Shown here: one piece after another, positions 1 to 64,000 of the stretch
Numbering within the stretch: position 1 is the first letter of the stretch
Layout of the letters: the number at the start of each line of letters is the position of its first letter
NCBI GenBank assembly: GCA_951813565.1
Contig: OX638351.1
Coordinates: 4,192,001-4,256,000, forward strand
DNA: 64,000 nt
Source of the DNA: an uncultured Poribacteria bacterium
GTDB lineage: Bacteria > Poribacteria > WGA-4E > WGA-3G
Direction of reading: 5' to 3'
The notes under the pieces: generated by a model
Seen by the model: the letters and a program-made list of their open reading frames with translations, nothing else
Databases searched by the model: none
What the model was told of the DNA's origin: nothing
Program-made: the position numbers and the translations under genes

Positions 1-251
1 CCTTCATGGATGCGGGACTCAAGCAGTCGATGTGCTACGATAACCCGCTTTGGATTGGAATTAATTGGAATTTGGATAGGGTCTGTCCGGACACCTTCAC
101 CGAAACCTAAGAAACATTTTTCACCTTCGGAGATGTGAAAAGGGAGTCCGTGGAATGTTTGTTGTCCCAAGGTTGGCGTTGCGTTTGCACCGATAATTTC
201 TGCGTTGACATTACATAAATCAGTAAGAGAGATAGGTTGATAATCTTGCAT
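1..251 (-). CDS. 5' part of a CDS running off the window edge (MQDYQPISLTDLCNVNAEIIG...), function unknown
   Basis: Manual translation: open frame from ATG at 251 to position 1 with no stop; GGAAG RBS-like sequence upstream. Not in the ORF track. Confidence 0.7.
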   Translation of the reverse strand, partial: MQDYQPISLTDLCNVNAEIIGANATPTLGQQTFHGLPFHISEGEKCFLGFGEGVRTDPIQIPINSNPKRVIVAHRLLESRIHE

Positions 252-450
252 GGTATGCTTCCTTGTTGGTTTTACTCAGTGAGTTCGTCTTCCAACTCAG
301 CGGATTTTTGCTTGTTCTTTGTTAGTTCTTTTCTGCAATTCGTTGTTTTAAATGAAGATGTAAAAGTTCACCTTCAACAAGTCTATATTCACCAATGTCT
401 TTTTAACTTGTCCACGATTTCCTAAAGATGCTAACATCTTGTTTATTATT

Positions 451-3400
451 TCACTGTAGTAGTACCAACGAGCCAGCTTTATCCGCTAACTCACTGCGTT
501 CAATCATTTTATAAATTATGCCTTCAATTTCGTATTGCATGTCCCAATTAACCTTTTTAAAACCAAATAACCTACAAGTTGCGCGAGGTAAATCGTCTTG
601 TTCTATGCCGCAAGATTCCGATACAATCAACTTGATTGCCTCTTGTATTTCTTCAGGTGCAATAAGCTTAAACTTGCGTGAAGTATTTGGAAGTTCACTA
701 CGATCTCGCACAGTAATATTTTTTTGTCCAGTCCAATAGAGAAATGTCTCATACAGAGATGTCTTTTTGATCTGAATACTTTCAGAACGAGCTACTTGTG
801 TTGCAGCAAATTTAACTGCGTCTTGAATACGATTGCCGATCCTTTTGAACCCTGCAGCATTTGCAATACGTTTTGCTACTTCATTAATGTGCACTGGACT
901 CTCAAATTCAACAACACGTTGAATCCAACCCATCATAGAGCGGCACGGAACCGCATGTAAATTAAGCCCGTTGGTAGAAATAGATAATTCAGCGAGTTTA
1001 TACTTTTCCGCAAGTGAATTTGACTTTGGTTCTGGAGTTGGATCACCAGTTGGGTCAACTTCTGTTTCTGGTTCATCCTTATCTTCATTGGAATCATGAT
1101 TATTAGTTTCTGGAGTTTTGCCAATAGAGAAGGGAATGTGTGCCTTGGCTGCCTCAATTGCTTCAGCTGCTTTTTTGAGTTCACGGTCTGGAAATCTAAA
1201 CCAATCGGTACTCCAAATACGATGGATACGCCAACCCAATCCTTCAAGTACTTCCTGCCTAATTCGATCTCTATCGCGAGCTGATTGAGCACTGTGGTAA
1301 GTTGCTCCGTCACACTCAATCCCCAATAAATAACGTCCTGGGCGTTCAGGATCCTTAACCCCAAGGTCGATGAAATAACCAGCAGTTCCAATCTGATGGT
1401 CAATTTCATAGCCAGACTTCCGTAACGCATCGGCAACCTCTACCTCAAATGGAGAGTCTGGTGGCCTAACACCCGGTTTTGGGATGTCTGGGATGTCAAG
1501 TACATCTGTCTGTGCATATTTCAGGTAACGTTTTAGCACTGCTACACCGCGAGCATCGGTGCGACTAATGTCAATATCATCAGTAGTAAGATTAGTAAAC
1601 ACTTCACAACGCTGGCGTGATCGCGTAATCAAAACGTTCAATCGTCTTTCTCCGCCATCTCTGCCGAGAGGACCAAAGTTCATCGTAAGTTTCCCATTAG
1701 CATCGCGCCCGTAGCCAACGCTAATAAAAATTATATCACGTTCATCCCCTTGAACATTTTCCAAATTTTTAACAAAAAATGGTTCTTCAGGATACGCATT
1801 GAAGAAAGTATCCTCACATGATGGATCTTCTCGGCGTAGAAGTTCAAGCTGGTCTTGAATTGCTTGCATTTGTGCTGTGCTAAAAGTCGCGACCCCAAGT
1901 GTCAAATGGGGGCGTAAGCGTGCGTGTTCCATGACTTTTTTGGCAACTATTTTTGCCTCTTCCAAGTTGCTTCTACTCCCTCCACGGTCATAAGCAGTAT
2001 CAGGTAGGTAATGATACACCAATCCGACTTTTTCTCTCGCGGCATCAGGACTTGGAAAAATTATAAGTTTATTATCGTAAAAGCAAAAGTTTGATACTGC
2101 AATCAACGAAGGATGTCTGCTACGGTAATGCCATCGTAACATGCGTTCTGGCGAGTTCTGAGCACTAAACAAGCCAAGAATACTCTCTGTATCGGCTGTT
2201 ACGTTTTCTTCCGTGTCATCATCTTCATCTGTGTGTTTATCAAAGAAAGAGGTAGGTGGTAGTTGTTGCGTATCACCAACAACAACTGTTTGTTTACCTC
2301 GAACAATTGATCCGAAAGCATCAACAGGTTTTACTTGGCTGGCTTCGTCAAAAACCACTAAGTCGAAGTCAACACTTTTCGGTGGTATAAATGTCGCTAC
2401 AGAGAGCGGACTCATCATAAATACTGGTTTAATTGCTTGTATTGCATTACCTGATTTAGTCATAAGTTGACGAATTGGCAGATGTCGTCGCTTTTTTTGA
2501 AATTCACGTCTGAGTAATCCTAATTGTCCACTTGACGCTTCATACTGTGGCAAATGTTTCCAATGTTGGTGTGCTACTTTTACCTTATTGTAGTTAAGTG
2601 AGATGCGATCTAACTCTTTGAACCTTTCTAAAATATGCTGATGGGTCTCACTACTAAAACCCGCAAGAATTGGTCGTTCTGTCATTACTGTCTCAATTTT
2701 TGCGTTGTACCACGTCTGTTTGAGTAAATCTGATAGATATTCTCCCGCTTCTGACCATTCATTTGCAACCTTTACAATTTCAATGAAACCGTTATCCATT
2801 AACGCTTCAACATGGTGATTATACGAAACCATATCTTGGAGAATGCCCGGTTCAGTTTCCCAACATCTAAAGATTTTTATCTGTTCAGTAAATGGAAGTT
2901 GTTTTAATCCATCATCACACCCAAAACGCACTTTTTCATCAAGTTGTATTTTATCAATCACCGTTTGAAGAAGATGCGGATAGTTGCTAAGTAGTTCTTC
3001 AACGGTTGCAAGTGATGCCTTAAGTTCTTCCAAATTCGGATTTGACGCAAGATATGTAACTACTGCTTCAGGTAATTCATAGTTTGCTACCGATTGACGC
3101 GTTGCAGACATATATTTGCTGATCTCACGTAGTTGATCCCAATTCGAGGATTGTCCTTGCCAGTGTGAACCAAATAATTCTTGTCCGATCTCTTGTATCT
3201 GTTCGAGTTGGGGCGATTCACTTTGCACTTCAAGAATTGCATCAACGATACGGAGTCGGGAATGATGTGTTTTTGGTAGTAATTGTGGTTGTGAGCATAA
3301 ACCTTTGAGTTCATTAAGTGCCCGTCGATAGTTTCCCGAAAGTATACGCCACCACTTATCTCCATGAGCAGCAAGCTTTTGCCGCATCTCTAAAACATTT

Positions 3401-5193
3401 TGTCCCCATGCTTCACGTATAAGCATATCATCATGTATTCTATGGAGTTCGTCTAACCTTTCTCCTGCCTTAAAGCCTACTTCAAAATCACTACTATGCG
3501 TTTCCCATTCGGTTGACTGCACAGCAACACCTGATAAGTCTGGTGCATCTAATACATGACGCGCCGCTCGGATGAGATTTTCAATCTGCTCACAAGTATC
3601 CGGTGGCACAAGTTTGAGGTGCTGTGCAAGTTGTTCAGATGAATCCTTGAGTTCGGTAACTCTTTTTCTTGCTTCCGCTGATGCTCGTTTAAGTGATTCT
3701 CTATCAGTAGGAAGAAATACCTTACATTGACTTCCCCAAAACGGATGTTTTTTGGGTATACCCATCCGCTTAAGGAGTGTTTGGAATACTTCAGTAAGTT
3801 CCAATCCTTTTCTAAATTCAGATATTGAATGTTGAAAATCTTTTGATGCTAAAGTCGGCAGTTCCTTTCCTGAGAGGAGACGTTGTGTGGCTAAAAGTTC
3901 TCCATACGCCTGATAAGGTGTGATACCACTCTCGCCAATTGGGGTGTTGACTGCTTCACAGTATCTATTCAAACGGTTACGATCATCAAGAAGATTCTCG
4001 AGTTTTTGTTTTAGGCCTGTTATTTTTGGTTCACTGGTATCAAGAATACGCCTTAGTTCATCAACAACTGCTTTTTTGTTCATCTTATGACTATGTAGTT
4101 CTAAACAGGCATTGCCAAGTCCAATCTTGTCCAAATTCCGCTTGACTACTTCTAAAGCTGCCATCTTCTCAGCAACAAAAAGCACACGTTTCCCTTCCAT
4201 TATAGATGCAGCAATCAAATTGGTAATGGTCTGGGATTTACCTGTGCCGGGTGGACCTTGAATAACGAGATTTCGTCCTTCACTTACATCATGGATAGCC
4301 AATGCTTGTGAACTGTCTGCATTAACTACGTGATGCGTATTTTCGGGAGTCAGGTGTAGATCAACGTTGGGTTCGCTATCCTCAATGGATGAGTCTGGTT
4401 CTTGAAATCCGTTTACGAGCACTGAATCCAATATTGGGTGTTTGGAGAGAGTATTATCGGGCCAATTGTTAACGTCTAAATCGCAGTACATCAGAAACTT
4501 GGCAAATGAGAAAAAACCGAGTGCAATTGTTAAATCATCTACTGACCATCGCTTTAGGTTAACAATTACCTCACTTACTTCTTCAAAGTATTTTAGAATG
4601 GTGGACTGATTAAGGTCATCCACATCGGGAAGATCTGGTAATTGAATACTGAATTCAGCTTTCAGTTTTTCTTGAAGTGATAGATTCGTTCCAATCTCCT
4701 CGTCTGTGTACTGAACTCTAAAATTAGCACGTACACTCGTTCGGTTGAGTTCCACTGGAATCATAATTAGTGGAGCACGACGTAAAATCTCACTAGATTC
4801 AGATTCATACCATTCAAGCATACCAAGCGCGAGATAGAGGGTAGTCACACCTTGCTCTCCAATTGCTGTTCGTTCAGTATACTCGGTGTTTCTTAGACGC
4901 TTTTGAAGTTCAGTAGATGAATGGTTTGTCTGGAGTTTGGTGTCCGTATGTCTATCAGGGTCATGTTCCGTTTCATCTTCAAATAGAAAACTATATTCTT
5001 CAGATTCATCTTTTGGTAAGAAAGACATAGTTTTCTTATCCTGAACAAGTATCTGATAAGTATCTGGTGGAGATTCATCAATGATCTCAACGCCTCTCGC
5101 CTTGAGAAGTTTATAGTTTATCAATGGGTTTCGCAAGGTTAAGTCAAGCAGTTCAGCACGAGCTTTATCTAATTTCGTTTTTACAAAATTCAT
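451..5193 (-). CDS. DUF4011 - SF1 (Upf1-like) helicase - Vsr/MTES_1575-like nuclease - DUF3320 protein; Hhe-type defence helicase
   Basis: N-terminal LLDLTLRNPLIN; Walker A GPPGTGKSQT; DEASQ, VGDTQQLPP, WHYRS, NVQGDERD, RRLNVLITR; nuclease SPFE..IDLGV..GIECDG..YHS..RDRDR..GW..RIWSTDW. Start placed at ATG 5193 (MNFVK). Confidence 0.85.
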   Translation of the reverse strand: MNFVKTKLDKARAELLDLTLRNPLINYKLLKARGVEIIDESPPDTYQILVQDKKTMSFLPKDESEEYSFLFEDETEHDPDRHTDTKLQTNHSSTELQKRLRNTEYTERTAIGEQGVTTLYLALGMLEWYESESSEILRRAPLIMIPVELNRTSVRANFRVQYTDEEIGTNLSLQEKLKAEFSIQLPDLPDVDDLNQSTILKYFEEVSEVIVNLKRWSVDDLTIALGFFSFAKFLMYCDLDVNNWPDNTLSKHPILDSVLVNGFQEPDSSIEDSEPNVDLHLTPENTHHVVNADSSQALAIHDVSEGRNLVIQGPPGTGKSQTITNLIAASIMEGKRVLFVAEKMAALEVVKRNLDKIGLGNACLELHSHKMNKKAVVDELRRILDTSEPKITGLKQKLENLLDDRNRLNRYCEAVNTPIGESGITPYQAYGELLATQRLLSGKELPTLASKDFQHSISEFRKGLELTEVFQTLLKRMGIPKKHPFWGSQCKVFLPTDRESLKRASAEARKRVTELKDSSEQLAQHLKLVPPDTCEQIENLIRAARHVLDAPDLSGVAVQSTEWETHSSDFEVGFKAGERLDELHRIHDDMLIREAWGQNVLEMRQKLAAHGDKWWRILSGNYRRALNELKGLCSQPQLLPKTHHSRLRIVDAILEVQSESPQLEQIQEIGQELFGSHWQGQSSNWDQLREISKYMSATRQSVANYELPEAVVTYLASNPNLEELKASLATVEELLSNYPHLLQTVIDKIQLDEKVRFGCDDGLKQLPFTEQIKIFRCWETEPGILQDMVSYNHHVEALMDNGFIEIVKVANEWSEAGEYLSDLLKQTWYNAKIETVMTERPILAGFSSETHQHILERFKELDRISLNYNKVKVAHQHWKHLPQYEASSGQLGLLRREFQKKRRHLPIRQLMTKSGNAIQAIKPVFMMSPLSVATFIPPKSVDFDLVVFDEASQVKPVDAFGSIVRGKQTVVVGDTQQLPPTSFFDKHTDEDDDTEENVTADTESILGLFSAQNSPERMLRWHYRSRHPSLIAVSNFCFYDNKLIIFPSPDAAREKVGLVYHYLPDTAYDRGGSRSNLEEAKIVAKKVMEHARLRPHLTLGVATFSTAQMQAIQDQLELLRREDPSCEDTFFNAYPEEPFFVKNLENVQGDERDIIFISVGYGRDANGKLTMNFGPLGRDGGERRLNVLITRSRQRCEVFTNLTTDDIDISRTDARGVAVLKRYLKYAQTDVLDIPDIPKPGVRPPDSPFEVEVADALRKSGYEIDHQIGTAGYFIDLGVKDPERPGRYLLGIECDGATYHSAQSARDRDRIRQEVLEGLGWRIHRIWSTDWFRFPDRELKKAAEAIEAAKAHIPFSIGKTPETNNHDSNEDKDEPETEVDPTGDPTPEPKSNSLAEKYKLAELSISTNGLNLHAVPCRSMMGWIQRVVEFESPVHINEVAKRIANAAGFKRIGNRIQDAVKFAATQVARSESIQIKKTSLYETFLYWTGQKNITVRDRSELPNTSRKFKLIAPEEIQEAIKLIVSESCGIEQDDLPRATCRLFGFKKVNWDMQYEIEGIIYKMIERSELADKAGSLVLLQ

Positions 5194-5367
5194 CTCATAT
5201 ACACCATAATTAATTGTTGAGTTAACCGTTATATTTTTACTTAGTGAGACGTTAAACGCATATAAGCATATCAAAAAGAGGGTTTTGCTCTAATCAGACG
5301 TTCCTCTTGGAGGAAACTCTTTATTAACACTACGGTCTAACTAATAGTTGCGTCAAGGCAATATCAT

Positions 5368-5643
5368 CTACGATGATTCAATCGCGTGGAGACGTTCAGC
5401 TAACCATAAGTTAACCAAAGTTTCCGGTAAGATACCCTGTTCCAGTGCTTGCCTCTCAATTTTTTCATAGATCTCTGGGGTAAGCGTTACACGGCACTTT
5501 CGCTGCATCCGAACCTCAAAATGGACTTCATGTGTTTCGTCCCAGTGGTCAGCCAAGCTATGCGTGTCCCAATAGTCGGCTATTTCCTCCAGAGTGCGTG
5601 CCTTAGACATACTGGTAACCTGTTCGTGTTTATTTTCTTTCAT
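5368..5643 (-). CDS. CopG/BrnA-like antitoxin (orphan)
   Basis: EIADYWDTHSLADHW motif and C-terminal ribbon-helix-helix-like VTLTPEIYEKIERQALEQGILPETLVNLWLAERL. Confidence 0.75.
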   Translation of the reverse strand: MKENKHEQVTSMSKARTLEEIADYWDTHSLADHWDETHEVHFEVRMQRKCRVTLTPEIYEKIERQALEQGILPETLVNLWLAERLHAIESS

Positions 5644-5667
5644 ACCTCTCGCGCATCCAAGTATATA

Positions 5668-5985
5668 AACGTGAGTTCGATATAAAAAATTGGTTCATCA
5701 CGTGGATTCGATTGAACGAAAAACAGTTCCAACGCAACCCAAAACATCGTCTTTGCTCCAGCGGAGCAATATGTTTATAGCGATCATCCGAACCAGTGTT
5801 TCCGCTCCAGCGGAGCGGTATGTGAGATTATCACATAGCACTCCGCTGGAGTGCAAGAACTTTGAGATTAGCTTTTCTATAGACATAGCACTCCGCTGGA
5901 GTGCGGGAACATGTCCGTCATCAAATCTGCGCTAAATGTGATATATTGTGTCGGATTTTTCTAACCTTTATGTCGAACTCACGTT
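5668..5985. mobile_element. Miniature TIR element (AACGTGAG family), copy 1, carrying four CTCCGCTGGAG-type palindromes
   Basis: TIR AACGTGAGTTCGATATAAA / TTTATGTCGAACTCACGTT (18/19); ATATA(A) direct repeat on the flanks. Confidence 0.8.
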
Positions 5986-6011
5986 ATATAACATGAGTTT
6001 AGTATGGCGAT

Positions 6012-7019
6012 TTAAAGCGGGAATTCTATCGCTTTCCCCTGTTCAGAGGAGATATAGAAAGCCTGCATCAATTCTGTGAGATTACGCCCATCTTGGATAG
6101 TGATTGTCATCGGTTCATCGCGAAGGATAGCGTTGATCCACTGTTGCAATGGTGGCGGTGGCGCTGCGGGCGCTTCTGCGATGTATTTTGCTTTTTCTTC
6201 ATCAGAGAGTTTGCGGGTTTGAAAATGCATCTCACCGTGTCCTGCGGCAAATGAACCTTCCGTGCCGTAAATCTCAAGCATATTCGGACCAGAGCGGTGC
6301 GTCCATGCAACATCAATTACGCCGAGTGCTTTATTTGCAAATTCCACGACAGAGACACTGTTGTCGTCTATTGGAAAGTTGCCAGTGAAGTTGTTTATCT
6401 TTGCGATTGCACTTTTCGGTTCACCCATCAACCAACGTATCACATCAACACGGTGGCAGCCTAAGTCAAAGAGCGCGCCACCCCCAGCACGTACTGGGTC
6501 TGCAAACCATGCACTTGTTCCACTAAACCATTTATCAAGCGCAGCAGAATGTGCAATCCGTCCTCTGCCAAACGTTATGTCGCCGAGTAGTCCATCGTCA
6601 ATTGCCTTTTTTGCGAACAGAATCTCAGAATTAGCTCGCGAAGGCAGCGAAATCATGAACTGGACGCCTGCTTTTTCTACTGCTTCAATAATTGGATCGC
6701 ATTCTGCGACGGTAATAGCGAGTGCTTTTTCAGTGAAGATGTGTTTGCCTGCTTCGGCAGCGGCGATCATTACACGCGGATGGTCAGATGTAATAGCGTC
6801 AACTGCCACTGCGTCAACATCATCACGACTTAACATTTCGTCAAGATCGGTGTAAAATGGAACTTCATATTGTTCTGCTGCTGCTTTGCCGCCCCCACCA
6901 TGATCGAAGCCCTCTTCGTCCCAAACAGCGACGAGTTCGGTTTCGGGGTTTTCGTGAATTTGTCGGGCATATCCACCTGCGTGGACATGTGCCATACTAA
7001 TTTTTGCAACTCTAATCAT
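6012..7019 (-). CDS. Gfo/Idh/MocA family oxidoreductase
   Basis: AGKHIFTEKAL, AGGGALFDLGCHRVD, EIYGTEG motifs. Confidence 0.9.
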   Translation of the reverse strand: MIRVAKISMAHVHAGGYARQIHENPETELVAVWDEEGFDHGGGGKAAAEQYEVPFYTDLDEMLSRDDVDAVAVDAITSDHPRVMIAAAEAGKHIFTEKALAITVAECDPIIEAVEKAGVQFMISLPSRANSEILFAKKAIDDGLLGDITFGRGRIAHSAALDKWFSGTSAWFADPVRAGGGALFDLGCHRVDVIRWLMGEPKSAIAKINNFTGNFPIDDNSVSVVEFANKALGVIDVAWTHRSGPNMLEIYGTEGSFAAGHGEMHFQTRKLSDEEKAKYIAEAPAAPPPPLQQWINAILRDEPMTITIQDGRNLTELMQAFYISSEQGKAIEFPL

Positions 7020-7056
7020 TTATTTCTCCTTTATAATTCCTTAAACATTGTTAACA

Positions 7057-7117
7057 GCGCGTTTACAAAACGCGCCTACCGGGATGTAGTTGACAGCGCG
7101 CTCACAAAGCGCGCCTA
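7057..7117. repeat. Two tandem REP-like hairpins (GCGCG-N-CGCGCCTA)
   Basis: gcgcgtttacaaaacgcgcctac and gcgcgctcacaaagcgcgccta; relatives at 18549, 24588, 45800. Confidence 0.7.
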
Positions 7118-7126
7118 AAGAGGTAT

Positions 7127-7900
7127 CTATTTTATACTTCCGACAGAAGATCGGGTAGCGAAATGATTCCAACCACGAAGCACCAATTTCACATTAGTAT
7201 GTCGATTTTCACCCTCAATCTGATCGTCACCAGCATGCATTTGGACAAGCACGCTCTTTCGCGTCTTATTTGAGCGATTCGGCATTGACCCGTGCAGTGT
7301 GAAGTAGCTAAAGAAAAGCACATCTCCCGGTTCTGCCTCTAATACGGTGGCATTCTCAATTGGGTATCGTTCAGTGATTTCTTCGTTCTGTCCACCGCCC
7401 ATCATGCCATCGGTACGTCCCAATTCCTTATGCGAACCTGGGTATACGCGAACACACCCCATCTCATCTGTGGCATCTGACACGTATATGATAGAGGCTA
7501 TCATCGTATCTTTGACTGATGGAAAATACTGCCAATCCTGATGCATTGGAAAGGGTGAACCTTTCTCAGGCGGTTTGCAGAAAAGTTTGGAGTGATGAAG
7601 CATAATATCCGGTCCAAGGATGGCTTCGACATTATCAAGAAAATTGTCTTGCAGAAATGCCTGCATCCACACAGCAGAGAAACTCTGTATATTATGCGTA
7701 TGAATAATAACAGATTCCCCACCATCAAGAGCATCCATTAACCTACCACCCCAACGTGCATTGACATTTTCATCGCTTTTAAGCAACTGGTCTACAACAC
7801 GATCAAAGTCATGCTCCATTAATTTGACTTCTTCAGGTGAATAGACACCTTTTGCGAAATAGTATCCGTTTTCATGAAAAAATTGTCCGATGTCTGACAT
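7127..7900 (-). CDS. Phytanoyl-CoA dioxygenase (PhyH) family Fe(II)/2OG enzyme
   Basis: FFHENGY, HQD, VYPGSH, LHGSMPNRS..R. Confidence 0.9.
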   Translation of the reverse strand: MSDIGQFFHENGYYFAKGVYSPEEVKLMEHDFDRVVDQLLKSDENVNARWGGRLMDALDGGESVIIHTHNIQSFSAVWMQAFLQDNFLDNVEAILGPDIMLHHSKLFCKPPEKGSPFPMHQDWQYFPSVKDTMIASIIYVSDATDEMGCVRVYPGSHKELGRTDGMMGGGQNEEITERYPIENATVLEAEPGDVLFFSYFTLHGSMPNRSNKTRKSVLVQMHAGDDQIEGENRHTNVKLVLRGWNHFATRSSVGSIK

Positions 7901-8673
7901 TACGATTTTGTAACCTCCAAATAGTATTCAGCAAGCCAATTCGACAGAAGACGTTCTGAATTATTAGCGTTTTTAATTTCTCGTTGTAACTGCGTAAAAG
8001 TTTTCAATACTGCGAACTGCCCATTATTGAGAATTCCTATGAGATTATCTTTTTGTGAACTGTCAAAACCCACATCACATAGTTTGGACACATCTTCCAG
8101 CCGATTGGTAGCAAGGACGAGTGTTTTTCCCATTGAATTGAGTTCACTGAACAACTCTACCATCTCAATTTGCCCGCGTGGGTCGAGCGGTGCTAACGGT
8201 TCATCAAGTAGCCACAAGTCTGGTTCATGCAAAAAGGTTTTTGCAAATAGGAGACGTTGACGTTCCCCAGCTGACAATGTACCAATTTTGATGTCCCTTA
8301 GATGCTGAATGTCCATTAATTCAATCACAGCATCAATTGCAGCGGTGCGTTCTTGTTTCTCTAATTTGTATGCAGCAGCGAAAAAATTGAGGTAGTCAAC
8401 AACAGATAATTCTGGGTATCCTTCAAATGCAATAGGGACATAACCGATTTGTGGACGCACCTGTTTCAAGTTGGAAAATGCATCCATTCCTATAATAGAG
8501 ACAGTGCCTGATGTCGGTTCAACCAAGGTTGCCAAAATGTTGAGTAAAAGTGTTTTTCCCGTGCCGTTTCTACCAAGCAAGATGAGAGATTCGCCAGCTC
8601 CCACCTGAAAAGTGAGTTCTGTGAGAAACGGTTTCTTGTCAATGGATTTGCTGAGATTTTGGACATCAAGCAA
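7900..8673 (-). CDS. ABC transporter ATP-binding protein
   Basis: GRNGTGKT, LSAGERQR, LLDEP; H-loop reads ATN. Confidence 0.85.
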   Translation of the reverse strand: MLDVQNLSKSIDKKPFLTELTFQVGAGESLILLGRNGTGKTLLLNILATLVEPTSGTVSIIGMDAFSNLKQVRPQIGYVPIAFEGYPELSVVDYLNFFAAAYKLEKQERTAAIDAVIELMDIQHLRDIKIGTLSAGERQRLLFAKTFLHEPDLWLLDEPLAPLDPRGQIEMVELFSELNSMGKTLVLATNRLEDVSKLCDVGFDSSQKDNLIGILNNGQFAVLKTFTQLQREIKNANNSERLLSNWLAEYYLEVTKS

Positions 8674-8737
8674 TTAGATTCTCCGATGATTGGGTCGTTC
8701 ATCTTGTGTCAATATCTATTGTGCTATAAATACAGTG

Positions 8738-9739
8738 TTAACTGAGATCAACCTTAACAGGTTTGCCAAGGTCCGCAGACTGCCATGCGGCTTCGGTCAA
8801 TTGGATAACGCGCAACCCGTTTTCAACACCGATAGGATTTTCTGTACGTTCACCACGGATAAGTTCAATGAAGGCAGCGTCTTTGTTGCCACCTTTCGGC
8901 AGATCAGCATTGTCAACGGGAGTCGGTTTACCACCCTGGCCTTGGCGATAGAGTTGACCCGCGCGTAAAAAGAGTGCACCGTCCTCCATCCAGATAGAAA
9001 AGTCTTCTTGCACACCGCCATGGGCATGCCCTACGATGCTGATGTTGCACAATGCACCCGTATCAAATTTGATTGACATAGCGGTAAGGACATCTACCTC
9101 AATGTCCAAGTTATCTATCATTGCAAACACTGTATCTGGGCTTACTTCTAATACCCATAGTAGGATGTCAATGAGATGGCTACCAGAATCGTTTAGTTGA
9201 CCACCGCCGCCGAGAAACGGGTCTTGTCGCCATTTCCCCTGCTGATTCCGATACCAATTCTGTGATTGGTGGGCTGCGACAAAGTTGACTTTTCCAAGTT
9301 CGCCACTTTGGACGACTTTACGACAGTATTGATAGGTGGGACTCAGGTGCCTTTGGTAGCCGATCATCAGGTGTAATCCAGTTTCTTCAACTTTTGCCAT
9401 TACCTGTTTGGCGTGGTCTACCGTGCAGACCATCGGTTTTTCGGTATGTACGTGGCAGCCAGCATCAAGTGCAGCCATGATATGGTCAAAATGCAGCCCG
9501 TGCGGTGAACTAATAACCACCGCATCAGGTTTGGCTGCGGTTAACATTTCAACGTGATCTGCGTAGGTTGGGATAGAATCGTCTAAACCGACGGTTTCTT
9601 TGAACGCGTTAAGTGCATTTTCGCTTGGGTCGGCAAGGGCGACAATCTCTACGTTTTCAACACTGGTAACACTACGTCCATGCCCACGTGAGTTACCACC
9701 GCATCCAATGAATCCAAATTTTAATTTTTGTTTAGCCAT
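8738..9739 (-). CDS. Gfo/Idh/MocA family oxidoreductase
   Basis: GFIGCGG, GCHVHTEKPM, GGGQLNDSGSHLID. Confidence 0.9.
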   Translation of the reverse strand: MAKQKLKFGFIGCGGNSRGHGRSVTSVENVEIVALADPSENALNAFKETVGLDDSIPTYADHVEMLTAAKPDAVVISSPHGLHFDHIMAALDAGCHVHTEKPMVCTVDHAKQVMAKVEETGLHLMIGYQRHLSPTYQYCRKVVQSGELGKVNFVAAHQSQNWYRNQQGKWRQDPFLGGGGQLNDSGSHLIDILLWVLEVSPDTVFAMIDNLDIEVDVLTAMSIKFDTGALCNISIVGHAHGGVQEDFSIWMEDGALFLRAGQLYRQGQGGKPTPVDNADLPKGGNKDAAFIELIRGERTENPIGVENGLRVIQLTEAAWQSADLGKPVKVDLS

Positions 9740-9928
9740 GTCCGTTCCTCATTCAATTCTTTTTGCTTTAAGTTACCACGACCTATCACAAAATGCAAGA
9801 AATTAATTCTAATGATACACAGATATTGAAATCTGTTCTTACAATTCACAACTGTTCAAAAAATGAACACTATGGTCCAAATTCTGTCAAAAATTGATTG
9901 AAATTCTCGGTTTTTGTAGGATTACGTA

Positions 9929-9943
9929 TGGCATAAAATTTGC
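9929..9943 (+). promoter_or_regulatory. Sigma54 (-24/-12) promoter
   Basis: TGGCATAAAATTTGC = GG-N10-GC, about 68 bp upstream of the TonB receptor ATG; palindrome TGTTCA-N5-TGAACA at 9853-9869. Confidence 0.7.
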
Positions 9944-10010
9944 GTAAATTTAGCATATAGTTTAAAATACTGTGATTTCGGACACAACACTATAAGAACA
10001 ATAATATTGA

Positions 10011-12371
10011 ATGGAGAATAATAGCATGCAAAAGTCATTTTATCTTTTTCTAATTTTTAGTATGACACTTTTTGTAATTTGGAAACCTCATGCAGGCGCG
10101 AATGTTAAGGCTAAAGAATATAAGGACAAAAATGTTGTGGAAATGCAGGAGATAACGGTGACAGCAACACGTGCCGAGAAAGAACCATTTAAGACGCCAA
10201 ACGCTATTACTGTACTTAATTTAAGACAATTGGAACGTACCAATGCAGACATAGCGCCTAACCTACTGCGAGATGTGGTAGGTGTTTGGGGCCAACAGAC
10301 AACAGTCGGACAAGGTTCTCCATTACTCCGTGGCTTAACCGGCTACCAAACGTTGATACAAGTTGACTGGGTCCGCCTCAACAATTCAACATTTCGTTCA
10401 GGACCGAATCAGTATACGGCAACGCTGGCACCGGAAACTTTGGATCGGGCAGAGGTGCTACTCGGTTCAAGTTCTACACTGTATGGAAGTGGCGCGATGG
10501 GGGGTGTTATCAACCTATTTACGAAAGCGGTCCCGCTAAATCCATCTCAGGAAATGTGGAAAATACACCCTCGCCTCCTGGCGCGATACACGACTGCTAC
10601 ACAGGAACGTCTCGGTAGGTTAGAGGTAACAGGCAGCCAAGGACGATTTGGATTCAGTGTTGGCGGCGGTGTTCGATTCTACGGAGACCTAAATCCCGGA
10701 CGCGGATACGATCTCCACTACAAAAATCGGAAGTATGAAATAGTTGACGAAATGCCAAGCGGTGTGAAACTATATGAATATGATGAAGTCGGCGCGTTGT
10801 CAAAAGATGATATTCCTGAGAGATGGCTCATTGACAATGAAGGTCCGTTGGGGTGGAGAGCCTATGATGCTGATGCCAAAATGGCTTACCAAATTGACGA
10901 AAGAAGAGCAATCAATGTTGCTTATCAGATGTGGCGACAACCACAAACACCACGTTATGATAAAATCGCACCGCAAGAGTTTGACGAATTCTTTTTTGAA
11001 CCGCAAAATCGCGATCTTGTATACGTTAACTATGTGGCGAATCCTGAAATCTCCAGCATTGACCTATACAGATTCACAGGTTCTTTTCAGCGGCAGAAAG
11101 AGGGGCGAAATGAGGTGACGCGCGGTGAAACTTCACGCAGACAACGATATGATACGGTTAAGACCATTGGTATAAGCGCGCAGGCGGTTAGTAGTGTTCT
11201 TCCCCGACAACGTTTGGTGGGTGGTGGTGAATTTTACTTAGACATGCTGCAAAGTCGTACTGTCAAAACTGATCTTGAAACAGGGAAAGAAACTGTTGAC
11301 GAAAACCTTGGACGATTTATCAACGGTTCTCAGTTTTGGGATGTGAGCTTGTTCCTTCAAGATGAAATAACGATTCACGAACGTGTAGAACTTATCCTCG
11401 GTGGACGTGCAACACTTTATCAAACCAATGCGGACCTTTCTATTCGAGATAAAAGTTTTGATGAATTCAATGAATTGGATAACAGTTTGACAGGAAGTGC
11501 TGGGGTGGTTGTCGGTTTGACAGATTACCTGAACTTTGTAAGTAACTTTGGTACAGCATTTCGCGCGCCATCGTTGAATGATACAACAGCAGTGGAAGTT
11601 ACCAATGAGGGGATAACGGCACCAAGTCCTGATCTTGAAGCGGAGACTTCGTGGACAGTTGAGGGTGGTCTCAAGGCGAAACATTCCTATTTTCGTGGTG
11701 CGCTAACGCTGTTCCACAGAAGGGTTAACGGCTTAGTTACGCGCAAACCCGTTCAAGAAGCTTATGAAGGCAAGACACTACCGCAACTCCATCAAGACCT
11801 AATAAACCAGTACGAGGGGATTGACGTGCTGGTGTTTGACAACGTTGATGAGGCACAGTTTCAGGGCGTTGAGTTAGCAGGGGTGATTCCGATTCACTCT
11901 GCTTGGTCGGTCTACGGGAATGCAGCATTGATACGTGGAGAAGTGCTTTTGATTAACGGCGTAGAACCTGATCCTGAGAAACCTTGGGAGACACGTACTC
12001 GTAGGGAACCGCCTTTGAACGGTGTGGTTGGAATCCAGTGGGAACCTGTGAATACACAGTATTGGGCAACGCTATTTGTGCGGGGTGCTGCGGAACAGAG
12101 ACGCCTAAATCGAAGCGACATACGCGACCCTCGGATACAAGGATCAACACGTGATCCAGCAGAAGTCGAATTTGACGACAACGGGAATGCAGTTGATGCA
12201 GGCACACCGGGATGGTGGACACTTAACGTGCGTAGCGGTGTCAAACTCTTTGACTATACGCGTTTGACGTTATCGCTTGAGAACTTGCTTGATAAACGTT
12301 ATCGTCCGCATGGGTCAGGTGTGAACGCCCCTGGTTTTAATATAAGCGTGAGTTTAGACAATCGGTTTTGA
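10011..12371 (+). CDS. TonB-dependent outer-membrane receptor
   Basis: Signal peptide, TonB-box-like EITVTATR, plug motifs LLRGL and LYGSGAMGGVINL, barrel AFRAPSL and LENLLDKRY, C-terminal F. Confidence 0.92.
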   Translation: MENNSMQKSFYLFLIFSMTLFVIWKPHAGANVKAKEYKDKNVVEMQEITVTATRAEKEPFKTPNAITVLNLRQLERTNADIAPNLLRDVVGVWGQQTTVGQGSPLLRGLTGYQTLIQVDWVRLNNSTFRSGPNQYTATLAPETLDRAEVLLGSSSTLYGSGAMGGVINLFTKAVPLNPSQEMWKIHPRLLARYTTATQERLGRLEVTGSQGRFGFSVGGGVRFYGDLNPGRGYDLHYKNRKYEIVDEMPSGVKLYEYDEVGALSKDDIPERWLIDNEGPLGWRAYDADAKMAYQIDERRAINVAYQMWRQPQTPRYDKIAPQEFDEFFFEPQNRDLVYVNYVANPEISSIDLYRFTGSFQRQKEGRNEVTRGETSRRQRYDTVKTIGISAQAVSSVLPRQRLVGGGEFYLDMLQSRTVKTDLETGKETVDENLGRFINGSQFWDVSLFLQDEITIHERVELILGGRATLYQTNADLSIRDKSFDEFNELDNSLTGSAGVVVGLTDYLNFVSNFGTAFRAPSLNDTTAVEVTNEGITAPSPDLEAETSWTVEGGLKAKHSYFRGALTLFHRRVNGLVTRKPVQEAYEGKTLPQLHQDLINQYEGIDVLVFDNVDEAQFQGVELAGVIPIHSAWSVYGNAALIRGEVLLINGVEPDPEKPWETRTRREPPLNGVVGIQWEPVNTQYWATLFVRGAAEQRRLNRSDIRDPRIQGSTRDPAEVEFDDNGNAVDAGTPGWWTLNVRSGVKLFDYTRLTLSLENLLDKRYRPHGSGVNAPGFNISVSLDNRF

Positions 12372-12391
12372 GGATTTTCTTTTACGGGACA

Positions 12392-12523
12392 GCTATAGTA
12401 AAACCTATTATTCATGCATTCCCGTGTTGATTGGGAAACGTTGTAAATGTAAGAGGCGCAATGAATTGCGCGACTACAAACAGGCATCCAAAGAAATATA
12501 TGGGCATTTAGATTTACTATAAC
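12392..12523. mobile_element. Miniature element with TATAGTAAA-type inverted ends carrying a GCGCAATGAATTGCGCGACTAC hairpin
   Basis: gctatagtaaaacct ... agatttactataac imperfect IR between convergent genes; the same hairpin occurs at about 31803 and 40215. Confidence 0.55.
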
Positions 12524-12534
12524 GTGCCTGCAAA

Positions 12535-13047
12535 TTACTGGACATGAAATTTCTGTTTGATAAATTCCACAACAACCGGCGGCACCATTTCCAACAACTT
12601 TTCTTCACTTAATTTGCCTTGCCCCATTTCCACAACCTCCATCACGAGCGTTGAGCTGATATGGGCGTATTGTTTATTTGCAACCATAAAGAGCGTATCA
12701 ATCTCATGGGCGATCTGCTGATTCATCCGTGCCATTTTGAATTCCCATTCAAAATCGGAGATTTCGCGTAGTCCACGAATGATGGCACATGCGCCGCGTG
12801 TTTGCGCGTAATGCACCATCAAACCAGCATCGCCAGCAATAGTGGCTTTCGGGTAAGGTTTGATGACCTCTTCAAGCATTTGGATGCGTTCTTCAATCGT
12901 GAACCGCTCTTGTTTTGCTGGGTTCACGCCTATAACGACGACGAGTTCATCAAAAACATCAAGCTTACAAACCCGATCAATCAAATCCACATGACCGAGT
13001 GTGATCGGATCGAAACTTGCTGGGAAGATTGCGATTCTTTTGGACAT
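12535..13047 (-). CDS. coaD: Pantetheine-phosphate adenylyltransferase
   Basis: FPASFDPITLGHVDLI, IRGLR..SDFEWE, ISST. Confidence 0.95.
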   Translation of the reverse strand: MSKRIAIFPASFDPITLGHVDLIDRVCKLDVFDELVVVIGVNPAKQERFTIEERIQMLEEVIKPYPKATIAGDAGLMVHYAQTRGACAIIRGLREISDFEWEFKMARMNQQIAHEIDTLFMVANKQYAHISSTLVMEVVEMGQGKLSEEKLLEMVPPVVVEFIKQKFHVQ

Positions 13048-13069
13048 CTGTTCTCCTTTCTTTTATATT

Positions 13070-15031
13070 TTAAGGTTCTTTATCTTTAATACGGAATTCT
13101 CGTGATGCTATGTTTCCGTGCATATCAATCATCCGAAGTGCAACAGTTTTTATCTCGGGATCAGAAATCTCAAATTCAACAGTTGCCTTATCTTTACCTT
13201 CTAATGCTTGACATTCATAAAACTTTTTCCTCCACCGTTGATTTTTAATATCTATTGGTACAAACAGTTGTACTTGGTGTATGCCATCCATATCAGCAAT
13301 CGAAAATTGGAAAAGTCGTGAGTCTGAAGTATCCACCTGTGACACCTTCATCTCAATCTTCGGTCGTTTGTCAAAGAAAGGTTGATTTGGATTAAGGAAA
13401 CGACTCCTGTCCAACCATTCAGCCTCACATTTGGATAATTTCATCGCGTTGATACGAGTCAAAAAGTTAGGCACCAGTTTACGATCAACATTAGGTAAAT
13501 TAAAAGCAGACCGTAATAACTCATAAGCAACTGTGTCGTGATTGACAGTTCTTGCAGAAGCATATATCAGTTGACCATAATTTACCCCTTCAATCTTCTT
13601 CCCTCTGATTTTGTTTGAAGTAGTGCCTCTAATCCAAGGATAGTACTCAAATGTGTTGTAGCGGTATCCAGCAAAGTTATTCTGACGCGAAAAATTGAAA
13701 AACGAATTATAATCATTCGACACAGCAAGCCATGTAACGTTTGAAAAATCGAGGTTTTTGGTTTGCTCTGCTTTGATTAGATAGATTTTTGCTTTTCCAT
13801 TTTCATCGGTTTCAAACGTAAATGTTTTTCTACCGAATCCATGTCTTTCCATCTCATCGGCGTAATATTTTTGAACCTCTCTTATCATTCTATCCAGTTT
13901 TGAGGAAATACCGTTTTGCGGATTTTCCCCGGGACCTATAATATACATTATCTTGATTACATCAAATGAAGTGGTAACTAACTCTGATATGTTAGGTTTA
14001 AATCGCCACAAACGGAGAAAACCGTCCTCCCCGCCAGTGGCAAGCATTTCCCCGTTGTATGAAAACGCAACACCCCATGTCTCTATGGGCAACGAGGTAA
14101 TTGGTGCACCATTTGCGGCTAATCTCAATTCTATACCTTTGCCCATAATAGGACTTGGATTAGCAAACGCACACATCTTTCCATCTGGCGAAAAAGCCAA
14201 ACCTGCAATTAAACCACGGTTTATTTCACCGTGATGTTTCCACTCAGGTACCGTCCACAAGATACAATTTGCTGAATAGGCACAAATTGCCAAATATCGG
14301 TTGTCTGGAGAAAACTTGATAGTCTCAATTCGTTCATGAGAAGTTTTCAATTCTAAAGTTGGTTCTAATGTTTTTACAAGTTGCTTGCTTTGGAAATCCC
14401 ATACGTTTACAGTTCCGTTATTATGTGCGGATGCAATCCACTTTCCATCTGGAGAAATATCTAAAGCCCGCGCGCCCCAATTATGAATGCCTTCTGGTGG
14501 TTCGTACGGTAAAATTCCTATCTCTGTTAGGTTGTCCGGATCACGGATATCCCAAAGTTTTACATGTGCTTTAGGAATCGCAAGTATATTTCCATCTGGT
14601 GAAAATGCTATTTGTCCGCTTGAACCATTCAGAGAATTCAATTTCTTACCCGTAGCAACATCCCATAATATTACTTTAGAAAAATCTGAACTTACAAGCA
14701 ATTTTCCAGAAGGTGAGAAAGTTATCAGTGTACTTAATGCAGGATGGCTAAATATTCTGACAGGATTATTTGAGTCGTTTGTATTCCACAATTTAACAGT
14801 GCCATATTGATCAGCAGTCGCTATTATAGACGAATCGACAGGTGAAAAAGCAACGGATTTTATAGATGGTCCGTTATGAAATTTCGCGATAGGTTTAGGT
14901 TTTTCAGGCAGCTGCGCGAATGTCTGTGGGAGGAATTCCTGATGCTGCGGACGTGAGATGAAATACAATACAACACTAACGATTGCAATTGCCAAAATTA
15001 CAAATAAGAGTGTTATTTTTTTATTTTTCAT
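13070..15031 (-). CDS. Membrane-anchored WD40-repeat protein with degenerate zincin-like C-terminal region
   Basis: N-terminal TM; repeated FSPDG..A...V..WD units; VAYELLRSAFNL resembles a decayed AHELGHAFGL. Confidence 0.8.
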   Translation of the reverse strand: MKNKKITLLFVILAIAIVSVVLYFISRPQHQEFLPQTFAQLPEKPKPIAKFHNGPSIKSVAFSPVDSSIIATADQYGTVKLWNTNDSNNPVRIFSHPALSTLITFSPSGKLLVSSDFSKVILWDVATGKKLNSLNGSSGQIAFSPDGNILAIPKAHVKLWDIRDPDNLTEIGILPYEPPEGIHNWGARALDISPDGKWIASAHNNGTVNVWDFQSKQLVKTLEPTLELKTSHERIETIKFSPDNRYLAICAYSANCILWTVPEWKHHGEINRGLIAGLAFSPDGKMCAFANPSPIMGKGIELRLAANGAPITSLPIETWGVAFSYNGEMLATGGEDGFLRLWRFKPNISELVTTSFDVIKIMYIIGPGENPQNGISSKLDRMIREVQKYYADEMERHGFGRKTFTFETDENGKAKIYLIKAEQTKNLDFSNVTWLAVSNDYNSFFNFSRQNNFAGYRYNTFEYYPWIRGTTSNKIRGKKIEGVNYGQLIYASARTVNHDTVAYELLRSAFNLPNVDRKLVPNFLTRINAMKLSKCEAEWLDRSRFLNPNQPFFDKRPKIEMKVSQVDTSDSRLFQFSIADMDGIHQVQLFVPIDIKNQRWRKKFYECQALEGKDKATVEFEISDPEIKTVALRMIDMHGNIASREFRIKDKEP

Positions 15032-16187
15032 TTAGTTCTCTCAAATCCCATAGACTTAGAACACCACCGTAACCACCACCTGCAAGCGTGTTACCGTCAG
15101 GAGAAAACTCAATCACACTACTGCCGATAAGACCTCCTTTTTGAAACAGAGCAATAGGGACAAGGTTTTCTACGGACCAGAGGGTCACCCCTTTAACATC
15201 AGCGACTGCATACATTGTGCCATCTGGTGAAAATGCTATATCTCTTATGCTTTTCTCAGGTACTTCGTGGTAAATATTCCATTCAGGAAGTGACCATATC
15301 GTCATTCCTTTCTCACCTGCAATAGCAAAAAAACGGTTATCTGGTGAAAATTTTATAGTTCGGATATCTGGGTGATATTTTTCAAGTACAAGGTCTTTTG
15401 TAATTTCTCTTTCTAAAATCTTGAAAAGTTGTTTGCTCTGTAAATCCCAAACTTTTACTTTATCAGTCCATCTTTTCTTAGTTTGGTCATATATCTGCCC
15501 ACCCGCTGCGATCCATTTTCCGTCATGTGAAAAGTCAATAGTTTTAAAAGACTGATTCACTGTTGCATTGTGATGTTTGACCCAACTATTATAATTAGAA
15601 CTTTTTACACTCACTTCTTCGTGTGATATGGACTGTTCACCCATTTTTACTGGTAAGATAAATAACTCTGAAATCTTGTTAGGGTTGCTGATATCCCACA
15701 GTTTCACATCTCTCGTTCCAGCTGCGAGATAATCATTCACAGGTGAAACAACGCCAGTGCTTGAGGGAGTTTCTAATGTATTTATCCTTTCTCCTGAAGA
15801 CGCATCCCATATTGCAATCATCCAAAAATCTTTACTGACAAGCCATTCGCCTGTCTGAGAAAAAGTGATATATCTAACTCCAGAAGTACCGCTTTCATTT
15901 GTGGGATGATTCGTTAACATAAGTTCTAGTGAATCTGTATTGTTAAGGTTCCACACCTTTACTTCGTTTCCCTCGCCTGCACTTGCAATAAGGTTTGGAT
16001 TCTTTGGAGAAAAGGCAATAGCGTTTATCCAAGTACCATGGTTAAACGCAGCAATCGGCGGAATCGGTCTCATCCGTTCCAATATCGTTTCTTGATTATC
16101 GTTCCACTGGCGCCATGTTGAAAGCCCTAAAAGTCCTATAGCAATTACAATTCCTATAAACAGGATTAATATTTTTTGAGTCTTCAT
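15021..16187 (-). CDS. Membrane-anchored WD40-repeat protein
   Basis: N-terminal TM; multiple FSPDG/VKVWD repeats; overlaps the downstream WD40 gene by 11 bp. Confidence 0.85.
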   Translation of the reverse strand: MKTQKILILFIGIVIAIGLLGLSTWRQWNDNQETILERMRPIPPIAAFNHGTWINAIAFSPKNPNLIASAGEGNEVKVWNLNNTDSLELMLTNHPTNESGTSGVRYITFSQTGEWLVSKDFWMIAIWDASSGERINTLETPSSTGVVSPVNDYLAAGTRDVKLWDISNPNKISELFILPVKMGEQSISHEEVSVKSSNYNSWVKHHNATVNQSFKTIDFSHDGKWIAAGGQIYDQTKKRWTDKVKVWDLQSKQLFKILEREITKDLVLEKYHPDIRTIKFSPDNRFFAIAGEKGMTIWSLPEWNIYHEVPEKSIRDIAFSPDGTMYAVADVKGVTLWSVENLVPIALFQKGGLIGSSVIEFSPDGNTLAGGGYGGVLSLWDLRELNEK

Positions 16188-16516
16188 TGTTTTTTCTTCG
16201 GGGAACATCAATTAAGTATCAACGTGAGATTTGCCAAACCGTAGGTAATCAACGACAAATCAAGAAATCTCAGGTTTACAAAACTCTCCAACAAGAAATT
16301 CAGGACTATATTGACACCTACGGGTTTCATGCTGTCAAACCCAACCTTGTTCTACATTTGGAATTTTACTATCTAAACCTAAGTTGCTACGGACAAGATT
16401 TCAAGCTTGTAGACATTGCTTTTTACTGAAAAACAAGGATTTCCAGCTAATTCTTATGCTTTCTTTTTTAAATCGGGGTTAGAAACCCCTCCTACAAGAG
16501 CATTCGCGATATAGGT

Positions 16517-16678
16517 AACGTGAGTTTGATAATTAACTGGACAGGCAAAAATTGAACAGAGAACGGGCATATTTGCTGAAAAAATCGTTATTTTGGTGTT
16601 TTTAACCCCCTAAATCCCCTTATCAGAGGGACTTTAAGAGGAAATGTGGAAGTTCTAACTATTTATCAAACTCACGTT
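16517..16678. mobile_element. Miniature TIR element (AACGTGAG family), copy 2
   Basis: Perfect 16-bp TIR AACGTGAGTTTGATAA / TTATCAAACTCACGTT; 6-bp direct repeat ATAGGT on both flanks; interior has ccccctaaatccccttatcagaggggactt. Confidence 0.85.
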
Positions 16679-16770
16679 ATAGGTAGCAACTTGGGTTATC
16701 TAACTCCAATTATCATAACACATGAAAAGGAAAAATGTAAGGTCATTTCAGAATTAGCCAAAAATTTACC

Positions 16771-16799
16771 TTGCCTCTTTTTTGTGGATTTGCTATACT
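16771..16799 (+). promoter_or_regulatory. Putative sigma70 promoter for the LamG-like pair
   Basis: TTGCCT-17 bp-TATACT with extended -10 TG. Confidence 0.5.
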
Positions 16800-16905
16800 A
16801 TCTCCAATAATGGTTAATGTTGTTACAATTTTGTAATGAATAGTTCTGCAGCCTGCTACGGAAAGCAGCTGTTAAACCTGATAGTGAAAATAGGAGAATT
16901 ACGGA

Positions 16906-17670
16906 ATGAAAGTTCATAACATTTTCGCGGTATTTGTTGTATTGCTGATGTTGACTGTATCAATATCAGGATTTGCAGTGGTACAAGAAAAAAACCTTGT
17001 TGGTTGGTGGCTCTTTGATGACGGGTCAGAAGAAACAGGTAACTGGGATGATATTGCTCTCCAAGGTGCTAAATTCGAGAAAGGGCAATTAGTCGTTGAA
17101 ACTGGAAAATGGGCACATGCTTTGGGCTATAAAGGTCCCGATATTACGGAATTGAGTTTGGTGACTTGGGTTAGTTTGGACAGTTACGCGAAGACAAACG
17201 GTTCGGCACTCTGCTTGGATAAACGGACCATAGATCAATTTTGTGCGATCGTCTGGGCAGAGAGGGTAGAAAAACAGTGGATGCCAGGAAGTAGTCATTT
17301 TAGGCGTACAGCAGATTTTCCTAAAGCTGTCACTGAAAAAGAAACTGGAGAAATGGTTTTCTTGGTAATCACCTATGAGGATGTCAACGGTCAGTATGAG
17401 ATTACCGGTTATCGTAATGGTGAAAGCCTTGGTGGTTTCAAGGCAACTACGGGACTCAGAACATGGCCTAAAGATGATGCCGAAGCGATTTGGGGTAAAC
17501 GTCATGTCAACGGGCTTGCTGGACCTGGCGAACTCAATGCACATATTGAAGAATCTCGAATTTACAATATCGCATTAACAGAAGACGAGGTCCAAGCTAT
17601 TGGCAAAGGTGATCTTCCAGTAGAACCACGTGGTAAACTCGCCACTCGTTGGGCGAAGATAAAAAGGTAA
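16906..17670 (+). CDS. Secreted LamG/concanavalin-like jelly-roll protein, paralog 1
   Basis: Signal peptide, LVGWWLFDD, IEESRIYNIALTEDEV, tail PVEPRGKLATRWAKIKR. Confidence 0.8.
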   Translation: MKVHNIFAVFVVLLMLTVSISGFAVVQEKNLVGWWLFDDGSEETGNWDDIALQGAKFEKGQLVVETGKWAHALGYKGPDITELSLVTWVSLDSYAKTNGSALCLDKRTIDQFCAIVWAERVEKQWMPGSSHFRRTADFPKAVTEKETGEMVFLVITYEDVNGQYEITGYRNGESLGGFKATTGLRTWPKDDAEAIWGKRHVNGLAGPGELNAHIEESRIYNIALTEDEVQAIGKGDLPVEPRGKLATRWAKIKR

Positions 17671-17704
17671 TAATCTTTTTGAAACAGGTCAAGATGAGTT
17701 ATAC

Positions 17705-17736
17705 GGTTTACCTGAGTCTACTGACTTAGGTAAACC
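17705..17736 (+). other. Intergenic 14-bp stem-loop between the LamG paralogs
   Basis: GGTTTACCTGAGTC-TACT-GACTTAGGTAAACC; no U-tract, so not clearly a terminator. Confidence 0.5.
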
Positions 17737-17767
17737 ATCAAATTTAAATCAAAAAGGAGTTGTTTCC

Positions 17768-18535
17768 ATGAGAACAAAAATTTACTGTGTATGTGCGGTG
17801 TTGCTAATGGTTGGCATGCCGATGTCAGTTTTCGCTCAGGTACAAGAAGATAACCTCGTCGGTTGGTGGCGGTTTGATAGTGCGAAGGAAGAAACAGGTA
17901 ACTTTGGAGATGTTGTCCTTCATGGTGGTGCTACGATAGAAGATGGCCAATTGGTTGTTGCTAATGGAAAATGGGCACATTCCTTGGACTACACGGGTCC
18001 CGACATTACAGAACTAACACTGGCATCTTGGGTTACTTTGGATGATTACGCAAAAACAAACGGTTCCGCGCTTACCTTGGATGAGTTGTCAACAGATCAG
18101 TTTTGCGGAATCGTTTGGGCTGAAAGGGTTAATAAACAGTGGATGCCGGGAAGTAGTCATTTCCGCCGTACGGATGATTTCCCTAATGCTGTTACTGAGC
18201 CAGAAACAGGCGACAGAGTTTTCATCGCTATCACGTACAAGAACGTTAACAACCAATATGAGATCACTGGTTACCGAAACGGTGAAAGCATGGGGAGTTT
18301 CAGTAGAGGCGATCTCAGAACTTGGGAGGCAGGTGATTCTGAAGCAATTTGGGGTAAACGGCATGTAAATGGACTTGCTGGTCCTGGCGATCTCAATGCT
18401 CACATTGAGGAATCCCGAATCTACAATGTCGCTTTGACTGCTGATGAGATTATGAGTTTGCATATTGGCGCACTTACACCAGTTGAACCACAAAGTAAAC
18501 TTGCCACCCAGTGGGGCGCACTCAAAGCCAAATAG
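17768..18535 (+). CDS. Secreted LamG/concanavalin-like jelly-roll protein, paralog 2
   Basis: Long identical blocks with paralog 1 (QWMPGSSHFRRT, EAIWGKRHVNGLAGPG); tail PVEPQSKLATQWGALKAK. Confidence 0.8.
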   Translation: MRTKIYCVCAVLLMVGMPMSVFAQVQEDNLVGWWRFDSAKEETGNFGDVVLHGGATIEDGQLVVANGKWAHSLDYTGPDITELTLASWVTLDDYAKTNGSALTLDELSTDQFCGIVWAERVNKQWMPGSSHFRRTDDFPNAVTEPETGDRVFIAITYKNVNNQYEITGYRNGESMGSFSRGDLRTWEAGDSEAIWGKRHVNGLAGPGDLNAHIEESRIYNVALTADEIMSLHIGALTPVEPQSKLATQWGALKAK

Positions 18536-18548
18536 TTCTTTATTTGAT

Positions 18549-18922
18549 GTAGGCGTGGTTTGAACCGCGCCTACAAGATTATTTCCATCATCTAATACCA
18601 TTTCTAATATATTATGTGTCATTTGCAAGAGTATTTTGTAGGAGCGACCAGGAGGTCGCTCCTACAGAAGAAAATCGGGGTTGAAAACCCGACAAATGCC
18701 AAAAAGCGCATTTGGTGTTGATTTGGCAGCATGCCGGACGCGCATGCTGCGTTGATTCGCTCCCACAAGAGGGTATATCCTTAAATTGACGCATAAGGTA
18801 CGTTTTCCTAACTGCTCCATAAATATGAATCAAGTTAATGTGGTATTATGTGTGATTTGCAAGAGTATTTTGTAGGAGCGACCTCCTGGTCGCGACCAGG
18901 AGGTCGCTCCTACAGAAGAAAG
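18549..18922. repeat. REP cluster: GTAG hairpins and a ~60-bp direct repeat bracketing an 84-bp miniature element (18712-18795)
   Basis: tattatgtgt(c/g)atttgcaagagtattttgtaggagcgacc...aggaggtcgctcctacagaagaaa occurs twice; the 84-bp element is near-identical (reverse complement) to 44357-44440. Confidence 0.75.
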
Positions 18923-18995
18923 GTATCTTCAGCAGACAATAACAGTTGAATCTCTTAATGAGAGAGTATTTTTTAGAATTGGTATAAGTAAGTTA

Positions 18996-20912
18996 CTAAT
19001 CGGGCAATATCCTATATCCGCTACTAATCCCTGTAGTCATCCCTACTATTGCCCATAAACCAGCACATAACATCTCTCCAATGACCAGGCCAAGGAATGC
19101 AGGACGCGCTTGACGGTACGCTTTCAGTCCCCCGTATTTCACGATGGCAAATTTCATCCCCCATCCTAAAAAGATAGAGAACCACAGTTTGAAAGTTGCC
19201 CATGAACTCAACATCGTGTAACCGAGAGGGTGTAGAGGCCACCAAACAAAGGTCTGCCGCATCCACATTAACCACCCTGTGAACCCGCCTCCGAACAGGA
19301 TAAATCCTGTATCTGTCCAATTAGTACTCGTTTTTGGACTTGTGAGCAGCCCTTCAAGTTGCCGCATAAACCAACCGCCGCCCATATAAGGCGCGCCGTG
19401 TGCATACCCAACTTTGATTGCCGAATAATAAGAGACCCCCAGTCCGATGACCATCGCAACCGCCATCGCAATGAGCAGTTGCCGGCGCTTGACGCGTGCC
19501 TCGTCTGCAGCTTTCAGTCCATTCATAATATTTGGCATCATAAATTCGCGCAGGTCAAGCGTGAGACACACGGGATGCATCATTAACGACGTTAATGTTG
19601 AAGGATGAATTTTTGAGGTGCCGAGTGTCGTTAGAAAGAAACTTTGTGGTGAAAATGACGGATTGATAAACGGAATACCACCGTTAATTACCTGCCACGT
19701 CAATACGACATACATTGCCAGCAGAAATAGCACAAATCCAAGTGCGAACAATATAGACATGCCCATCAGGTGGTTGAAAAACACGAGAACGCAGATACCT
19801 CCGAGAAGCCCAAAGATCGTAAAACCGTAGGACATCGCTTCATCAGAAGTGCGAGACTGAAACATGTGTTTGATATGATGGCGTGTTTTCCATAAAGCGA
19901 TAGCAACAAACACAAGACATGCTCCCGCTTCCTGTGCAGCGCTAAACGATTTTCCTGTCCATTGGACACCCGGACCAGAAGTCAGTTGAAAACCGAGCAG
20001 GACACCTATCAGACATTGCAGCTTGTAAAACAGAAAAAAAAACCAGATACTAAATGAAACTTCCAAGGTTAGCAGGTAGCTAAAACCTACCATAGACCAA
20101 AAGATGACGACTTGAAATGGACGCAATGCAGTCCACGGTCTTTCGTTGAAATATTGATTAAGCCAAAAATCGCGTGGGATATGTGGAACGGAAGGAAAAA
20201 ACGTATGGAGTCCGTTCATCGTATGCAGGAATACGGGGAATGCAACGCCAAACCAGAATACGCTGTTCTTAAAGAGCGGTCCGAGTCTGCCGCTGCCTTG
20301 CACTGCCATCTCAACGGGAAGTTTGACGAGTGGAAAGGCACAACGTTCATATTCCACCCACTGCTTTCGGAGTAATACTGAGAGGCAGATCATCACGAAA
20401 TAGATTACAAGGACATAAGCACTCCAGATAAAAATAGGCGTAATCCAGGCGCCCCACGGCACCGTTTCACCAGCAAATAATCCTTCGTAGAAGGAGCTGA
20501 TAGCCGTTTCATCACGTACCACGCGCCAGTGTGGAATGTAGTGGTAAAACAGTGACTCCCAATCGTTTTCTGGTGTAGCAAAATGCTTGTAGGCGATCAT
20601 TGGACTAAGCGCGTAGCGCATCATACCCGAAGACGGGATACCTGCAGGCGCGAGCATAATACACCAGATTGTGATGAGTTCACCGGGCGAAAATGCGGAT
20701 TTGGGGTGTATCTGTTTTAAGATAACGTTTATCCCCAATACAAATATAGTGAGCACAAAGAAGGGACCGACAGGGAAGTGTCCGCCTGCGAGGAAGATGT
20801 TACGAATGACGTAATCATTATATGGCGCAAGTAGACATTCAATTGTGGCGCACACCAAACCGATGAGTACTGCGCGCCGAGATAAGCTTGTCCGAGTTCG
20901 TTGTTGTATCAA
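18996..20912 (-). CDS. Polytopic membrane protein, DUF6785-like putative transporter
   Basis: Many TM segments; LRKQWVEYERCAFPL and WWPLHPLGY motifs. Confidence 0.7.
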   Translation of the reverse strand: MIQQRTRTSLSRRAVLIGLVCATIECLLAPYNDYVIRNIFLAGGHFPVGPFFVLTIFVLGINVILKQIHPKSAFSPGELITIWCIMLAPAGIPSSGMMRYALSPMIAYKHFATPENDWESLFYHYIPHWRVVRDETAISSFYEGLFAGETVPWGAWITPIFIWSAYVLVIYFVMICLSVLLRKQWVEYERCAFPLVKLPVEMAVQGSGRLGPLFKNSVFWFGVAFPVFLHTMNGLHTFFPSVPHIPRDFWLNQYFNERPWTALRPFQVVIFWSMVGFSYLLTLEVSFSIWFFFLFYKLQCLIGVLLGFQLTSGPGVQWTGKSFSAAQEAGACLVFVAIALWKTRHHIKHMFQSRTSDEAMSYGFTIFGLLGGICVLVFFNHLMGMSILFALGFVLFLLAMYVVLTWQVINGGIPFINPSFSPQSFFLTTLGTSKIHPSTLTSLMMHPVCLTLDLREFMMPNIMNGLKAADEARVKRRQLLIAMAVAMVIGLGVSYYSAIKVGYAHGAPYMGGGWFMRQLEGLLTSPKTSTNWTDTGFILFGGGFTGWLMWMRQTFVWWPLHPLGYTMLSSWATFKLWFSIFLGWGMKFAIVKYGGLKAYRQARPAFLGLVIGEMLCAGLWAIVGMTTGISSGYRILPD

Positions 20913-20972
20913 TATTTGCTCATTTTTGTATTGAGACGTTGTGCGTTTTTAGGCTGTGATGCTTCTTCACGT

Positions 20973-22775
20973 TCATTTTCCTACATTCGGATCTAATTCC
21001 TTTGCTTTTTCAAAATCAGCTTTTGCTGCTTCCTTGCGTCCAAGTGCCTCTTTTGCGAATCCGCGCTTGTGGTATGCTCTCGCGTGTCTTGAGTTCACTT
21101 TAATAACTTGATCAAAATCTTCAATTGCCGATTCATATAAGTTTATTGCTTTTTTACTATTTCCTCGGTTGGTTTCAATTTTCCCAAGTTCAATTTCCGC
21201 ATTACCTCGAATGTTGTAGGCATAAGTATCTATTACTTCATTGGATTTGCGGAACAATCGTCGTCGGTTGATGTGGGATGTATAATCCTTAACTGCAGCT
21301 TCATATAGCATTTGCGATCTTTCGATGTTTCCCTGATCCGATTCAAACTTGCCGTAAATATAGTATGCATAACCTCGGCTGCTGTAGTCTGCTATGCCTT
21401 TATGGGAACTCTTTATTCTTTGAGTACAGTTCTGTACAAATTCTTTATAGTACTTTCGAGATAGATCAACAAATTTTTCATCCTTAGATTTCCTAAGAAA
21501 ATCTTTTATTTCTTTCACTTTCCGATAAACTTTGGAAGATTTGGGAGTACGTTCGATTGCTATATTATAATAAAAAATAGCATCTTCATAGAAACGCTGT
21601 GCCTTTTTGGTATATGAGCGTTTCAATTCATTATCCCCAAGGTTTGACTTTTGGAGTCCATTATAATAGAATAGTTGGATATGCATAGGATTTATCATAA
21701 TAGCATTATTTAAATCTGATATCGCTTCTTTACGGTTTCCAAGTTCAAACTTTGTTGTTCCTTGCAGCAAATATGCATCAGCATTCTCAGGATTTATTTT
21801 GATAGCATCTGAAAAGTCTTTAATCGCTGCCTTGAAATAATCATTTGCTTGCTGTGTCCTTCCAGATTGGATATCCAGAAAACCTTGTTGCAGTTTCGCA
21901 TCACCCCGTTTATAGTAGGAGTAAATAGATTCAGTATTTAACTTAATTGCTTGATTGAATTCAGAGATAGCATTTTTATATTGTCCCCTATCGAATTTTA
22001 TTTTCCCATGAACATGGTGAGCGTATGATCGGATTTCATCCCGCTGACGCCATTCCGCTAAAGACTCAATTTTCTCTGATTGAGTAAGTAATACTCTGAG
22101 ATTGTTTGAAGGGACAGTGAGAGAATAACCGAGGGTTGGGTTTGAGTAGGCATGAATCCCTATAACTTCTCCCTTTTTGTTAAAAACTGGACTACCACTA
22201 CTTCCGCCACTTAAATTTATTTCTATTTGTAACCGTTGACCGCTTTTCTCGATATTGTATACTCGTCCCTTGCTAAAACTATATTTTCTACTGGGGAATC
22301 CCATGGTTGTAATAGGTTCGTTGACTTTTATTTCTTTGCTGTTACCAATTGGGAATGGTGTGCTGACTGCATTGACTTTGAGAATTACAAGATCGTTTTT
22401 GACATCAAACGCTGTGACACCTGCAATAATGCCAATTGCTTCTTTGTTAACTGATTCTGTGGATTTTATTCCTGTTAAAGGAAGGGTAGCATTGTTTACC
22501 CCAACTTTTTTTATTATAATTGGTCTTTGTGGTGCTACAACATGTATATTGGTCGCAACTTTGTCTGATGCAACAAAGAACCCTGTGCCATACCATTTCT
22601 CCTTACCTGTCCCAACTTCTATGTGGACTACAGATCCCTTTAGGTTTTTAATATCACGATTTAATAATAGAGATTGGACATCTATATTAAAAAATAGTTT
22701 AACAACCCACACACCTAAAAGAAGCATTCCCAAAGCAACTAACAAACTTAATAAGTTTTTTCTATTTTGTGTCAT
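20973..22775 (-). CDS. Membrane-anchored trypsin-like serine protease with TPR repeats
   Basis: N-terminal TM; triad motifs TNIHVV, DLVILK, GGSSGSP; C-terminal TPRs (AYHKRGFAK..LG....A.ADFEKA). Confidence 0.88.
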   Translation of the reverse strand: MTQNRKNLLSLLVALGMLLLGVWVVKLFFNIDVQSLLLNRDIKNLKGSVVHIEVGTGKEKWYGTGFFVASDKVATNIHVVAPQRPIIIKKVGVNNATLPLTGIKSTESVNKEAIGIIAGVTAFDVKNDLVILKVNAVSTPFPIGNSKEIKVNEPITTMGFPSRKYSFSKGRVYNIEKSGQRLQIEINLSGGSSGSPVFNKKGEVIGIHAYSNPTLGYSLTVPSNNLRVLLTQSEKIESLAEWRQRDEIRSYAHHVHGKIKFDRGQYKNAISEFNQAIKLNTESIYSYYKRGDAKLQQGFLDIQSGRTQQANDYFKAAIKDFSDAIKINPENADAYLLQGTTKFELGNRKEAISDLNNAIMINPMHIQLFYYNGLQKSNLGDNELKRSYTKKAQRFYEDAIFYYNIAIERTPKSSKVYRKVKEIKDFLRKSKDEKFVDLSRKYYKEFVQNCTQRIKSSHKGIADYSSRGYAYYIYGKFESDQGNIERSQMLYEAAVKDYTSHINRRRLFRKSNEVIDTYAYNIRGNAEIELGKIETNRGNSKKAINLYESAIEDFDQVIKVNSRHARAYHKRGFAKEALGRKEAAKADFEKAKELDPNVGK

Positions 22776-22787
22776 AAGAGTAAACCT

Positions 22788-22831
22788 TGTTAATATCTGA
22801 GAGTGACAATGTTAATATCTGAGAGTGACAA
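22788..22831. repeat. Perfect 22-bp tandem duplication
   Basis: TGTTAATATCTGAGAGTGACAA x2, immediately upstream of the protease-TPR start. Confidence 0.9.
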
Positions 22832-23049
22832 TCTTTCCGAGTGCTGATTCTGCGTTAATCATACACAAAATAGAGGGTTCTGTAAACTGTTTTGCTATTA
22901 TGACAATGAAATTGGTCTTCTATTGAAAAATTATATGACAAATTATTAAAAGTCAAGTAAAATAGTAACAGAATGTTTAAGCACATGACCGAAATTGTTG
23001 CAGTCGTAAGAAAATAGGCTTATTTTGACATAAAAACGGAGATTTAATT

Positions 23050-24555
23050 ATGCAAACACATTCTAATTTATTCAGCGATGAACAGATGCGAGATTTCGTT
23101 GTCCACGGATATGTTACAGTGAAAACGGATTTGCCGCGTAGTGTTCACGAAACAATCTATCGAAAAACACAGGAATATACAGAAAAAGAAGGTAACTTGG
23201 GAAATAACATCTTTCCGCGAGTTCCAGAGTTGCAGGCTGTATTTGAGGATTCTGCGGTTCGTGGGGCATTTACCAGTATTTTAGGGCAAAATTATGTGAT
23301 GCATTCACATCGGCACCCGCATCGGAATGCACCGCACAGTGGTGGGCAAGGATTTCACAAGGATAGCTACTGGGGACATCAGAAAGTTCGGCATCACCTT
23401 CCCCGCTGGGCGATGGCGTTCTACTATCCACAGGATACGCCGGTTGAAATCGGTCCTTCAGCAATCTTATCGGGAACGCAATACTACAGTAACAGGATTA
23501 CTGAGAACAACGATGGCGAAGTTGCCCTCAGTGGTGAAGCCGGAACGGTATCAATCATCCACTTTGACCTGTGGCATCGCGCAATGGCGAATCAGACTGA
23601 TAAGACTCGCTACATGATGAAATTTCAGTTTATCCGTTTGGATGAACCACAAGCACCAGAATGGGACGTGGAAGACCCAAACTGGAAAGCTGAAGGACTT
23701 GACATGAATGGTAACCCTGCAGCTAAAAGCCATGAGACTACATGGCGACACGTTTGGCAGTGGATGACAGGGAATTCCAATGAGCATAATGCAAAGCCAG
23801 TAAACGGCAATTTGTCGCAGCACATTGAAGCACTGAGTGATGAGAATCCATCTGTGCGTTCTGATGCTGCCGATGGATTGGGGTTGTTAGGAGAATCCGC
23901 AGCAGACGCTATTCCCATGTTGACTGATGCTTTACAAGATGACTATGAACCTGCCCGACTCAATGCTGCTTACGCGTTGGGCGCTATTGGTGAGTTGGCT
24001 GTGCCTGCTTTAATCGAAAAACTTGGTAGTGAAAATGGTCCGACACGACGGATGGCGGCGTATGGGTTAGCAGCTGTCGGTCCTCCTGCTGTGTCAGCAC
24101 TTTGCGAAGCATTAGAACATGAAAATGATGCGGTGCGCGTTGAAGCGAGTTATGCTTTGGCACAGATAGGAAGCGGTGCCGAACCAGCGGTTTCTGCTTT
24201 GATGGAACACGCTAAAGATAACAATGCGGAAGTCCGTCGATATATTCCTGAAGCATTCGGAGCAATAGGGCCGCCTGCAGCGCCTGCAGTGCCGACCTTG
24301 ATTGATAGGTTAGCGAACGATGATGATGTCCAGGTCCGTTTTGAGTCCGCATTAGCGTTAGCTCAAATTGGCCCTGCTTCAAGTGATGCGATTCCCGTTT
24401 TGAAGGAGTCGTTATCAGATAAAAATCGGTACGTGCGGGACAATTCTATCCATGCGCTCAAACGAATCGGTACACCAGAAGCCGAATCGGCACTCTTCGA
24501 TTATCTGCTTATGGCGCGATGGTGTCCTATTACCAACAGCGAAAGCACATTTTAA
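23050..24555 (+). CDS. PhyH-family dioxygenase fused to HEAT/PBS-lyase repeats
   Basis: HKD...LWHRA facial triad; C-terminal repeats of type VR..AA.ALG.IG..A..AVP.L. Confidence 0.88.
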   Translation: MQTHSNLFSDEQMRDFVVHGYVTVKTDLPRSVHETIYRKTQEYTEKEGNLGNNIFPRVPELQAVFEDSAVRGAFTSILGQNYVMHSHRHPHRNAPHSGGQGFHKDSYWGHQKVRHHLPRWAMAFYYPQDTPVEIGPSAILSGTQYYSNRITENNDGEVALSGEAGTVSIIHFDLWHRAMANQTDKTRYMMKFQFIRLDEPQAPEWDVEDPNWKAEGLDMNGNPAAKSHETTWRHVWQWMTGNSNEHNAKPVNGNLSQHIEALSDENPSVRSDAADGLGLLGESAADAIPMLTDALQDDYEPARLNAAYALGAIGELAVPALIEKLGSENGPTRRMAAYGLAAVGPPAVSALCEALEHENDAVRVEASYALAQIGSGAEPAVSALMEHAKDNNAEVRRYIPEAFGAIGPPAAPAVPTLIDRLANDDDVQVRFESALALAQIGPASSDAIPVLKESLSDKNRYVRDNSIHALKRIGTPEAESALFDYLLMARWCPITNSESTF

Positions 24556-24847
24556 GGTAGTAAAGTTTACAAATTTTTAGAACTGTTGTAGGCGCGCTTT
24601 GTAAACGCGCCTAAAATAGAGTCAAGTATTCGCGCGCTTTACACTATTATTCTATTTTAGTGTCTCGTCTTATTGAATTTGACAACGATAAAAATGTAGT
24701 CAAATTCGCACGTCCTGCTGCTGCAGAAGCACGTTCAGAATATCTTGCATCAATAGGCGCAATAGACTAATCAGACAGCGCGGTGTAAAAGCCGCGCATC
24801 TAATCGCACCAATTTGGAATATGAAAACTAAAAAAGGAGGTTGCACC

Positions 24848-24990
24848 ATGAACATCACAAAAGGGATATTTTGGGCAGTTCGATCAAAAACGCAAGCGAT
24901 GAAGCATTATTTCTTGAGCTGGCACTGCGGGGGTACGACTTGACAAAGCTACATGAGAAAAACCACAGCGAACTTATCAAAATCGCATAA
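24848..24990 (+). pseudogene. Small-protein gene with an apparent 1-bp deletion (MNITK/RDILGSSIKNASDEALFLELALRGYDLTKL...)
   Basis: AGGAGG RBS then ATG; protein-like sequence continues to TAA 24990 in another frame after acaaaagggat. Confidence 0.4.
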
Positions 24991-25002
24991 TTCTGTTTTA
25001 TT

Positions 25003-25365
25003 GTGAGGAGGTACAATCTAATTGTTATGAATAAAGTCATACATTTTAGCATAACGTTAAAGTATTCAGTTTATTTCTTAATTCCATTATTTCTTATTGG
25101 GTGTGGTGAAATTGGTGAGCCTGATGAACCACCGATCCCTGATTATCATACAATCATACAAAGACATTTAGCAGGTAAAATCTATGAAGCAAGAATTACT
25201 TCCCATTCCCGCAGGGGCAACTTTGTTACATACCTAGCCGATGGCAGAATCACTGATTGGGCTTCCCCACTTTACGTTATGAGGTTGTATATGAATTGGT
25301 CAATGGTAGATGGACACATATCAGAACTACAAAAAGGTAACCCACAAAAGAGCGAAACAAATTAA
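25003..25365 (+). CDS. Hypothetical lipoprotein, possibly truncated
   Basis: Hydrophobic stretch ending in LIGC lipobox; true start probably ATG 25027. Confidence 0.45.
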   Translation: MRRYNLIVMNKVIHFSITLKYSVYFLIPLFLIGCGEIGEPDEPPIPDYHTIIQRHLAGKIYEARITSHSRRGNFVTYLADGRITDWASPLYVMRLYMNWSMVDGHISELQKGNPQKSETN

Positions 25366-25510
25366 GCATCATTTTTCAGGTAAGACCACAGAGCACCTCA
25401 AAAAAATGCGTTAGAAGGGCATTTAGAGGTGAATTTTTAAGAAAGGCTCAGGCTCGGCACTGCGGCAGGCGCGTGCTTAGCACTCCCCGTCAAACCCCCT
25501 GCCTTTAGGT

Positions 25511-27189
25511 CTTACTATTACCCATAAGTCGAAATTCTTACTATTGATCATAAATTCGACATAAAGTGCAGACATCTATTTTCTTGATTTACATTCACCT
25601 GTGCTGTCAAGATAAGTGTATTTTCGCTTGGGTCATTGGGTCATAATATACTTGCATATCAAGAACATTTGTGTTATGTTCAATAGATATTATTACCAAC
25701 ACAAGTAACACTTATGGATCTGATACATTGGAGTGAATAATGATGTCTACAAACAAGAAAGAGTTATCTACATCTTGGAGTATTGAAGAGTTTACGGGTC
25801 TTGATTTGGGAGATGCCCGTCTAAATAAAAGGTTGCTCAGCGTTGCAGATGCGTTGGCGGCACATCCTACCGCAACCATCAACGCTGCGTGTGGCGATTG
25901 GGCATCGGTGAAGGGTGCCTATCGTTTATTTGATAATGAAAAGGTTTCTTCAGAGAAGATATTGGCACCTCACTTTAGACAGACGATTGCGCGGATGTGT
26001 GCGTATCAGCGTGTGTTTGCTATACAAGATACAACCTATCTGGATTACACCGATCACCCGTCAACAGAAGGTTTAGGTCCGATTGGTGCCTCGTCTCATC
26101 ACCATTATGGTTTTGTCAAACACACGACACTCATCGTGAGTGGGTCGGGGCTCCCGCTTGGGTGTTTGACAGATAAAGTGTGGGTTCGGGATGCGCCGAC
26201 ACAAGAAAAAAAACGGAAATCCAGACCGCTGGTAGAAAAAGAGAGCTACAAGTGGATTGAAGCAGTGTCGGCAATAAAATCCGAAGCCCCAGAAGGTGTT
26301 GAGGTGATTTGCATTTGTGATCGTGAAGCTGATATTTATGAGTTTTTCGTTGAAGCACAAGAGATGCCTTTTGTAATGCGTGCTGCGCAAGATCGTGTGG
26401 TTGATAATGATGTTGGTAGATTGCGTGCTTTAGCAGAAAGTCTACCGGTTGCTGGTGAGTTTAGCATACAAGTTGCAGCGCGTGGTGCCCAACCTGCCCG
26501 AGAAGCAACTCTGAGCGTTAGTTTCACAAAAACGACGCTTCTCCCACCGCATCGTTCGCAAGCATCACGCTCCCAAGAGCTGCCTGCTGTGGAAATATAT
26601 CTCGTATGGGTGATAGAGACGAACCCACCCGATGGCACAACACCTGTGGAATGGCTGCTCCTTACAAATGTGAAAGTCACAGATTTCTCAGATGCGATTG
26701 AACGGGTAGACTGGTATACGCAACGCTGGCACATTGAAGTCTATTTCAAAATCCTCAAATCAGGAACGAAAGTTGAGGAAGTCCGCTTCCAAACCCAAGA
26801 GAGACTCCTACGCTTTATTGCCCTGCTGAGCGTGATTGCTTGGCGTCTTTATTGGTTGACAATCATCAATCGGCAGGCACCGGATACGGACTGCACACAT
26901 ATATTGACTGAAGTTGAGTGGAAAGCACTTTACTGTATAACACATAAGACGCACATTTTACCGAAAAAACTACCAACTGTGTCTGAAGTCGTTGTTTGGA
27001 TCGCCAAACTGGGTGGCTTTTTAGGACGAAAGTCCGATGGTAAACCTGGAGTGACCGTTATTTGGAGAGGATGGTAAAGGCTTAGTGATATTTCTGACAC
27101 CTTTGCTCTTTTTCACCAATACACACAAAACAATATCGGTCAGAACCTTATTGATGGACATGTTCCATAAACTTATGGGTAATAGTAAG
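25511..27189 (+). mobile_element. IS4-family (IS50/Tn5-like) insertion sequence
   Basis: Perfect 19-bp TIR CTTACTATTACCCATAAGT, resembling the IS50 end CTGACTCTTATACACAAGT; flanks are inverted rather than directly repeated. Confidence 0.9.
25740..27170 (+). pseudogene. IS50-like DDE transposase with premature TAA near the C-terminus
   Basis: LGDARLNKR, QDTT, DREADIYE, Y..RW.IE.YFK.LKSG, LGGFLGRKSDGKPG; ...WRGW*RLSDI... reads on in frame to TAA 27170. Confidence 0.8.
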
Positions 27190-27191
27190 AC

Positions 27192-27596
27192 CTAAAGGCA
27201 GGGGGTTTGAAGGGGAGTGCTAATAAAAGGTTTCAGCTTTTCCAATGTCTTTTCTCCCAAACCCTTTACTTTGGTCAGCGCATCAACTGAAGTAAAATTG
27301 CCGTGTTCTTCACGATATTGAATAATCCTTTGCGCCATTTGTGGACCAATACCTGAAAGTGTTTCAAGTTCTTCTGCGGAGGCAGTGTTGATATTGAGAA
27401 GTGCAGGTTTATCTTGGACAGATTGTTGCGGTTGATTTTCGTTGGGAACAGCGATGAAATCCGGTTTTCCGAGGAATAGGGCAGGGTTAAACCGTCGCAA
27501 ACCCCAGAATCCTGCACCGATTAAAATGACCAGTACCAAAAAGGTGACCGCACGCCAATAATGTTTGGCAATGACACCTTCAATATTTTTTGCCAC
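27192..27596 (-). CDS. comEA: ComEA-family helix-hairpin-helix DNA-binding protein
   Basis: TM anchor, LNINTASAEELETLSGIGP, VKGLGEKT; GTG start at 27596 after AGGAGG; last ~9 codons lie in the IS605-like end remnant. Confidence 0.85.
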   Translation of the reverse strand: MAKNIEGVIAKHYWRAVTFLVLVILIGAGFWGLRRFNPALFLGKPDFIAVPNENQPQQSVQDKPALLNINTASAEELETLSGIGPQMAQRIIQYREEHGNFTSVDALTKVKGLGEKTLEKLKPFISTPLQTPCL

Positions 27597-27607
27597 CGTT
27601 GTCCTCC

Positions 27608-28150
27608 TTAGGATTTCCAAATCGGTTCTGGTATCTGAGAGCGGTGATTCGCCACGCGTGCCAAAACAAACAACAGATCTGAAAGGCGATTTAAACTTCG
27701 GATTATTTCTGGGTTCACGTCTGTTTCTCGTGTTAGGCGGACAACACACCTTTCACTTCGGCGGCACACAGCGCGCGCAACGTGTAAAACTGAACCAGCT
27801 TGGCATCCACCGGGGAGAATAAAGTTTGTTAGCGGCGGCAGTTCCTCTGAAAGCGTATCAATCACTTTCTCCATCTCTGTTGTAAAATCTGCGGATATTC
27901 GCATCTCTGTAGATTTTGTATGTGTGGCTGGGGTTGCTAAGTCTGCGCCGAGTGAAAAAAGGTGATTTTGGATACGCTCCATCAAGTCACAAAGGTCCGT
28001 ATCATCAATCAAAGTCTGTGTATAACCGATATAGGCGTTGAGTTCGTCCACAGTACCTATCGCTTCAATTTGCAGTGCGTCCTTCGGAATACGGGTGCCA
28101 CCGTACAGTGCTGTTTCCCCAGAATCCCCAAATTTTGTATAGATTTTCAT
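27608..28150 (-). CDS. pduO: PduO-type cob(I)alamin adenosyltransferase
   Basis: KIYTKFGDSGET, GTVDELN, FILPGG, RAVCRRSER, LNRLSDLLFVLAR. Confidence 0.92.
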   Translation of the reverse strand: MKIYTKFGDSGETALYGGTRIPKDALQIEAIGTVDELNAYIGYTQTLIDDTDLCDLMERIQNHLFSLGADLATPATHTKSTEMRISADFTTEMEKVIDTLSEELPPLTNFILPGGCQAGSVLHVARAVCRRSERCVVRLTRETDVNPEIIRSLNRLSDLLFVLARVANHRSQIPEPIWKS

Positions 28151-28194
28151 GGTGATTTATTTTATACTGTGTAGCGAAAGGAGTCAACTCAATT

Positions 28195-29553
28195 ATGGAC
28201 ACTCGGACGACACATTTTGCTCAAATAGATTGCAAAATTAAAAACGTTAATGTTATAGATTTACGCGTACCTACATCGGATACACTGCTCGGTTCAGATC
28301 CATTCCACAAGAAACCAAACTATTCCGCAGTGCTAACCACTATAGAAACAAGCACAGTACATACCGGTATTTCAGTGGCTTTCACGGCTGGTGCGGGAAA
28401 CGATTGGATCGCTTACGGTGTTAAAGACCTCGCGCAACTTGTAACGGGGATGGAAATTGATACCTTCGTCAACGATCCGGGAGAATTTCACCGACTTCTC
28501 ATCGATCATCACCAGTTGCGTTGGCTTGCAGATGGGGTTAATCGGATGGCAATCGGCAGTATTGTCAATGCGATGTGGGACCTTTGGGCGAAACTGGTTG
28601 AAAAACCGTTATGGAAACTCCTTGTTGACTTGCCACCAGAAAAAATCGTACAGAGCATTGATTGGCGATATCTGCGAGATGCGTTGACACCAGATGAAGC
28701 ACAAGAAATTCTCAGCGAACATTGGGACAACCGTGAATCCCGTGAGGATGCTCTCTGTCAGAAGGGGCCGAAGGCATATTCCACTGCAGGTTGGCTCGGT
28801 TTAACAGACGAACAAATTATTGAGACAGTAAATCAGGTAAAAGCAGCCGGTCTTGATTGCTTTAAGATGAAAGTAGGTCAAGATTTAGATTTTGATAAGA
28901 AACGGCTTGCCTTTATTCGGGAGGCAATCGGCAACGATGCGCTTTTGATGCTGGATGCGAATCAGGTGTGGGGTGTTGATGAAGCAATCGCCCACATGGA
29001 GGCGCTTGTGGAATTCAAACCGACATGGATTGAAGAGCCAACAGCACGAGATGATGTTCTCGGCTTTGTGAAGATTGCACGTGCATTGGAAAAATATGGT
29101 ATCGGTGTTGCTGCAGGGGAGCAGGTCCCGTCACCTGTCATCTTCAAGCAGTTGATAACAAGTGATGCGATACAATTCTGCCAGATTGATGCAACGCGAC
29201 TTGGTGGTGTGAACGATGTGTTGGCAGTGATTCTGATGGCAGCAAAGTATAAAGTGCCTGTTTGTCCACATGGCGGTGGCATCGGTTTATGTAATATGAT
29301 TCAGCATTATGCTATGTGGGATCAAATTTGTGTTGCAGCACATTCAGATACACAGGTAGTAGAATATCTTAATTTTCTGCAAGATGACGTGTTCATTGAA
29401 CCGATTAAGATTAGAAATGGCGCGTATGTTGCGCCGACGGTGCCCGGATGGGGTCTTGAGATGTCCCCTGATTTTGTGGAAAAGCATACCTATCCGACTG
29501 GTTCAGTCTGGCAAGGCAGAGAGGAGTCAGGTGGGATAACGTTTTTGGCATGA
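28195..29553 (+). CDS. Enolase superfamily, L-fuconate dehydratase-like
   Basis: DLRVPTS..GSDP, AYSTAGWLG, KMKVG, MLDANQVW, WIEEPT, VCPHGGGIGLC. Confidence 0.85.
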   Translation: MDTRTTHFAQIDCKIKNVNVIDLRVPTSDTLLGSDPFHKKPNYSAVLTTIETSTVHTGISVAFTAGAGNDWIAYGVKDLAQLVTGMEIDTFVNDPGEFHRLLIDHHQLRWLADGVNRMAIGSIVNAMWDLWAKLVEKPLWKLLVDLPPEKIVQSIDWRYLRDALTPDEAQEILSEHWDNRESREDALCQKGPKAYSTAGWLGLTDEQIIETVNQVKAAGLDCFKMKVGQDLDFDKKRLAFIREAIGNDALLMLDANQVWGVDEAIAHMEALVEFKPTWIEEPTARDDVLGFVKIARALEKYGIGVAAGEQVPSPVIFKQLITSDAIQFCQIDATRLGGVNDVLAVILMAAKYKVPVCPHGGGIGLCNMIQHYAMWDQICVAAHSDTQVVEYLNFLQDDVFIEPIKIRNGAYVAPTVPGWGLEMSPDFVEKHTYPTGSVWQGREESGGITFLA

Positions 29554-29669
29554 TTGCATTAGCATGTCAAAACAGGTCTAATCATCAGGCTCTTGCTGCG
29601 GATTTAACTGCTTTTTAATATCTGTCAATGTTTTGTTCATGTCCGACAGAATTATCAAAACCTCACAGA

Positions 29670-29873
29670 TTATACGTAGCAATATTGGGTATAAATAAAC
29701 CAATAAAATCCTGTAAAGAAACCGTATTGCCAAGCGGAAAACCCAGGAAATAATCACACATTTTGAACAATTCGAAATACACCAACAATGAAACAGAAAT
29801 AAATGCCAATCCGAAACAGGACTGGAATGATGACCGGGATTAACATCTTCTTAAAATTGAGAAAATATTTCAT
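29670..29873 (-). pseudogene. Possible small membrane-protein gene interrupted by TGA
   Basis: MKYFLNFKKMLIPVIIPVLFRIGIYFCFIVGVFRIVQNV*LFPGFSAWQYGFFTGFYWFIYTQYCYV*. Confidence 0.3.
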
Positions 29874-29945
29874 GTAAATTTCCTTATCTAATTTGTTAGG
29901 ACATAATTCATCTGTTTTTTCGCTTCATTTGAAAAGGATTTTACT

Positions 29946-30863
29946 TCAACACCCGTCGTAAGGCTTTGCGTATCCTGATTCAATCATGTGTTCACCAACG
30001 TTAATCTCTTTTCCATCTTTCATGATATATATTTCACATTCAATTCCAACTTTATCATACCCATCTGCATCCCACCATGCCATCCAAATCATGTTTTTAA
30101 TAGTAATTTGATTGTTTGCCTCCCGTATCAACTTTTTGAGATATTCTGTTGCCCCTTCAATCCCTTCGGTTGAAATACCGGTAATCCGCAAATCTGCCTG
30201 AGCAAAAATACCTTGAGGTGTCAGTTGGATTGCAGGCCAAATATATTTAGGTTTAGAAATAAAATCTTCAGGTAGCGGATGCAGCGGAATCATGGTGTCA
30301 TGAATCCTTTCATTCCATATCCTATTAGAATTCTCAAGCTTAACCTGAAAAACCTTCTGAGACAATTTGCCAACGTCAAAATATCCATTGATCACTTTTA
30401 TCTCTTCGTTTTCCTTGATGGTATAAATATCAACTTCCATTGAAAATGGATTTTGATAGATAAAATGGTCGTATGACCAATGACTCCAACGTATCTTTTT
30501 TAGCAGAATTTTCTGATTAGCATCCTTAAAGAAATATCCAACCCCGCGTGTAATTGCTGCATAGTCCTCCGTACTTCCCAGCTGGATGTCTAAATCTGCT
30601 ACAATCTCTTTAGGTGTGAGTTTGATAGAGGGCCAAATCTCTATCGGTTTTTTTATAAAACCATCTGGTAGTGAATGCAAAGAAAGATTAACACTTGTAA
30701 GAGTGTCCCGATTTTCAATTCGCGCTAAGCTTTGGAAGGTTCCTATATAAACGCTTTCACCTGGCCGCTGATTATTAAATTGTCCAACGACTGAACCGAC
30801 CGTGACAAAACACAATGTAGCAATTATGATTATTTCTGAAAATTTTCTCATTGCAAAACTCAC
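29946..30863 (-). CDS. Secreted hypothetical protein with internal duplication, thermonuclease-like
   Basis: Signal peptide; two similar halves; C-terminus INVGEHMIESGYAKPYDG. Confidence 0.6.
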   Translation of the reverse strand: MSFAMRKFSEIIIIATLCFVTVGSVVGQFNNQRPGESVYIGTFQSLARIENRDTLTSVNLSLHSLPDGFIKKPIEIWPSIKLTPKEIVADLDIQLGSTEDYAAITRGVGYFFKDANQKILLKKIRWSHWSYDHFIYQNPFSMEVDIYTIKENEEIKVINGYFDVGKLSQKVFQVKLENSNRIWNERIHDTMIPLHPLPEDFISKPKYIWPAIQLTPQGIFAQADLRITGISTEGIEGATEYLKKLIREANNQITIKNMIWMAWWDADGYDKVGIECEIYIMKDGKEINVGEHMIESGYAKPYDGC

Positions 30864-30929
30864 TACAGTTTACTGTAGAACTGATTTTTTACAACACCAT
30901 ATAAATACACACCATCGCCACTATTAAAG

Positions 30930-31685
30930 TTATGGTTTCGCACTTTCCGCTTGTTGTTTGTATGCAGCTGCACCCGATGAAATCCATCCGCCGACACTAA
31001 CAAGCAGAAACTGCACACCAGCTTTGACATATTTCTCAACGGTATTATCCAGCGCCAGTGTCCCTGCGACGCGCCCCCCATCTTGAATACGTGCCAATGC
31101 CGAATCAATAGTGTTTTGCACATCGGGGTGGTTATGATTACCGATGTGTCCCATTGATGTCGCTAAATCTGAGGGTGCTACAAAAAACACATCTATATGG
31201 TCAACAGTAAGAATCTCATCCAAATTGTTTACGGCGACAATATCTTCGATAAGAACAACGAGTAATGTCTGTGAGTTAGCAACGTCAAAATAGTCGTCCA
31301 CGCCATACCCTTGGCGACTTGTGAACATACCTCGGTGTCCAATAGGCGCGAACTTTCCGCCATCAACAACGTTTTGTGCTTCCGCTTTTGTATTAACATG
31401 CGGCACGACAATCCCCATCGCGCCGCAATCCAAGGTGCGGTAGATGAGTGCTTGATCGTTGCGATTGACACGCACTACAGACGTCATGCCCCACAAATCA
31501 CATGCACGTGTGAGATTACCGAGGTTTGTAGCATCTACATTGCCATGTTCACCTTCTAACCACACGCCATCAAATCCATTGGGACCGAAAGCATCTATAT
31601 CATCTGTGTTTGTCAATCCCGCGATGATATACGCAAGTTCGCCAGATGCCAATTTCTGTTTAACTCGATTGGGTCTTATTTCCAT
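30930..31685 (-). CDS. HpcH/HpaI aldolase family protein
   Basis: GFDGVWLEGEHG, LDCGAMGIVVPHV, LIED, FVAPSDL. Confidence 0.9.
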   Translation of the reverse strand: MEIRPNRVKQKLASGELAYIIAGLTNTDDIDAFGPNGFDGVWLEGEHGNVDATNLGNLTRACDLWGMTSVVRVNRNDQALIYRTLDCGAMGIVVPHVNTKAEAQNVVDGGKFAPIGHRGMFTSRQGYGVDDYFDVANSQTLLVVLIEDIVAVNNLDEILTVDHIDVFFVAPSDLATSMGHIGNHNHPDVQNTIDSALARIQDGGRVAGTLALDNTVEKYVKAGVQFLLVSVGGWISSGAAAYKQQAESAKP

Positions 31686-31886
31686 TATGTTCTCTCTTTT
31701 ATAGTAAATTAACAATTAACGATATACTATTGTGTAACGTGTTTATAAAACGTCTTATAGTTTTGATCATAAGTCGCGAGCTGGAACTCGCTCCTACAGA
31801 AAGAGGCACAATGAATTGCGCGACTACAAACACATCATTTTTACAGAAAATTGCTTAGTATTTGTAAGTTTCACTATTGTAGGTTT

Positions 31887-33206
31887 TCAAACAAGGAATT
31901 TTGCTGGTAGCACTTGATGTGCTGTATCAATTACTAACTGTTCAACACCGGGTGCAAACCGAGTAGGCTGACCGAAATATATCATTGCACCGCCACCTTC
32001 ATATCCGCCTTCAGCTAATACCCGTTCTGATGGGATATAGCCGGGAAAAGCGTTTGCGTAAGCACCTACCCATAGCCTCGTCACGTCAAACTCCCGTTTC
32101 AGACGTAACGAAAAATCTACTACCACCTCACTTGCAAGGAACAGAACAGCTAACTCATCACCGAACGTCCACGCTTGTATCGGATAAGAGATTTCGGTTT
32201 TGATTGCTTGTCCTTTCTGCAACATTTCAAGATGTTTTTGAGCATGGTATGCGGGTGCACCCCCTTGTGCAGCACGTGCTTCCCACTCCTCACGGGTTGG
32301 AAGTTTATCAAAGGGCAAATTTACTCTCTGAAACACACCTATAGGCACATTGGAAATGTTGATTGCATCTCGTTCAAGTTGGTGTTCTACCTCTTGCGCA
32401 AGTGCCTTTCCGTGTTCTTTGGCATAAGCGAGACGTGTTTCAAAAACCTCCTGTTTTCCTTCAGGCATCGGTCGCATCCGTGACTCTGGGTTCGCATCAG
32501 CACCACATCCAATTGTTATTAGTGCGGTTACGTCGGGATGTGCCTTTTGAATTTCCTCCTGCGCATATCCTGCCCAGTCTCCGCAGATATGGTTATCCGC
32601 ACCTGCTAACGTTGTGCAATGGCAAGCATAACTTGCCCATACCGCGCGCAAAGTGCCATCTGCATCGGTTATCTGCATCACTGGTAATGAATGGTCTACA
32701 GGTCCACCATCTGTGCGTCTATTTTTCGCAAAACCGAGTTCACCGATGTTCCATGCTAATCGGCAAGGTTGTCGTCTTGTGAGTGCCTCCAGCGCAATGG
32801 TTTCCATCCAGTTAGAAAGTTGACGCGTATAGCGGTCAATCTTTTCTTGTTCCTCTGGTGAAATATCTGCGCTGAAGATGAACGATGCAGCGTTTGTGAG
32901 ACACGGTGCGCTGTGGGTATGTGTGTAGCACGCTACGAAATTCTCTCGCGGGATTCCTGTTTTATTTTTCACGCGTTCGGACACTTCTTCGGTTAACTCA
33001 TCAGGTAAGCCGCAGTTTTCTACGGTTATCATTACCACAGGACCATCTTCATCGCTACCAATAGCAAGTGCTTTTGCCCATATCCGCTGAATAATTCCCT
33101 CGGATTCTGCTCGCCTACTTCCATACCCATTGAGCCGAATTGGGTAATCTGGGGTAATATCTATTTGTGCAACGCCAACTTCAATGAGATTTTCTTTGTC
33201 TGCCAT
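31887..33206 (-). CDS. Neutral/alkaline ceramidase-like amidohydrolase family protein
   Basis: DITP, THTHSAP, NRR, YACHCT, YIPS...GGYE. Confidence 0.8.
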   Translation of the reverse strand: MADKENLIEVGVAQIDITPDYPIRLNGYGSRRAESEGIIQRIWAKALAIGSDEDGPVVMITVENCGLPDELTEEVSERVKNKTGIPRENFVACYTHTHSAPCLTNAASFIFSADISPEEQEKIDRYTRQLSNWMETIALEALTRRQPCRLAWNIGELGFAKNRRTDGGPVDHSLPVMQITDADGTLRAVWASYACHCTTLAGADNHICGDWAGYAQEEIQKAHPDVTALITIGCGADANPESRMRPMPEGKQEVFETRLAYAKEHGKALAQEVEHQLERDAINISNVPIGVFQRVNLPFDKLPTREEWEARAAQGGAPAYHAQKHLEMLQKGQAIKTEISYPIQAWTFGDELAVLFLASEVVVDFSLRLKREFDVTRLWVGAYANAFPGYIPSERVLAEGGYEGGGAMIYFGQPTRFAPGVEQLVIDTAHQVLPAKFLV

Positions 33207-33284
33207 TTGGTTTTCCTTTCTAATTTCCTGCGAAATATTTTGCTACGAACTCATCTACTAAATTAACCAATAGACTGATATTTT

Positions 33285-34202
33285 TTACTCCACTTCCATA
33301 GCATCAGCAAAAACATCCTCAAGAGAATGTTTTACCTCCCGCAATTGCCGAAGTTGGACACCTGTTTCATGCGCCAATTTGAAAAAGAACGTGCCTTCTG
33401 TTTGATCTGTTGCTTTCGATGTTACGCGGACGTGTCCGTCTGGGCGTAACTCCGTATCGTAAGGATAACTTTCTAAGGCGGCAACGTAAGCATCACGATC
33501 ACCAACAATTTTCAGGTCAAACGCTTGTCCGTGATTCTTTCTGAGTTCTTCTATATTTCCCTGAATAACAAGACTTCCGTGAGAAAGCGCCATTACGTGA
33601 TGACATGCAGACTCTACATCAGGCAAAAGATGGGAAGATAAGAGGACATCAATTCCCTTATCCGATGAAATGTCTTTTACAAGCAAAAGCATCTCCTCTC
33701 TTCCACTTGTATCCATGCCATTTGTCGGTTCGTCAAGCAGTAGTAATTTCGGATCATGCACTAATGCTTGCGCTAACTTAACACGTTGCCGCATACCTGT
33801 TGAATATCCGCTGATGGGACGGTAGCGTTCCTCATCAACACCGACATAATACAGCACTTCGTGTGAACGTTGCATCGCATCACGCGACGGCATACCACAG
33901 AGTTGACCTGCATAAGCCACCAGTTGAACGGCATTCATATGCGGGATTAAACAGTTATCTTCAGGCATATATCCAACTTGTTGCCGGATCCGCACTTGTT
34001 CGGTTTGCACATCCAGTCCGAACACTTTTGCTTCACCTCGTGTTGGTTGGATAAAACCGAGGAGCATCTTAATCAACGTGCTTTTTCCAGCACCGTTAGG
34101 ACCCAATAATCCGACAGCACCGCCTTCTAATTCTACTGAAAGATCGTCCAAAGCAGGATTAGTGCCAAAAAAGACTGAGGTGTTTATTATTTCTATTAGC
34201 AT
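33285..34202 (-). CDS. ABC transporter ATP-binding protein
   Basis: GPNGAGKST, YSTGMRQR, LLDEPTNGMD, SSH. Confidence 0.9.
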   Translation of the reverse strand: MLIEIINTSVFFGTNPALDDLSVELEGGAVGLLGPNGAGKSTLIKMLLGFIQPTRGEAKVFGLDVQTEQVRIRQQVGYMPEDNCLIPHMNAVQLVAYAGQLCGMPSRDAMQRSHEVLYYVGVDEERYRPISGYSTGMRQRVKLAQALVHDPKLLLLDEPTNGMDTSGREEMLLLVKDISSDKGIDVLLSSHLLPDVESACHHVMALSHGSLVIQGNIEELRKNHGQAFDLKIVGDRDAYVAALESYPYDTELRPDGHVRVTSKATDQTEGTFFFKLAHETGVQLRQLREVKHSLEDVFADAMEVE

Positions 34203-34210
34203 TTTTTATA

Positions 34211-35326
34211 TTATGAATAAATACGGTTTACACGTTTTGCTATACTTGTCAAAATTCTATATGGAATTGTATTGGCTCGGTCAGCTACTTCATAAATTGT
34301 TATTTCTTCACTTCCCTGTTTCCCAATCAGGACAACTTCGTCACCTACTGCTACATTATCTGAGGGTTCTAACTGAACTACCATCATGTCCATGCAGATA
34401 AGTCCAATTATCGGATAGCGCCTCCCACCAATTAACACCTCACCAATACCTGAAAGTGCTCGCGGATAACCATCGCCAAAGCCAACTTGTATCCCTGCCA
34501 CACGGGTTCGAGACGATGCTTTATATGTCAGTCCATAGCTGACACCTTCTCCCTGTTCAATAAAATCTATCCAACCGACACGCGCCTTCCACATCAGCGC
34601 AGGTTGCAGCTGGATCGGTTTTTCGTTTGCGGGATAGATTCCGTATAGACTTAAGCCGGGACGCACAGCGTCTAAATGAGATTCAGGTATCGCCAAAGCC
34701 GCTGCACTGTTTGCAGCATGCGTCATCGGTATATTCGGAATGTTCGCAAGCACGCAAGAAAAGCGATTTAGTTGAAGGTGTGCGAAACTGTTATCAGTTT
34801 GATGGGCAGTTGCAAAGTGTGTAAAAATACCTTCGACCTCAAGATACTGCAATGTTTTTAGTTTTCTCAGGAACACCGCCGCTTCAGTATAGCGAACCCC
34901 GCTTCGATTCATCCCCGTGTTAACATCAACGTGGACTTTTACTTTTTTTTTACCCGCAAGTTGCAATTGCAAGTGTTTATCGTCTAAAACTTTGTTCAAC
35001 CGTAACGCCAAAGTGAAATTATCAATCGCAGGAGTCAAGTCGTAGGCTACAATTTCTTCTGCCAAATCTGGCAAAGGAGAAAACAGGATAAGTATAGGTT
35101 TTCGGATACCTGCCTCACGTAGTTCAATGCCTTCCGCAACCGTTGCCACTGCGAACATATCAGCGATTGTGTGCAACGCCTCTGTAACAGCAATAGCACC
35201 GTGTCCGTAGGCATCCGCTTTAACAACAGCGATTAACTGTCCTCCCGTCCGTGCCTTTATCGCTTTAGCATTGGCTTGAATCGCCTTGAGGTCAACTTCT
35301 ACGTTTGTTTGAATGCTTGTCTCCAA
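34211..35326 (-). CDS. alr: Alanine racemase
   Basis: AVVKADAYGHG, NTGMNRSG, THFA, HAANS, VSYG, CMDM; probable TTG start at 35326. Confidence 0.95.
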   Translation of the reverse strand: METSIQTNVEVDLKAIQANAKAIKARTGGQLIAVVKADAYGHGAIAVTEALHTIADMFAVATVAEGIELREAGIRKPILILFSPLPDLAEEIVAYDLTPAIDNFTLALRLNKVLDDKHLQLQLAGKKKVKVHVDVNTGMNRSGVRYTEAAVFLRKLKTLQYLEVEGIFTHFATAHQTDNSFAHLQLNRFSCVLANIPNIPMTHAANSAAALAIPESHLDAVRPGLSLYGIYPANEKPIQLQPALMWKARVGWIDFIEQGEGVSYGLTYKASSRTRVAGIQVGFGDGYPRALSGIGEVLIGGRRYPIIGLICMDMMVVQLEPSDNVAVGDEVVLIGKQGSEEITIYEVADRANTIPYRILTSIAKRVNRIYS

Positions 35327-35342
35327 ATCAATTTCCTGTGTG

Positions 35343-36095
35343 TTAACGGACCTCAGATATTGTGCCTTCAACCCCAACCAACGTCAGCTTCTGTAACAAC
35401 CATGCATCTTCCATAACGTTGACTACCTCAAGTGTTAATGAAAGTTCATAATTTCCCGGTACAGTTAGAACTGATGAGACATCTACCTCATCTGCAATTG
35501 TTAACGGCCCTTCAGGTTGTACAACACCAATTGCGCGATTTCGGACAACAGAAACACCGTTGATAGCAATGCTCAGAAATGCACCTGCGCGCGCTGTCTC
35601 CTGAAGTATTTCATATCGCAACCTGATGTTATCACGAAACAACTCTTCTACGTTCAACCGATATGTCAAAGTTTGCATGAAGGTATTTCCTTGCCAATAA
35701 CGGTTTGGCATCGCAACAATAGCATGACCGATATTTACTTCAATCAAAATGTCATGACGTTCCGTTACTGTTCCATCAGACACTTCAAGCGATATCGTAT
35801 AAGAGCCAGCGGATTCAGGTGCAACATAAACCACGCTTGTGCCATCACCTACAATCCTTCCACCGCTTGCTTGCCATTCGTAAACCAGCACTGCTGAATC
35901 TCCAGAATAATTCACTGTTGCCATGATAGTTGTGGTATCACCGATATTGAGCGTTTGAGACTCAGATTCTAAATCAATATCAAGTATCTCCTCGTCTATG
36001 CCCAACAAGTTGTTTGTATCACAAGCCGATATTAGACTTACTGCAAATAATAGACACAGAATTTGGATATAAGATAGAAGTTCTTGGATTTTCAT
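35343..36095 (-). CDS. Lipoprotein with PKD/Ig-like domain
   Basis: Start MKIQELL, ISAC lipobox, YEWQASGG..G....YVAP...GSYTISLEVSDG. Confidence 0.7.
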   Translation of the reverse strand: MKIQELLSYIQILCLLFAVSLISACDTNNLLGIDEEILDIDLESESQTLNIGDTTTIMATVNYSGDSAVLVYEWQASGGRIVGDGTSVVYVAPESAGSYTISLEVSDGTVTERHDILIEVNIGHAIVAMPNRYWQGNTFMQTLTYRLNVEELFRDNIRLRYEILQETARAGAFLSIAINGVSVVRNRAIGVVQPEGPLTIADEVDVSSVLTVPGNYELSLTLEVVNVMEDAWLLQKLTLVGVEGTISEVR

Positions 36096-36127
36096 ATTGA
36101 TATTATACCATAATTTGAAGTAATTGG

Positions 36128-36901
36128 TTAACTCGTTTGCGTGTTTCGTCCTCGAAACCACAGGAATAGTAAGATTAGGACAATTGAATTCACTAACAAC
36201 ATCGTTGAAATAGCGTTGAGTTCTGGTGTAATGCCAAACTTTAGACTTGAGTAGATATGGACTGATAGCGTTGTAGACCCAACGCCTGCGGTAAAGAAAG
36301 TGATAACAAAGTCGTCTATTGAGAGTGTGAAAGCGAGCAGTGCGCCGCCGATGATACCGGGCGCGATAAGCGGGAACGTAATCCGCCAAAATGTTTGCCA
36401 TCGGTTTGCGCCAAGATCGAGTGCTGCTTCCTCAACCGTGTGATCATAACCCTCCAAACGCGCCCGGACAACAATGGTAATGTATGCGATATTGAAGACT
36501 ACGTGTGCTAAAATAACCGACGTTAATCCACGCGGAAATTTGACCTGCACGTAAAATGTCAATAATGCAATTGCCAAAACAATATCTGGAATAATGAGTG
36601 GTAGATAGAGAACACGGGTTAAGGCAGTGCGAATCCGAAACCGATATTTTTCTATTGCGAGCGCTGCAGCGGTTCCGATGATAGTTGAAATGAAAGTTGC
36701 AATCCCTGCGATAATCAAGCTATTTTTACAGGCACGCCAGACATCAGGATTCTTAAACAGTTTCGCATACCAGCCGAGCGAGAAACCTTCCCAAACCGAA
36801 ATCTGATCCCCACTGTTGAATGAGAATATCACAACAACTAAGATCGGGACATAGAGAAAAAGAAAAACAAAAAATATGTTGATTTCAAGAAGTCGTTTCA
36901 T
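36128..36901 (-). CDS. potC: Spermidine/putrescine ABC permease
   Basis: LYVPI...FSFN, EEAALDLGA, FTLSIDDF, PELNA. Confidence 0.85.
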   Translation of the reverse strand: MKRLLEINIFFVFLFLYVPILVVVIFSFNSGDQISVWEGFSLGWYAKLFKNPDVWRACKNSLIIAGIATFISTIIGTAAALAIEKYRFRIRTALTRVLYLPLIIPDIVLAIALLTFYVQVKFPRGLTSVILAHVVFNIAYITIVVRARLEGYDHTVEEAALDLGANRWQTFWRITFPLIAPGIIGGALLAFTLSIDDFVITFFTAGVGSTTLSVHIYSSLKFGITPELNAISTMLLVNSIVLILLFLWFRGRNTQTS

Positions 36902-37095
36902 TTTTAACTGATCTGTAGAATTAGGTGTATTTTACCTATAATTTGATTTTCTGCTTAAGATTCTTCTTGTAGGAGCGAGCTCCAGCTCGCGACTTTCCAA
37001 CTCAAATGTCTAAAAAGCCAAAAACTATAGTGAACTTGTCTTGGAAAGATAATGGACAATAGAAGTTTGCGCTACAGAAGTGTCCCATTAATTAT

Positions 37096-37225
37096 ACTAT
37101 ACTTTGGACAATTTTAGCTGTTTTCGTGAGGTTGGGTTAGAAAAAAAACATCTAGTTTTCATATTGGACACCTAACAGTTTCTCAGCAAGTCCTCGAACA
37201 ATATGTAAATTGTCCAAACTATAGT
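37096..37225. mobile_element. Miniature TIR element (ACTATA-TTTGGACAATTT family) between potB and potC
   Basis: ACTATACTTTGGACAATTT / AAATTGTCCAAACTATAGT (18/19) with 6-bp direct repeat AATTAT on both flanks. Confidence 0.8.
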
Positions 37226-37283
37226 AATTATAGGTCTTACTATAAATTACCTCAACAATATTAGACGAGATATAGATACATCT

Positions 37284-38132
37284 TTAAGTTTCCGCAGATT
37301 CACTGCCTTGCAAAGCACGAAAATATAACACAGTCCCCGCAAGCACTACAGCCATAAGCATAAAAGAGAGCGCAGAGCCAAATGGAAAGTCGCGCGCGGT
37401 TTTGAATTGTCGTTCAATTACATTGCCGATAAAACTCACTTTTCCACCCCCAAGGATGTCAGGTGTTAGAAATGCCCCGACCGTAGGAATAAAAACTAAC
37501 ATTGACCCCGCAAGTATACCGGGTAGGCTAAGCGGTAAGGTAACATGCCAAAAGGCATGACGTGGCGATGCGCCCAAATCCTTCGCTGCATCTATTAGAG
37601 ACAAATCCAACTGCTCTAATGCAGCGTATAGCGGGAGAATCATAAACGGCAGATAACCGTAAACTAATCCTATCTGCACTGCGAAGGGTGTATTGAGGAG
37701 TTCTAAGGGTTGAAAACCGGGAATTAGTAGCGCAAGAAAACTATTTAGAAGTCCTTCTGTACGTAAGATCAGTATCCACGCGTAGGTGCGAATCAGGAAG
37801 TTTATCCAAAATGGCACTACGACAAGTAGTAACAACACATTTCGCCATTTTGGTTTGTAGTATGCCAGATAATATGCGAATGGATAGCCAACAATTAGAC
37901 AAATTGCTGTGCAGACGAATGCTGTTGATACTGAACGCCAAAGGATACCGAGATAGAGTCCATCAAACAAACGTTGATAGTTTTCCAACGTGAAGTTCCA
38001 CTCTATTCCACCGTAGGTGCCGCGCTCCAGAAAACTATAAATGAGGACAGAGATGAGGGGTAAAAAGAAGAAACAGATGAGCCAGAAGATAACGGGGGAG
38101 AGTAGGATGAGGAGGCGGTAATTACGACGCAT
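37284..38132 (-). CDS. potB: Spermidine/putrescine ABC permease
   Basis: PFWINFLIRTYAW, YLPFMILPLY, DAAKDLGA, PFGSA. Confidence 0.88.
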   Translation of the reverse strand: MRRNYRLLILLSPVIFWLICFFFLPLISVLIYSFLERGTYGGIEWNFTLENYQRLFDGLYLGILWRSVSTAFVCTAICLIVGYPFAYYLAYYKPKWRNVLLLLVVVPFWINFLIRTYAWILILRTEGLLNSFLALLIPGFQPLELLNTPFAVQIGLVYGYLPFMILPLYAALEQLDLSLIDAAKDLGASPRHAFWHVTLPLSLPGILAGSMLVFIPTVGAFLTPDILGGGKVSFIGNVIERQFKTARDFPFGSALSFMLMAVVLAGTVLYFRALQGSESAET

Positions 38133-38227
38133 TTACTGTTTCAAAAACTGGCGGATATTGTTTTGAATATTTCACGGCTCTGTGTTTTCAAGAATATTCC
38201 AGTTACCAATTTTGCTTTAGTCGGTAA

Positions 38228-38764
38228 TTAGGTGCGTCTTTGCTCACGTCTTTCATACAAATGGCGGATGTTTTCCTCACATAGAAATTCAACAACCAAT
38301 CCGTTTTCAGCAAAAACCTCTTGCGATCCATACCATTGACTATCCACAGATTGTAGAATCGTTGCCTTTTGATGATGCTCATCCTCATACATAACTGCTA
38401 CAGCAATAAACTTTTTGTCGTCCGAGTCAAATTCAGTAAACGCTTCGGGTAACTCTTCAAAACCAACTCCATCTTCGGATGGTGTAATGCGGACTTGCAC
38501 GCACTGCTCCGGGTTCTGATAATTTCGGATGAACCATTCCAAAAAGTGTCCACCGTTCCGCTCGTTCGTCGTCGAATCGTCATCGTCAAGATAATCTATA
38601 TACTCTCCGAGAATTATCCTTTTATCATCAATAACGACTTTTTCGGTTCCATCAATAATCTTGTCTAACCGCTCCTGACATGCTGCAACACACTCGTCCC
38701 ACGCTTGTTCAGACATCCCTTTTGCGACAAGGATAACGTTCGTATCTATAACAACAGCGTCCAT
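38228..38764 (-). CDS. PIN-domain-like nuclease
   Basis: VVIDTNV, ILGEY, DSDDKKFIAVA, SVDS acidic motifs; start overlaps the ATPase stop (TAATG). Confidence 0.7.
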   Translation of the reverse strand: MDAVVIDTNVILVAKGMSEQAWDECVAACQERLDKIIDGTEKVVIDDKRIILGEYIDYLDDDDSTTNERNGGHFLEWFIRNYQNPEQCVQVRITPSEDGVGFEELPEAFTEFDSDDKKFIAVAVMYEDEHHQKATILQSVDSQWYGSQEVFAENGLVVEFLCEENIRHLYERREQRRT

Positions 38765-40089
38765 TAACCCTCCGCTTCCTTCTGCCGCTTTATTTGTTCA
38801 CGGGTCATTTTAGTAAGATCACCTCTCACATTTCCAAAAAAGTTTTTCGGCCAGTTTTTGATGTTTCCGAGTTCATCTAACTCCAGAGGCTTAATTTTAG
38901 AAGTCCCGTTTTCATTCTCGCAAAAATAGAGGGCAGTCTGATCTGCAGCAATTTTTTCTTCTGCAATTCGTAATTGCAAACGAGTTAACAGGTGTTCGCT
39001 ATGGCTTTCAACCAAAACCTGTAGTTTTCGTTCGTTGACAACCTCTATCAGCAAATCAGCAAGTTGAGATTGAACCATAGGGTGGAGATGAATGCCGGGT
39101 TGTTCCAGAATTAAGGTTGAACCTACTGGGGCATAGTAACAAAGCACTAACACCGGTAAAAATTGCGCTAATCCGTATCCCATGTCAACTAACGTAACTG
39201 TTGGACTGGAGGGAGTTTTTTGAATACGGACTTCATAATTTTTTCTGTCCCCTTCACCCGTCCAATCAAGTGAAAACGTATGCGCTAAATCCATTTCTTG
39301 CAGCCAATATGAAACTCTTTCTTCAATGGGAACACCATCAGTTTCATGTGATGTTTTCATATTTCGAACGCGTGCAGAGAGGAGGGCGTTAATAGTTTGA
39401 TCTCCCCACTGTTTGATATGTTTAGGATGTCCTCCAGACCAAGAATAGCGACGCCGTGGATTCACCCGAATTGGACCTAGATAGAAAACATACAAAAACA
39501 ATTCCTCAAACGCTGATACATATTTCTGTAAAAATTTTACAGATTCCGTTGTTCCTGATGACCACTTGCCGTAGCAGTTTTCTAGTCGTATGTTAGTTTC
39601 CGTTTTATTACTACGAGGAAAAGACGCGCGTCCTTCGCTGCACACTATTTCTGCGTACCCTTTTAGGGAAGACCCATAACTGAGTTTTTCTACAATTAAT
39701 TTTCCATTTTCTACTTGAATTATACTTTCATAAGCGAATTGATCTACTTTTTGCTCCCATGGAGTACCATCTTCAGGAATATTGATGAGAGAGCGAGGGT
39801 GGGTAAGGTGACACTGAAACTCAAATGCAAGTGGCGCTACCAATTTATGCGCATGAATCACCTCACGAAAATTTCCGAGGTTGACAAGAGTATTTTCGCT
39901 CCCAAAAAAGATAACTTCCTCCGCATCCTCCTGCTCCGTTGTCTGTTTAAGCAACAACAACATCTGCAACAGACTACTCTTCCCAGAACTATTTGTCCCA
40001 AAAAAGCCTGTCAACGGTGCAAGTTCCACCTCACCGCTATCTGCCCACGATTTGAAGTTTTTCATCCGGATATGTGTAATCATTTCCAT
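38764..40089 (-). CDS. DUF3696-containing ABC/SMC-like ATPase
   Basis: NFKSW, Walker A GTNSSGKSS, YLGP.R, DMGYGLAQ, LEQPGIHLHP, VESHSEH, C-terminal G.IKNWPKNFF. Confidence 0.85.
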   Translation of the reverse strand: MEMITHIRMKNFKSWADSGEVELAPLTGFFGTNSSGKSSLLQMLLLLKQTTEQEDAEEVIFFGSENTLVNLGNFREVIHAHKLVAPLAFEFQCHLTHPRSLINIPEDGTPWEQKVDQFAYESIIQVENGKLIVEKLSYGSSLKGYAEIVCSEGRASFPRSNKTETNIRLENCYGKWSSGTTESVKFLQKYVSAFEELFLYVFYLGPIRVNPRRRYSWSGGHPKHIKQWGDQTINALLSARVRNMKTSHETDGVPIEERVSYWLQEMDLAHTFSLDWTGEGDRKNYEVRIQKTPSSPTVTLVDMGYGLAQFLPVLVLCYYAPVGSTLILEQPGIHLHPMVQSQLADLLIEVVNERKLQVLVESHSEHLLTRLQLRIAEEKIAADQTALYFCENENGTSKIKPLELDELGNIKNWPKNFFGNVRGDLTKMTREQIKRQKEAEG

Positions 40090-40286
40090 TCACCACAAAA
40101 TCAGTGTAATCTGTGAAATCCGCATAATCCGCGATTCAGGATAATTCCAGTTCTGAAAACAATATACCATTTAAGGCTTTGTAACATTTGAAACCCATAT
40201 TATGTTGAATGTTCGAGGCGCAATGAATTGCGCGACTACAAACGCTCTGAATCTAAAGAAAAGTGTTTAAATATTACTATGATCGA

Positions 40287-41474
40287 CTAATCAGCAGCGG
40301 GTGCGAAGGTTTCAGGATTCTCTGCAGCTGCATCGTAATCGTCAATTAGTTTTGTAATACTCGGGTTTTTACCGCAAAGCGGGCAATTTTCATCTCGAGG
40401 GACTTTCATTTCGCGATAGGTCATATCGAGTGCATCATAGAGGATAAGCCTACCGATAAGCGGTTCACCGATACCGATAATATACTTAATCGCTTCCGTT
40501 GCCATCATCACGCCAATTACGCCTGGGAGCACGCCCAGGACACCTGCCTCACTTCAGCTCGGGACCATGCCTGGCGGTGGTGGTGTGGGATACATGCATC
40601 GGTAGCACGGACCCTCATTCGGTTTGAAGAGGGTAACCTGACCCTCAAACTGAAAAATACTACCGTGAACAATCGGCTTATTCATAAGCACCGCAGCATC
40701 GTTAACGAGGAAACGGGTAGCGAAGTTATCGCATCCATCAACAATCAGATCGTATTCCGAGAAGATTTCTTCCACGTTGTCAGCGGTCAAACGGAGATTA
40801 TAAGGTGTAATCTCAACATCCGGATTAAGAGACTTGATAGTCGTTGTAGCGGACTGAACTTTCGGTGTGCCTACTGCCTCTGTGCGGTGCAGTATCTGAC
40901 GCTGCAGGTTGCTTAACTCCACAACATCCGAGTCTATGACACCCATGTGTCCAATGCCAGCAGCACCAAGATACACGCCAGCAGGTGAACCTAATCCGCC
41001 TGCACCGACGAGTAAGACCTTCGCATCAAGCAGTTTAGCCTGCCCGCGTTCACCGACCTCAGTGAGCATAAAATGTCTGCTATAGCGGTCAAGCTGCTCG
41101 TGCGACATCTCTTTATCTTGTGCGGTTGGTAAACCAGCAGCTGACCAATCTCGGTATCCACCTGCCATGGATACGGTATCAGTATATCCCATTTCACGAA
41201 GCGACTTTGCAGCAAGCAATGAACGGAGCCCCGCGGCACAATAGACCACAACTTTTTGGTCACGATCAGGAATATAATCTTCAACAGAAAATTCCAGCAT
41301 TCCGCGTGTGACGTGCACAGCATCAGGGATGTAGCCAGCGCGATATTCGTCTTCATCGCGAACATCCAGAAGCACAAAGTCACTGTCGTTTTCCTGCTCC
41401 GCTTTTACATCAGCAACAGTCACTTCCGGAATTTCTGTTTTTGCCTCCTCCACGATTTGTCTGTAGGATTTCAT
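40287..41474 (-). CDS. moeB: Rhodanese-MoeB/ThiF fusion (395 aa), predicted selenoprotein; in-frame TGA at 40554-40556
   Basis: Rhodanese DVR..EY..G.IP.A and CAAGLRS; RYSRH, GAGGLGS, SNLQRQ, CYRC; PS-TGA-SEAGVLGVLPG; C-terminal CPLC in the same frame; hairpin downstream of the TGA. Confidence 0.85.
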
Positions 41475-41895
41475 ATTTTGTTCTCCAAGGTTTTAGGTTT
41501 CTGTTTACGATGGTCTAATAAGTCAATAAATAGCGGAGGCTGTAATGCGAAGCTTAAAGAAAATTCGCAATCTCCGTTTCTTGCCAGTAGTGTCCAATAG
41601 TGTTATTAATCTACCCTAATTTTAAAACGATTATATCATTTTTTCCTCTCTTTGTCAACTATTTTGCGGGACATCGGTTTTTATATTTTCAGTCAATCAG
41701 ATGCTAACACAGATGGACATGCCGAGTACGGTTGTTGTCCAAAGCACTGATGGTCATCGGTCTATTAAGCGTGCAGCTTAGTTTGCAGTTTCCCGTTGAT
41801 TCCAAAATTCTGGCGAGTTAGAGTGTCTTGTAAAAGCAATTGACATTTTACTTTGGAGTATGTTAATATGTGATCATAGAGTTTGAAACAAAAAG

Positions 41896-42893
41896 GTGGT
41901 AGAAAAAGTGAACGATGGGTTTGATGAACAGGACTTATCACAAGGACCAGGCGACACTCAAGGTCCTGGTGTAGAGTTAACCACCCAACAGGTTGAAATC
42001 CATCGTAACTTGGAATCTATTGGACCTGAGATAGCTGCGTATTATCTGGATGGTATCAGGATTTTACAAAACGAAAACTTAGAAACAGCAGCAAATCTTT
42101 TGGCACATGTTGCTCGAGAAATTGACGGGGTTTAAGAGATATTTTATCTAGTGACGAAGCCAAAAGACATATACAAAGCCAACTCACAGAAGCAGTCTTA
42201 GATAAGTTAGGAAACTATCGCGAATTAAGAGACCGTAAAGGTCATATTGCTTCAATTTTGACAGCACTCGATATTGATGCCCCTGTCTCACTTTCTACCG
42301 ATGATGCCCGTGTAAATTTTGCTATCAGGTGGATAAATGTTTCTACTCAATTTCATAGATTCGCCCATCGTCACGGGGCTTGGGGGATTCCTCGGGCTAG
42401 AGAAGAATTTGAAGCTCTTTGGTATGAATTTGAGGGTGTATTGTTAAATTTAGTAGGCAGTTTTCTTGACCTGCTCAGCCGACTGGATCGGATTCGTGCC
42501 TATGAAGAACCGACAAGAGAAATAAGAAGTACTCTCCCTAATCTTTTGGGATCTGAAGAAAGACGTGCATATTTTTTAGAAAACTTGAATTCCCAACATG
42601 GTTAGAACCTTTAAAAGAGGATGGATGGTTCAATCCCGATCAAAATCCCAAGCCTCAAGAATCTTCTGATCAGTCCGGATATTACTATAGTCCCCGTTGG
42701 CATGCCCTGGAATATGTAGTGAAGATTTCTACGCATCCAGAGTGTCCAGTCAATACCCTTGTGGACATTGTTAATGCCATTACAGACGAAAGCAAGGAAC
42801 GGATCGATAACGGCCGGACAGACCTAGAAACTGTCAAAATTATTGGCAAACTTCCTATAGACCGGATAGTACCTCAACATATCGTTTTTATTG
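41896..42893 (+). pseudogene. Large helical protein gene with two frameshifts, truncated by an IS
   Basis: Three ORFs join after restoring one G at ~42128 (IDGGLRDIL) and one C at ~42593 (NSPTWLEPLKEDGWF); ends at the IS terminus 42894. Confidence 0.7.
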
Positions 42894-44123
42894 GGGTGTG
42901 TAAAGTTTTTGTAGCAACTCTGATGTCCAGAGTTGTTGCGAGTTACAATAAAAATGGGTATCCTATCCTAATAAATTCAAAAAAGGAAGAGGATACCAAT
43001 GTTTAATATATCATTAGAGAACCCAGAAGTCAAAGAGATTTTAGAAGAGATTGCTCAGGTGGCAAGTGAACTTTCGTCATCCCGTTGCATATCATTAGAA
43101 GCAGCTGAGACTTGTATGTGAGACCTGATGCTTAGAAGTGGTCAAAAGTTGCGAGGTAAATGGACGCGTCGTGTCGTAGAGCGGATGTGTTATGTTGCGG
43201 CGCATTTTGACTATAGAGCTGCTGCGAAAGCGTTGGCTTTTCAAGGGATAGAAGTGAGCCATACGATAGTGCGCGAAAAAGTGCTTGAGTGGTCATCAGA
43301 CTTGAGCGTGTCAGCACAAGTTGCACCGCAAATACTTGCGGCTAATCAGCGTTGGTATGTAAGTTGTGATGGATGCTACACCAACTCTACTGATGGATGG
43401 CAAGAGACAAAAGTCGGTTGTGTTTACAGAGATTATCCACAATGTGGTTCTGATGCGGTGTCAAGTGCGAGAGAGACAAGTATCCGTTATGTTGCAACGC
43501 GTAATGATGCAGCACATTTTGGTAAGGAGTTATATGCGTTAGCAACCAATAGTGGCATCTACCAAGAAGCTATTGATACGCAAGAGATTGTGTTTCTTGG
43601 TGATGGTGCTGCGTGGATTTGGAACTTAGCAGATGAATACTTCCCCAATGCTGTTGAGATTGTGGATTACAAGAACGCGAAATCTCATCTGTCCGATGTT
43701 GCTAAAGTTGCGTTCGGAGAGACTGAAACAGAGGCGATACAAGACTGGGTAAAAACGACAGAACCTATCCTTTATGATGGCAACATTACAGAAGTAGCCG
43801 CACGCATTCGTGGCTTAGACACACAGCACCCGGAAGTATCGGATATTTTCGAAAGAGAAGCACGGTATTTTGAAAAACACGCTGCTCGTCCGCGGTATAA
43901 AAAGTTTCGGGAAAAAGGGTATCAAATCGGGAGTGGTGTGATTGAGAGTGCCTGTCCACATGTTGTCGGACAAAGGTGTCCACAAGCTGCTATGAGGTGG
44001 AAAGAGAAAGGTATCAACCCGGTGCTTGCCTTACGGTGTTTAGTGAAAAATGGGGACTGGGACAAATATTGGAATGAACTCCCACAGGCAGCATGACACT
44101 TATAACCAAAACTTTACGCACCC
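42894..44123 (+). mobile_element. Degenerate ISKra4-like insertion sequence (transposase remnant about 42999-44096)
   Basis: TIR GGGTGTGTAAAGTTT / AAACTTTACGCACCC; CDG, GDGAAWIW, IGSGVIESAC motifs; internal stop at ~43119 and shortened N-terminus. Confidence 0.85.
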
Positions 44124-44171
44124 GAATTGCCAGCAATTCAACTTGACTTGCAACACAACAATGGTATAATT

Positions 44172-44528
44172 AACGTGAGTTTGATAATAAAATTCAATAA
44201 CCACTGTCCGTTGGGTAGAACGGAATAAACAAAAAATCGGACATAAAAGAGAGATTTTTTTCCATTTGATGCCGAAATAACAGGAAAATGAGTGAAACTC
44301 AACTTTAAATTACTTCCAAGACGGTTGAATTGTTGGGTTTCGCTTCGCTCTACTCATAGGCGTCAATTTTAGGATATATCCTATTGTGGGAGCGAATCAA
44401 CGCAGCATGCGCGTTTGGCATGCTGCCAAATCAACGCCTATAGGTTTCGCTTCGCTCTACCCAACGGACATCTACATTTAGGTCTAATTATCAAACTCAC
44501 GTTATAATATTATTATCAAACTCACGTT
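44172..44528. mobile_element. Miniature TIR element (AACGTGAG family), copy 3, with duplicated right end and nested 84-bp element
   Basis: AACGTGAGTTTGATAAT; ATTATCAAACTCACGTT ends at 44503 and again at 44528; ATAATT direct repeat; nested TAGGCGTCAATTT..AAATCAACGCCTA at 44357-44440. Confidence 0.85.
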
Positions 44529-44618
44529 ATAATTATAATGTTGTAAAAGCAGAAGCATACTTAGCATGCCACCAGTAAACTAAATAATAGACACGCTTGT
44601 GTGTCATCAAAGGAGTTT

Positions 44619-45786
44619 TATGAACATAAAAAACATCTCAACACTTACGATTGCCTTCGCAATTATTGCTATATTTGTGGGTTTATCCGGCTGTGAACGG
44701 ATTTCAAAAATGGTTGGACCTCCCACTTCTGAAATGGACGATTCAAGTGAAGAAATTACCATCGGTCTCGTTTTACCTCAAACAGGAAGACTCGCTTCCG
44801 TATTTGGAAAATACGTGGAACAGGCTTTTGAATTGGCTCTCAATGAAATTAACGACTTACAACTTGCAGGTTCGAACCTTAAGTTTATTACTATTGACGA
44901 TCAAGGCACCCCAGAGGGAGCAATTGAAGCTTATAAAAAACTGATTGAAGAAAATAACGTTTCTATTATCCTTGGACCTGCGACCTCTTCAGCGACCAAA
45001 CAGACTTTTCCTATTGCAAAAGAACATCAGATCGTCGCAATAAGCTCAACATCCGCTGCACGTGGTCTCAGTGCTATCAGTGATTTTACTTTTCGAGTCG
45101 CACTTACCACAGATGTGTTAGTCCCTCACGGTGTTGAAGTAACGCATGCTAAACTTGCTTATCAAACTGTGGCTACGTTATATGATGAAACAGATGATTT
45201 CTCTATTGACGGAGACAAAGCAGTAAAGGAAGAACTTATAGCGAAGGGAGTTAAAATTCTTGACACTGTAACATTTCAAGGTGGCGAAACAAACGATTTT
45301 ACGGAGCAGTTGACACATATAAATGCGTTAAATCCTGATGCTATCTTTGTCTCATCTTTACCGGGAGAAAAGGCTGAAATACTTCGCAAAGGTCACGAAC
45401 TTGGTATAACTGCACCATTCATCATCCGCACATTAACTGAAGCCGATGTTGAAGCTGCTGGTGAAGCAGCTGAAGGTGCTATCACATTTGTAGGGTGGGG
45501 CACTGCAGTTGATACACCAGGGAATCAAACCTTTATAGAGAAGTATACTGCAACATACGGTATTGGACCGAACAACTATGCTGCTCGTTCTTATGCCACA
45601 CTTCATATTTTGGCAGAGGCGATTGCAAACGCAAAATCTCATGATGCAGCAGATATTCGGGACGCACTTGCTAATATCAGTGATTTTGACACTGTCTTAG
45701 GCAAATTCTCATTTGACGAAAATGGGGATGCTGTTTATGAACCGAAAATCTTGATTGTCAAGGATGGTAAATTAGAACTCTTTTAG
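44619..45786 (+). CDS. Branched-chain amino-acid (LivJ-like) ABC substrate-binding lipoprotein
   Basis: LSGC lipobox, IGLVLPQTG, ILGPATS, GKFSFDENGD; ATG 44619 after AGGAG. Confidence 0.88.
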
Positions 45787-45824
45787 GAGTCTTAGTTTGG
45801 TAGGCGTGTTTTTCTGAGGCGCGC

Positions 45825-46955
45825 CTACCCAAACCGTTCTAATCGATATGGCGCGAACCAATCCACTCGCACACCATCAACAATTTCCAATGTTGCCATT
45901 TCACCCACCAAAGGTGCTAAGGTTACACCACTGTGCATTAACGCAATATACAGATTCGGCACTGCTTCAGTAAATCCGAGTATCGGAAATCCATCAAGCG
46001 GCATCGGTCGATACCCTACAGGAGTCGGAATCGCTTCGGCATCCGCTATTGCTGGCAGGTAGGCTTTGGCTTGAGCAAGGAGTGCATCAGCATGTTCCTG
46101 TGAATCATTCCGGTTTATCCCTTCTTGGGTACCCTGCCCAATTCTAAGCGTTCCATCACTTAATTGTCGCAGATGTAGGTGTTGGTAATTTTCATCTACT
46201 GGTGGTGCATGAATAACTGCGACACTTTGCAAAACTGTGGCACACGAGGTTGTTTTAATAACGATTCCTGGACTGCATTGTTGTGGTATGTGAACACCTA
46301 TAACGGATGCAAGTTCGGTAGTTTGAACGCCACTTGCCAAAACAACAACATCACACATGAATTCAGCATCAGGTGTTTTAACAGCAGCTATTTTTCCGTT
46401 GCGAATGACAAAATCTGTGACACCGGTTTCCGTATGCACAATTGCGCCAGATTCCTGCGCGCGTTTAAGGTTAACAGAAATAAATTTATCAGTCTCTACA
46501 TGGATGTCTGCTTCAGAATGCGATGCAGCCTCCACGCGACCTGGAAGTAGATCGGGTTCTAACGCCAACATCTCATCACGTGAAATGAGCCTGCACGGAT
46601 ATCCCCATGTTTGAAGTTGTCGTATACGTCTTTCTAACTGCGCTGCACGTTTAGTATTGCCCTCCCATCGCATCTCACCACCGTAATGGATACCAATATC
46701 TTCATCAAGCTGATGCGCCAACCGATACCACATATCTAAAGAACGCCGATTGAGTGTATGGTAATCTTGCGGGTCTTTCCCAAAAGCATTCACCCAGGCG
46801 AAGGAGTGTCCCGATGCCCCAGCACCAGGAATACCACGGTCAAGAACAGTTATAGCATTTCGAGGACGACGGGAGAGGTGATAGGCTAAACAAGCGCCAA
46901 TAAAACCAGCACCGACAATGACAATTTTTGTGGTTTTTGCTGATGTCATAGGCAA
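45825..46955 (-). CDS. FAD-dependent oxidoreductase (DAO/glycine oxidase family)
   Basis: VGAGFIG, GASGHSFAW, GYRPMPLDGFP, HSGVTLAP. Confidence 0.9.
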   Translation of the reverse strand: MPMTSAKTTKIVIVGAGFIGACLAYHLSRRPRNAITVLDRGIPGAGASGHSFAWVNAFGKDPQDYHTLNRRSLDMWYRLAHQLDEDIGIHYGGEMRWEGNTKRAAQLERRIRQLQTWGYPCRLISRDEMLALEPDLLPGRVEAASHSEADIHVETDKFISVNLKRAQESGAIVHTETGVTDFVIRNGKIAAVKTPDAEFMCDVVVLASGVQTTELASVIGVHIPQQCSPGIVIKTTSCATVLQSVAVIHAPPVDENYQHLHLRQLSDGTLRIGQGTQEGINRNDSQEHADALLAQAKAYLPAIADAEAIPTPVGYRPMPLDGFPILGFTEAVPNLYIALMHSGVTLAPLVGEMATLEIVDGVRVDWFAPYRLERFG

Positions 46956-47049
46956 CTTTTACATGTCGTTCCAAGAAGGACTTGCTGATTTTGAGTCAAT
47001 TGGGTATTGTCGTTGAGGTGAGAAATGCGTTGCCTTCATTAAAGGTAAA

Positions 47050-47676
47050 CTATCGATGTGCTACAACAATAAATCCTGTCAATCCAGCAAGCAACAACTG
47101 AAAGCCTGTTTGGTAAAACAGGATCAGAAAGGGTTGGCAAAGAGAAACTAAACCGAGAGCAATTAATCCAATGGAAATACGTTCACACATTACCTTCTGT
47201 GAATAGACAATCGAAAAAACAATAATACCGGGTAGAAGTAGGTATAGTGCAGTGCCACCAAGTGATGGGAAAACTGGTTGATAGAGAAAACCGATACCGA
47301 CACAAGTACAAATTGCAGATACAACCGTTGCAACACGTATAGCAGTAGTTGTCATGCCAAACGAAACTGCACTTGCAAACAATAGGTGAAACGCTGAACC
47401 GCGCAAAATTGCAGGGACAGGGAGATAAAGAAAGCCAAGTCCTATCGCTAAACCGATGCCTGATATTATACTAATTCGCAACTTATTTTCAAAAGCAATC
47501 CCTGCAAGAATTGCTGCGATGCTTAGCAGTACGAATGCAATACCCTTTATCAGTACACTGCTTTGAACTACGCGATCCGGTAACCATGATACGTTTTCCG
47601 GTTCTACATAAAGAAAAATGCTACTAATTAGAAAAAAACTGATAGCAACTAACTGATTTCGTTTCTGTTTTTCCAT
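47050..47676 (-). CDS. Hypothetical polytopic membrane protein
   Basis: About 7-8 hydrophobic segments. Confidence 0.7.
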   Translation of the reverse strand: MEKQKRNQLVAISFFLISSIFLYVEPENVSWLPDRVVQSSVLIKGIAFVLLSIAAILAGIAFENKLRISIISGIGLAIGLGFLYLPVPAILRGSAFHLLFASAVSFGMTTTAIRVATVVSAICTCVGIGFLYQPVFPSLGGTALYLLLPGIIVFSIVYSQKVMCERISIGLIALGLVSLCQPFLILFYQTGFQLLLAGLTGFIVVAHR

Positions 47677-47712
47677 AGATTTTAATAACAAATTAGCATA
47701 ATGGGTAGGTGT

Positions 47713-48144
47713 TCAATCACCAATTTTGAAAAATCGCTCTTTCCAAGTTTTCGGTTTTTCTTCTTGTAAGCTGTTAATCTGTACCCGCAAATCAGCTCTT
47801 TCCTCTTGAAGGGATTTTACTTTTTCTTGAAGTTCAGCGATTTCTGTTTCCAATTTTTCGTTATTTTCACGAAGATAGGCAATGTGCACAATTTGGCAAA
47901 TAAGGTTTTCTATTATCTCATTTGTTGGTATATTATAACTAAGTTGTGTTATCAATGGTGCTAAACCATCAATCCTTAACTGTAGAATCGCCTTCGGTTC
48001 CGCTCCCTCTTCTTCTGGAGGGGCAGAAACAGTACGCAGAAAAGGTTCAATCTCTGCATGTTTCCGCTCCAATGTCTGTTTTATAATTTCCTCATCAACA
48101 CCGATCACTTCGGCAACATCAGAAGGATTCAAATAAAGTTCCAT
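47713..48144 (-). CDS. Hypothetical coiled-coil protein, possible N-terminal HTH
   Basis: YLNPSDVAEVIGV, heptad repeats, KTWKERFF tail. Confidence 0.65.
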   Translation of the reverse strand: MELYLNPSDVAEVIGVDEEIIKQTLERKHAEIEPFLRTVSAPPEEEGAEPKAILQLRIDGLAPLITQLSYNIPTNEIIENLICQIVHIAYLRENNEKLETEIAELQEKVKSLQEERADLRVQINSLQEEKPKTWKERFFKIGD

Positions 48145-48213
48145 CTTTTATTTCCTAACCTATTTATTTGCTTTTTTGATGCTGATTTTTACCACATCAC
48201 TTGTGTAAAAACA

Positions 48214-48861
48214 TCAACTCTTGTTATGCGTTTGATGTGCAGCATTTGTTTGAATTGAATCCAGTTTTAGCATACGAAACATGTGCCGTGCATAACTTAC
48301 CGTTGAGATTACGACAAAAACCAGTGCAACGCAGAGCATAAGAAAATCAAGCCACTCTGGGAATAGGTGTGGTCGTATTGGACGAATAAGGTAAAGTATC
48401 ACTGCGATTGACAAAGAGAAACTTGTGCATTTGCCCCACCAATTTGAACGCGTAATCATTTTTGCCTTATAAGCCAGATACGCGTTGCCCAACACAATTG
48501 CCACGTCTCGGAAAATCACCGCAGCGAATGCCCATATCGGAAAAGTAGAATTTGATAACACAAGTGCAAAAATTCCCGCACCAATAGCAAACTTATCCGC
48601 AACGGGATCAAGAATATAACCGAGTTCTGAATGTTGATTCAACACTCGCGCAAAGAACCCATCCAACAGATCCGATACAACTGCGATACCTCCTACCACA
48701 ATAGCGAGCTTATAACTTTTACGGTAAATTAACCAAAAAAGAACAGGCACTATCAGCAGCCTAAATGCTGAGATGAGATTGCTTACATATAAAAAATCTC
48801 TTCCTGAGATATGGATCGTCCGAGTTTCAGTGAATTGGTGAATAGGAGCCTTAAGTGCCAT
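48214..48861 (-). CDS. CDP-alcohol phosphatidyltransferase family protein
   Basis: NLISAFR, SDLLDGFFARVLNQ.SELG..LDPVADK. Confidence 0.9.
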   Translation of the reverse strand: MALKAPIHQFTETRTIHISGRDFLYVSNLISAFRLLIVPVLFWLIYRKSYKLAIVVGGIAVVSDLLDGFFARVLNQHSELGYILDPVADKFAIGAGIFALVLSNSTFPIWAFAAVIFRDVAIVLGNAYLAYKAKMITRSNWWGKCTSFSLSIAVILYLIRPIRPHLFPEWLDFLMLCVALVFVVISTVSYARHMFRMLKLDSIQTNAAHQTHNKS

Positions 48862-49013
48862 GAATCTCTTTGACCTACCGGTGTCATACACACCAATGTT
48901 AACACTATTAAAAACCGTTTTATATAATAATTTCGCACCGACTATACGCTAAGATGCGTATTCTTAAATGCTAAAATCACCTATCATTAAAAACGTGTTC
49001 TGCTAATCGATCA

Positions 49014-49667
49014 TCAATTATTTCGAGATGCTAATTGGAAAGCTGTTTGCCGATTCTGAATTTTCAATATTTCAATTTCGCGTCTAAGGAGTTCGTCAAA
49101 AGAGGCAATTTCCAAAAGTTCCTGCTTTTCATTTAAGGGTATACGTAGCCGTGTTCCAATTTGGTATGCTAATTGTTGAGGGTGTTCAGGATTTTCATCC
49201 GGTGTTTGCCAACTAAAGATTAAGTAACTTGATAATGTTTCATATTCAATGTAAAGCTTACGAGCTTCAGCAGCAATATCGTCCAAGCTTGTGTCGGGTT
49301 CAGCGTCTAACGAATCTAACATGCGTACCCGTCCAACTAAATACGGTTGTTCGTCGTGAACCTCCAATATCTCAAACCGAGAGTGTCCAGATGTCATGAT
49401 ATTCATCTGTCCATCTGGAAACCTCTCAACCTCAACCAAATCAACAGCAGTCCCAATTTTGCACGGTGTTGCTGCTTCGCCAACCTCTTCACCTTCTTTA
49501 ATCATTACAATACCAAAGGACGCTTCGTTTCTAATACAAAACTTCACCATTTCACGATACCGCTGTTCAAAAATATGTAACGGCAGAAAACCACCTGGGA
49601 ACAGAACAACATTTAACGGAAAAAGCGGAAGTTCTTTTTCTTCCATGTGATTCGGATCCGTTTGCAT
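49014..49667 (-). CDS. LON peptidase substrate-binding-domain protein
   Basis: LPLFPLNVVLFPG..LPLHIFEQRY. Confidence 0.9.
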   Translation of the reverse strand: MQTDPNHMEEKELPLFPLNVVLFPGGFLPLHIFEQRYREMVKFCIRNEASFGIVMIKEGEEVGEAATPCKIGTAVDLVEVERFPDGQMNIMTSGHSRFEILEVHDEQPYLVGRVRMLDSLDAEPDTSLDDIAAEARKLYIEYETLSSYLIFSWQTPDENPEHPQQLAYQIGTRLRIPLNEKQELLEIASFDELLRREIEILKIQNRQTAFQLASRNN

Positions 49668-49980
49668 GTGAAACCCTCAATTTGTTTTTTTCAAATTTAT
49701 AGTATATTTCAATTTGATAGGAATTTACATATATTGCACAAAATTTTGTAAAATTTATTCTTTACATTACACCTTTTATTTTGACACATAAATTGGATAT
49801 TTGTCAAGGATAATATTATTTTAGGGTGTCTGTAGTTTTTGACAAAACGCTACGTACCCGCAATTTTAATTCCGTTTGATAAATTAACAGCAAAATGATA
49901 AGATATTGCCATCAACATTTCAGATATTTTATCAATACATCTTCCAATACTGAGAGCATAACGGAGCATATACCAATAAC

Positions 49981-51114
49981 ATGAGCAAAATCGCACACGT
50001 AGAGATTTACCCGACTGCAGTTGGGATGAAAGATGTTTTTACCATCGGTACAGGTTTCGTTGGTGATCCAGATGCTGCAGGACACCATATCTTTGTTAAG
50101 ATTACAACAGATGACGGTTATATCGGTTGGGGTGAACAGCGGGCATTACCGTCGTGGAGCTATGAGACAACAGAGTCTATCACATCCACAATCCGATACC
50201 ATATCACACCCTTACTGCTGGGACAAAACCCTCTGAACCGTAACGAAATACACAACACCATCTATCAGGCGTTAAAACCTGCTGTTAGCAATGGACACCC
50301 TTTTGCTAAAGCAGCCGTTGACATCGCACTGCATGATCTGTGCGGTCAAATCCTAAATGTACCTCTCCATTCTCTCTTCGGCGGAAAACTACACAACACT
50401 CTACCGCTCAGTTACGCTTTAAGTATTGATACCCCAGAAATAATGGCGCTGAAAGCAAAAGCCTTATCTCCCTGTACCTGTTTTAAAGTGAAGGTAGAAG
50501 GTACACCCGAAATGGATGAAGAACGCATACGTGCAGTTCATGGAGCCGCACCCAATGCCAAACTTTGGATTGACGCAAATCAATCTTACACACCATCTAA
50601 TGCATTAGAACTGCTAAAGCGTGTGCAAGATATTAATGAAATCTACTGTATGGAACAGCCAGTTGCAAGCCAAGATTGGTTCGGAATGAAACGGGTACGA
50701 GAGGCAGCATCAATCCCTATTGCCATTGATGAAGGTTGTTTTACGTATTTTGATCTTGGAAAAATTGCGCGTCTTGAATGTGCGGATGCTGTTGTCTTGA
50801 AGGTATGCAAATCTGGCGGTCTAACCGAATGCCTAAAAAGCGTCTATGTCGCAGAAGCCAATGCCATAGAATTGCTCGGTAGCGGTCTAACTGAAGCAGG
50901 CGTGGGTTTCATCGCAAGTATTCATCTTTTCGCAACTATGGATCTTGTGCTGCCTGCCGAACTGAACGCACCCGTTTTTTTAGAAACGATGGCAATAAAC
51001 GGTGTTGAAATTCACGATCATGTTGTTACAGTACCAGATGGTCCAGGTCTCGGTGTTACACCAGACGAAGATTACATTAAAGCGCATCCGCTGACAACTG
51101 ATTCTTTGATGTAA
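49981..51114 (+). CDS. Enolase superfamily, muconate cycloisomerase/dipeptide epimerase-like
   Basis: GWGE, AAVDIALHD, FKVKV, DANQ, EQP, DE, LKVCKSGG, PGLG. Confidence 0.85.
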   Translation: MSKIAHVEIYPTAVGMKDVFTIGTGFVGDPDAAGHHIFVKITTDDGYIGWGEQRALPSWSYETTESITSTIRYHITPLLLGQNPLNRNEIHNTIYQALKPAVSNGHPFAKAAVDIALHDLCGQILNVPLHSLFGGKLHNTLPLSYALSIDTPEIMALKAKALSPCTCFKVKVEGTPEMDEERIRAVHGAAPNAKLWIDANQSYTPSNALELLKRVQDINEIYCMEQPVASQDWFGMKRVREAASIPIAIDEGCFTYFDLGKIARLECADAVVLKVCKSGGLTECLKSVYVAEANAIELLGSGLTEAGVGFIASIHLFATMDLVLPAELNAPVFLETMAINGVEIHDHVVTVPDGPGLGVTPDEDYIKAHPLTTDSLM

Positions 51115-52261
51115 TGAGCATTTCTACCCCGATCGCAATTGCAACCATCGCAGCACACATCAGATATGGACTTTGCGGTCCCAATCCCAAATCGACTGCG
51201 ATCCCACCTAACAAGGGACCTAATAAAATACCAAACCCAAGGATTGATTCGTGCCAACCGCTCTTGTTCCCTTTGTCAGTGTACTTATCCAAACCGTAGT
51301 AAAGACTGCTGAAATAAGTGAATGCAGCAGATAAACCAATTAATGCAAACGCCGCTGTCCAAAGAAAGAAATTCTGGACTCTCCACATTCCGATGAAACT
51401 AAGAATCGCCAGCCCTTGCACAATTAATAGAGGACTAAACCGATAGTGCCATCGCGTAGAAAAACCTGTCCCAAGGACAAGGAACGCCAACGTTTGCGCC
51501 CCTCCAAGTGTCAGCATAAAATTCCCGTACGTTTGGGTAGGTATCCCCATTTCTAATGTCAACTTTGGTGAAAGCCTACGCAAGACACCCAGTCCAAACC
51601 AAGATGCAAAATTTGCACATCGTGCTAAGTTAAGATAGGTTTTTCTGACAGCAGGTGATGGGAATAAAGTCTGAATAGTTTCAGATGATGTTTCTGTCGT
51701 GTGTGAAGCAAATTTAGATTTATGTGAAAACAGTGTTACTATGGTAAACAAACAGAGAGCAACTGACAGATAAAATGGACTAAATGGGTTAGTATCTTGA
51801 TATAGATAACCTGAAACCGCTGGACCTAAGGTTACACCGATACTCCAAAACAAATTGAAAAGCGTTACGCGTTGAACAAGTTTAGTCTCTTCTTCTTGTT
51901 CAGAAAGCCAAGCTTCGTAAGCGGGCCAAAACAGTGCCATGCTAATTCCAATTACTGGAAAAATGGCCAATAGATGAATTTTATTTCGACAAAAAGGGAG
52001 TCCTAAACTCGCAGCCCCAAGTAAAACGCAAGCAGCGTATAGCATACGTCGCCGTTCAACTCGGTCAGATAGCTGCCCAAATGGAATTGCAAGGAATGCG
52101 AAAAAGGCTGTTGCAATTGCCATCAACACACCTAAAAAAGTAGAGGAGAGTCCGAGAAAACTACTATAAAAAGAGGAATTCGTTAGGACACTGCTGAGGG
52201 CAAAATCAATTAATAAGACTGGAAAATAGACAGTAAAAAGTTGGCTCGGTTTTAGGCGCAT
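51077..52261 (-). CDS. MFS transporter
   Basis: About 12 TM; GQLSDRVERR motif A; 3' end overlaps the convergent enolase gene by 38 bp. Confidence 0.85.
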   Translation of the reverse strand: MRLKPSQLFTVYFPVLLIDFALSSVLTNSSFYSSFLGLSSTFLGVLMAIATAFFAFLAIPFGQLSDRVERRRMLYAACVLLGAASLGLPFCRNKIHLLAIFPVIGISMALFWPAYEAWLSEQEEETKLVQRVTLFNLFWSIGVTLGPAVSGYLYQDTNPFSPFYLSVALCLFTIVTLFSHKSKFASHTTETSSETIQTLFPSPAVRKTYLNLARCANFASWFGLGVLRRLSPKLTLEMGIPTQTYGNFMLTLGGAQTLAFLVLGTGFSTRWHYRFSPLLIVQGLAILSFIGMWRVQNFFLWTAAFALIGLSAAFTYFSSLYYGLDKYTDKGNKSGWHESILGFGILLGPLLGGIAVDLGLGPQSPYLMCAAMVAIAIGVEMLITSKNQLSADAL

Positions 52262-52326
52262 TTATAGCGTTTTGTAGAGAAAGTTTCTGAATTCCTTTCC
52301 ACAGTAAAATAAAAGTAGATAGGTTT

Positions 52327-53325
52327 TTATGGATCCACAATCTTTGCATCAACAGTGTGATAGCCTAAGATGTCTACCGGTTTGACCTTAATCGAAATCT
52401 CATCTTGCGTGACTCCGCTGTTTGTTGTCGCTCTCGCGTAAACCTCAACAGGTCCTTTTTTCTTCGGTACCTGCCACTGCCACTTCCAGAGCACCCATGC
52501 AAGTGGTGTATCCTTCGCCCAAATTTCCGCTTCTTTCCATGTTTCCCCGTAATCAATGCTTACTTCTACCTTCTTGATTCCACCATGATGCCCCGCATCA
52601 AAAGCCGCTCCACTTACGATATAGGTAGAACCTGCGACGATTTCTTCTTCTGCACTGGGGGTTCCAATAACAGTAGCGAGTTTCACATTCGCAATAGGAT
52701 CCCACCCTCGTTTTTCCCAATAACTTTCGTGTTTTTCTGCTAATTGGATATTCACAATCCATTTCGGATTTTTAGTGCCATAATGACCGGGATTGAGCAA
52801 ACGGACAGGAAATCCGTGATCCGTAGGAAGGGGTTCACCGTTCATCTCATAAGCGAGAATTGTATCTTCGTGCATAGCATCCTCTAAAGGAATTGCCGTA
52901 TGATAACCGTCTTGACATCGAAATACAACAACTTTCGCATTGGCTTTAACACCTGCTTTCTGAAGAAGGTCACGCAAGCGGATACCTTTCCACTCCGCAT
53001 TCCCCATCTGTTCGGTACCAATCGGATCACCGATGCATTTCAAGGTTCGCATTGTCTCGACCGATTCTATCGCTTTGATGTCTTCAAGTCTAAACGATGT
53101 ACCGGGTTTCTCGACCAAGCCAGTAATAACTAATTGCCAATTTGCTGCGTTAATGACCTCAGGATCATCTATCTGAAGGATATAGAATTCTTCATTAGGT
53201 GTTATTAGAGTGTGAGGCTTAAGTATAAGTACAGGTATATCATCCTGCTGCGCCTCTAATTGAAGCGGCAAAACCATTCCTGCAGCACTTATCGCGCTTA
53301 ATTTGATGAAAGTCCTTCGTTTCAT
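52327..53325 (-). CDS. Tat-exported sulfite-oxidase-family molybdopterin oxidoreductase
   Basis: MKRRTFIK Tat motif, TLKCIG, MNGEPLPTDHGFPVR, KW, YWEKRGW, VEVS.D.G.TW. Confidence 0.88.
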   Translation of the reverse strand: MKRRTFIKLSAISAAGMVLPLQLEAQQDDIPVLILKPHTLITPNEEFYILQIDDPEVINAANWQLVITGLVEKPGTSFRLEDIKAIESVETMRTLKCIGDPIGTEQMGNAEWKGIRLRDLLQKAGVKANAKVVVFRCQDGYHTAIPLEDAMHEDTILAYEMNGEPLPTDHGFPVRLLNPGHYGTKNPKWIVNIQLAEKHESYWEKRGWDPIANVKLATVIGTPSAEEEIVAGSTYIVSGAAFDAGHHGGIKKVEVSIDYGETWKEAEIWAKDTPLAWVLWKWQWQVPKKKGPVEVYARATTNSGVTQDEISIKVKPVDILGYHTVDAKIVDP

Positions 53326-53537
53326 TATATCTCCCTGTTTTGCGAATCTGGCTTGGTTTTATTGCCTCGCATCCGCATTGTTATTTTAGTTACACCTCTT
53401 ATCATGATGGCTGTACCGAAGGAGAGAAATAAAGGGAGTCCCCAATTCCAATGGTAGAAATAGTACGCGATAAAACATACAATCATTAAGACAATTAAAG
53501 TGTTCAAAAGTGCTTTGTTTTCGTACCATTTTTGCAT
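53325..53537 (-). CDS. Small 2-TM membrane protein, coupled to the Mo-enzyme gene
   Basis: TAATG stop/start overlap at 53325. Confidence 0.6.
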   Translation of the reverse strand: MQKWYENKALLNTLIVLMIVCFIAYYFYHWNWGLPLFLSFGTAIMIRGVTKITMRMRGNKTKPDSQNREI

Positions 53538-53763
53538 CTGTCTAAAGTTCTATTCTGAGTGGGTGCTCGTGGATTCAATCAACTCAGATTGAATAATCAT
53601 ATCAAAAATCAACTGTAACGTCTATAAATCAAAATTTATCACTCGGACTTCTGTGAATTTTTTCAGGGACAAAACGGAATTACCTCATATACTGATAATA
53701 GAATGATACCAAATATGATGATAAATTTCAATCCAAAATTATCTTTCTGATTTCCCCCAATTT

Positions 53764-54988
53764 TTGAGGGTCCATATTTGTTTGTATTCTCATAATAGTT
53801 GTGCAAAAGTGTTTTGTATGCTAAACTGCTTTCAAATCTTATTTTATAGCATATATTTTAGAGGTATTCCACTGAAACAGATTGCATCGGACAAAGTCCA
53901 TCCACGCGTGCTCATCCCACAAGTAAAACAAGGGTTCAAAAAAGTGTTGAAGCGTCCTGCTCTCAGAAATCTTATTTTGGTCATATTGGCGTGTCTTCAC
54001 ACGAAAACATTTCAAATAAGGACGATTTCGGCACACTTACCCGTTTGCGTTGCCCATTATAAAACGAAACAAAAACGACTGCTCCGGTTTATCAACTCAA
54101 ACTTTCCGACATCTATTGCTATGGAGGCGTGGTGTGTCTTTGTCTTATCGTGGTTATATGACAAAACAGGGCGTGTGCCCCGCACCCTGCTTGTAGATGA
54201 GAATGATATTCTCCGAGACTACAGGATTATTGTTATTGCTGTGCCATTTCGCAAACGCGCTATTCCGATCTATTGGAAAATCTACAAAAAAGACGCTTTT
54301 GACAAGATCGTCTACCCGAGCCATAATGTGCTTGTTCAAGAGTTTGGTTGCCAGTTCATCAAGCAGTTTGAAACCGCCTACCGAATGTCCAAAGACCGAT
54401 CCTCGTGTTTGACAGAGGATGTGCGCGCGCAAGGTATCTGATGAAACCTCTGATGGAAACTGGTATTGAGTTTGTCGGATGCGTTTGTCCAAATACTTGT
54501 TTTATTCCAAAGGACAACGCATCAAACTTGAGACACAGAAAAATACAGAGGCTTATCCTAACATATCTTATCACAGCACAGAGAAACTCAAACTGAACCT
54601 TTATGTTTTTAGAGATGTTCGCCATAAAGAACCGCTTTATCTCATTTCAAATAGTGGACAGAACGCACAACTCTATCGGCCTATAAAAAGCGGATGCGGA
54701 TAGAAGAATGTTTCCGAGATATAAAGACATTATTCGGGTTCTGGCATTTACGATTGAAGCAGCAAGAACTACCACGGATCGTATTATTATGGTTTATCGT
54801 TTGTATGAGTTATGGTATCTGTTTCCTCCATTTTGAAAAATCTGGGGAGCGGTGGATAAAAACCTATAATACACAAAAACATATTCACTCATTTTTGCTA
54901 TAAAAAGAATACTGGAGACAACCTGGGAACCAGACATTTTCCTTGACCCGTATTTTACTATAACCGATTGTGTGGGATAAAGTCCGTA
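53764..54988 (+). pseudogene. Frameshifted IS4-family (IS10-like) transposase
   Basis: Fragments in several frames: LLVDE, RAIPIYW, FDRG, YLISN, RIEECFRDIK; element ends not confidently defined. Confidence 0.75.
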
Positions 54989-55162
54989 GCAGTCCAGCAT
55001 TGACCTCCTCACACAAAGTATCTAAAAAACCTTATGCACATTTGTTTCTACAAAAACTGGGGTAAACCAGAATCATAAAGATTGTAAAAAGGTGATTGCC
55101 GTGGTAACATAATTCAAGCATATGTGGTGAAGGAACGAGCAACAAGGTAGCATGGAGGGAGT

Positions 55163-56980
55163 ATGAGCGTAAATAGATTTGATCGGTGGATTGGTAGAGA
55201 CCAATTGAGTCCCAATGAAATAGATGGTAACCGCTTCTTAAAAGCTGCAAGTCTCTTTGCAGGGACAGCGATACAATGCGGGAGAGACAAATACAGCGGT
55301 AAAGATATGCCACTCTTTGCCGACTGCCTTCATATTGACCATTTGAAGGCACCCAGATCAATGACATCTCACCGCTCAGGCACAGAGCCAAAACCGACGG
55401 TTTGGAGTTTCTTTCAAAATCAGCAGAACTTGATGCGGTTGCTTGGCTCTTTAAGCCAGTTCACTGGAGATAGCAAATATGTCTATGCCGCAGGGGAATC
55501 CGCTGAATACATGTTCAATAACTATTGGTATCCAGAAAGTGGCGTTCTGCATTGGGGCGGACACGGCTATGTGGACTTAGTTACCGGTAATAGATATGGT
55601 ATGAAGGGCGTTGTCCACGAAATAGAGGATGTTTATCCGTACTGGGAGTTGCTGAGAACCGTGGATGCCGACCGTGGCGAGATGCTGATGAAAGGTATTT
55701 GGGAAGTGAATATAAAGGATTGGGATGCCTTACACTACAACCGACACGGTGATTTCAAAAAGCAGGTTGATCATGCTAACACATGGAATAGACCCTGGGA
55801 TGGATACAAAGAACCCAAAATCAGTGGAGACCTCTCGTTTATTAGTGTGGCACTGGATTTGGCTTATGCTGGTTATAGCTTGGGCTACCAAAAGCAGGAG
55901 GAGGCACCGCGTATTTGGGCGGAACGCCTCTTAAATCTGATTATAAAACAGCGAGACTCAGAGACTGGCATCTGGCCCAATCTTGTTCATCCGCAAAGTG
56001 CCAAACGAGGGCTTAATGTATTCGGCAGAAAATATCCACAAGCGACTGAACCGAGAGTCTATGTAGGCAATCAGTTGAATCACACCATTACCCAGATGAT
56101 GGGTATGCTTACAATCGTAGAGAATGCCGAAAAGTATGGTCGTATCGGTGAGATGGCGCACATCAAAGAAGCGGTTGAGCAACACATCATCGGTTTCCTA
56201 AATGCCTCCTACGATCAGAAAAGCAATACATTGAAAAGTATCGTGATTGATGGAACGGATCTCACAGATTTTCGGATAAAGGGACCTTTCAAGACAGAGA
56301 AACTTTACTTTGGTGCGAAAGAAGGCGGCACATTTCTGCCGCAGAACATTACGCCGCTTTTTACCTCAGTTTGTGCGCGTGGATATCGTGTTTCTGGTGG
56401 CAGAAGTGAATTCAGGGATTACTTACGGACCATGTTTAAAGCCTTTGGTATTGGAGACATCGGTGCTGACAAAAACAGCCAACCGATGTTAGATTATGAC
56501 ACAACTGCTCTGGAACCCGCTTATATCTTCGCTCTGATTGATCTGTATCGGGTAGAACCGAAGACGGAATTTCTGGCAATGGCGGAGCGAATAGGGGACA
56601 ACCTGCTGCAAGGCAGACAAGATGCCGATAGCGGTCTTTTTACGCTTGAAGATGGTTTTATTTTTCATAGTCGGGTTATGGATAAACCTGAACTACAGGA
56701 GGGACATGAAGGGAAAAGCGTGGCTGAACTTCTGCAGGATACACACAGAACCGCAAACCTTGATGCGATGGAGCCCTTAGCACTGCTCAGCATCTACGCT
56801 GCACAAACCGGACAGTACAACCTCATGCCTGGATGGACAGCCGGCGGGCTTTACCTCAAGGTGAGCAGCGTCGGTCATATAGTAAGCAGAGAAATGCAGC
56901 TATGGTTTGATAAGCCTGCACTCAAGCAATTTTACAAGGACAATAATATCAACTGCACCTGGGATATTGATGAAGGCTGA
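55163..56980 (+). CDS. Polysaccharide lyase family 2 (pectate lyase-like)
   Basis: PLFAD, QQNLMR..SLSQFTGD.KY, WGGH..VDL, HE....PYWELL, YNRHG. Confidence 0.75.
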   Translation: MSVNRFDRWIGRDQLSPNEIDGNRFLKAASLFAGTAIQCGRDKYSGKDMPLFADCLHIDHLKAPRSMTSHRSGTEPKPTVWSFFQNQQNLMRLLGSLSQFTGDSKYVYAAGESAEYMFNNYWYPESGVLHWGGHGYVDLVTGNRYGMKGVVHEIEDVYPYWELLRTVDADRGEMLMKGIWEVNIKDWDALHYNRHGDFKKQVDHANTWNRPWDGYKEPKISGDLSFISVALDLAYAGYSLGYQKQEEAPRIWAERLLNLIIKQRDSETGIWPNLVHPQSAKRGLNVFGRKYPQATEPRVYVGNQLNHTITQMMGMLTIVENAEKYGRIGEMAHIKEAVEQHIIGFLNASYDQKSNTLKSIVIDGTDLTDFRIKGPFKTEKLYFGAKEGGTFLPQNITPLFTSVCARGYRVSGGRSEFRDYLRTMFKAFGIGDIGADKNSQPMLDYDTTALEPAYIFALIDLYRVEPKTEFLAMAERIGDNLLQGRQDADSGLFTLEDGFIFHSRVMDKPELQEGHEGKSVAELLQDTHRTANLDAMEPLALLSIYAAQTGQYNLMPGWTAGGLYLKVSSVGHIVSREMQLWFDKPALKQFYKDNNINCTWDIDEG

Positions 56981-57127
56981 AATGGCTGTCAGCAAATAGG
57001 TTGTGTTTTACAGAAGTCTCTTTACTGATGGCTGAAAACTGATAGCTAATAAAAATGTTGACAATCTCCTCAAATTTAGCATATCATAGCGATAAGTCTT
57101 GCAACGTTGCTATCAAAGGAGAAAATT

Positions 57128-57898
57128 ATGAAAATTATGCGTATCCGAATCCTGGTTTGGCTATTTGTCATAAGTCTTATAATGCCCGGTATACTTTCGG
57201 CAAAGAACTTAGCACTTGAATTAGATGGCTCTACGGCGATTGAAGTTCCTAATAGCGATAGTATCAATCCTAAAAAAGCCATAACGATTGAGGCGTGGAT
57301 GAACATGGAAAAACCGGTTGGCGAATGCGTTGCTAAAGATTGGGGCGGTCGAAGGGATTACATTTTTCCAGAGATTATCCAAAATGGAGCGGGATTGCGA
57401 TTTGTACTCTGGCCTGGAACGAAAATCCTTGATGTCCAGGGCTTAAAACTCAATGAATGGCAGCATGTTGCTGGTGTCTGGGACGGAAAAGAGATGCGGA
57501 CGTATATTGATGGAAAAAAGATGGGAAGTACGCCCTATGATGCACCTGAGTTAGCTGCCACTGGTGCAAGTCTATATATCGGTGTGGGAGACAGTAAAAA
57601 TTGGTTTTGCCAAGGGCTTATTGACGAAATTCGCATTTGGGAAGTGGCCCGGACTGAAGCGGAAATTAACGAATTCATGATGAAAACACTTAACGGAGAT
57701 GAGGACGGTTTAAACGCGCAGTACAGTTTTGATGAAGGGGATGCAAGAGATAGTACCCCGAACAAGAATGATGGTGATGATGGTTTTGGTAAACCCGTAT
57801 ATGTTGATGTCACGAACCAACTGAAACTTGAACCGCTTTCTGTAGATGTTAAAGATAAACTTACTATAACATGGGCTTGGTTGAAGCGAACTCGCTGA
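57128..57898 (+). CDS. Secreted LamG-domain protein
   Basis: ITIEAW, WQHVAGVWDG, GLIDEIRIW..ART..EI, tail SVDVKDKLTITWAWLKRTR. Confidence 0.85.
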   Translation: MKIMRIRILVWLFVISLIMPGILSAKNLALELDGSTAIEVPNSDSINPKKAITIEAWMNMEKPVGECVAKDWGGRRDYIFPEIIQNGAGLRFVLWPGTKILDVQGLKLNEWQHVAGVWDGKEMRTYIDGKKMGSTPYDAPELAATGASLYIGVGDSKNWFCQGLIDEIRIWEVARTEAEINEFMMKTLNGDEDGLNAQYSFDEGDARDSTPNKNDGDDGFGKPVYVDVTNQLKLEPLSVDVKDKLTITWAWLKRTR

Positions 57899-57930
57899 TA
57901 GTTGTCAGCCACCCGAAAGGAGCACCGAAA

Positions 57931-58734
57931 ATGGCGAAAGTCCTCTCACTCGTAGCATATAACGATTTAGAAAGTCAAGTTGAAGCACTTGAAAGGGATG
58001 GTTATGCCTATTTTCCCAGTGTGCTTGATGCTGAGGAGATCGCTGAATTGCGAGCAACTATGGATCGATTAGAGGCGATTCCAGAGTGCTTAGATACACA
58101 CCAAACGCCCCAAAATGGTGGAAAATTCCTCAACAAAATCATTAACAACTCCTTTAATCGAGATCCGCTGTATCTCCAATTCCTTGACAAATCACCCATT
58201 ATTGAGGTAGCCGAAGCGACGCACGGTGACGATTGTCATTGCATCGGTATGCAATCGTGGCTAACAGGCCCAGGACGTCCAGATCAGGGGTTACATACCG
58301 ATTGGCTGCCAGTTCCATTACCGGCAGACATTCGTTCAGATCCACGCGTCAAAATCCCAATCTTCATCACCACCGCCCATTACTATCTCAATGATATGTC
58401 CGAGGAATTGGGACCGACGAAGTTTGTTCCAGGCAGCCATTTTTCCGGTTGCTCCCCAAGCGGTGCAACCGAGTGGAATAACCGGGGTGAAGAGAGTATC
58501 TTATGCAATGCGGGGGATGTGGTGTTGTTCCGTAGTGAAGTCTGGCATCGCGGTTCAGCTAATACGACTGACGAAACCCGTTACCTCTTACAGGTACACT
58601 ATGCCAAACGGATGATTACACAGAAATATCCTCCTTATCTGAACAGATTTCAGTTTGATGAATCAATTCTCGCCCAAACGAACCCTCGGCAGAGACGGCT
58701 CCTCGGCGATCATCGACCCAGTAACTATGATTGA
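57931..58734 (+). CDS. PhyH-family dioxygenase, tandem paralog A
   Basis: LERDGY, HTD, VPGSH, WHRG..N..R; ATG 57931 after AGGAG. Confidence 0.9.
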   Translation: MAKVLSLVAYNDLESQVEALERDGYAYFPSVLDAEEIAELRATMDRLEAIPECLDTHQTPQNGGKFLNKIINNSFNRDPLYLQFLDKSPIIEVAEATHGDDCHCIGMQSWLTGPGRPDQGLHTDWLPVPLPADIRSDPRVKIPIFITTAHYYLNDMSEELGPTKFVPGSHFSGCSPSGATEWNNRGEESILCNAGDVVLFRSEVWHRGSANTTDETRYLLQVHYAKRMITQKYPPYLNRFQFDESILAQTNPRQRRLLGDHRPSNYD

Positions 58735-58850
58735 GGCAACACGTAATTTGAGGTGCGTCCTTGCTGGATTCAGACGGTTGGGTAGTCAGTAGTGCACGCC
58801 TTAAATTGCTGAACTTTGGACAATTTTAAAATCCTCATGGAGTACTGAAA

Positions 58851-59654
58851 ATGGCGAAGGAACTTTCACTTGTGGCATACACCGATTTAGAAAGCCAAGT
58901 TGAAGCACTGGAAAGGGATGGTTATGTCTATTTCCCTCGCGTGCTTGATGCTGAGGAAGTCGCCGTATTGCGCGCTGCCATGGATCGATTAGAGGCAATC
59001 CCTGAGTCTCATGATCGGGACGAAACACCTCAAAATGGCGATGCATTCCTCCACAAACTCATCAGTAACTCATTTAATCGCGACCCTTTGTACCTCCAAT
59101 TCCTTGACAAATCACCTGTTATTGAAGTTGCCGAGGCAGCACATGGCGAGGATTGCCATTGCATCGGTATGCATTCGTGGTTGACAGGACCAGGGCGTCC
59201 GGATCAGGGGTTACACACAGATTGGCTGCCAATTAGTTTACCAGCAGATATTCGTTCCGATCTGCGTGTCAGAATCCCAATCTTCATCACCACTGCTCAT
59301 TACTATCTCAATGATATGTCCGAGGAATTAGGGCCGACGAAGTTCGTCCCAGGCAGCCATTTCTCTGGATGCTCTCCAAACGGGGCAACAGAATGGAATA
59401 ACAGAGGAGAAGAGAGTATCTTGTGTAATGCGGGGGATGTGGTGCTTTTCCGCAGTGAAGTTTGGCATCGTGGCTCCGCCAATACGAGTGACGAAACCCG
59501 TTATCTCTTGCAGGTACACTATGCTATGCGTATGATTACACAGAAATACCCGCCTTATCTGAATAAGTTTCAGTTTGATGAATCGATCCTCGCGCAAGCG
59601 AATTCTCGGCAGAGACGGCTCCTCGGCGATCATCGACCGAGTAATTATGATTGA
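58851..59654 (+). CDS. PhyH-family dioxygenase, tandem paralog B
   Basis: Same length (267 aa) and near-identical to paralog A. Confidence 0.9.
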   Translation: MAKELSLVAYTDLESQVEALERDGYVYFPRVLDAEEVAVLRAAMDRLEAIPESHDRDETPQNGDAFLHKLISNSFNRDPLYLQFLDKSPVIEVAEAAHGEDCHCIGMHSWLTGPGRPDQGLHTDWLPISLPADIRSDLRVRIPIFITTAHYYLNDMSEELGPTKFVPGSHFSGCSPNGATEWNNRGEESILCNAGDVVLFRSEVWHRGSANTSDETRYLLQVHYAMRMITQKYPPYLNKFQFDESILAQANSRQRRLLGDHRPSNYD

Positions 59655-59675
59655 TTGCCTTAATTCTATAAAGAA

Positions 59676-60611
59676 ATGATGACATTGAACATACCGAAAA
59701 AAATCCCAACAGGCGCACCCTTTCAATTCGGTGAGCACCGTTTTCATTTTGGTGAGGAGATCGTCGAATTAGCAGATTCCACCGCACTTCTCAATAATCT
59801 TGATGCGTTGGACAAAAAGATGCGTGAGGATGGGTACCTATTTATTCGAGGTTTCCATCCGCGGGCACATGCGGAGAAAGCTGCACATTGGACATTACAA
59901 GCTATTGCGGAAAGGGGAGGCATAAAGCATGACACGCCCGTTGAAGAGGGTATCGTCGGGAAAGCGAATCGGACATTTAGCTTTTTTCGACAAACTGAGG
60001 TGGCGCATGCCAAACCGATTCTTAATGTTGTGGATAGCCAGCGAACGATGCAGTTCTACGAAGAATTCCTTGGTGGTTCGGTCATTACGTTTGATAAACG
60101 GTGGCTCCGTTGCATGGCGATGGGTGGGCACAATCATTTTCACTACGATAGCGTTTACGTTGGGCGCGGCACACAGAACCGGTACACGATGTGGAGCGCA
60201 TTGACGGATATCGGTCTGGAAAATGGGCCGCTCGTCATCTGCCTTGGTTCCCATCGGCACGAACGATTAAAGTCCACTTATGGCGCGACCGATATGGACC
60301 GCGATTTGACGGAAGCCGTGTTCAGTACCGACCCACGCGAGATGGTTGAGAAATTTGGATTCACGTTGGCAACAGCACATTTCCAACCGGGTGACGTTAT
60401 TATTTTTGGGCTTTACATGATGCACAGCAGTGCTCCCAATCGTTCTGACCGCTATCGTATCAGCATTGATACGCGATATCAACTTGCTCGTGAAGAGAAG
60501 GATGACCGCTTCTTTTTCCGTGAAGATGGCAGTTGGCTCGGTAATTTTTACAACAAAGATGTGAGTTACAGACCGATGGCGGAACTCCGCCATGAGTGGG
60601 GATTGGTATAA
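59676..60611 (+). CDS. PhyH-family dioxygenase
   Basis: MREDGYLFIRG, HYD, GSH, MHSS.PN....RISIDTRY. Confidence 0.88.
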   Translation: MMTLNIPKKIPTGAPFQFGEHRFHFGEEIVELADSTALLNNLDALDKKMREDGYLFIRGFHPRAHAEKAAHWTLQAIAERGGIKHDTPVEEGIVGKANRTFSFFRQTEVAHAKPILNVVDSQRTMQFYEEFLGGSVITFDKRWLRCMAMGGHNHFHYDSVYVGRGTQNRYTMWSALTDIGLENGPLVICLGSHRHERLKSTYGATDMDRDLTEAVFSTDPREMVEKFGFTLATAHFQPGDVIIFGLYMMHSSAPNRSDRYRISIDTRYQLAREEKDDRFFFREDGSWLGNFYNKDVSYRPMAELRHEWGLV

Positions 60612-60634
60612 TACCATTATTAAGGAGGATTCGT

Positions 60635-62275
60635 ATGGTTTACAAGCAATGGAATTTTGCGGTTTTAATCGTTATCTTGATTTTTTACTGGGTTGGAAAC
60701 AGTGTAGCAGCAAAAAATACAACTGCAACCGGCACTGTGTTTTTAGATACAAACAAAAACCGAGTGAAGGACGACAATGAGAAGGGGTTATCTGGTGTTC
60801 GCGTCTCTAATGGGCAGGATGTTGTCCAAACCGATGCTAACGGGCAATACTCGCTCACAGTCAGTGATGACAACATTCTGTTTGTCATTAAGCCCCGTGG
60901 GTTTATGACACCAGTTGATGAAAATCGTCTCCCGAAATTTTATTACATTCACAAACCGCACGGCTCACCAAAAGGACTGAAGTATGCTGGTATCGCACCA
61001 ACCGGTCCATTACCAACGTCTATTGATTTTCCACTTTTTGAACAACTCGAACCTGATACCTTCAAGGTGCTCGTCTTTGGGGATACACAACCTCGTAATA
61101 TGCAAGAGATTGAGTGGTTAGCACATGATGTGATTGAAGAAGTTATTGGAACTGATGCAGTGTTCGGACTCAGCCTTGGCGATTTGGTAGGAGACAATTT
61201 AAAGTTATTCCAACCTCTTAACGAAGTGATGGCTACTGTTGGGATACCATGGTACAACGTCCACGGTAACCATGATATGAACCGTCTTGCTACCGATGAC
61301 CGTTATGCCGATGAGACATTCGAGCGGGTTTACGGTCCCACGTGCTATTCTTACGATTGGGGCCCAGTCCATTTCATAAACATCGACAATGTGCACTTTC
61401 TCCCCGATAAGGTTGATAATCCTCCCTACTTGAGTGAAATAGGAGAACGGCAGTTGACGTTCATTCGAAATGATCTTGCTTTTGTGCCGAAAGATCAACT
61501 TGTTGTTGTATCCATGCATATTCCGTTGACCGAGATGCGTGATGTGGAGAAATTGATGAATCTACTCGGTGACCGACCCCACACCTTATCCCTGTCTGCA
61601 CACACGCACATCCAACGGGATGACTTTGTCGGAGCGGAGCACGGTTGGCATGGCGATGACCCACATCATCACCACAATCATGCAACTACATCGGGCAGTT
61701 GGTGGCAAGGGTCGCTTGATGAAATCGGTATTCCTCACACAACCATGCGAGATGGTGCACCAAACGGGTATGGCATCTTCACTTTTAGCGGAAATAAATA
61801 TTCAATTCGGTTTAAAGCCGCCCGTCGTCCAGCGGGTTATCAGATGAATATATGGACTCCATGGGAAGTTGTGTCAAAGGACACTGGCAAAACAGATGTA
61901 CTCGTTAATATTTTTGGCGGCACCAAACGTTCAAAGGTTGAAATGCGTCTTGGTGAAGACGAGGAATGGCTACCGATGATCTATATGCCGCAGAAAGACC
62001 CATACTTTCAAGCACTCAAGGAGCGGGACGAAACGTACCACCTTGAGCGGAAAATGCATACTGCACTACGGGAAACAATGAAACTGATGTTGAAGGAAGA
62101 GGACCAGCTGCCACAAAGGGGGAAGCGACTTGTTTACGGCGTTCCAAGATCATGGCACATCTGGCAAGCGAAACTCCCAGCGAATGTCCGCAAAGGCACG
62201 CACGTTATATACGTCCGTACGACTGATATGTTTGATCAAACTTTCACAGGGCGCCGAATCATCCGAGTGCGCTAA
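60635..62275 (+). CDS. Secreted calcineurin-like metallophosphoesterase
   Basis: G.VFLD.N.N, VSNG, GDTQ, LGDLV, GNHD, HIP, AHTH, SGSWW, DGAPNGY. Confidence 0.9.
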   Translation: MVYKQWNFAVLIVILIFYWVGNSVAAKNTTATGTVFLDTNKNRVKDDNEKGLSGVRVSNGQDVVQTDANGQYSLTVSDDNILFVIKPRGFMTPVDENRLPKFYYIHKPHGSPKGLKYAGIAPTGPLPTSIDFPLFEQLEPDTFKVLVFGDTQPRNMQEIEWLAHDVIEEVIGTDAVFGLSLGDLVGDNLKLFQPLNEVMATVGIPWYNVHGNHDMNRLATDDRYADETFERVYGPTCYSYDWGPVHFINIDNVHFLPDKVDNPPYLSEIGERQLTFIRNDLAFVPKDQLVVVSMHIPLTEMRDVEKLMNLLGDRPHTLSLSAHTHIQRDDFVGAEHGWHGDDPHHHHNHATTSGSWWQGSLDEIGIPHTTMRDGAPNGYGIFTFSGNKYSIRFKAARRPAGYQMNIWTPWEVVSKDTGKTDVLVNIFGGTKRSKVEMRLGEDEEWLPMIYMPQKDPYFQALKERDETYHLERKMHTALRETMKLMLKEEDQLPQRGKRLVYGVPRSWHIWQAKLPANVRKGTHVIYVRTTDMFDQTFTGRRIIRVR

Positions 62276-62295
62276 CTTGGTATTTATGTTGTGGT

Positions 62296-63456
62296 TTACG
62301 CCATTACACTCTCTATCCATGCTTCATCAATTTCAAGACCGAAGCCGGGAGCATCTGACGGAACAAGGTAACCGTCTTTGATGACTGCTGTTCCGGGCAA
62401 TTTAACCATCTCTTCAAGTGGCACACCTGGTGCAGAAACGCCTTCCGAACGTTCACCCCACGTGATTGCAGGCATAGCAAAAGCAAGATGTTGTCCATAA
62501 GGGTAATTCATGCCGCCATGCGTAATCACCGAGATACCGTTTGCTTCAGCAATATGGCAGATTTTCATTGCAGCGGTAATGCCACCACACCACAAAACAT
62601 CTGGCTGGAATATGTCGACCAATCTTTGACCCGCTGCTGCCGCAAAGACGGTTGGCAAGTACCAATGTTCTCCTGTGGCAAGCGTTTGCCACGGTATACG
62701 TTGTCGGACCGTTTGGTATCCCACCAGATCATCAGCAGAAATGTAATCTTCCATCCACTTTAAGCCGTAAGGTTTCATGGTTTCACAAACACGCACCGTG
62801 TATTCTACATCAAAGTTGGTCCACGCATCCAACATTAATTCGACGTTACCGCCGATTACCTCTCTCGTGTTTGCCACTAATTCTTCAAGTTTTCGCAAAC
62901 CTTCTAATCCATCTTCTGGACCGTACGGTGTAAATAGCTTTGTCGCTTTGAATCCAAGTTCCATATACCATTCCTGATCAAAACCGGAAGCATAACACAA
63001 TATCTTTTCCTTTTGAGGTCCACCAAGAAGTTCGTAAACAGGTCTTTTCAGGATTTTCCCTTTAAGATCCCACAATGCACAATCAACAGCACTGATAGCA
63101 TAACTTGTCAAACCGGTTGCGCCAAATGCAGTTGATAATCGCACCATCATGTCCCATATTTTTTCGGTTGCCATGCAATTCTGTCCAACAAGATGTGGTG
63201 CAAAGTGGTCTGTAATAATCTGGATGACCGGTCCGCCGTAGAGTGAAATTCCGAAACCCCAGGTACCGTCTTCAGCCGTAATAATACAAGCAGGTCTTTT
63301 CCATTCCGCTTGTGAGATGTGCGTAGAATTTGATGTTTGATAACGGTCAATTGGGCGGTTCAAGCGGTAGGTTTTTGCGCGACTCGGTTTGCGTGGCGGG
63401 GTCTTTGGTTTCGGATTTAATGTAACTTCTACAACGCGAATGTCCTTGATTTTCAT
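62296..63456 (-). CDS. Enolase superfamily, L-rhamnonate dehydratase-like
   Basis: AISAVDCALWDLKGK, LMLDAW, WMED, ATGEH, QPDVLWCGG, PGFG. Confidence 0.82.
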   Translation of the reverse strand: MKIKDIRVVEVTLNPKPKTPPRKPSRAKTYRLNRPIDRYQTSNSTHISQAEWKRPACIITAEDGTWGFGISLYGGPVIQIITDHFAPHLVGQNCMATEKIWDMMVRLSTAFGATGLTSYAISAVDCALWDLKGKILKRPVYELLGGPQKEKILCYASGFDQEWYMELGFKATKLFTPYGPEDGLEGLRKLEELVANTREVIGGNVELMLDAWTNFDVEYTVRVCETMKPYGLKWMEDYISADDLVGYQTVRQRIPWQTLATGEHWYLPTVFAAAAGQRLVDIFQPDVLWCGGITAAMKICHIAEANGISVITHGGMNYPYGQHLAFAMPAITWGERSEGVSAPGVPLEEMVKLPGTAVIKDGYLVPSDAPGFGLEIDEAWIESVMA

Positions 63457-63537
63457 AGTATACCTTTTATGCGTGTTCAACTCTCTACCGGTATTATATC
63501 AAAACCATCATGTAATTGCAACCCCGACCCAGATACA

Positions 63538-64000
63538 GGGTGTGTAAAGTTTTTGGCATGAATATCACGCTGCTTTTGTGTTTGTATACCAATAATTATT
63601 CCATGCTTCATTTTTCAACAAACACCTCCACTTCAGCACAGCATTGATACCCGGTTTCTCCCATCTCATAGCAGCTTGTTTGCATCTTTGTCCGACAACA
63701 TGTTTACACGCACTTTCAATCACACCACTGCCAATCTGATACCCTTTTTCTCTAAACGCTTTATACTGCATTCGCTTCGCGTGTTTTTCGAAATACCGCG
63801 CTTCTCTTTCTAAAATATCCGATACTTCCGGGGTCTGTGTGTCTAAGCCACGAATGCGTGCGGCTACTTCTGTAATGTTGCCATCATAAAGGATAGGTTC
63901 TGTCCTTTTTACCCAGTCTTGTATCGCCTCTGTTTCAGTCTCTCCGAACGCAACTTTAGCAACATCATATAGATGAGACTTCGCATGCATATAATCCACA
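63538..64000 (-). mobile_element. ISKra4-like IS, 3' part (transposase C-terminus 63565-63999), runs off the window
   Basis: TIR GGGTGTGTAAAGTTT at 63538; protein near-identical to 43128-44096, with D..HA and GSGVIESACK..V..R.K...MRW intact. Confidence 0.88.

Follow-up and report, generated by a model that had tools for sequence, protein, structure and literature searches.

The insertion sequence (IS) in the window, a 64,000-nt stretch of the genome of an uncultured Poribacteria bacterium, is the middle hinge of two adjacent inversions. It belongs to a family of five copies and lies between two left halves of IS605-type left ends which face each other in inverted orientation. We give a probability of roughly 0.6 to the explanation as a whole, namely that an IS50-subgroup element with a CCCC-N12-GGGG-like target was inserted into palindromes and that homologous recombination between its copies produced both inversions. 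The features discussed are collected in Table 1.

Table 1. Features of the window and copies of the IS in the genome (window positions unless marked as genome positions)
Feature	Position	Strand	Remarks
HEAT-repeat gene end and decayed ORF (left flank)	24400..25476	+
TTAG target, left cleavage site of IS605 copy 1 (tnpA+tnpB element)	25477..25480	+
Left half of IS605 left end 1	25481..25510	+	11-nt spacer; guide AAAC 25492-25495; hairpin 5' arm and loop
9-bp target duplication of insertion 1, one copy	25502..25510	+	partner beside copy C (genome 3746253)
IS4-family, IS50-subgroup IS (copy E of five)	25511..27189	+	1,679 bp; perfect 19-bp ends
Left terminal inverted repeat, 19 bp	25511..25529	+	imperfect inner copy from 25537
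Tn5-type transposase	25740..27077	+	445 aa; premature TAA at 27075
Right terminal inverted repeat, 19 bp	27171..27189	-
9-bp target duplication of insertion 2, one copy	27190..27198	-	partner beside copy D (genome 4851251)
Left half of IS605 left end 2 (tnpB-only element)	27190..27219	-	one spacer substitution at 27211
comEA-like helix-hairpin-helix gene	27192..27749	-	Pfam HHH_3; start uncertain
TTAG target of IS605 copy 2	27220..27223	-	within last codons of comEA
IS copy A	genome 717339		9-bp direct repeats
IS copy B	genome 1680660		9-bp direct repeats
IS copy C	genome 3746253	-	no direct repeat
IS copy E	window	+	no direct repeat
IS copy D	genome 4849574	-	no direct repeat

Structure of the window copy

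A repeat search over positions 20,000-33,000 returned 36 inverted pairs within these 13 kb. The longest (53 nt, 98% complementary) has its arms at 25477-25529 and 27171-27223 and a single mismatch, 25489 G against 27211, while the runner-up measured 29 nt at 72%. The search confirmed the initial annotation, which had described a 53-bp inverted repeat reaching 34 bp beyond the 19-bp terminal repeat and accompanied by no direct duplication. Each arm consists of the 19-bp IS end and 34 bp of a genuine IS605 left end; the flanks of the window copy are thus inverted repeats, and a direct repeat is absent.

Judged from the window copy by itself, the 53-bp repeat might be taken for the true terminus of a new type of element that makes no target duplication. 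This is extremely improbable, and the 53-bp terminus was rejected, because all five genomic copies end at the 19-mers. In the four other copies the element stops at the 19-bp repeat, and 9-bp duplications flank two of these copies; of the 38 copies in five relatives, 34 possess an 8-11-bp duplication of their own.

On the right, the natural end of comEA (KPFISVE*) has been exchanged for KPFISTPLQTPCL*, read from the IS605 end. On the left, the decayed ORF at 25003-25476 once ran into a coiled-coil-like ORF now found beyond the IS605 element of copy C; its reading frames point to frameshifts and a stop, and in run X2 one base is inserted at 25264. Further upstream, an exact 22-bp tandem duplication (22788-22831) is located just upstream of a minus-strand TPR/protease-like ORF.

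The IS605 host elements

The 34-bp flank represents the outermost 34 bp of an IS605 left end, intact versions of which occur at 29 further places in the genome. Full elements encode a Y1 TnpA and TnpB; in most copies tnpB is the sole gene or genes are missing altogether. The element next to copy C matches Y1_Tnp (E 1e-40), OrfB_IS605 and Cas12f1-like_TNB, and the one beside copy D has tnpB only. A right-end hairpin was found in 43 IS605 copies. TTAG precedes all left ends found (31/31), with AAAC at the foot of the hairpin, and in a sister family of the same genome seven copies pair a TTAA target with an AAAT guide. The initial annotation had proposed an IS200/IS605-type left end with target TTAG and guide AAAC, to be sought in an intact form linked to tnpA/tnpB, and it proved right in these respects.

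The pairs TTAG-AAAC and TTAA-AAAT show the covariation expected from the guide mechanism of IS608, the model used here for the host element (He et al. 2011, PMC3201880). Going by the parts of that source available, the host element and IS608 have in common the tetranucleotide 5' of the left end, the guide at the foot of a subterminal hairpin and the order tnpA then tnpB. They differ in that IS608 uses TTAC/AAAG and has 19 nt between target and hairpin foot, compared with about 15 nt here.

The intact left end folds at -10.2 kcal/mol (z -2.4), and the split half joined to the IS end does not fold (-0.2 kcal/mol). Splitting of the hairpin would remove the TnpA binding site from both IS605 copies, which are therefore likely to be immobilised with their tnpB intact. 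Insertion into such hairpins, which would leave tnpB and its guide RNA intact, may be a plausible route by which TnpB genes become fixed in chromosomes. The empty site in comEA re-forms without extra bases, and IS605 insertion hence makes no duplication.

Some further features were noted in the same contig. At G000:C1:918780-918813 a minimal IS605 derivative of ~50 bp occurs, its left end passing through a shared hairpin into the right end. Two other IS families abut halves of IS605 hairpins, a right-end half at G000:C1:362589-363603 and a left-end half at 5368325-5369550. A lone IS4 end with one mismatch follows a C-run at G000:C1:134524 (minus) with unrelated DNA behind it, and may represent a MITE or a remnant end.

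Classification of the transposase

The transposase, 476 aa long in copies A, B and C, matches Pfam Tnp_DNA_bind and Dimer_Tnp_Tn5, and its best PDB match is Tn5 transposase (E 1.8e-42, residues 5-456). Alignment to the latter places the DDE residues of the single ORF at about D97, D194 and E333, in agreement with the spacing D(60-110)D(100-150)E, and the Y(2)R(3)E(6)K motif is present as Y326, R329, E333 and K340. The 19-bp end agrees with every listed position of the IS50-subgroup consensus CW------Y---CA-A--W. This consensus, the YREK motif and the DDE spacing are as tabulated in De Palmenaer et al. 2008 (PMC2266710; the tabulated part). The 8-9 bp direct repeats of the subgroup are matched by duplications of 9 bp at four of five sites in this genome, the fifth having 10 bp. 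Over six genomes, lengths of 9 bp (17 sites), 10 bp (18), 11 bp (3) and 8 bp (1) were recorded, each being the longest match, which may overshoot in G/C runs. The IS length of 1,679 bp falls outside the 1,350-1,550 bp typical of the subgroup, a range that is descriptive, not defining; among the matches listed, relatives measure 1,522-1,891 bp.

On these sequence features the element is assigned to the IS50 subgroup (Tn5-type), with Tn5 itself as the one subgroup member used for comparison. It resembles IS50/Tn5 in Pfam domains, DDE spacing, YREK motif, ends and 9-bp duplication, but it is longer, its duplications extend from 9 to 11 bp and it strongly prefers C-run/G-run palindromes, whereas Tn5 has only a loose 9-bp consensus. 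The premature ochre stop near the C-terminus of the window protein recalls that of IS50L, and by this analogy the truncated window transposase is likely to be inactive.

Exchange of flanks among the five copies

The five copies reside in one contig of 5.43 Mb (G000), and the flanks of copies C, D and E are swapped cyclically. The left flank of E re-pairs with C, giving an exact 9-bp duplication within IS605 end 1. Copy D re-pairs with the right flank of E, giving the same 9 bp in the opposite orientation within IS605 end 2. Finally, C re-pairs with D, giving an exact 10-bp duplication in a hairpin that another IS family forms with two of its ends placed head to head; an IS3-like element later split one of these ends. 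The body of IS605 copy 1 is now 470 kb away beside copy C, and that of IS605 copy 2 630 kb away beside copy D; ancestrally, the left flank continued into the DNA at genome position 3744521, past the right end of IS605 copy 1.

The initial annotation had assumed oppositely oriented insertions that cut the left end at the same base, and the duplications at C/E and D/E substantiate repeated insertion into the same 9 bp. It had further proposed that recombination between two oppositely oriented insertions joined two left halves, with a reciprocal junction of two right halves elsewhere. Two hairpins are indeed involved, but not in a two-copy swap: a copy with two right halves was sought among the five genomic copies and is absent, and a third insertion site and two inversions are needed instead. 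Because the cyclic flanks re-pair and the ancestral neighbours are confirmed at two of the three junctions, copy E is the middle hinge of two adjacent inversions. From the duplications we deduce ancestral orientations of minus, plus and minus, which two inversions sharing the middle copy convert into the present order. The inverted segments comprise 469,579 bp (C-E, ~470 kb) and 630,384 bp (E-D, ~630 kb).

In the course of events we propose, IS605 copies inserted after TTAG, one of them in the tail of comEA, as the empty sites of relatives and of run X6 show. IS4 copies then split both left-end hairpins and, at the third site, the hairpin of the head-to-head ends, after which the two inversions, sharing the middle copy, would have brought two left halves around E.

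The five copies differ at 6 positions and keep private variants. Relative to the outgroup G003, one derived base is common to B and C; the stop codon is present in both E and D. These internal variants fit recombination as well as duplicative transposition. IS50-type elements transpose by cut-and-paste, and conversion would pass on the stop with no need for a dead copy to transpose; for these reasons homologous recombination between oppositely oriented copies most likely made both inversions. The stop mutation common to E and D lies near one end, and conversion in the course of recombination could explain it. IS-IS recombination has a precedent in E. coli (PMC5009759).

Alternatively, the transposase itself may have made the inversions. 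A single copy at the third site would have undergone two successive duplicative intramolecular transpositions into the IS605 hairpins by way of sister-chromosome ends, each event inverting the DNA in between and leaving a copy at each end. Such events yield the observed map and orientations (minus, plus, minus) and demand one insertion plus two events as compared with three insertions plus two recombinations. The derived mutation shared by E and D is what a recent duplication leaves, and one copy in G003 also has neither a duplication nor a reciprocal partner. We nevertheless regard this route as rather unlikely, given the cut-and-paste mode of IS50-type elements. No paper on the sister-end step was found in the open literature. 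If the mutation did not spread later, the second event would have had to be launched by a copy whose transposase was truncated. The derived base of C recurs in B, and E and D do not have it. Homologous recombination therefore remains the route we prefer.

Irregular flanks were also seen in relatives. At locus L059 of G003 an IS (4226-5895) without direct repeat lies between halves of two different IS200/IS605-type hairpins; it has no reciprocal partner among the 8 copies of G003 and likely reflects an IS-mediated deletion. At loci L035, L037 and L039 of G044 the last 10 bases of the left flank are replaced by the target duplication of L028, and the right flank is native. This pattern resembles gene conversion into the flank or a polishing artefact, and the copies are internally mosaic.

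Ancestral arrangement

The flank of copy D, the DNA past the IS605 element of D, comes directly after comEA in 8 of 13 relatives; the remaining five gave no match to this flank within the 1.5 kb fetched. In all 13, comEA stops two codons past the TTAG position, and run X6 contains the same empty comEA joint. For the immediate left flank of the window copy (24660-25476) no clear orthologue was found among 39 genomes of the genus, and synteny was therefore taken from the HEAT gene, which adjoins the far flank of C in 5/5 loci tested (of 11 fetched). Metagenome contig L066 joins the left flank of the window to an intact left end of the tnpA subtype, as present at C, with no IS4; this contig ends ~95 bases into the element, where short-read assembly could have entered another copy. 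For the far flank of copy C no empty site was found in the runs: X1, X2 and X6 enter the IS605 right end, and X8 stops at the boundary.

Relatives thus confirm the ancestral neighbours at two of three junctions, and for the third (C/D) the evidence is the exact 10-bp duplication. This is the outcome of a synteny comparison which the initial annotation had suggested, and it upholds the view that the window copy marks a rearrangement breakpoint. The empty-site synteny at comEA and the HEAT gene, together with the X6 joint and the intact end in L066, place IS605 insertion first, IS4 insertion second and the inversions last.

Integrity of the assembly

Spanning records had also been called for, but no read or contig record was found that covers the IS with both flanks, and the present order consequently rests on the assembly. 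It might be argued that the swapped flanks are an artefact, with junctions misjoined across identical 1.7-kb repeats, the more so as copies C and D lie in stacked repeats of 4-5 kb. We consider this very unlikely. The assembly consists of a single contig, unique DNA is reached 34 bp from either end of the window copy, and the five copies have kept their private variants. In five other families of 1.1-1.7 kb, 17 of 20 copies retain matching duplications, one of which measures just 3 bp; the count excludes a sixth family, whose 4 copies have no duplications. Run X3, which may be the source sample, holds the joint of right end, half hairpin and comEA without differences, this joint being identical in both arrangements.

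Two other observations fit a misassembly. Undoing the inversions renders the cumulative GC skew somewhat more V-shaped, a weak sign that is expected for recent inversions too. Inverted half-target flanks similar to those of the window also occur in two short metagenome contigs, L078 (~15 bp) and L102 (~30 bp), which are possibly collapsed assemblies. GC skew in 50-100-kb windows was too noisy for dating or verifying the inversions, and contig depths (X3 ~5 copies, X6 ~20 copies, several at left-end hairpins) were not used, as depth does not equal copy number.

Target preference

Across 39 reconstructed sites from six genomes, C-runs lie to the left and G-runs to the right of the duplication. 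At most two of eight mismatches to CCCC-N12-GGGG were present in 28 of the 39, compared with 116 of 20,000 random sites, and CCC-N11-13-GGG occurred in 23 of the 39 as against 5 of 5,000; the 39 sites include kin copies and repeated targets and are not independent. They stem from a search of 61 genomes, seven of which contain close transposases. Compared with arm-matched random sites, used sites fold better: of the 31 that could be evaluated, a matched background being absent for 8, 27 fall into the lowest quartile, and inner symmetry or structure therefore contributes. Site B and two sites in G056 fit CCCC-N12-GGGG poorly.

A comparable preference is seen in IS186 of E. coli, which we take to be a member of the IS4 family. 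Its specificity, too, resides in G/C runs on both sides of the duplicated core, and it enters one and the same site in either orientation, as the accessible sections of PMC5009759 describe. IS186 uses GGGG-N6/7-CCCC with a 6-7-bp core, as opposed to CCCC-N12-GGGG with a 9-10-bp core here, and the polarity is hence opposite and the spacing longer. By analogy with IS186, the transposase dimer is likely to read directly a palindromic C/G dyad, approximately CCCC-N12-GGGG, and to duplicate its central 9-10 bp.

IS605 left-end hairpins received two of the five insertions in this genome, and IS605 left ends make up 25 of its 43 perfect CCCC-N12-GGGG sites. Two of five hits are expected under the strict rule (P 0.9); under looser rules, where left ends are 24 of 490 or 25 of 362 candidates, two of five is a mild enrichment (P 0.02-0.04). 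Since the left ends constitute 25 of the 43 perfect sites, the parasitism on another transposon supposed in the initial annotation may follow from the sequence rule. The preference as such is real, and two hairpins were hit at the same 9 bp, but it is not exclusive to IS605, three of the five sites being others, and the palindrome fits most sites.

Targets in related genomes

In G003, with a transposase 96% identical, 7 of 8 copies lie in hairpins of IS200/IS605 type. Rfam returned nothing at 9 loci with such ends, and the assignment of the G003 hairpins therefore rests on motif and on tnpB, which is nearby at four. A 275-bp MITE that has the ends alone in common with the IS is found with 10-bp duplications in G065 (loci L227-L234) and G064 (L226). 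It sits in IS200/IS605-type hairpins in 7/7 complete copies of G065, with tnpB within 1.5 kb at five, and in the one copy of G064. Transposon-end targeting (2/5, 7/8, 7/7) is spread over several IS200/IS605 families and is absent in sister lineages.

These counts raise the question of whether the lineage recognises IS200/IS605 ends as such, through the extruded or single-stranded hairpin or a bound TnpA instead of a base-sequence dyad. The IS would then be a dedicated hyperparasite using the ends as safe harbours, which is compatible with either inversion route. The seven MITE copies of G065, inserted in several different IS200/IS605-type ends although such motifs number 39 in comparison with 150 generic CCCC-N9-13-GGGG sites, are in line with this, as are the better folding of used sites and the target class, which follows the transposase clades. 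We hold it to be rather improbable, however, since in addition to the three other sites in this genome none of ~43 right ends of the same IS605 family, which have a hairpin with a broken G-run, was hit. Moreover, 30 copies in G034, G044, G047 and G056 use REP-like palindromes, at most one of them near tnpB. Group II intron sites (see below) obey the same C-run/G-run rule without being perfect palindromes, and for IS186 the reading of flanking sequence alone can give such specificity (PMC5009759, as far as consulted). Direct reading of the C/G dyad thus remains the preferred explanation of targeting.

Comparison with known elements

IS231A inserts into the ends of Tn4430, and IS4321/IS5075 insert into inverted repeats of Tn21 type. 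These elements resemble the present one in repeated insertion into the ends of another element, which is thereby immobilised; their hosts, in contrast, are inverted repeats of the Tn3 family, as opposed to hairpins of single-strand transposons and, in relatives, intron domain V/VI. Near-random insertion is typified by Tn5 transposase, yet the homologues treated here strongly prefer GC-stem palindromes in a lineage-dependent manner, so that comparisons or domain swaps can be used to test what determines target capture in Tn5-type enzymes.

The closest precedent for the whole story is ISRm22 of Sinorhizobium meliloti, an IS4-family element of the IS4Sa subgroup (Tobes and Pareja 2006, PMC1525189). 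According to the available portion of that work, ISRm22 inserts at the axis of palindromic repeats, and three of nine copies have hybrid direct repeats, ascribed to recombination or duplicative intramolecular transposition. It differs in subgroup, in its 6-bp repeats and in its targets, which are REPs of the host and not IS200/IS605 ends or group II introns. Searches of the open literature brought up no account of an IS4-family element that targets IS200/IS605 hairpins or intron domain V/VI. The hinge is an ordinary rearrangement product, with hybrid IS flanks, in an unusual setting, and the target preference is a new variant of known behaviour.

Targets in distant kin

A genome collection yielded at least 148 distinct flanks of the 19-bp end; some elements contributed both of their ends, and copies already encountered are among them. 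At least 22 of these lie by motif at the domain V/VI junction of group II introns, and about 5 more do so by eye. Among the matches listed, the records come from Spirochaeta, Bacillota, Desulfobacterales, Nitrospirae, Akkermansiaceae, Gammaproteobacteria and Wolbachia. The insertions show 9-10-bp duplications and affect IIC-like and IIB-like introns in many phyla; they would likely disable the introns. At 20 putative intron loci among the matches listed, Rfam placed RF00029 at the IS end in three and found intron domains just upstream in a fourth, and returned nothing at the other 16. The reverse transcriptase/maturase gene of L102 stops 40 nt short of the IS.

These data allow the tentative and rather doubtful idea that evolution has directed a widespread Tn5-like clade, with the 19-bp end in common, towards essential cis-acting hairpins of other mobile elements as insertion sites. 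The prey would be specific to the sub-lineage: IS200/IS605 hairpins in some Poribacteria, and, with the same reservation, the group II intron domain V/VI junction in at least six phyla. If true, the clade would gain safe multi-copy landing sites, freeze TnpB-carrying elements and seed large inversions.

The transposase homologues share about 40-100% identity with the window protein. A tree of 20 transposases groups the two intron types and the Poribacteria into supported clades and makes G000 and G003 sisters; of the 37 labelled loci among the matches listed, 17 were left out of it for lack of hits or short hits, and the labels are our own. L108 forms one long, unsure branch. IS ends at the intron domain V/VI junction include those of L075, L116, L102, L079, L082, L097, L142 and L144, and likewise of L125, L126, L184, L190, L192 and L203.

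Follow-up and report, generated by a model that had tools for sequence, protein, structure and literature searches.

A predicted selenocysteine at the crossover-loop position of an N-terminal-rhodanese MoeB enzyme from sponge-associated Poribacteria

INTRODUCTION

Among E1-like enzymes that activate sulfur-carrier proteins, the role of the crossover-loop cysteine is settled in Uba4, whereas the equivalent Cys187 of E. coli MoeB is dispensable, so that a catalytic role of this position is not universal; in ThiF, the bond of Cys184 to ThiS is an acyl-disulfide. The Uba4 study (PMC7527816) places Cys202 on a flexible crossover loop, where it is joined to Urm1 in a thioester; the rhodanese cysteine, as a persulfide, then attacks this thioester and sets the thiocarboxylate free. 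Mycobacterial MoeZR serves both MoaD and CysO (PMC3227635).

A family of MoeB proteins containing selenocysteine (Sec) was described from 11 Sargasso Sea sequences (Zhang, Fomenko & Gladyshev 2005, PMC1088965), recurs with 19 sequences in the 2008 GOS study (PMC2398784), and is listed in reviews from 2022 and 2026 (PMC9312934, PMC13188914). The first-pass annotation of the locus described here, which remarked that Sec-MoeB proteins had been predicted earlier, was therefore correct, the family having been listed since 2005 (PMC1088965). In the accessible text of these publications we found no mention of an N-terminal-rhodanese form or of Poribacteria among the Sec-MoeB proteins.

RESULTS

One gene runs through an in-frame TGA

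The window, by which we mean the whole 64,000-nucleotide stretch of DNA analysed, contains on its minus strand a 306-aa ORF (40554..41474) and an 81-aa ORF (40287..40532) in a common frame, and the sole stop between them is the TGA at 40556-40554. Reading this TGA as U gives a protein of 395 residues, ...CMYPTPPPPGMVPS-U-SEAGVLGVLPGVIG..., in which the codon lies in the context ...PPPGMVPS-U-SEAGVLGVLPG.... The features of the locus are as follows.

40287..41474, minus strand: rhodanese-ThiF/MoeB gene, 395 codons plus a TAG stop, read through one TGA
41136..41417, minus strand: rhodanese domain, residues 20-113 (Pfam PF00581, 70 bits)
40380..41084, minus strand: ThiF/MoeB adenylation domain, residues 131-365 (Pfam PF00899, 286 bits)
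40554..40556, minus strand: in-frame TGA, codon 307, predicted selenocysteine (from conservation and Cys alignment)
40522..40539, minus strand: predicted bacterial SECIS core with a CCUGGG/CCCAGG stem and a CGUGCU loop (from folding, synonymous conservation and consensus)
40206..40246, strand not given: dispersed palindromic repeat at the 3' boundary of the gene (154 genome copies with at most 4 mismatches)

The palindromic repeat shows very high summed contig depth and has no part in the selenoprotein mechanism.

The ThiF Pfam match spans the TGA, and model NF006444 (PRK08762 MoeB, N-terminal-rhodanese type) scores 539 bits over residues 5-384, its cut-off being 449. There is thus one continuous gene across the TGA; the earlier description of two ORFs in one frame with TGA alone between them was exact, and the NF006444 match runs through both. 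The rhodanese active-site loop CAAGLRS, which had been recognized at the outset as that of a Cys rhodanese, occupies residues 79-85 (Cys79 codon at 41238-41240), and its C79, G82, R84 and S85 are invariant among 13 aligned sequences. The same alignment keeps the nucleotide loop GAGGLGSP of the ThiF domain, D246 and D249 (the latter pair including the catalytic Asp), and the Zn-type cysteines C290, C293, C364 and C367 invariant. As predicted from these matches and motifs, the encoded protein is an N-terminal-rhodanese MoeB/ThiF-type (E1-like) sulfur-carrier-activating enzyme.

The TGA is fixed across one order and pairs with cysteine elsewhere

An ortholog (E ≤ 1e-125) was found in 153 of the 176 genomes of the phylum, all within one order. 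Excluding the window's own genome, it occurs in family f1 (108/111), f2 (9/11), f3 (28/29) and f4 (7/7) and in none of the 17 genomes of families f5-f11; the six genomes of the order that gave no match are 73-95% complete. Each of the 150 ortholog rows among the matches listed (of 153) carries one TGA. When we took the window's genome together with 40 relatives, 40 of the 41 gave a match over the full length, at 59-100% identity and with a single TGA, and the one exception is a genome of 73% completeness. The TGA occupies the identical alignment column in 83/83 fetched orthologs, which were extracted by a pattern requiring the stop; every fetched locus yielded it.

Outside this order the position is held by cysteine. 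All 12 full-length homologs (54-63% identity) have Cys at position 307, in the motif PSC[SAQ]E[AVG]GVLGVLPG, and among the 73 parsable loci from other phyla (79 loci in the species-genome collection) 71 have Cys and two have TGA. The expectation that MoeB/ThiF homologs carry Cys where this gene has TGA was thereby borne out. The two further TGA forms come from a Candidatus Entotheonella genome and a Nitrospinota genome (loci L109 and L138, respectively), both of which contain selA above its cut-off.

The segment beyond the TGA is under coding-type selection

The 88 codons 3' of the TGA are open and in frame in all 83 orthologs. Pairwise differences at codon positions 1/2/3 were 0.25/0.13/0.53 for codons 319-395 vs 0.16/0.08/0.57 for codons 1-306, and since change is dominated by the third position in both parts, both show a coding pattern. 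Beyond the TGA also lie the Zn-type cysteines C364 and C367, which are invariant. The segment after the TGA is under coding-type selection.

If the TGA were a true stop, the product would be a decayed or naturally truncated protein of 306 residues, perhaps accompanied by a separate 81-residue product starting from the GTG at 40532. Such a start and its ORF do exist, and a 306-aa protein is what gene callers and public databases show: the latter carry the truncated form, because a public entry with 91% identity, annotated 'Candidatus Poribacteria bacterium, ThiF family adenylyltransferase', ends at 306 aa. However, the conserved downstream frame with its third-position-dominated change and its two Zn cysteines does not fit a protein that ends at the TGA; truncation would cut the ThiF fold, because the profile match extends to residue 384, and the GTG falls within the invariant GVLGVLPG motif. 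We therefore consider a true stop very unlikely.

A SECIS-type hairpin is conserved at synonymous sites

Fourteen nucleotides after the TGA lies a perfect 6-bp stem, CCTGGG (40539-40534) pairing with CCCAGG (40527-40522), which encloses the loop CGTGCT (40533-40528) with G-U at loop positions 2-3; the loop begins 20 nt past the UGA. The spacing, stem and loop G-U of the SECIS-like hairpin first proposed here are exact. The bacterial SECIS consensus of PMC13188914 has a loop of 3-9 nt, a stem of 4-16 bp, a G in the first two loop positions, a spacing of 16-37 nt and an MFE ≤ -7.5 kcal/mol, and the present hairpin agrees with it throughout (loop 6, stem 6, G at position 2, spacing 20, and -11.7 kcal/mol over 45 nt).

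We asked how often a hairpin with 6 or more Watson-Crick pairs, a loop of 3-14 nt, a G in the first two loop positions and a loop start 16-37 nt downstream arises by chance. It followed 3.4% of 40,000 random genome positions (0.5% if at least 5 G-C pairs were required) and 3.4% of 38,640 TGA triplets (0.41% with at least 5 G-C pairs), so the chance occurrence of this class of hairpin is not negligible. Folding stability lends no support either: shuffled sequences averaged -20.0 kcal/mol, whereas the 67 nt after the TGA gave -14.6 (z = +1.95). The Cys forms likewise keep the amino-acid motif GVLGVLPG invariant, and this motif by itself favours a near-hairpin.

Synonymous sites were then compared at 131 codons of 4- or 6-fold degeneracy, each conserved in 90% or more of the 83 sequences. 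Mean codon entropy was 1.67 bits, and the four lowest values of all fall on codons 313-316, the core of the hairpin (0.16, 0, 0 and 0.09), where CTG is used in 81/83, GGC in 83/83, GTG in 83/83 and CTC in 82/83 sequences; codons 312, 317 and 318 are also among the eight lowest. As a matched control, the homologous codons of a rhodanese-less Cys paralog from the same genomes vary freely (1.91, 1.09, 1.56, 1.99 and 1.64 bits); in the 39/40 loci parsed, the Cys is encoded by TGT in 22 and by TGC in 17. This synonymous-site conservation, together with that of the TGA, is the real evidence, stronger than that from the chance rate of the hairpin.

Changes within the stem are mostly G-U-compatible (CCA>CCG in 11, GTC>GTT in 5 and CTG>TTG in 2, that is, 18 of the 83 sequences), and a terminal pair is broken in 5/83 (GTA 4, CTA 1). 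The compensatory stem changes that had been proposed as a check did not appear: no double change occurs among the 83 sequences, and strong conservation with G-U-compatible changes was seen instead. The stem is too conserved for covariation. The Entotheonella and Nitrospinota TGA forms retain a CCUGGG/CCCGGG stem, with the loops AGUUUUG and GGUCCU, respectively.

The genome encodes the selenocysteine machinery

The Sec genes sought in the genome are all present and all exceed their curated cut-offs: selA (607 bits), selB (344), tRNA-Sec, i.e. selC (78, located beside selB), and selD (372). The selD gene has an in-frame TGA of its own, and downstream of it a hairpin of 6 bp; the loop of that hairpin begins 15 nt past the UGA (positions 19-21, with counting from the U of UGA).

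A TGA that is translated need not specify selenocysteine; it could be read as Trp by a changed code, or as Cys, Trp or Arg by near-cognate suppression, and either would likewise keep the downstream frame under selection. Yet TGA is also an ordinary stop, ending 17/83 orthologs; internal stops are absent from selA, selB and most other matches; the homologs have Cys rather than Trp; and the genome combines complete Sec machinery with a conserved SECIS-type hairpin. Read-through as another residue is accordingly a highly improbable explanation.

Nine public runs contain most of the stretch, and no RNA run is among those listed. Contigs from X1, X3 and X7, runs of studies P1 and P3 of which neither is marked as the possible source, span 40554-40556 with no differing letter, and the variants listed are confined to 40497, 40509 and 40512; run X9 was left out of this count because its bins 40576-40716 lack cover. 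A sequencing or assembly error for TGC or TGT, in whose favour we found nothing, is refuted as far as contigs show by the TGA in 150 genomes among the matches listed and in contigs of two further studies, leaving it a negligible probability; the same counts exclude a TGA unique to one strain or assembly.

We conclude that selenocysteine is very probably the residue inserted at the TGA of codon 307, under the direction of the conserved hairpin 14 nt downstream. The first-pass annotation had called the product a probable Sec-bearing rhodanese-MoeB, and this prediction gains support from the conservation of TGA and hairpin, from the Cys pairing and from the sel genes.

Residue 307 corresponds to the crossover-loop cysteine of Uba4

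The adenylation domain aligns with E. coli MoeB (1JW9, E = 2e-58) and E. coli ThiF (1ZUD, E = 3e-56), and in these alignments Sec307 coincides with MoeB Cys187 and ThiF Cys184. It likewise aligns with Cys202 of Chaetomium Uba4, in the motif TSCGEAG (6YUB, chain index 200). The spacing to the first CxxC is the same as in yeast Uba4 (290/293/307 here, 208/211/225 there).

The carrier protein is assigned tentatively

In the window, we found no gene for a sulfur carrier within about 10 kb of the Sec gene; between it and the ABC permease genes lie a 178-aa ORF and its partner, an AAA_15/DUF3696 ATPase gene. Among 13 Poribacteria loci there is again no adjacent carrier, and recurrence among the neighbours is limited to an 80-aa Zn-ribbon ORF (after the gene in 6/13 loci of related genomes), ABC permeases and an alanine racemase. 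The genome has four ThiS-family carriers, none adjoining the Sec gene: one in a cluster of Rrf2, CysM-like, PAPS-reductase-like, ThiS-like and JAB-NIL genes that has no E1 gene; ThiS, in a thiO-thiS-thiG cluster; an 84-aa MoaD-like gene; and a 93-aa gene beside xanthine-dehydrogenase-type genes. The only E1-like genes in the genome are the Sec gene and its Cys paralog.

Cys-type orthologs in other phyla have adjacent cysO-like and cysM-like genes in 32/79 loci and a JAB gene in 28, as judged with HMMs built from the same loci, for each of which one representative was confirmed by Pfam. This context is, from gene content, predicted to be the CysO pathway. The nearest Cys-type relatives (Binatia, Thermodesulfobacteriota and Myxococcota) show no cysO context, which, together with the absence of an adjacent carrier in Poribacteria, makes the carrier assignment weak. 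We also considered co-distribution of a JAB-NIL (Mec-like) gene with the Sec gene and rejected it as a guide: the JAB-NIL gene is present in 165/176 genomes, including f7 (1/1) and f8 (7/8), families that have no Sec gene at E ≤ 1e-125, and does not discriminate. Our best guess is that the carrier may be CysO-like and serve cysteine synthesis, with a MoaD-like carrier for the molybdenum cofactor almost as plausible, or that the enzyme may serve both, as MoeZR does.

DISCUSSION

By homology with Uba4 and MoeZ, a chemical route through an acyl-selenoester seems moderately probable. First, the ThiF domain would activate a sulfur-carrier protein of the ThiS/MoaD/CysO type by adenylating its C-terminal glycine; Sec307, on the crossover loop, would then attack the acyl-adenylate, and an acyl-selenoester would arise where Uba4 has the thioester on Cys202; and the persulfide of rhodanese Cys79 would attack in turn, the carrier leaving as thiocarboxylate. 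Selenium may improve the loop residue both as a nucleophile and as a leaving group.

Sec307 might instead be a genuine selenocysteine whose main role is that of a resolving or protective redox residue, either forming a selenenyl-sulfide with the rhodanese persulfide or the thiocarboxylate, or protecting against oxidation. Bacterial selenoproteins are mostly redox proteins (PMC1088965), and PMC7527816 assigns Uba4 Cys202 the further role of resolving reactive intermediates, or of reverting them, under oxidative stress. But the position equals that of the Uba4 thioester cysteine, and the two roles are not mutually exclusive; a mainly redox role seems to us unlikely. Under the acyl-selenoester route, which we prefer, the gene would offer a natural system for acyl-chalcogen intermediates in sulfur-carrier activation. 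The presence of selenium at the crossover-loop position argues for a rate-relevant role of this residue among the bacterial MoeB enzymes that are fused to a rhodanese.

In a quick tree of 85 N-terminal-rhodanese sequences (midpoint root for drawing only), the 16 Sec rows, 14 from Poribacteria and one each from Entotheonella and Nitrospinota, all fall to the same side of a branch whose support (SH-aLRT 87) is not strong. The topology is compatible with a single origin of the N-terminal-rhodanese Sec forms but is no proof of it. It is conceivable, though doubtful as a combined proposal, that one Cys-to-Sec switch occurred in the N-terminal-rhodanese MoeB lineage and then passed into Poribacteria, Entotheonella and Nitrospinota, which are marine and sponge-associated, and that it created a natural acyl-selenoester on an E1 crossover loop, which would be the first selenium-based E1-like intermediate.

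The enzyme occurs in nearly all genomes of an order of sponge symbionts, and it extends the picture of a large Poribacteria selenoproteome. For annotation, the 306-residue database model loses two Zn ligands and the catalytic-loop residue.

Among known systems, E. coli MoeB and ThiF, unlike the Poribacteria gene product, have no rhodanese domain; the E. coli-type MoeB and ThiF models score below their cut-offs (TIGR02355, 225 vs 377; TIGR02356, 250 vs 275). With Uba4/MOCS3 and MoeZR it shares the fusion of ThiF and rhodanese domains and a crossover-loop residue 14 and 17 residues past the cysteines of the first CxxC, but these proteins have the reversed domain order and Cys where the Poribacteria gene has Sec, and the MoeZ model NF005902 gives 397 bits, under its cut-off of 647. 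The NF006444 (PRK08762) type has the same domain order, with 54-63% identity to its Cys-type members; members from elsewhere have Cys at position 307, whereas those of Poribacteria have Sec. Our search for a tested function in the NF006444-type subfamily found none.

The Sec residue itself has its parallel in the Sargasso Sec-MoeB family. The Sec position there reads PS-u-[AS]V[AS]GVLGVLPG in 11/11 sequences (PMC1088965), like that of the Poribacteria gene; the hairpin core GGGCGUGCUCCC just downstream is common to both (PMC1088965), and both combine a ThiF domain with a fused rhodanese. In those Sargasso sequences that are long enough, however, the rhodanese is C-terminal (YLYCYKGQRS after the ThiF part), in the MoeZ/Uba4 order (PMC1088965), whereas the Poribacteria gene has it at the N-terminal end, with nothing more after the ThiF domain. 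Moreover, the Sargasso sequences are fragments from unassigned ocean bacteria, whereas the Poribacteria gene is fixed across one order. Domain order is no defining feature of the MoeB selenoprotein family as published in 2005. On the doubtful proposal of a single switch given above, the hairpin core shared with the ocean Sec-MoeZ-type genes would mean that the module of Sec and SECIS is older than the two rhodanese fusion orders, or was exchanged between them. The well-supported conclusion is that the Poribacteria gene joins the known Sec-MoeB family as a form with reversed domain order that is fixed in a sponge-associated order.

Sequence surroundings of the Sec-moeB gene

In all four sequencing runs compared with the window, contig ends or starts fall inside window 40515–40545, the invariant hairpin region. 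Strain variants lie at window 40497, 40509 and 40512. The frozen SECIS sequence is apparently common to several co-occurring strains, which would break the assembly graph at this stretch. The following features lie around the Sec gene.

Window features near the Sec gene
38228–40089, minus: AAA_15/AAA_21/DUF3696 ATPase (441 aa) and overlapping 178-aa partner
40206–40246: palindromic repeat (33 nt, core CGAGGCGCAATGAATTGCGCGACTACAAACGCT), just 3' of the Sec gene
43128–44096, plus: 322-aa ORF

The palindromic repeat looks like a REP/MITE-like dispersed element, with 154 copies in the genome when up to 4 mismatches were allowed and a summed contig depth hundreds-fold that of the Sec gene. The ATPase and its partner, the latter matching no Pfam family, are placed between the Sec gene and ABC permease genes, and the pair is absent from the corresponding place in related genomes; it looks like an inserted two-gene module of defence or mobile type. 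The 322-aa ORF, also without a Pfam match, has a long near-identical stretch (...RETSIRYVATRNDAAHFGKELYALATNSGIYQEAIDTQEIVFLGD...) in common with an ORF 2.4 Mb away at G000:C1:1769765–1770595 (contig 1 of the same genome), and is probably a transposase-like gene in multiple copies.

Of 13 Poribacteria loci, 6 have a conserved 80-aa ORF immediately after Sec-moeB. This ORF carries two CxxC pairs (MLPCPDCNNPL...SCDxCQ...), belongs to no Pfam family and is missing from that position in the window.

Loci with the 80-aa ORF
L225: 8497–8742
L224: 6597–6839
L226: 8259–8504
L230: 6706–6948
L223 and L232

Related genes elsewhere in the genome

Features on G000:C1
2784515–2785901: Cys-type ThiF/MoeB paralog without rhodanese, and preceding 192-aa ORF
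303552–306890 (L236): CysO-type cluster
4610940–4611866 (L011): selD with in-frame TGA

The Cys-type paralog is 62% identical to the Sec enzyme across the ThiF domain. The 192-aa ORF overlapping its start has no Pfam match and ends in GG, and may be an N-terminally extended ubiquitin-like or carrier partner. The CysO-type cluster, from which an E1 gene is absent, comprises an Rrf2 regulator, a CysM-like PLP enzyme, a PAPS-reductase-like protein, a ThiS-family carrier with the C-terminal sequence ...AGGTLFS, and a JAB protease fused with a NIL domain. In selD, the UGA (...VKCAG-U-ASKLAPG...) is followed by a 6-bp hairpin whose loop begins 15 nt past it.
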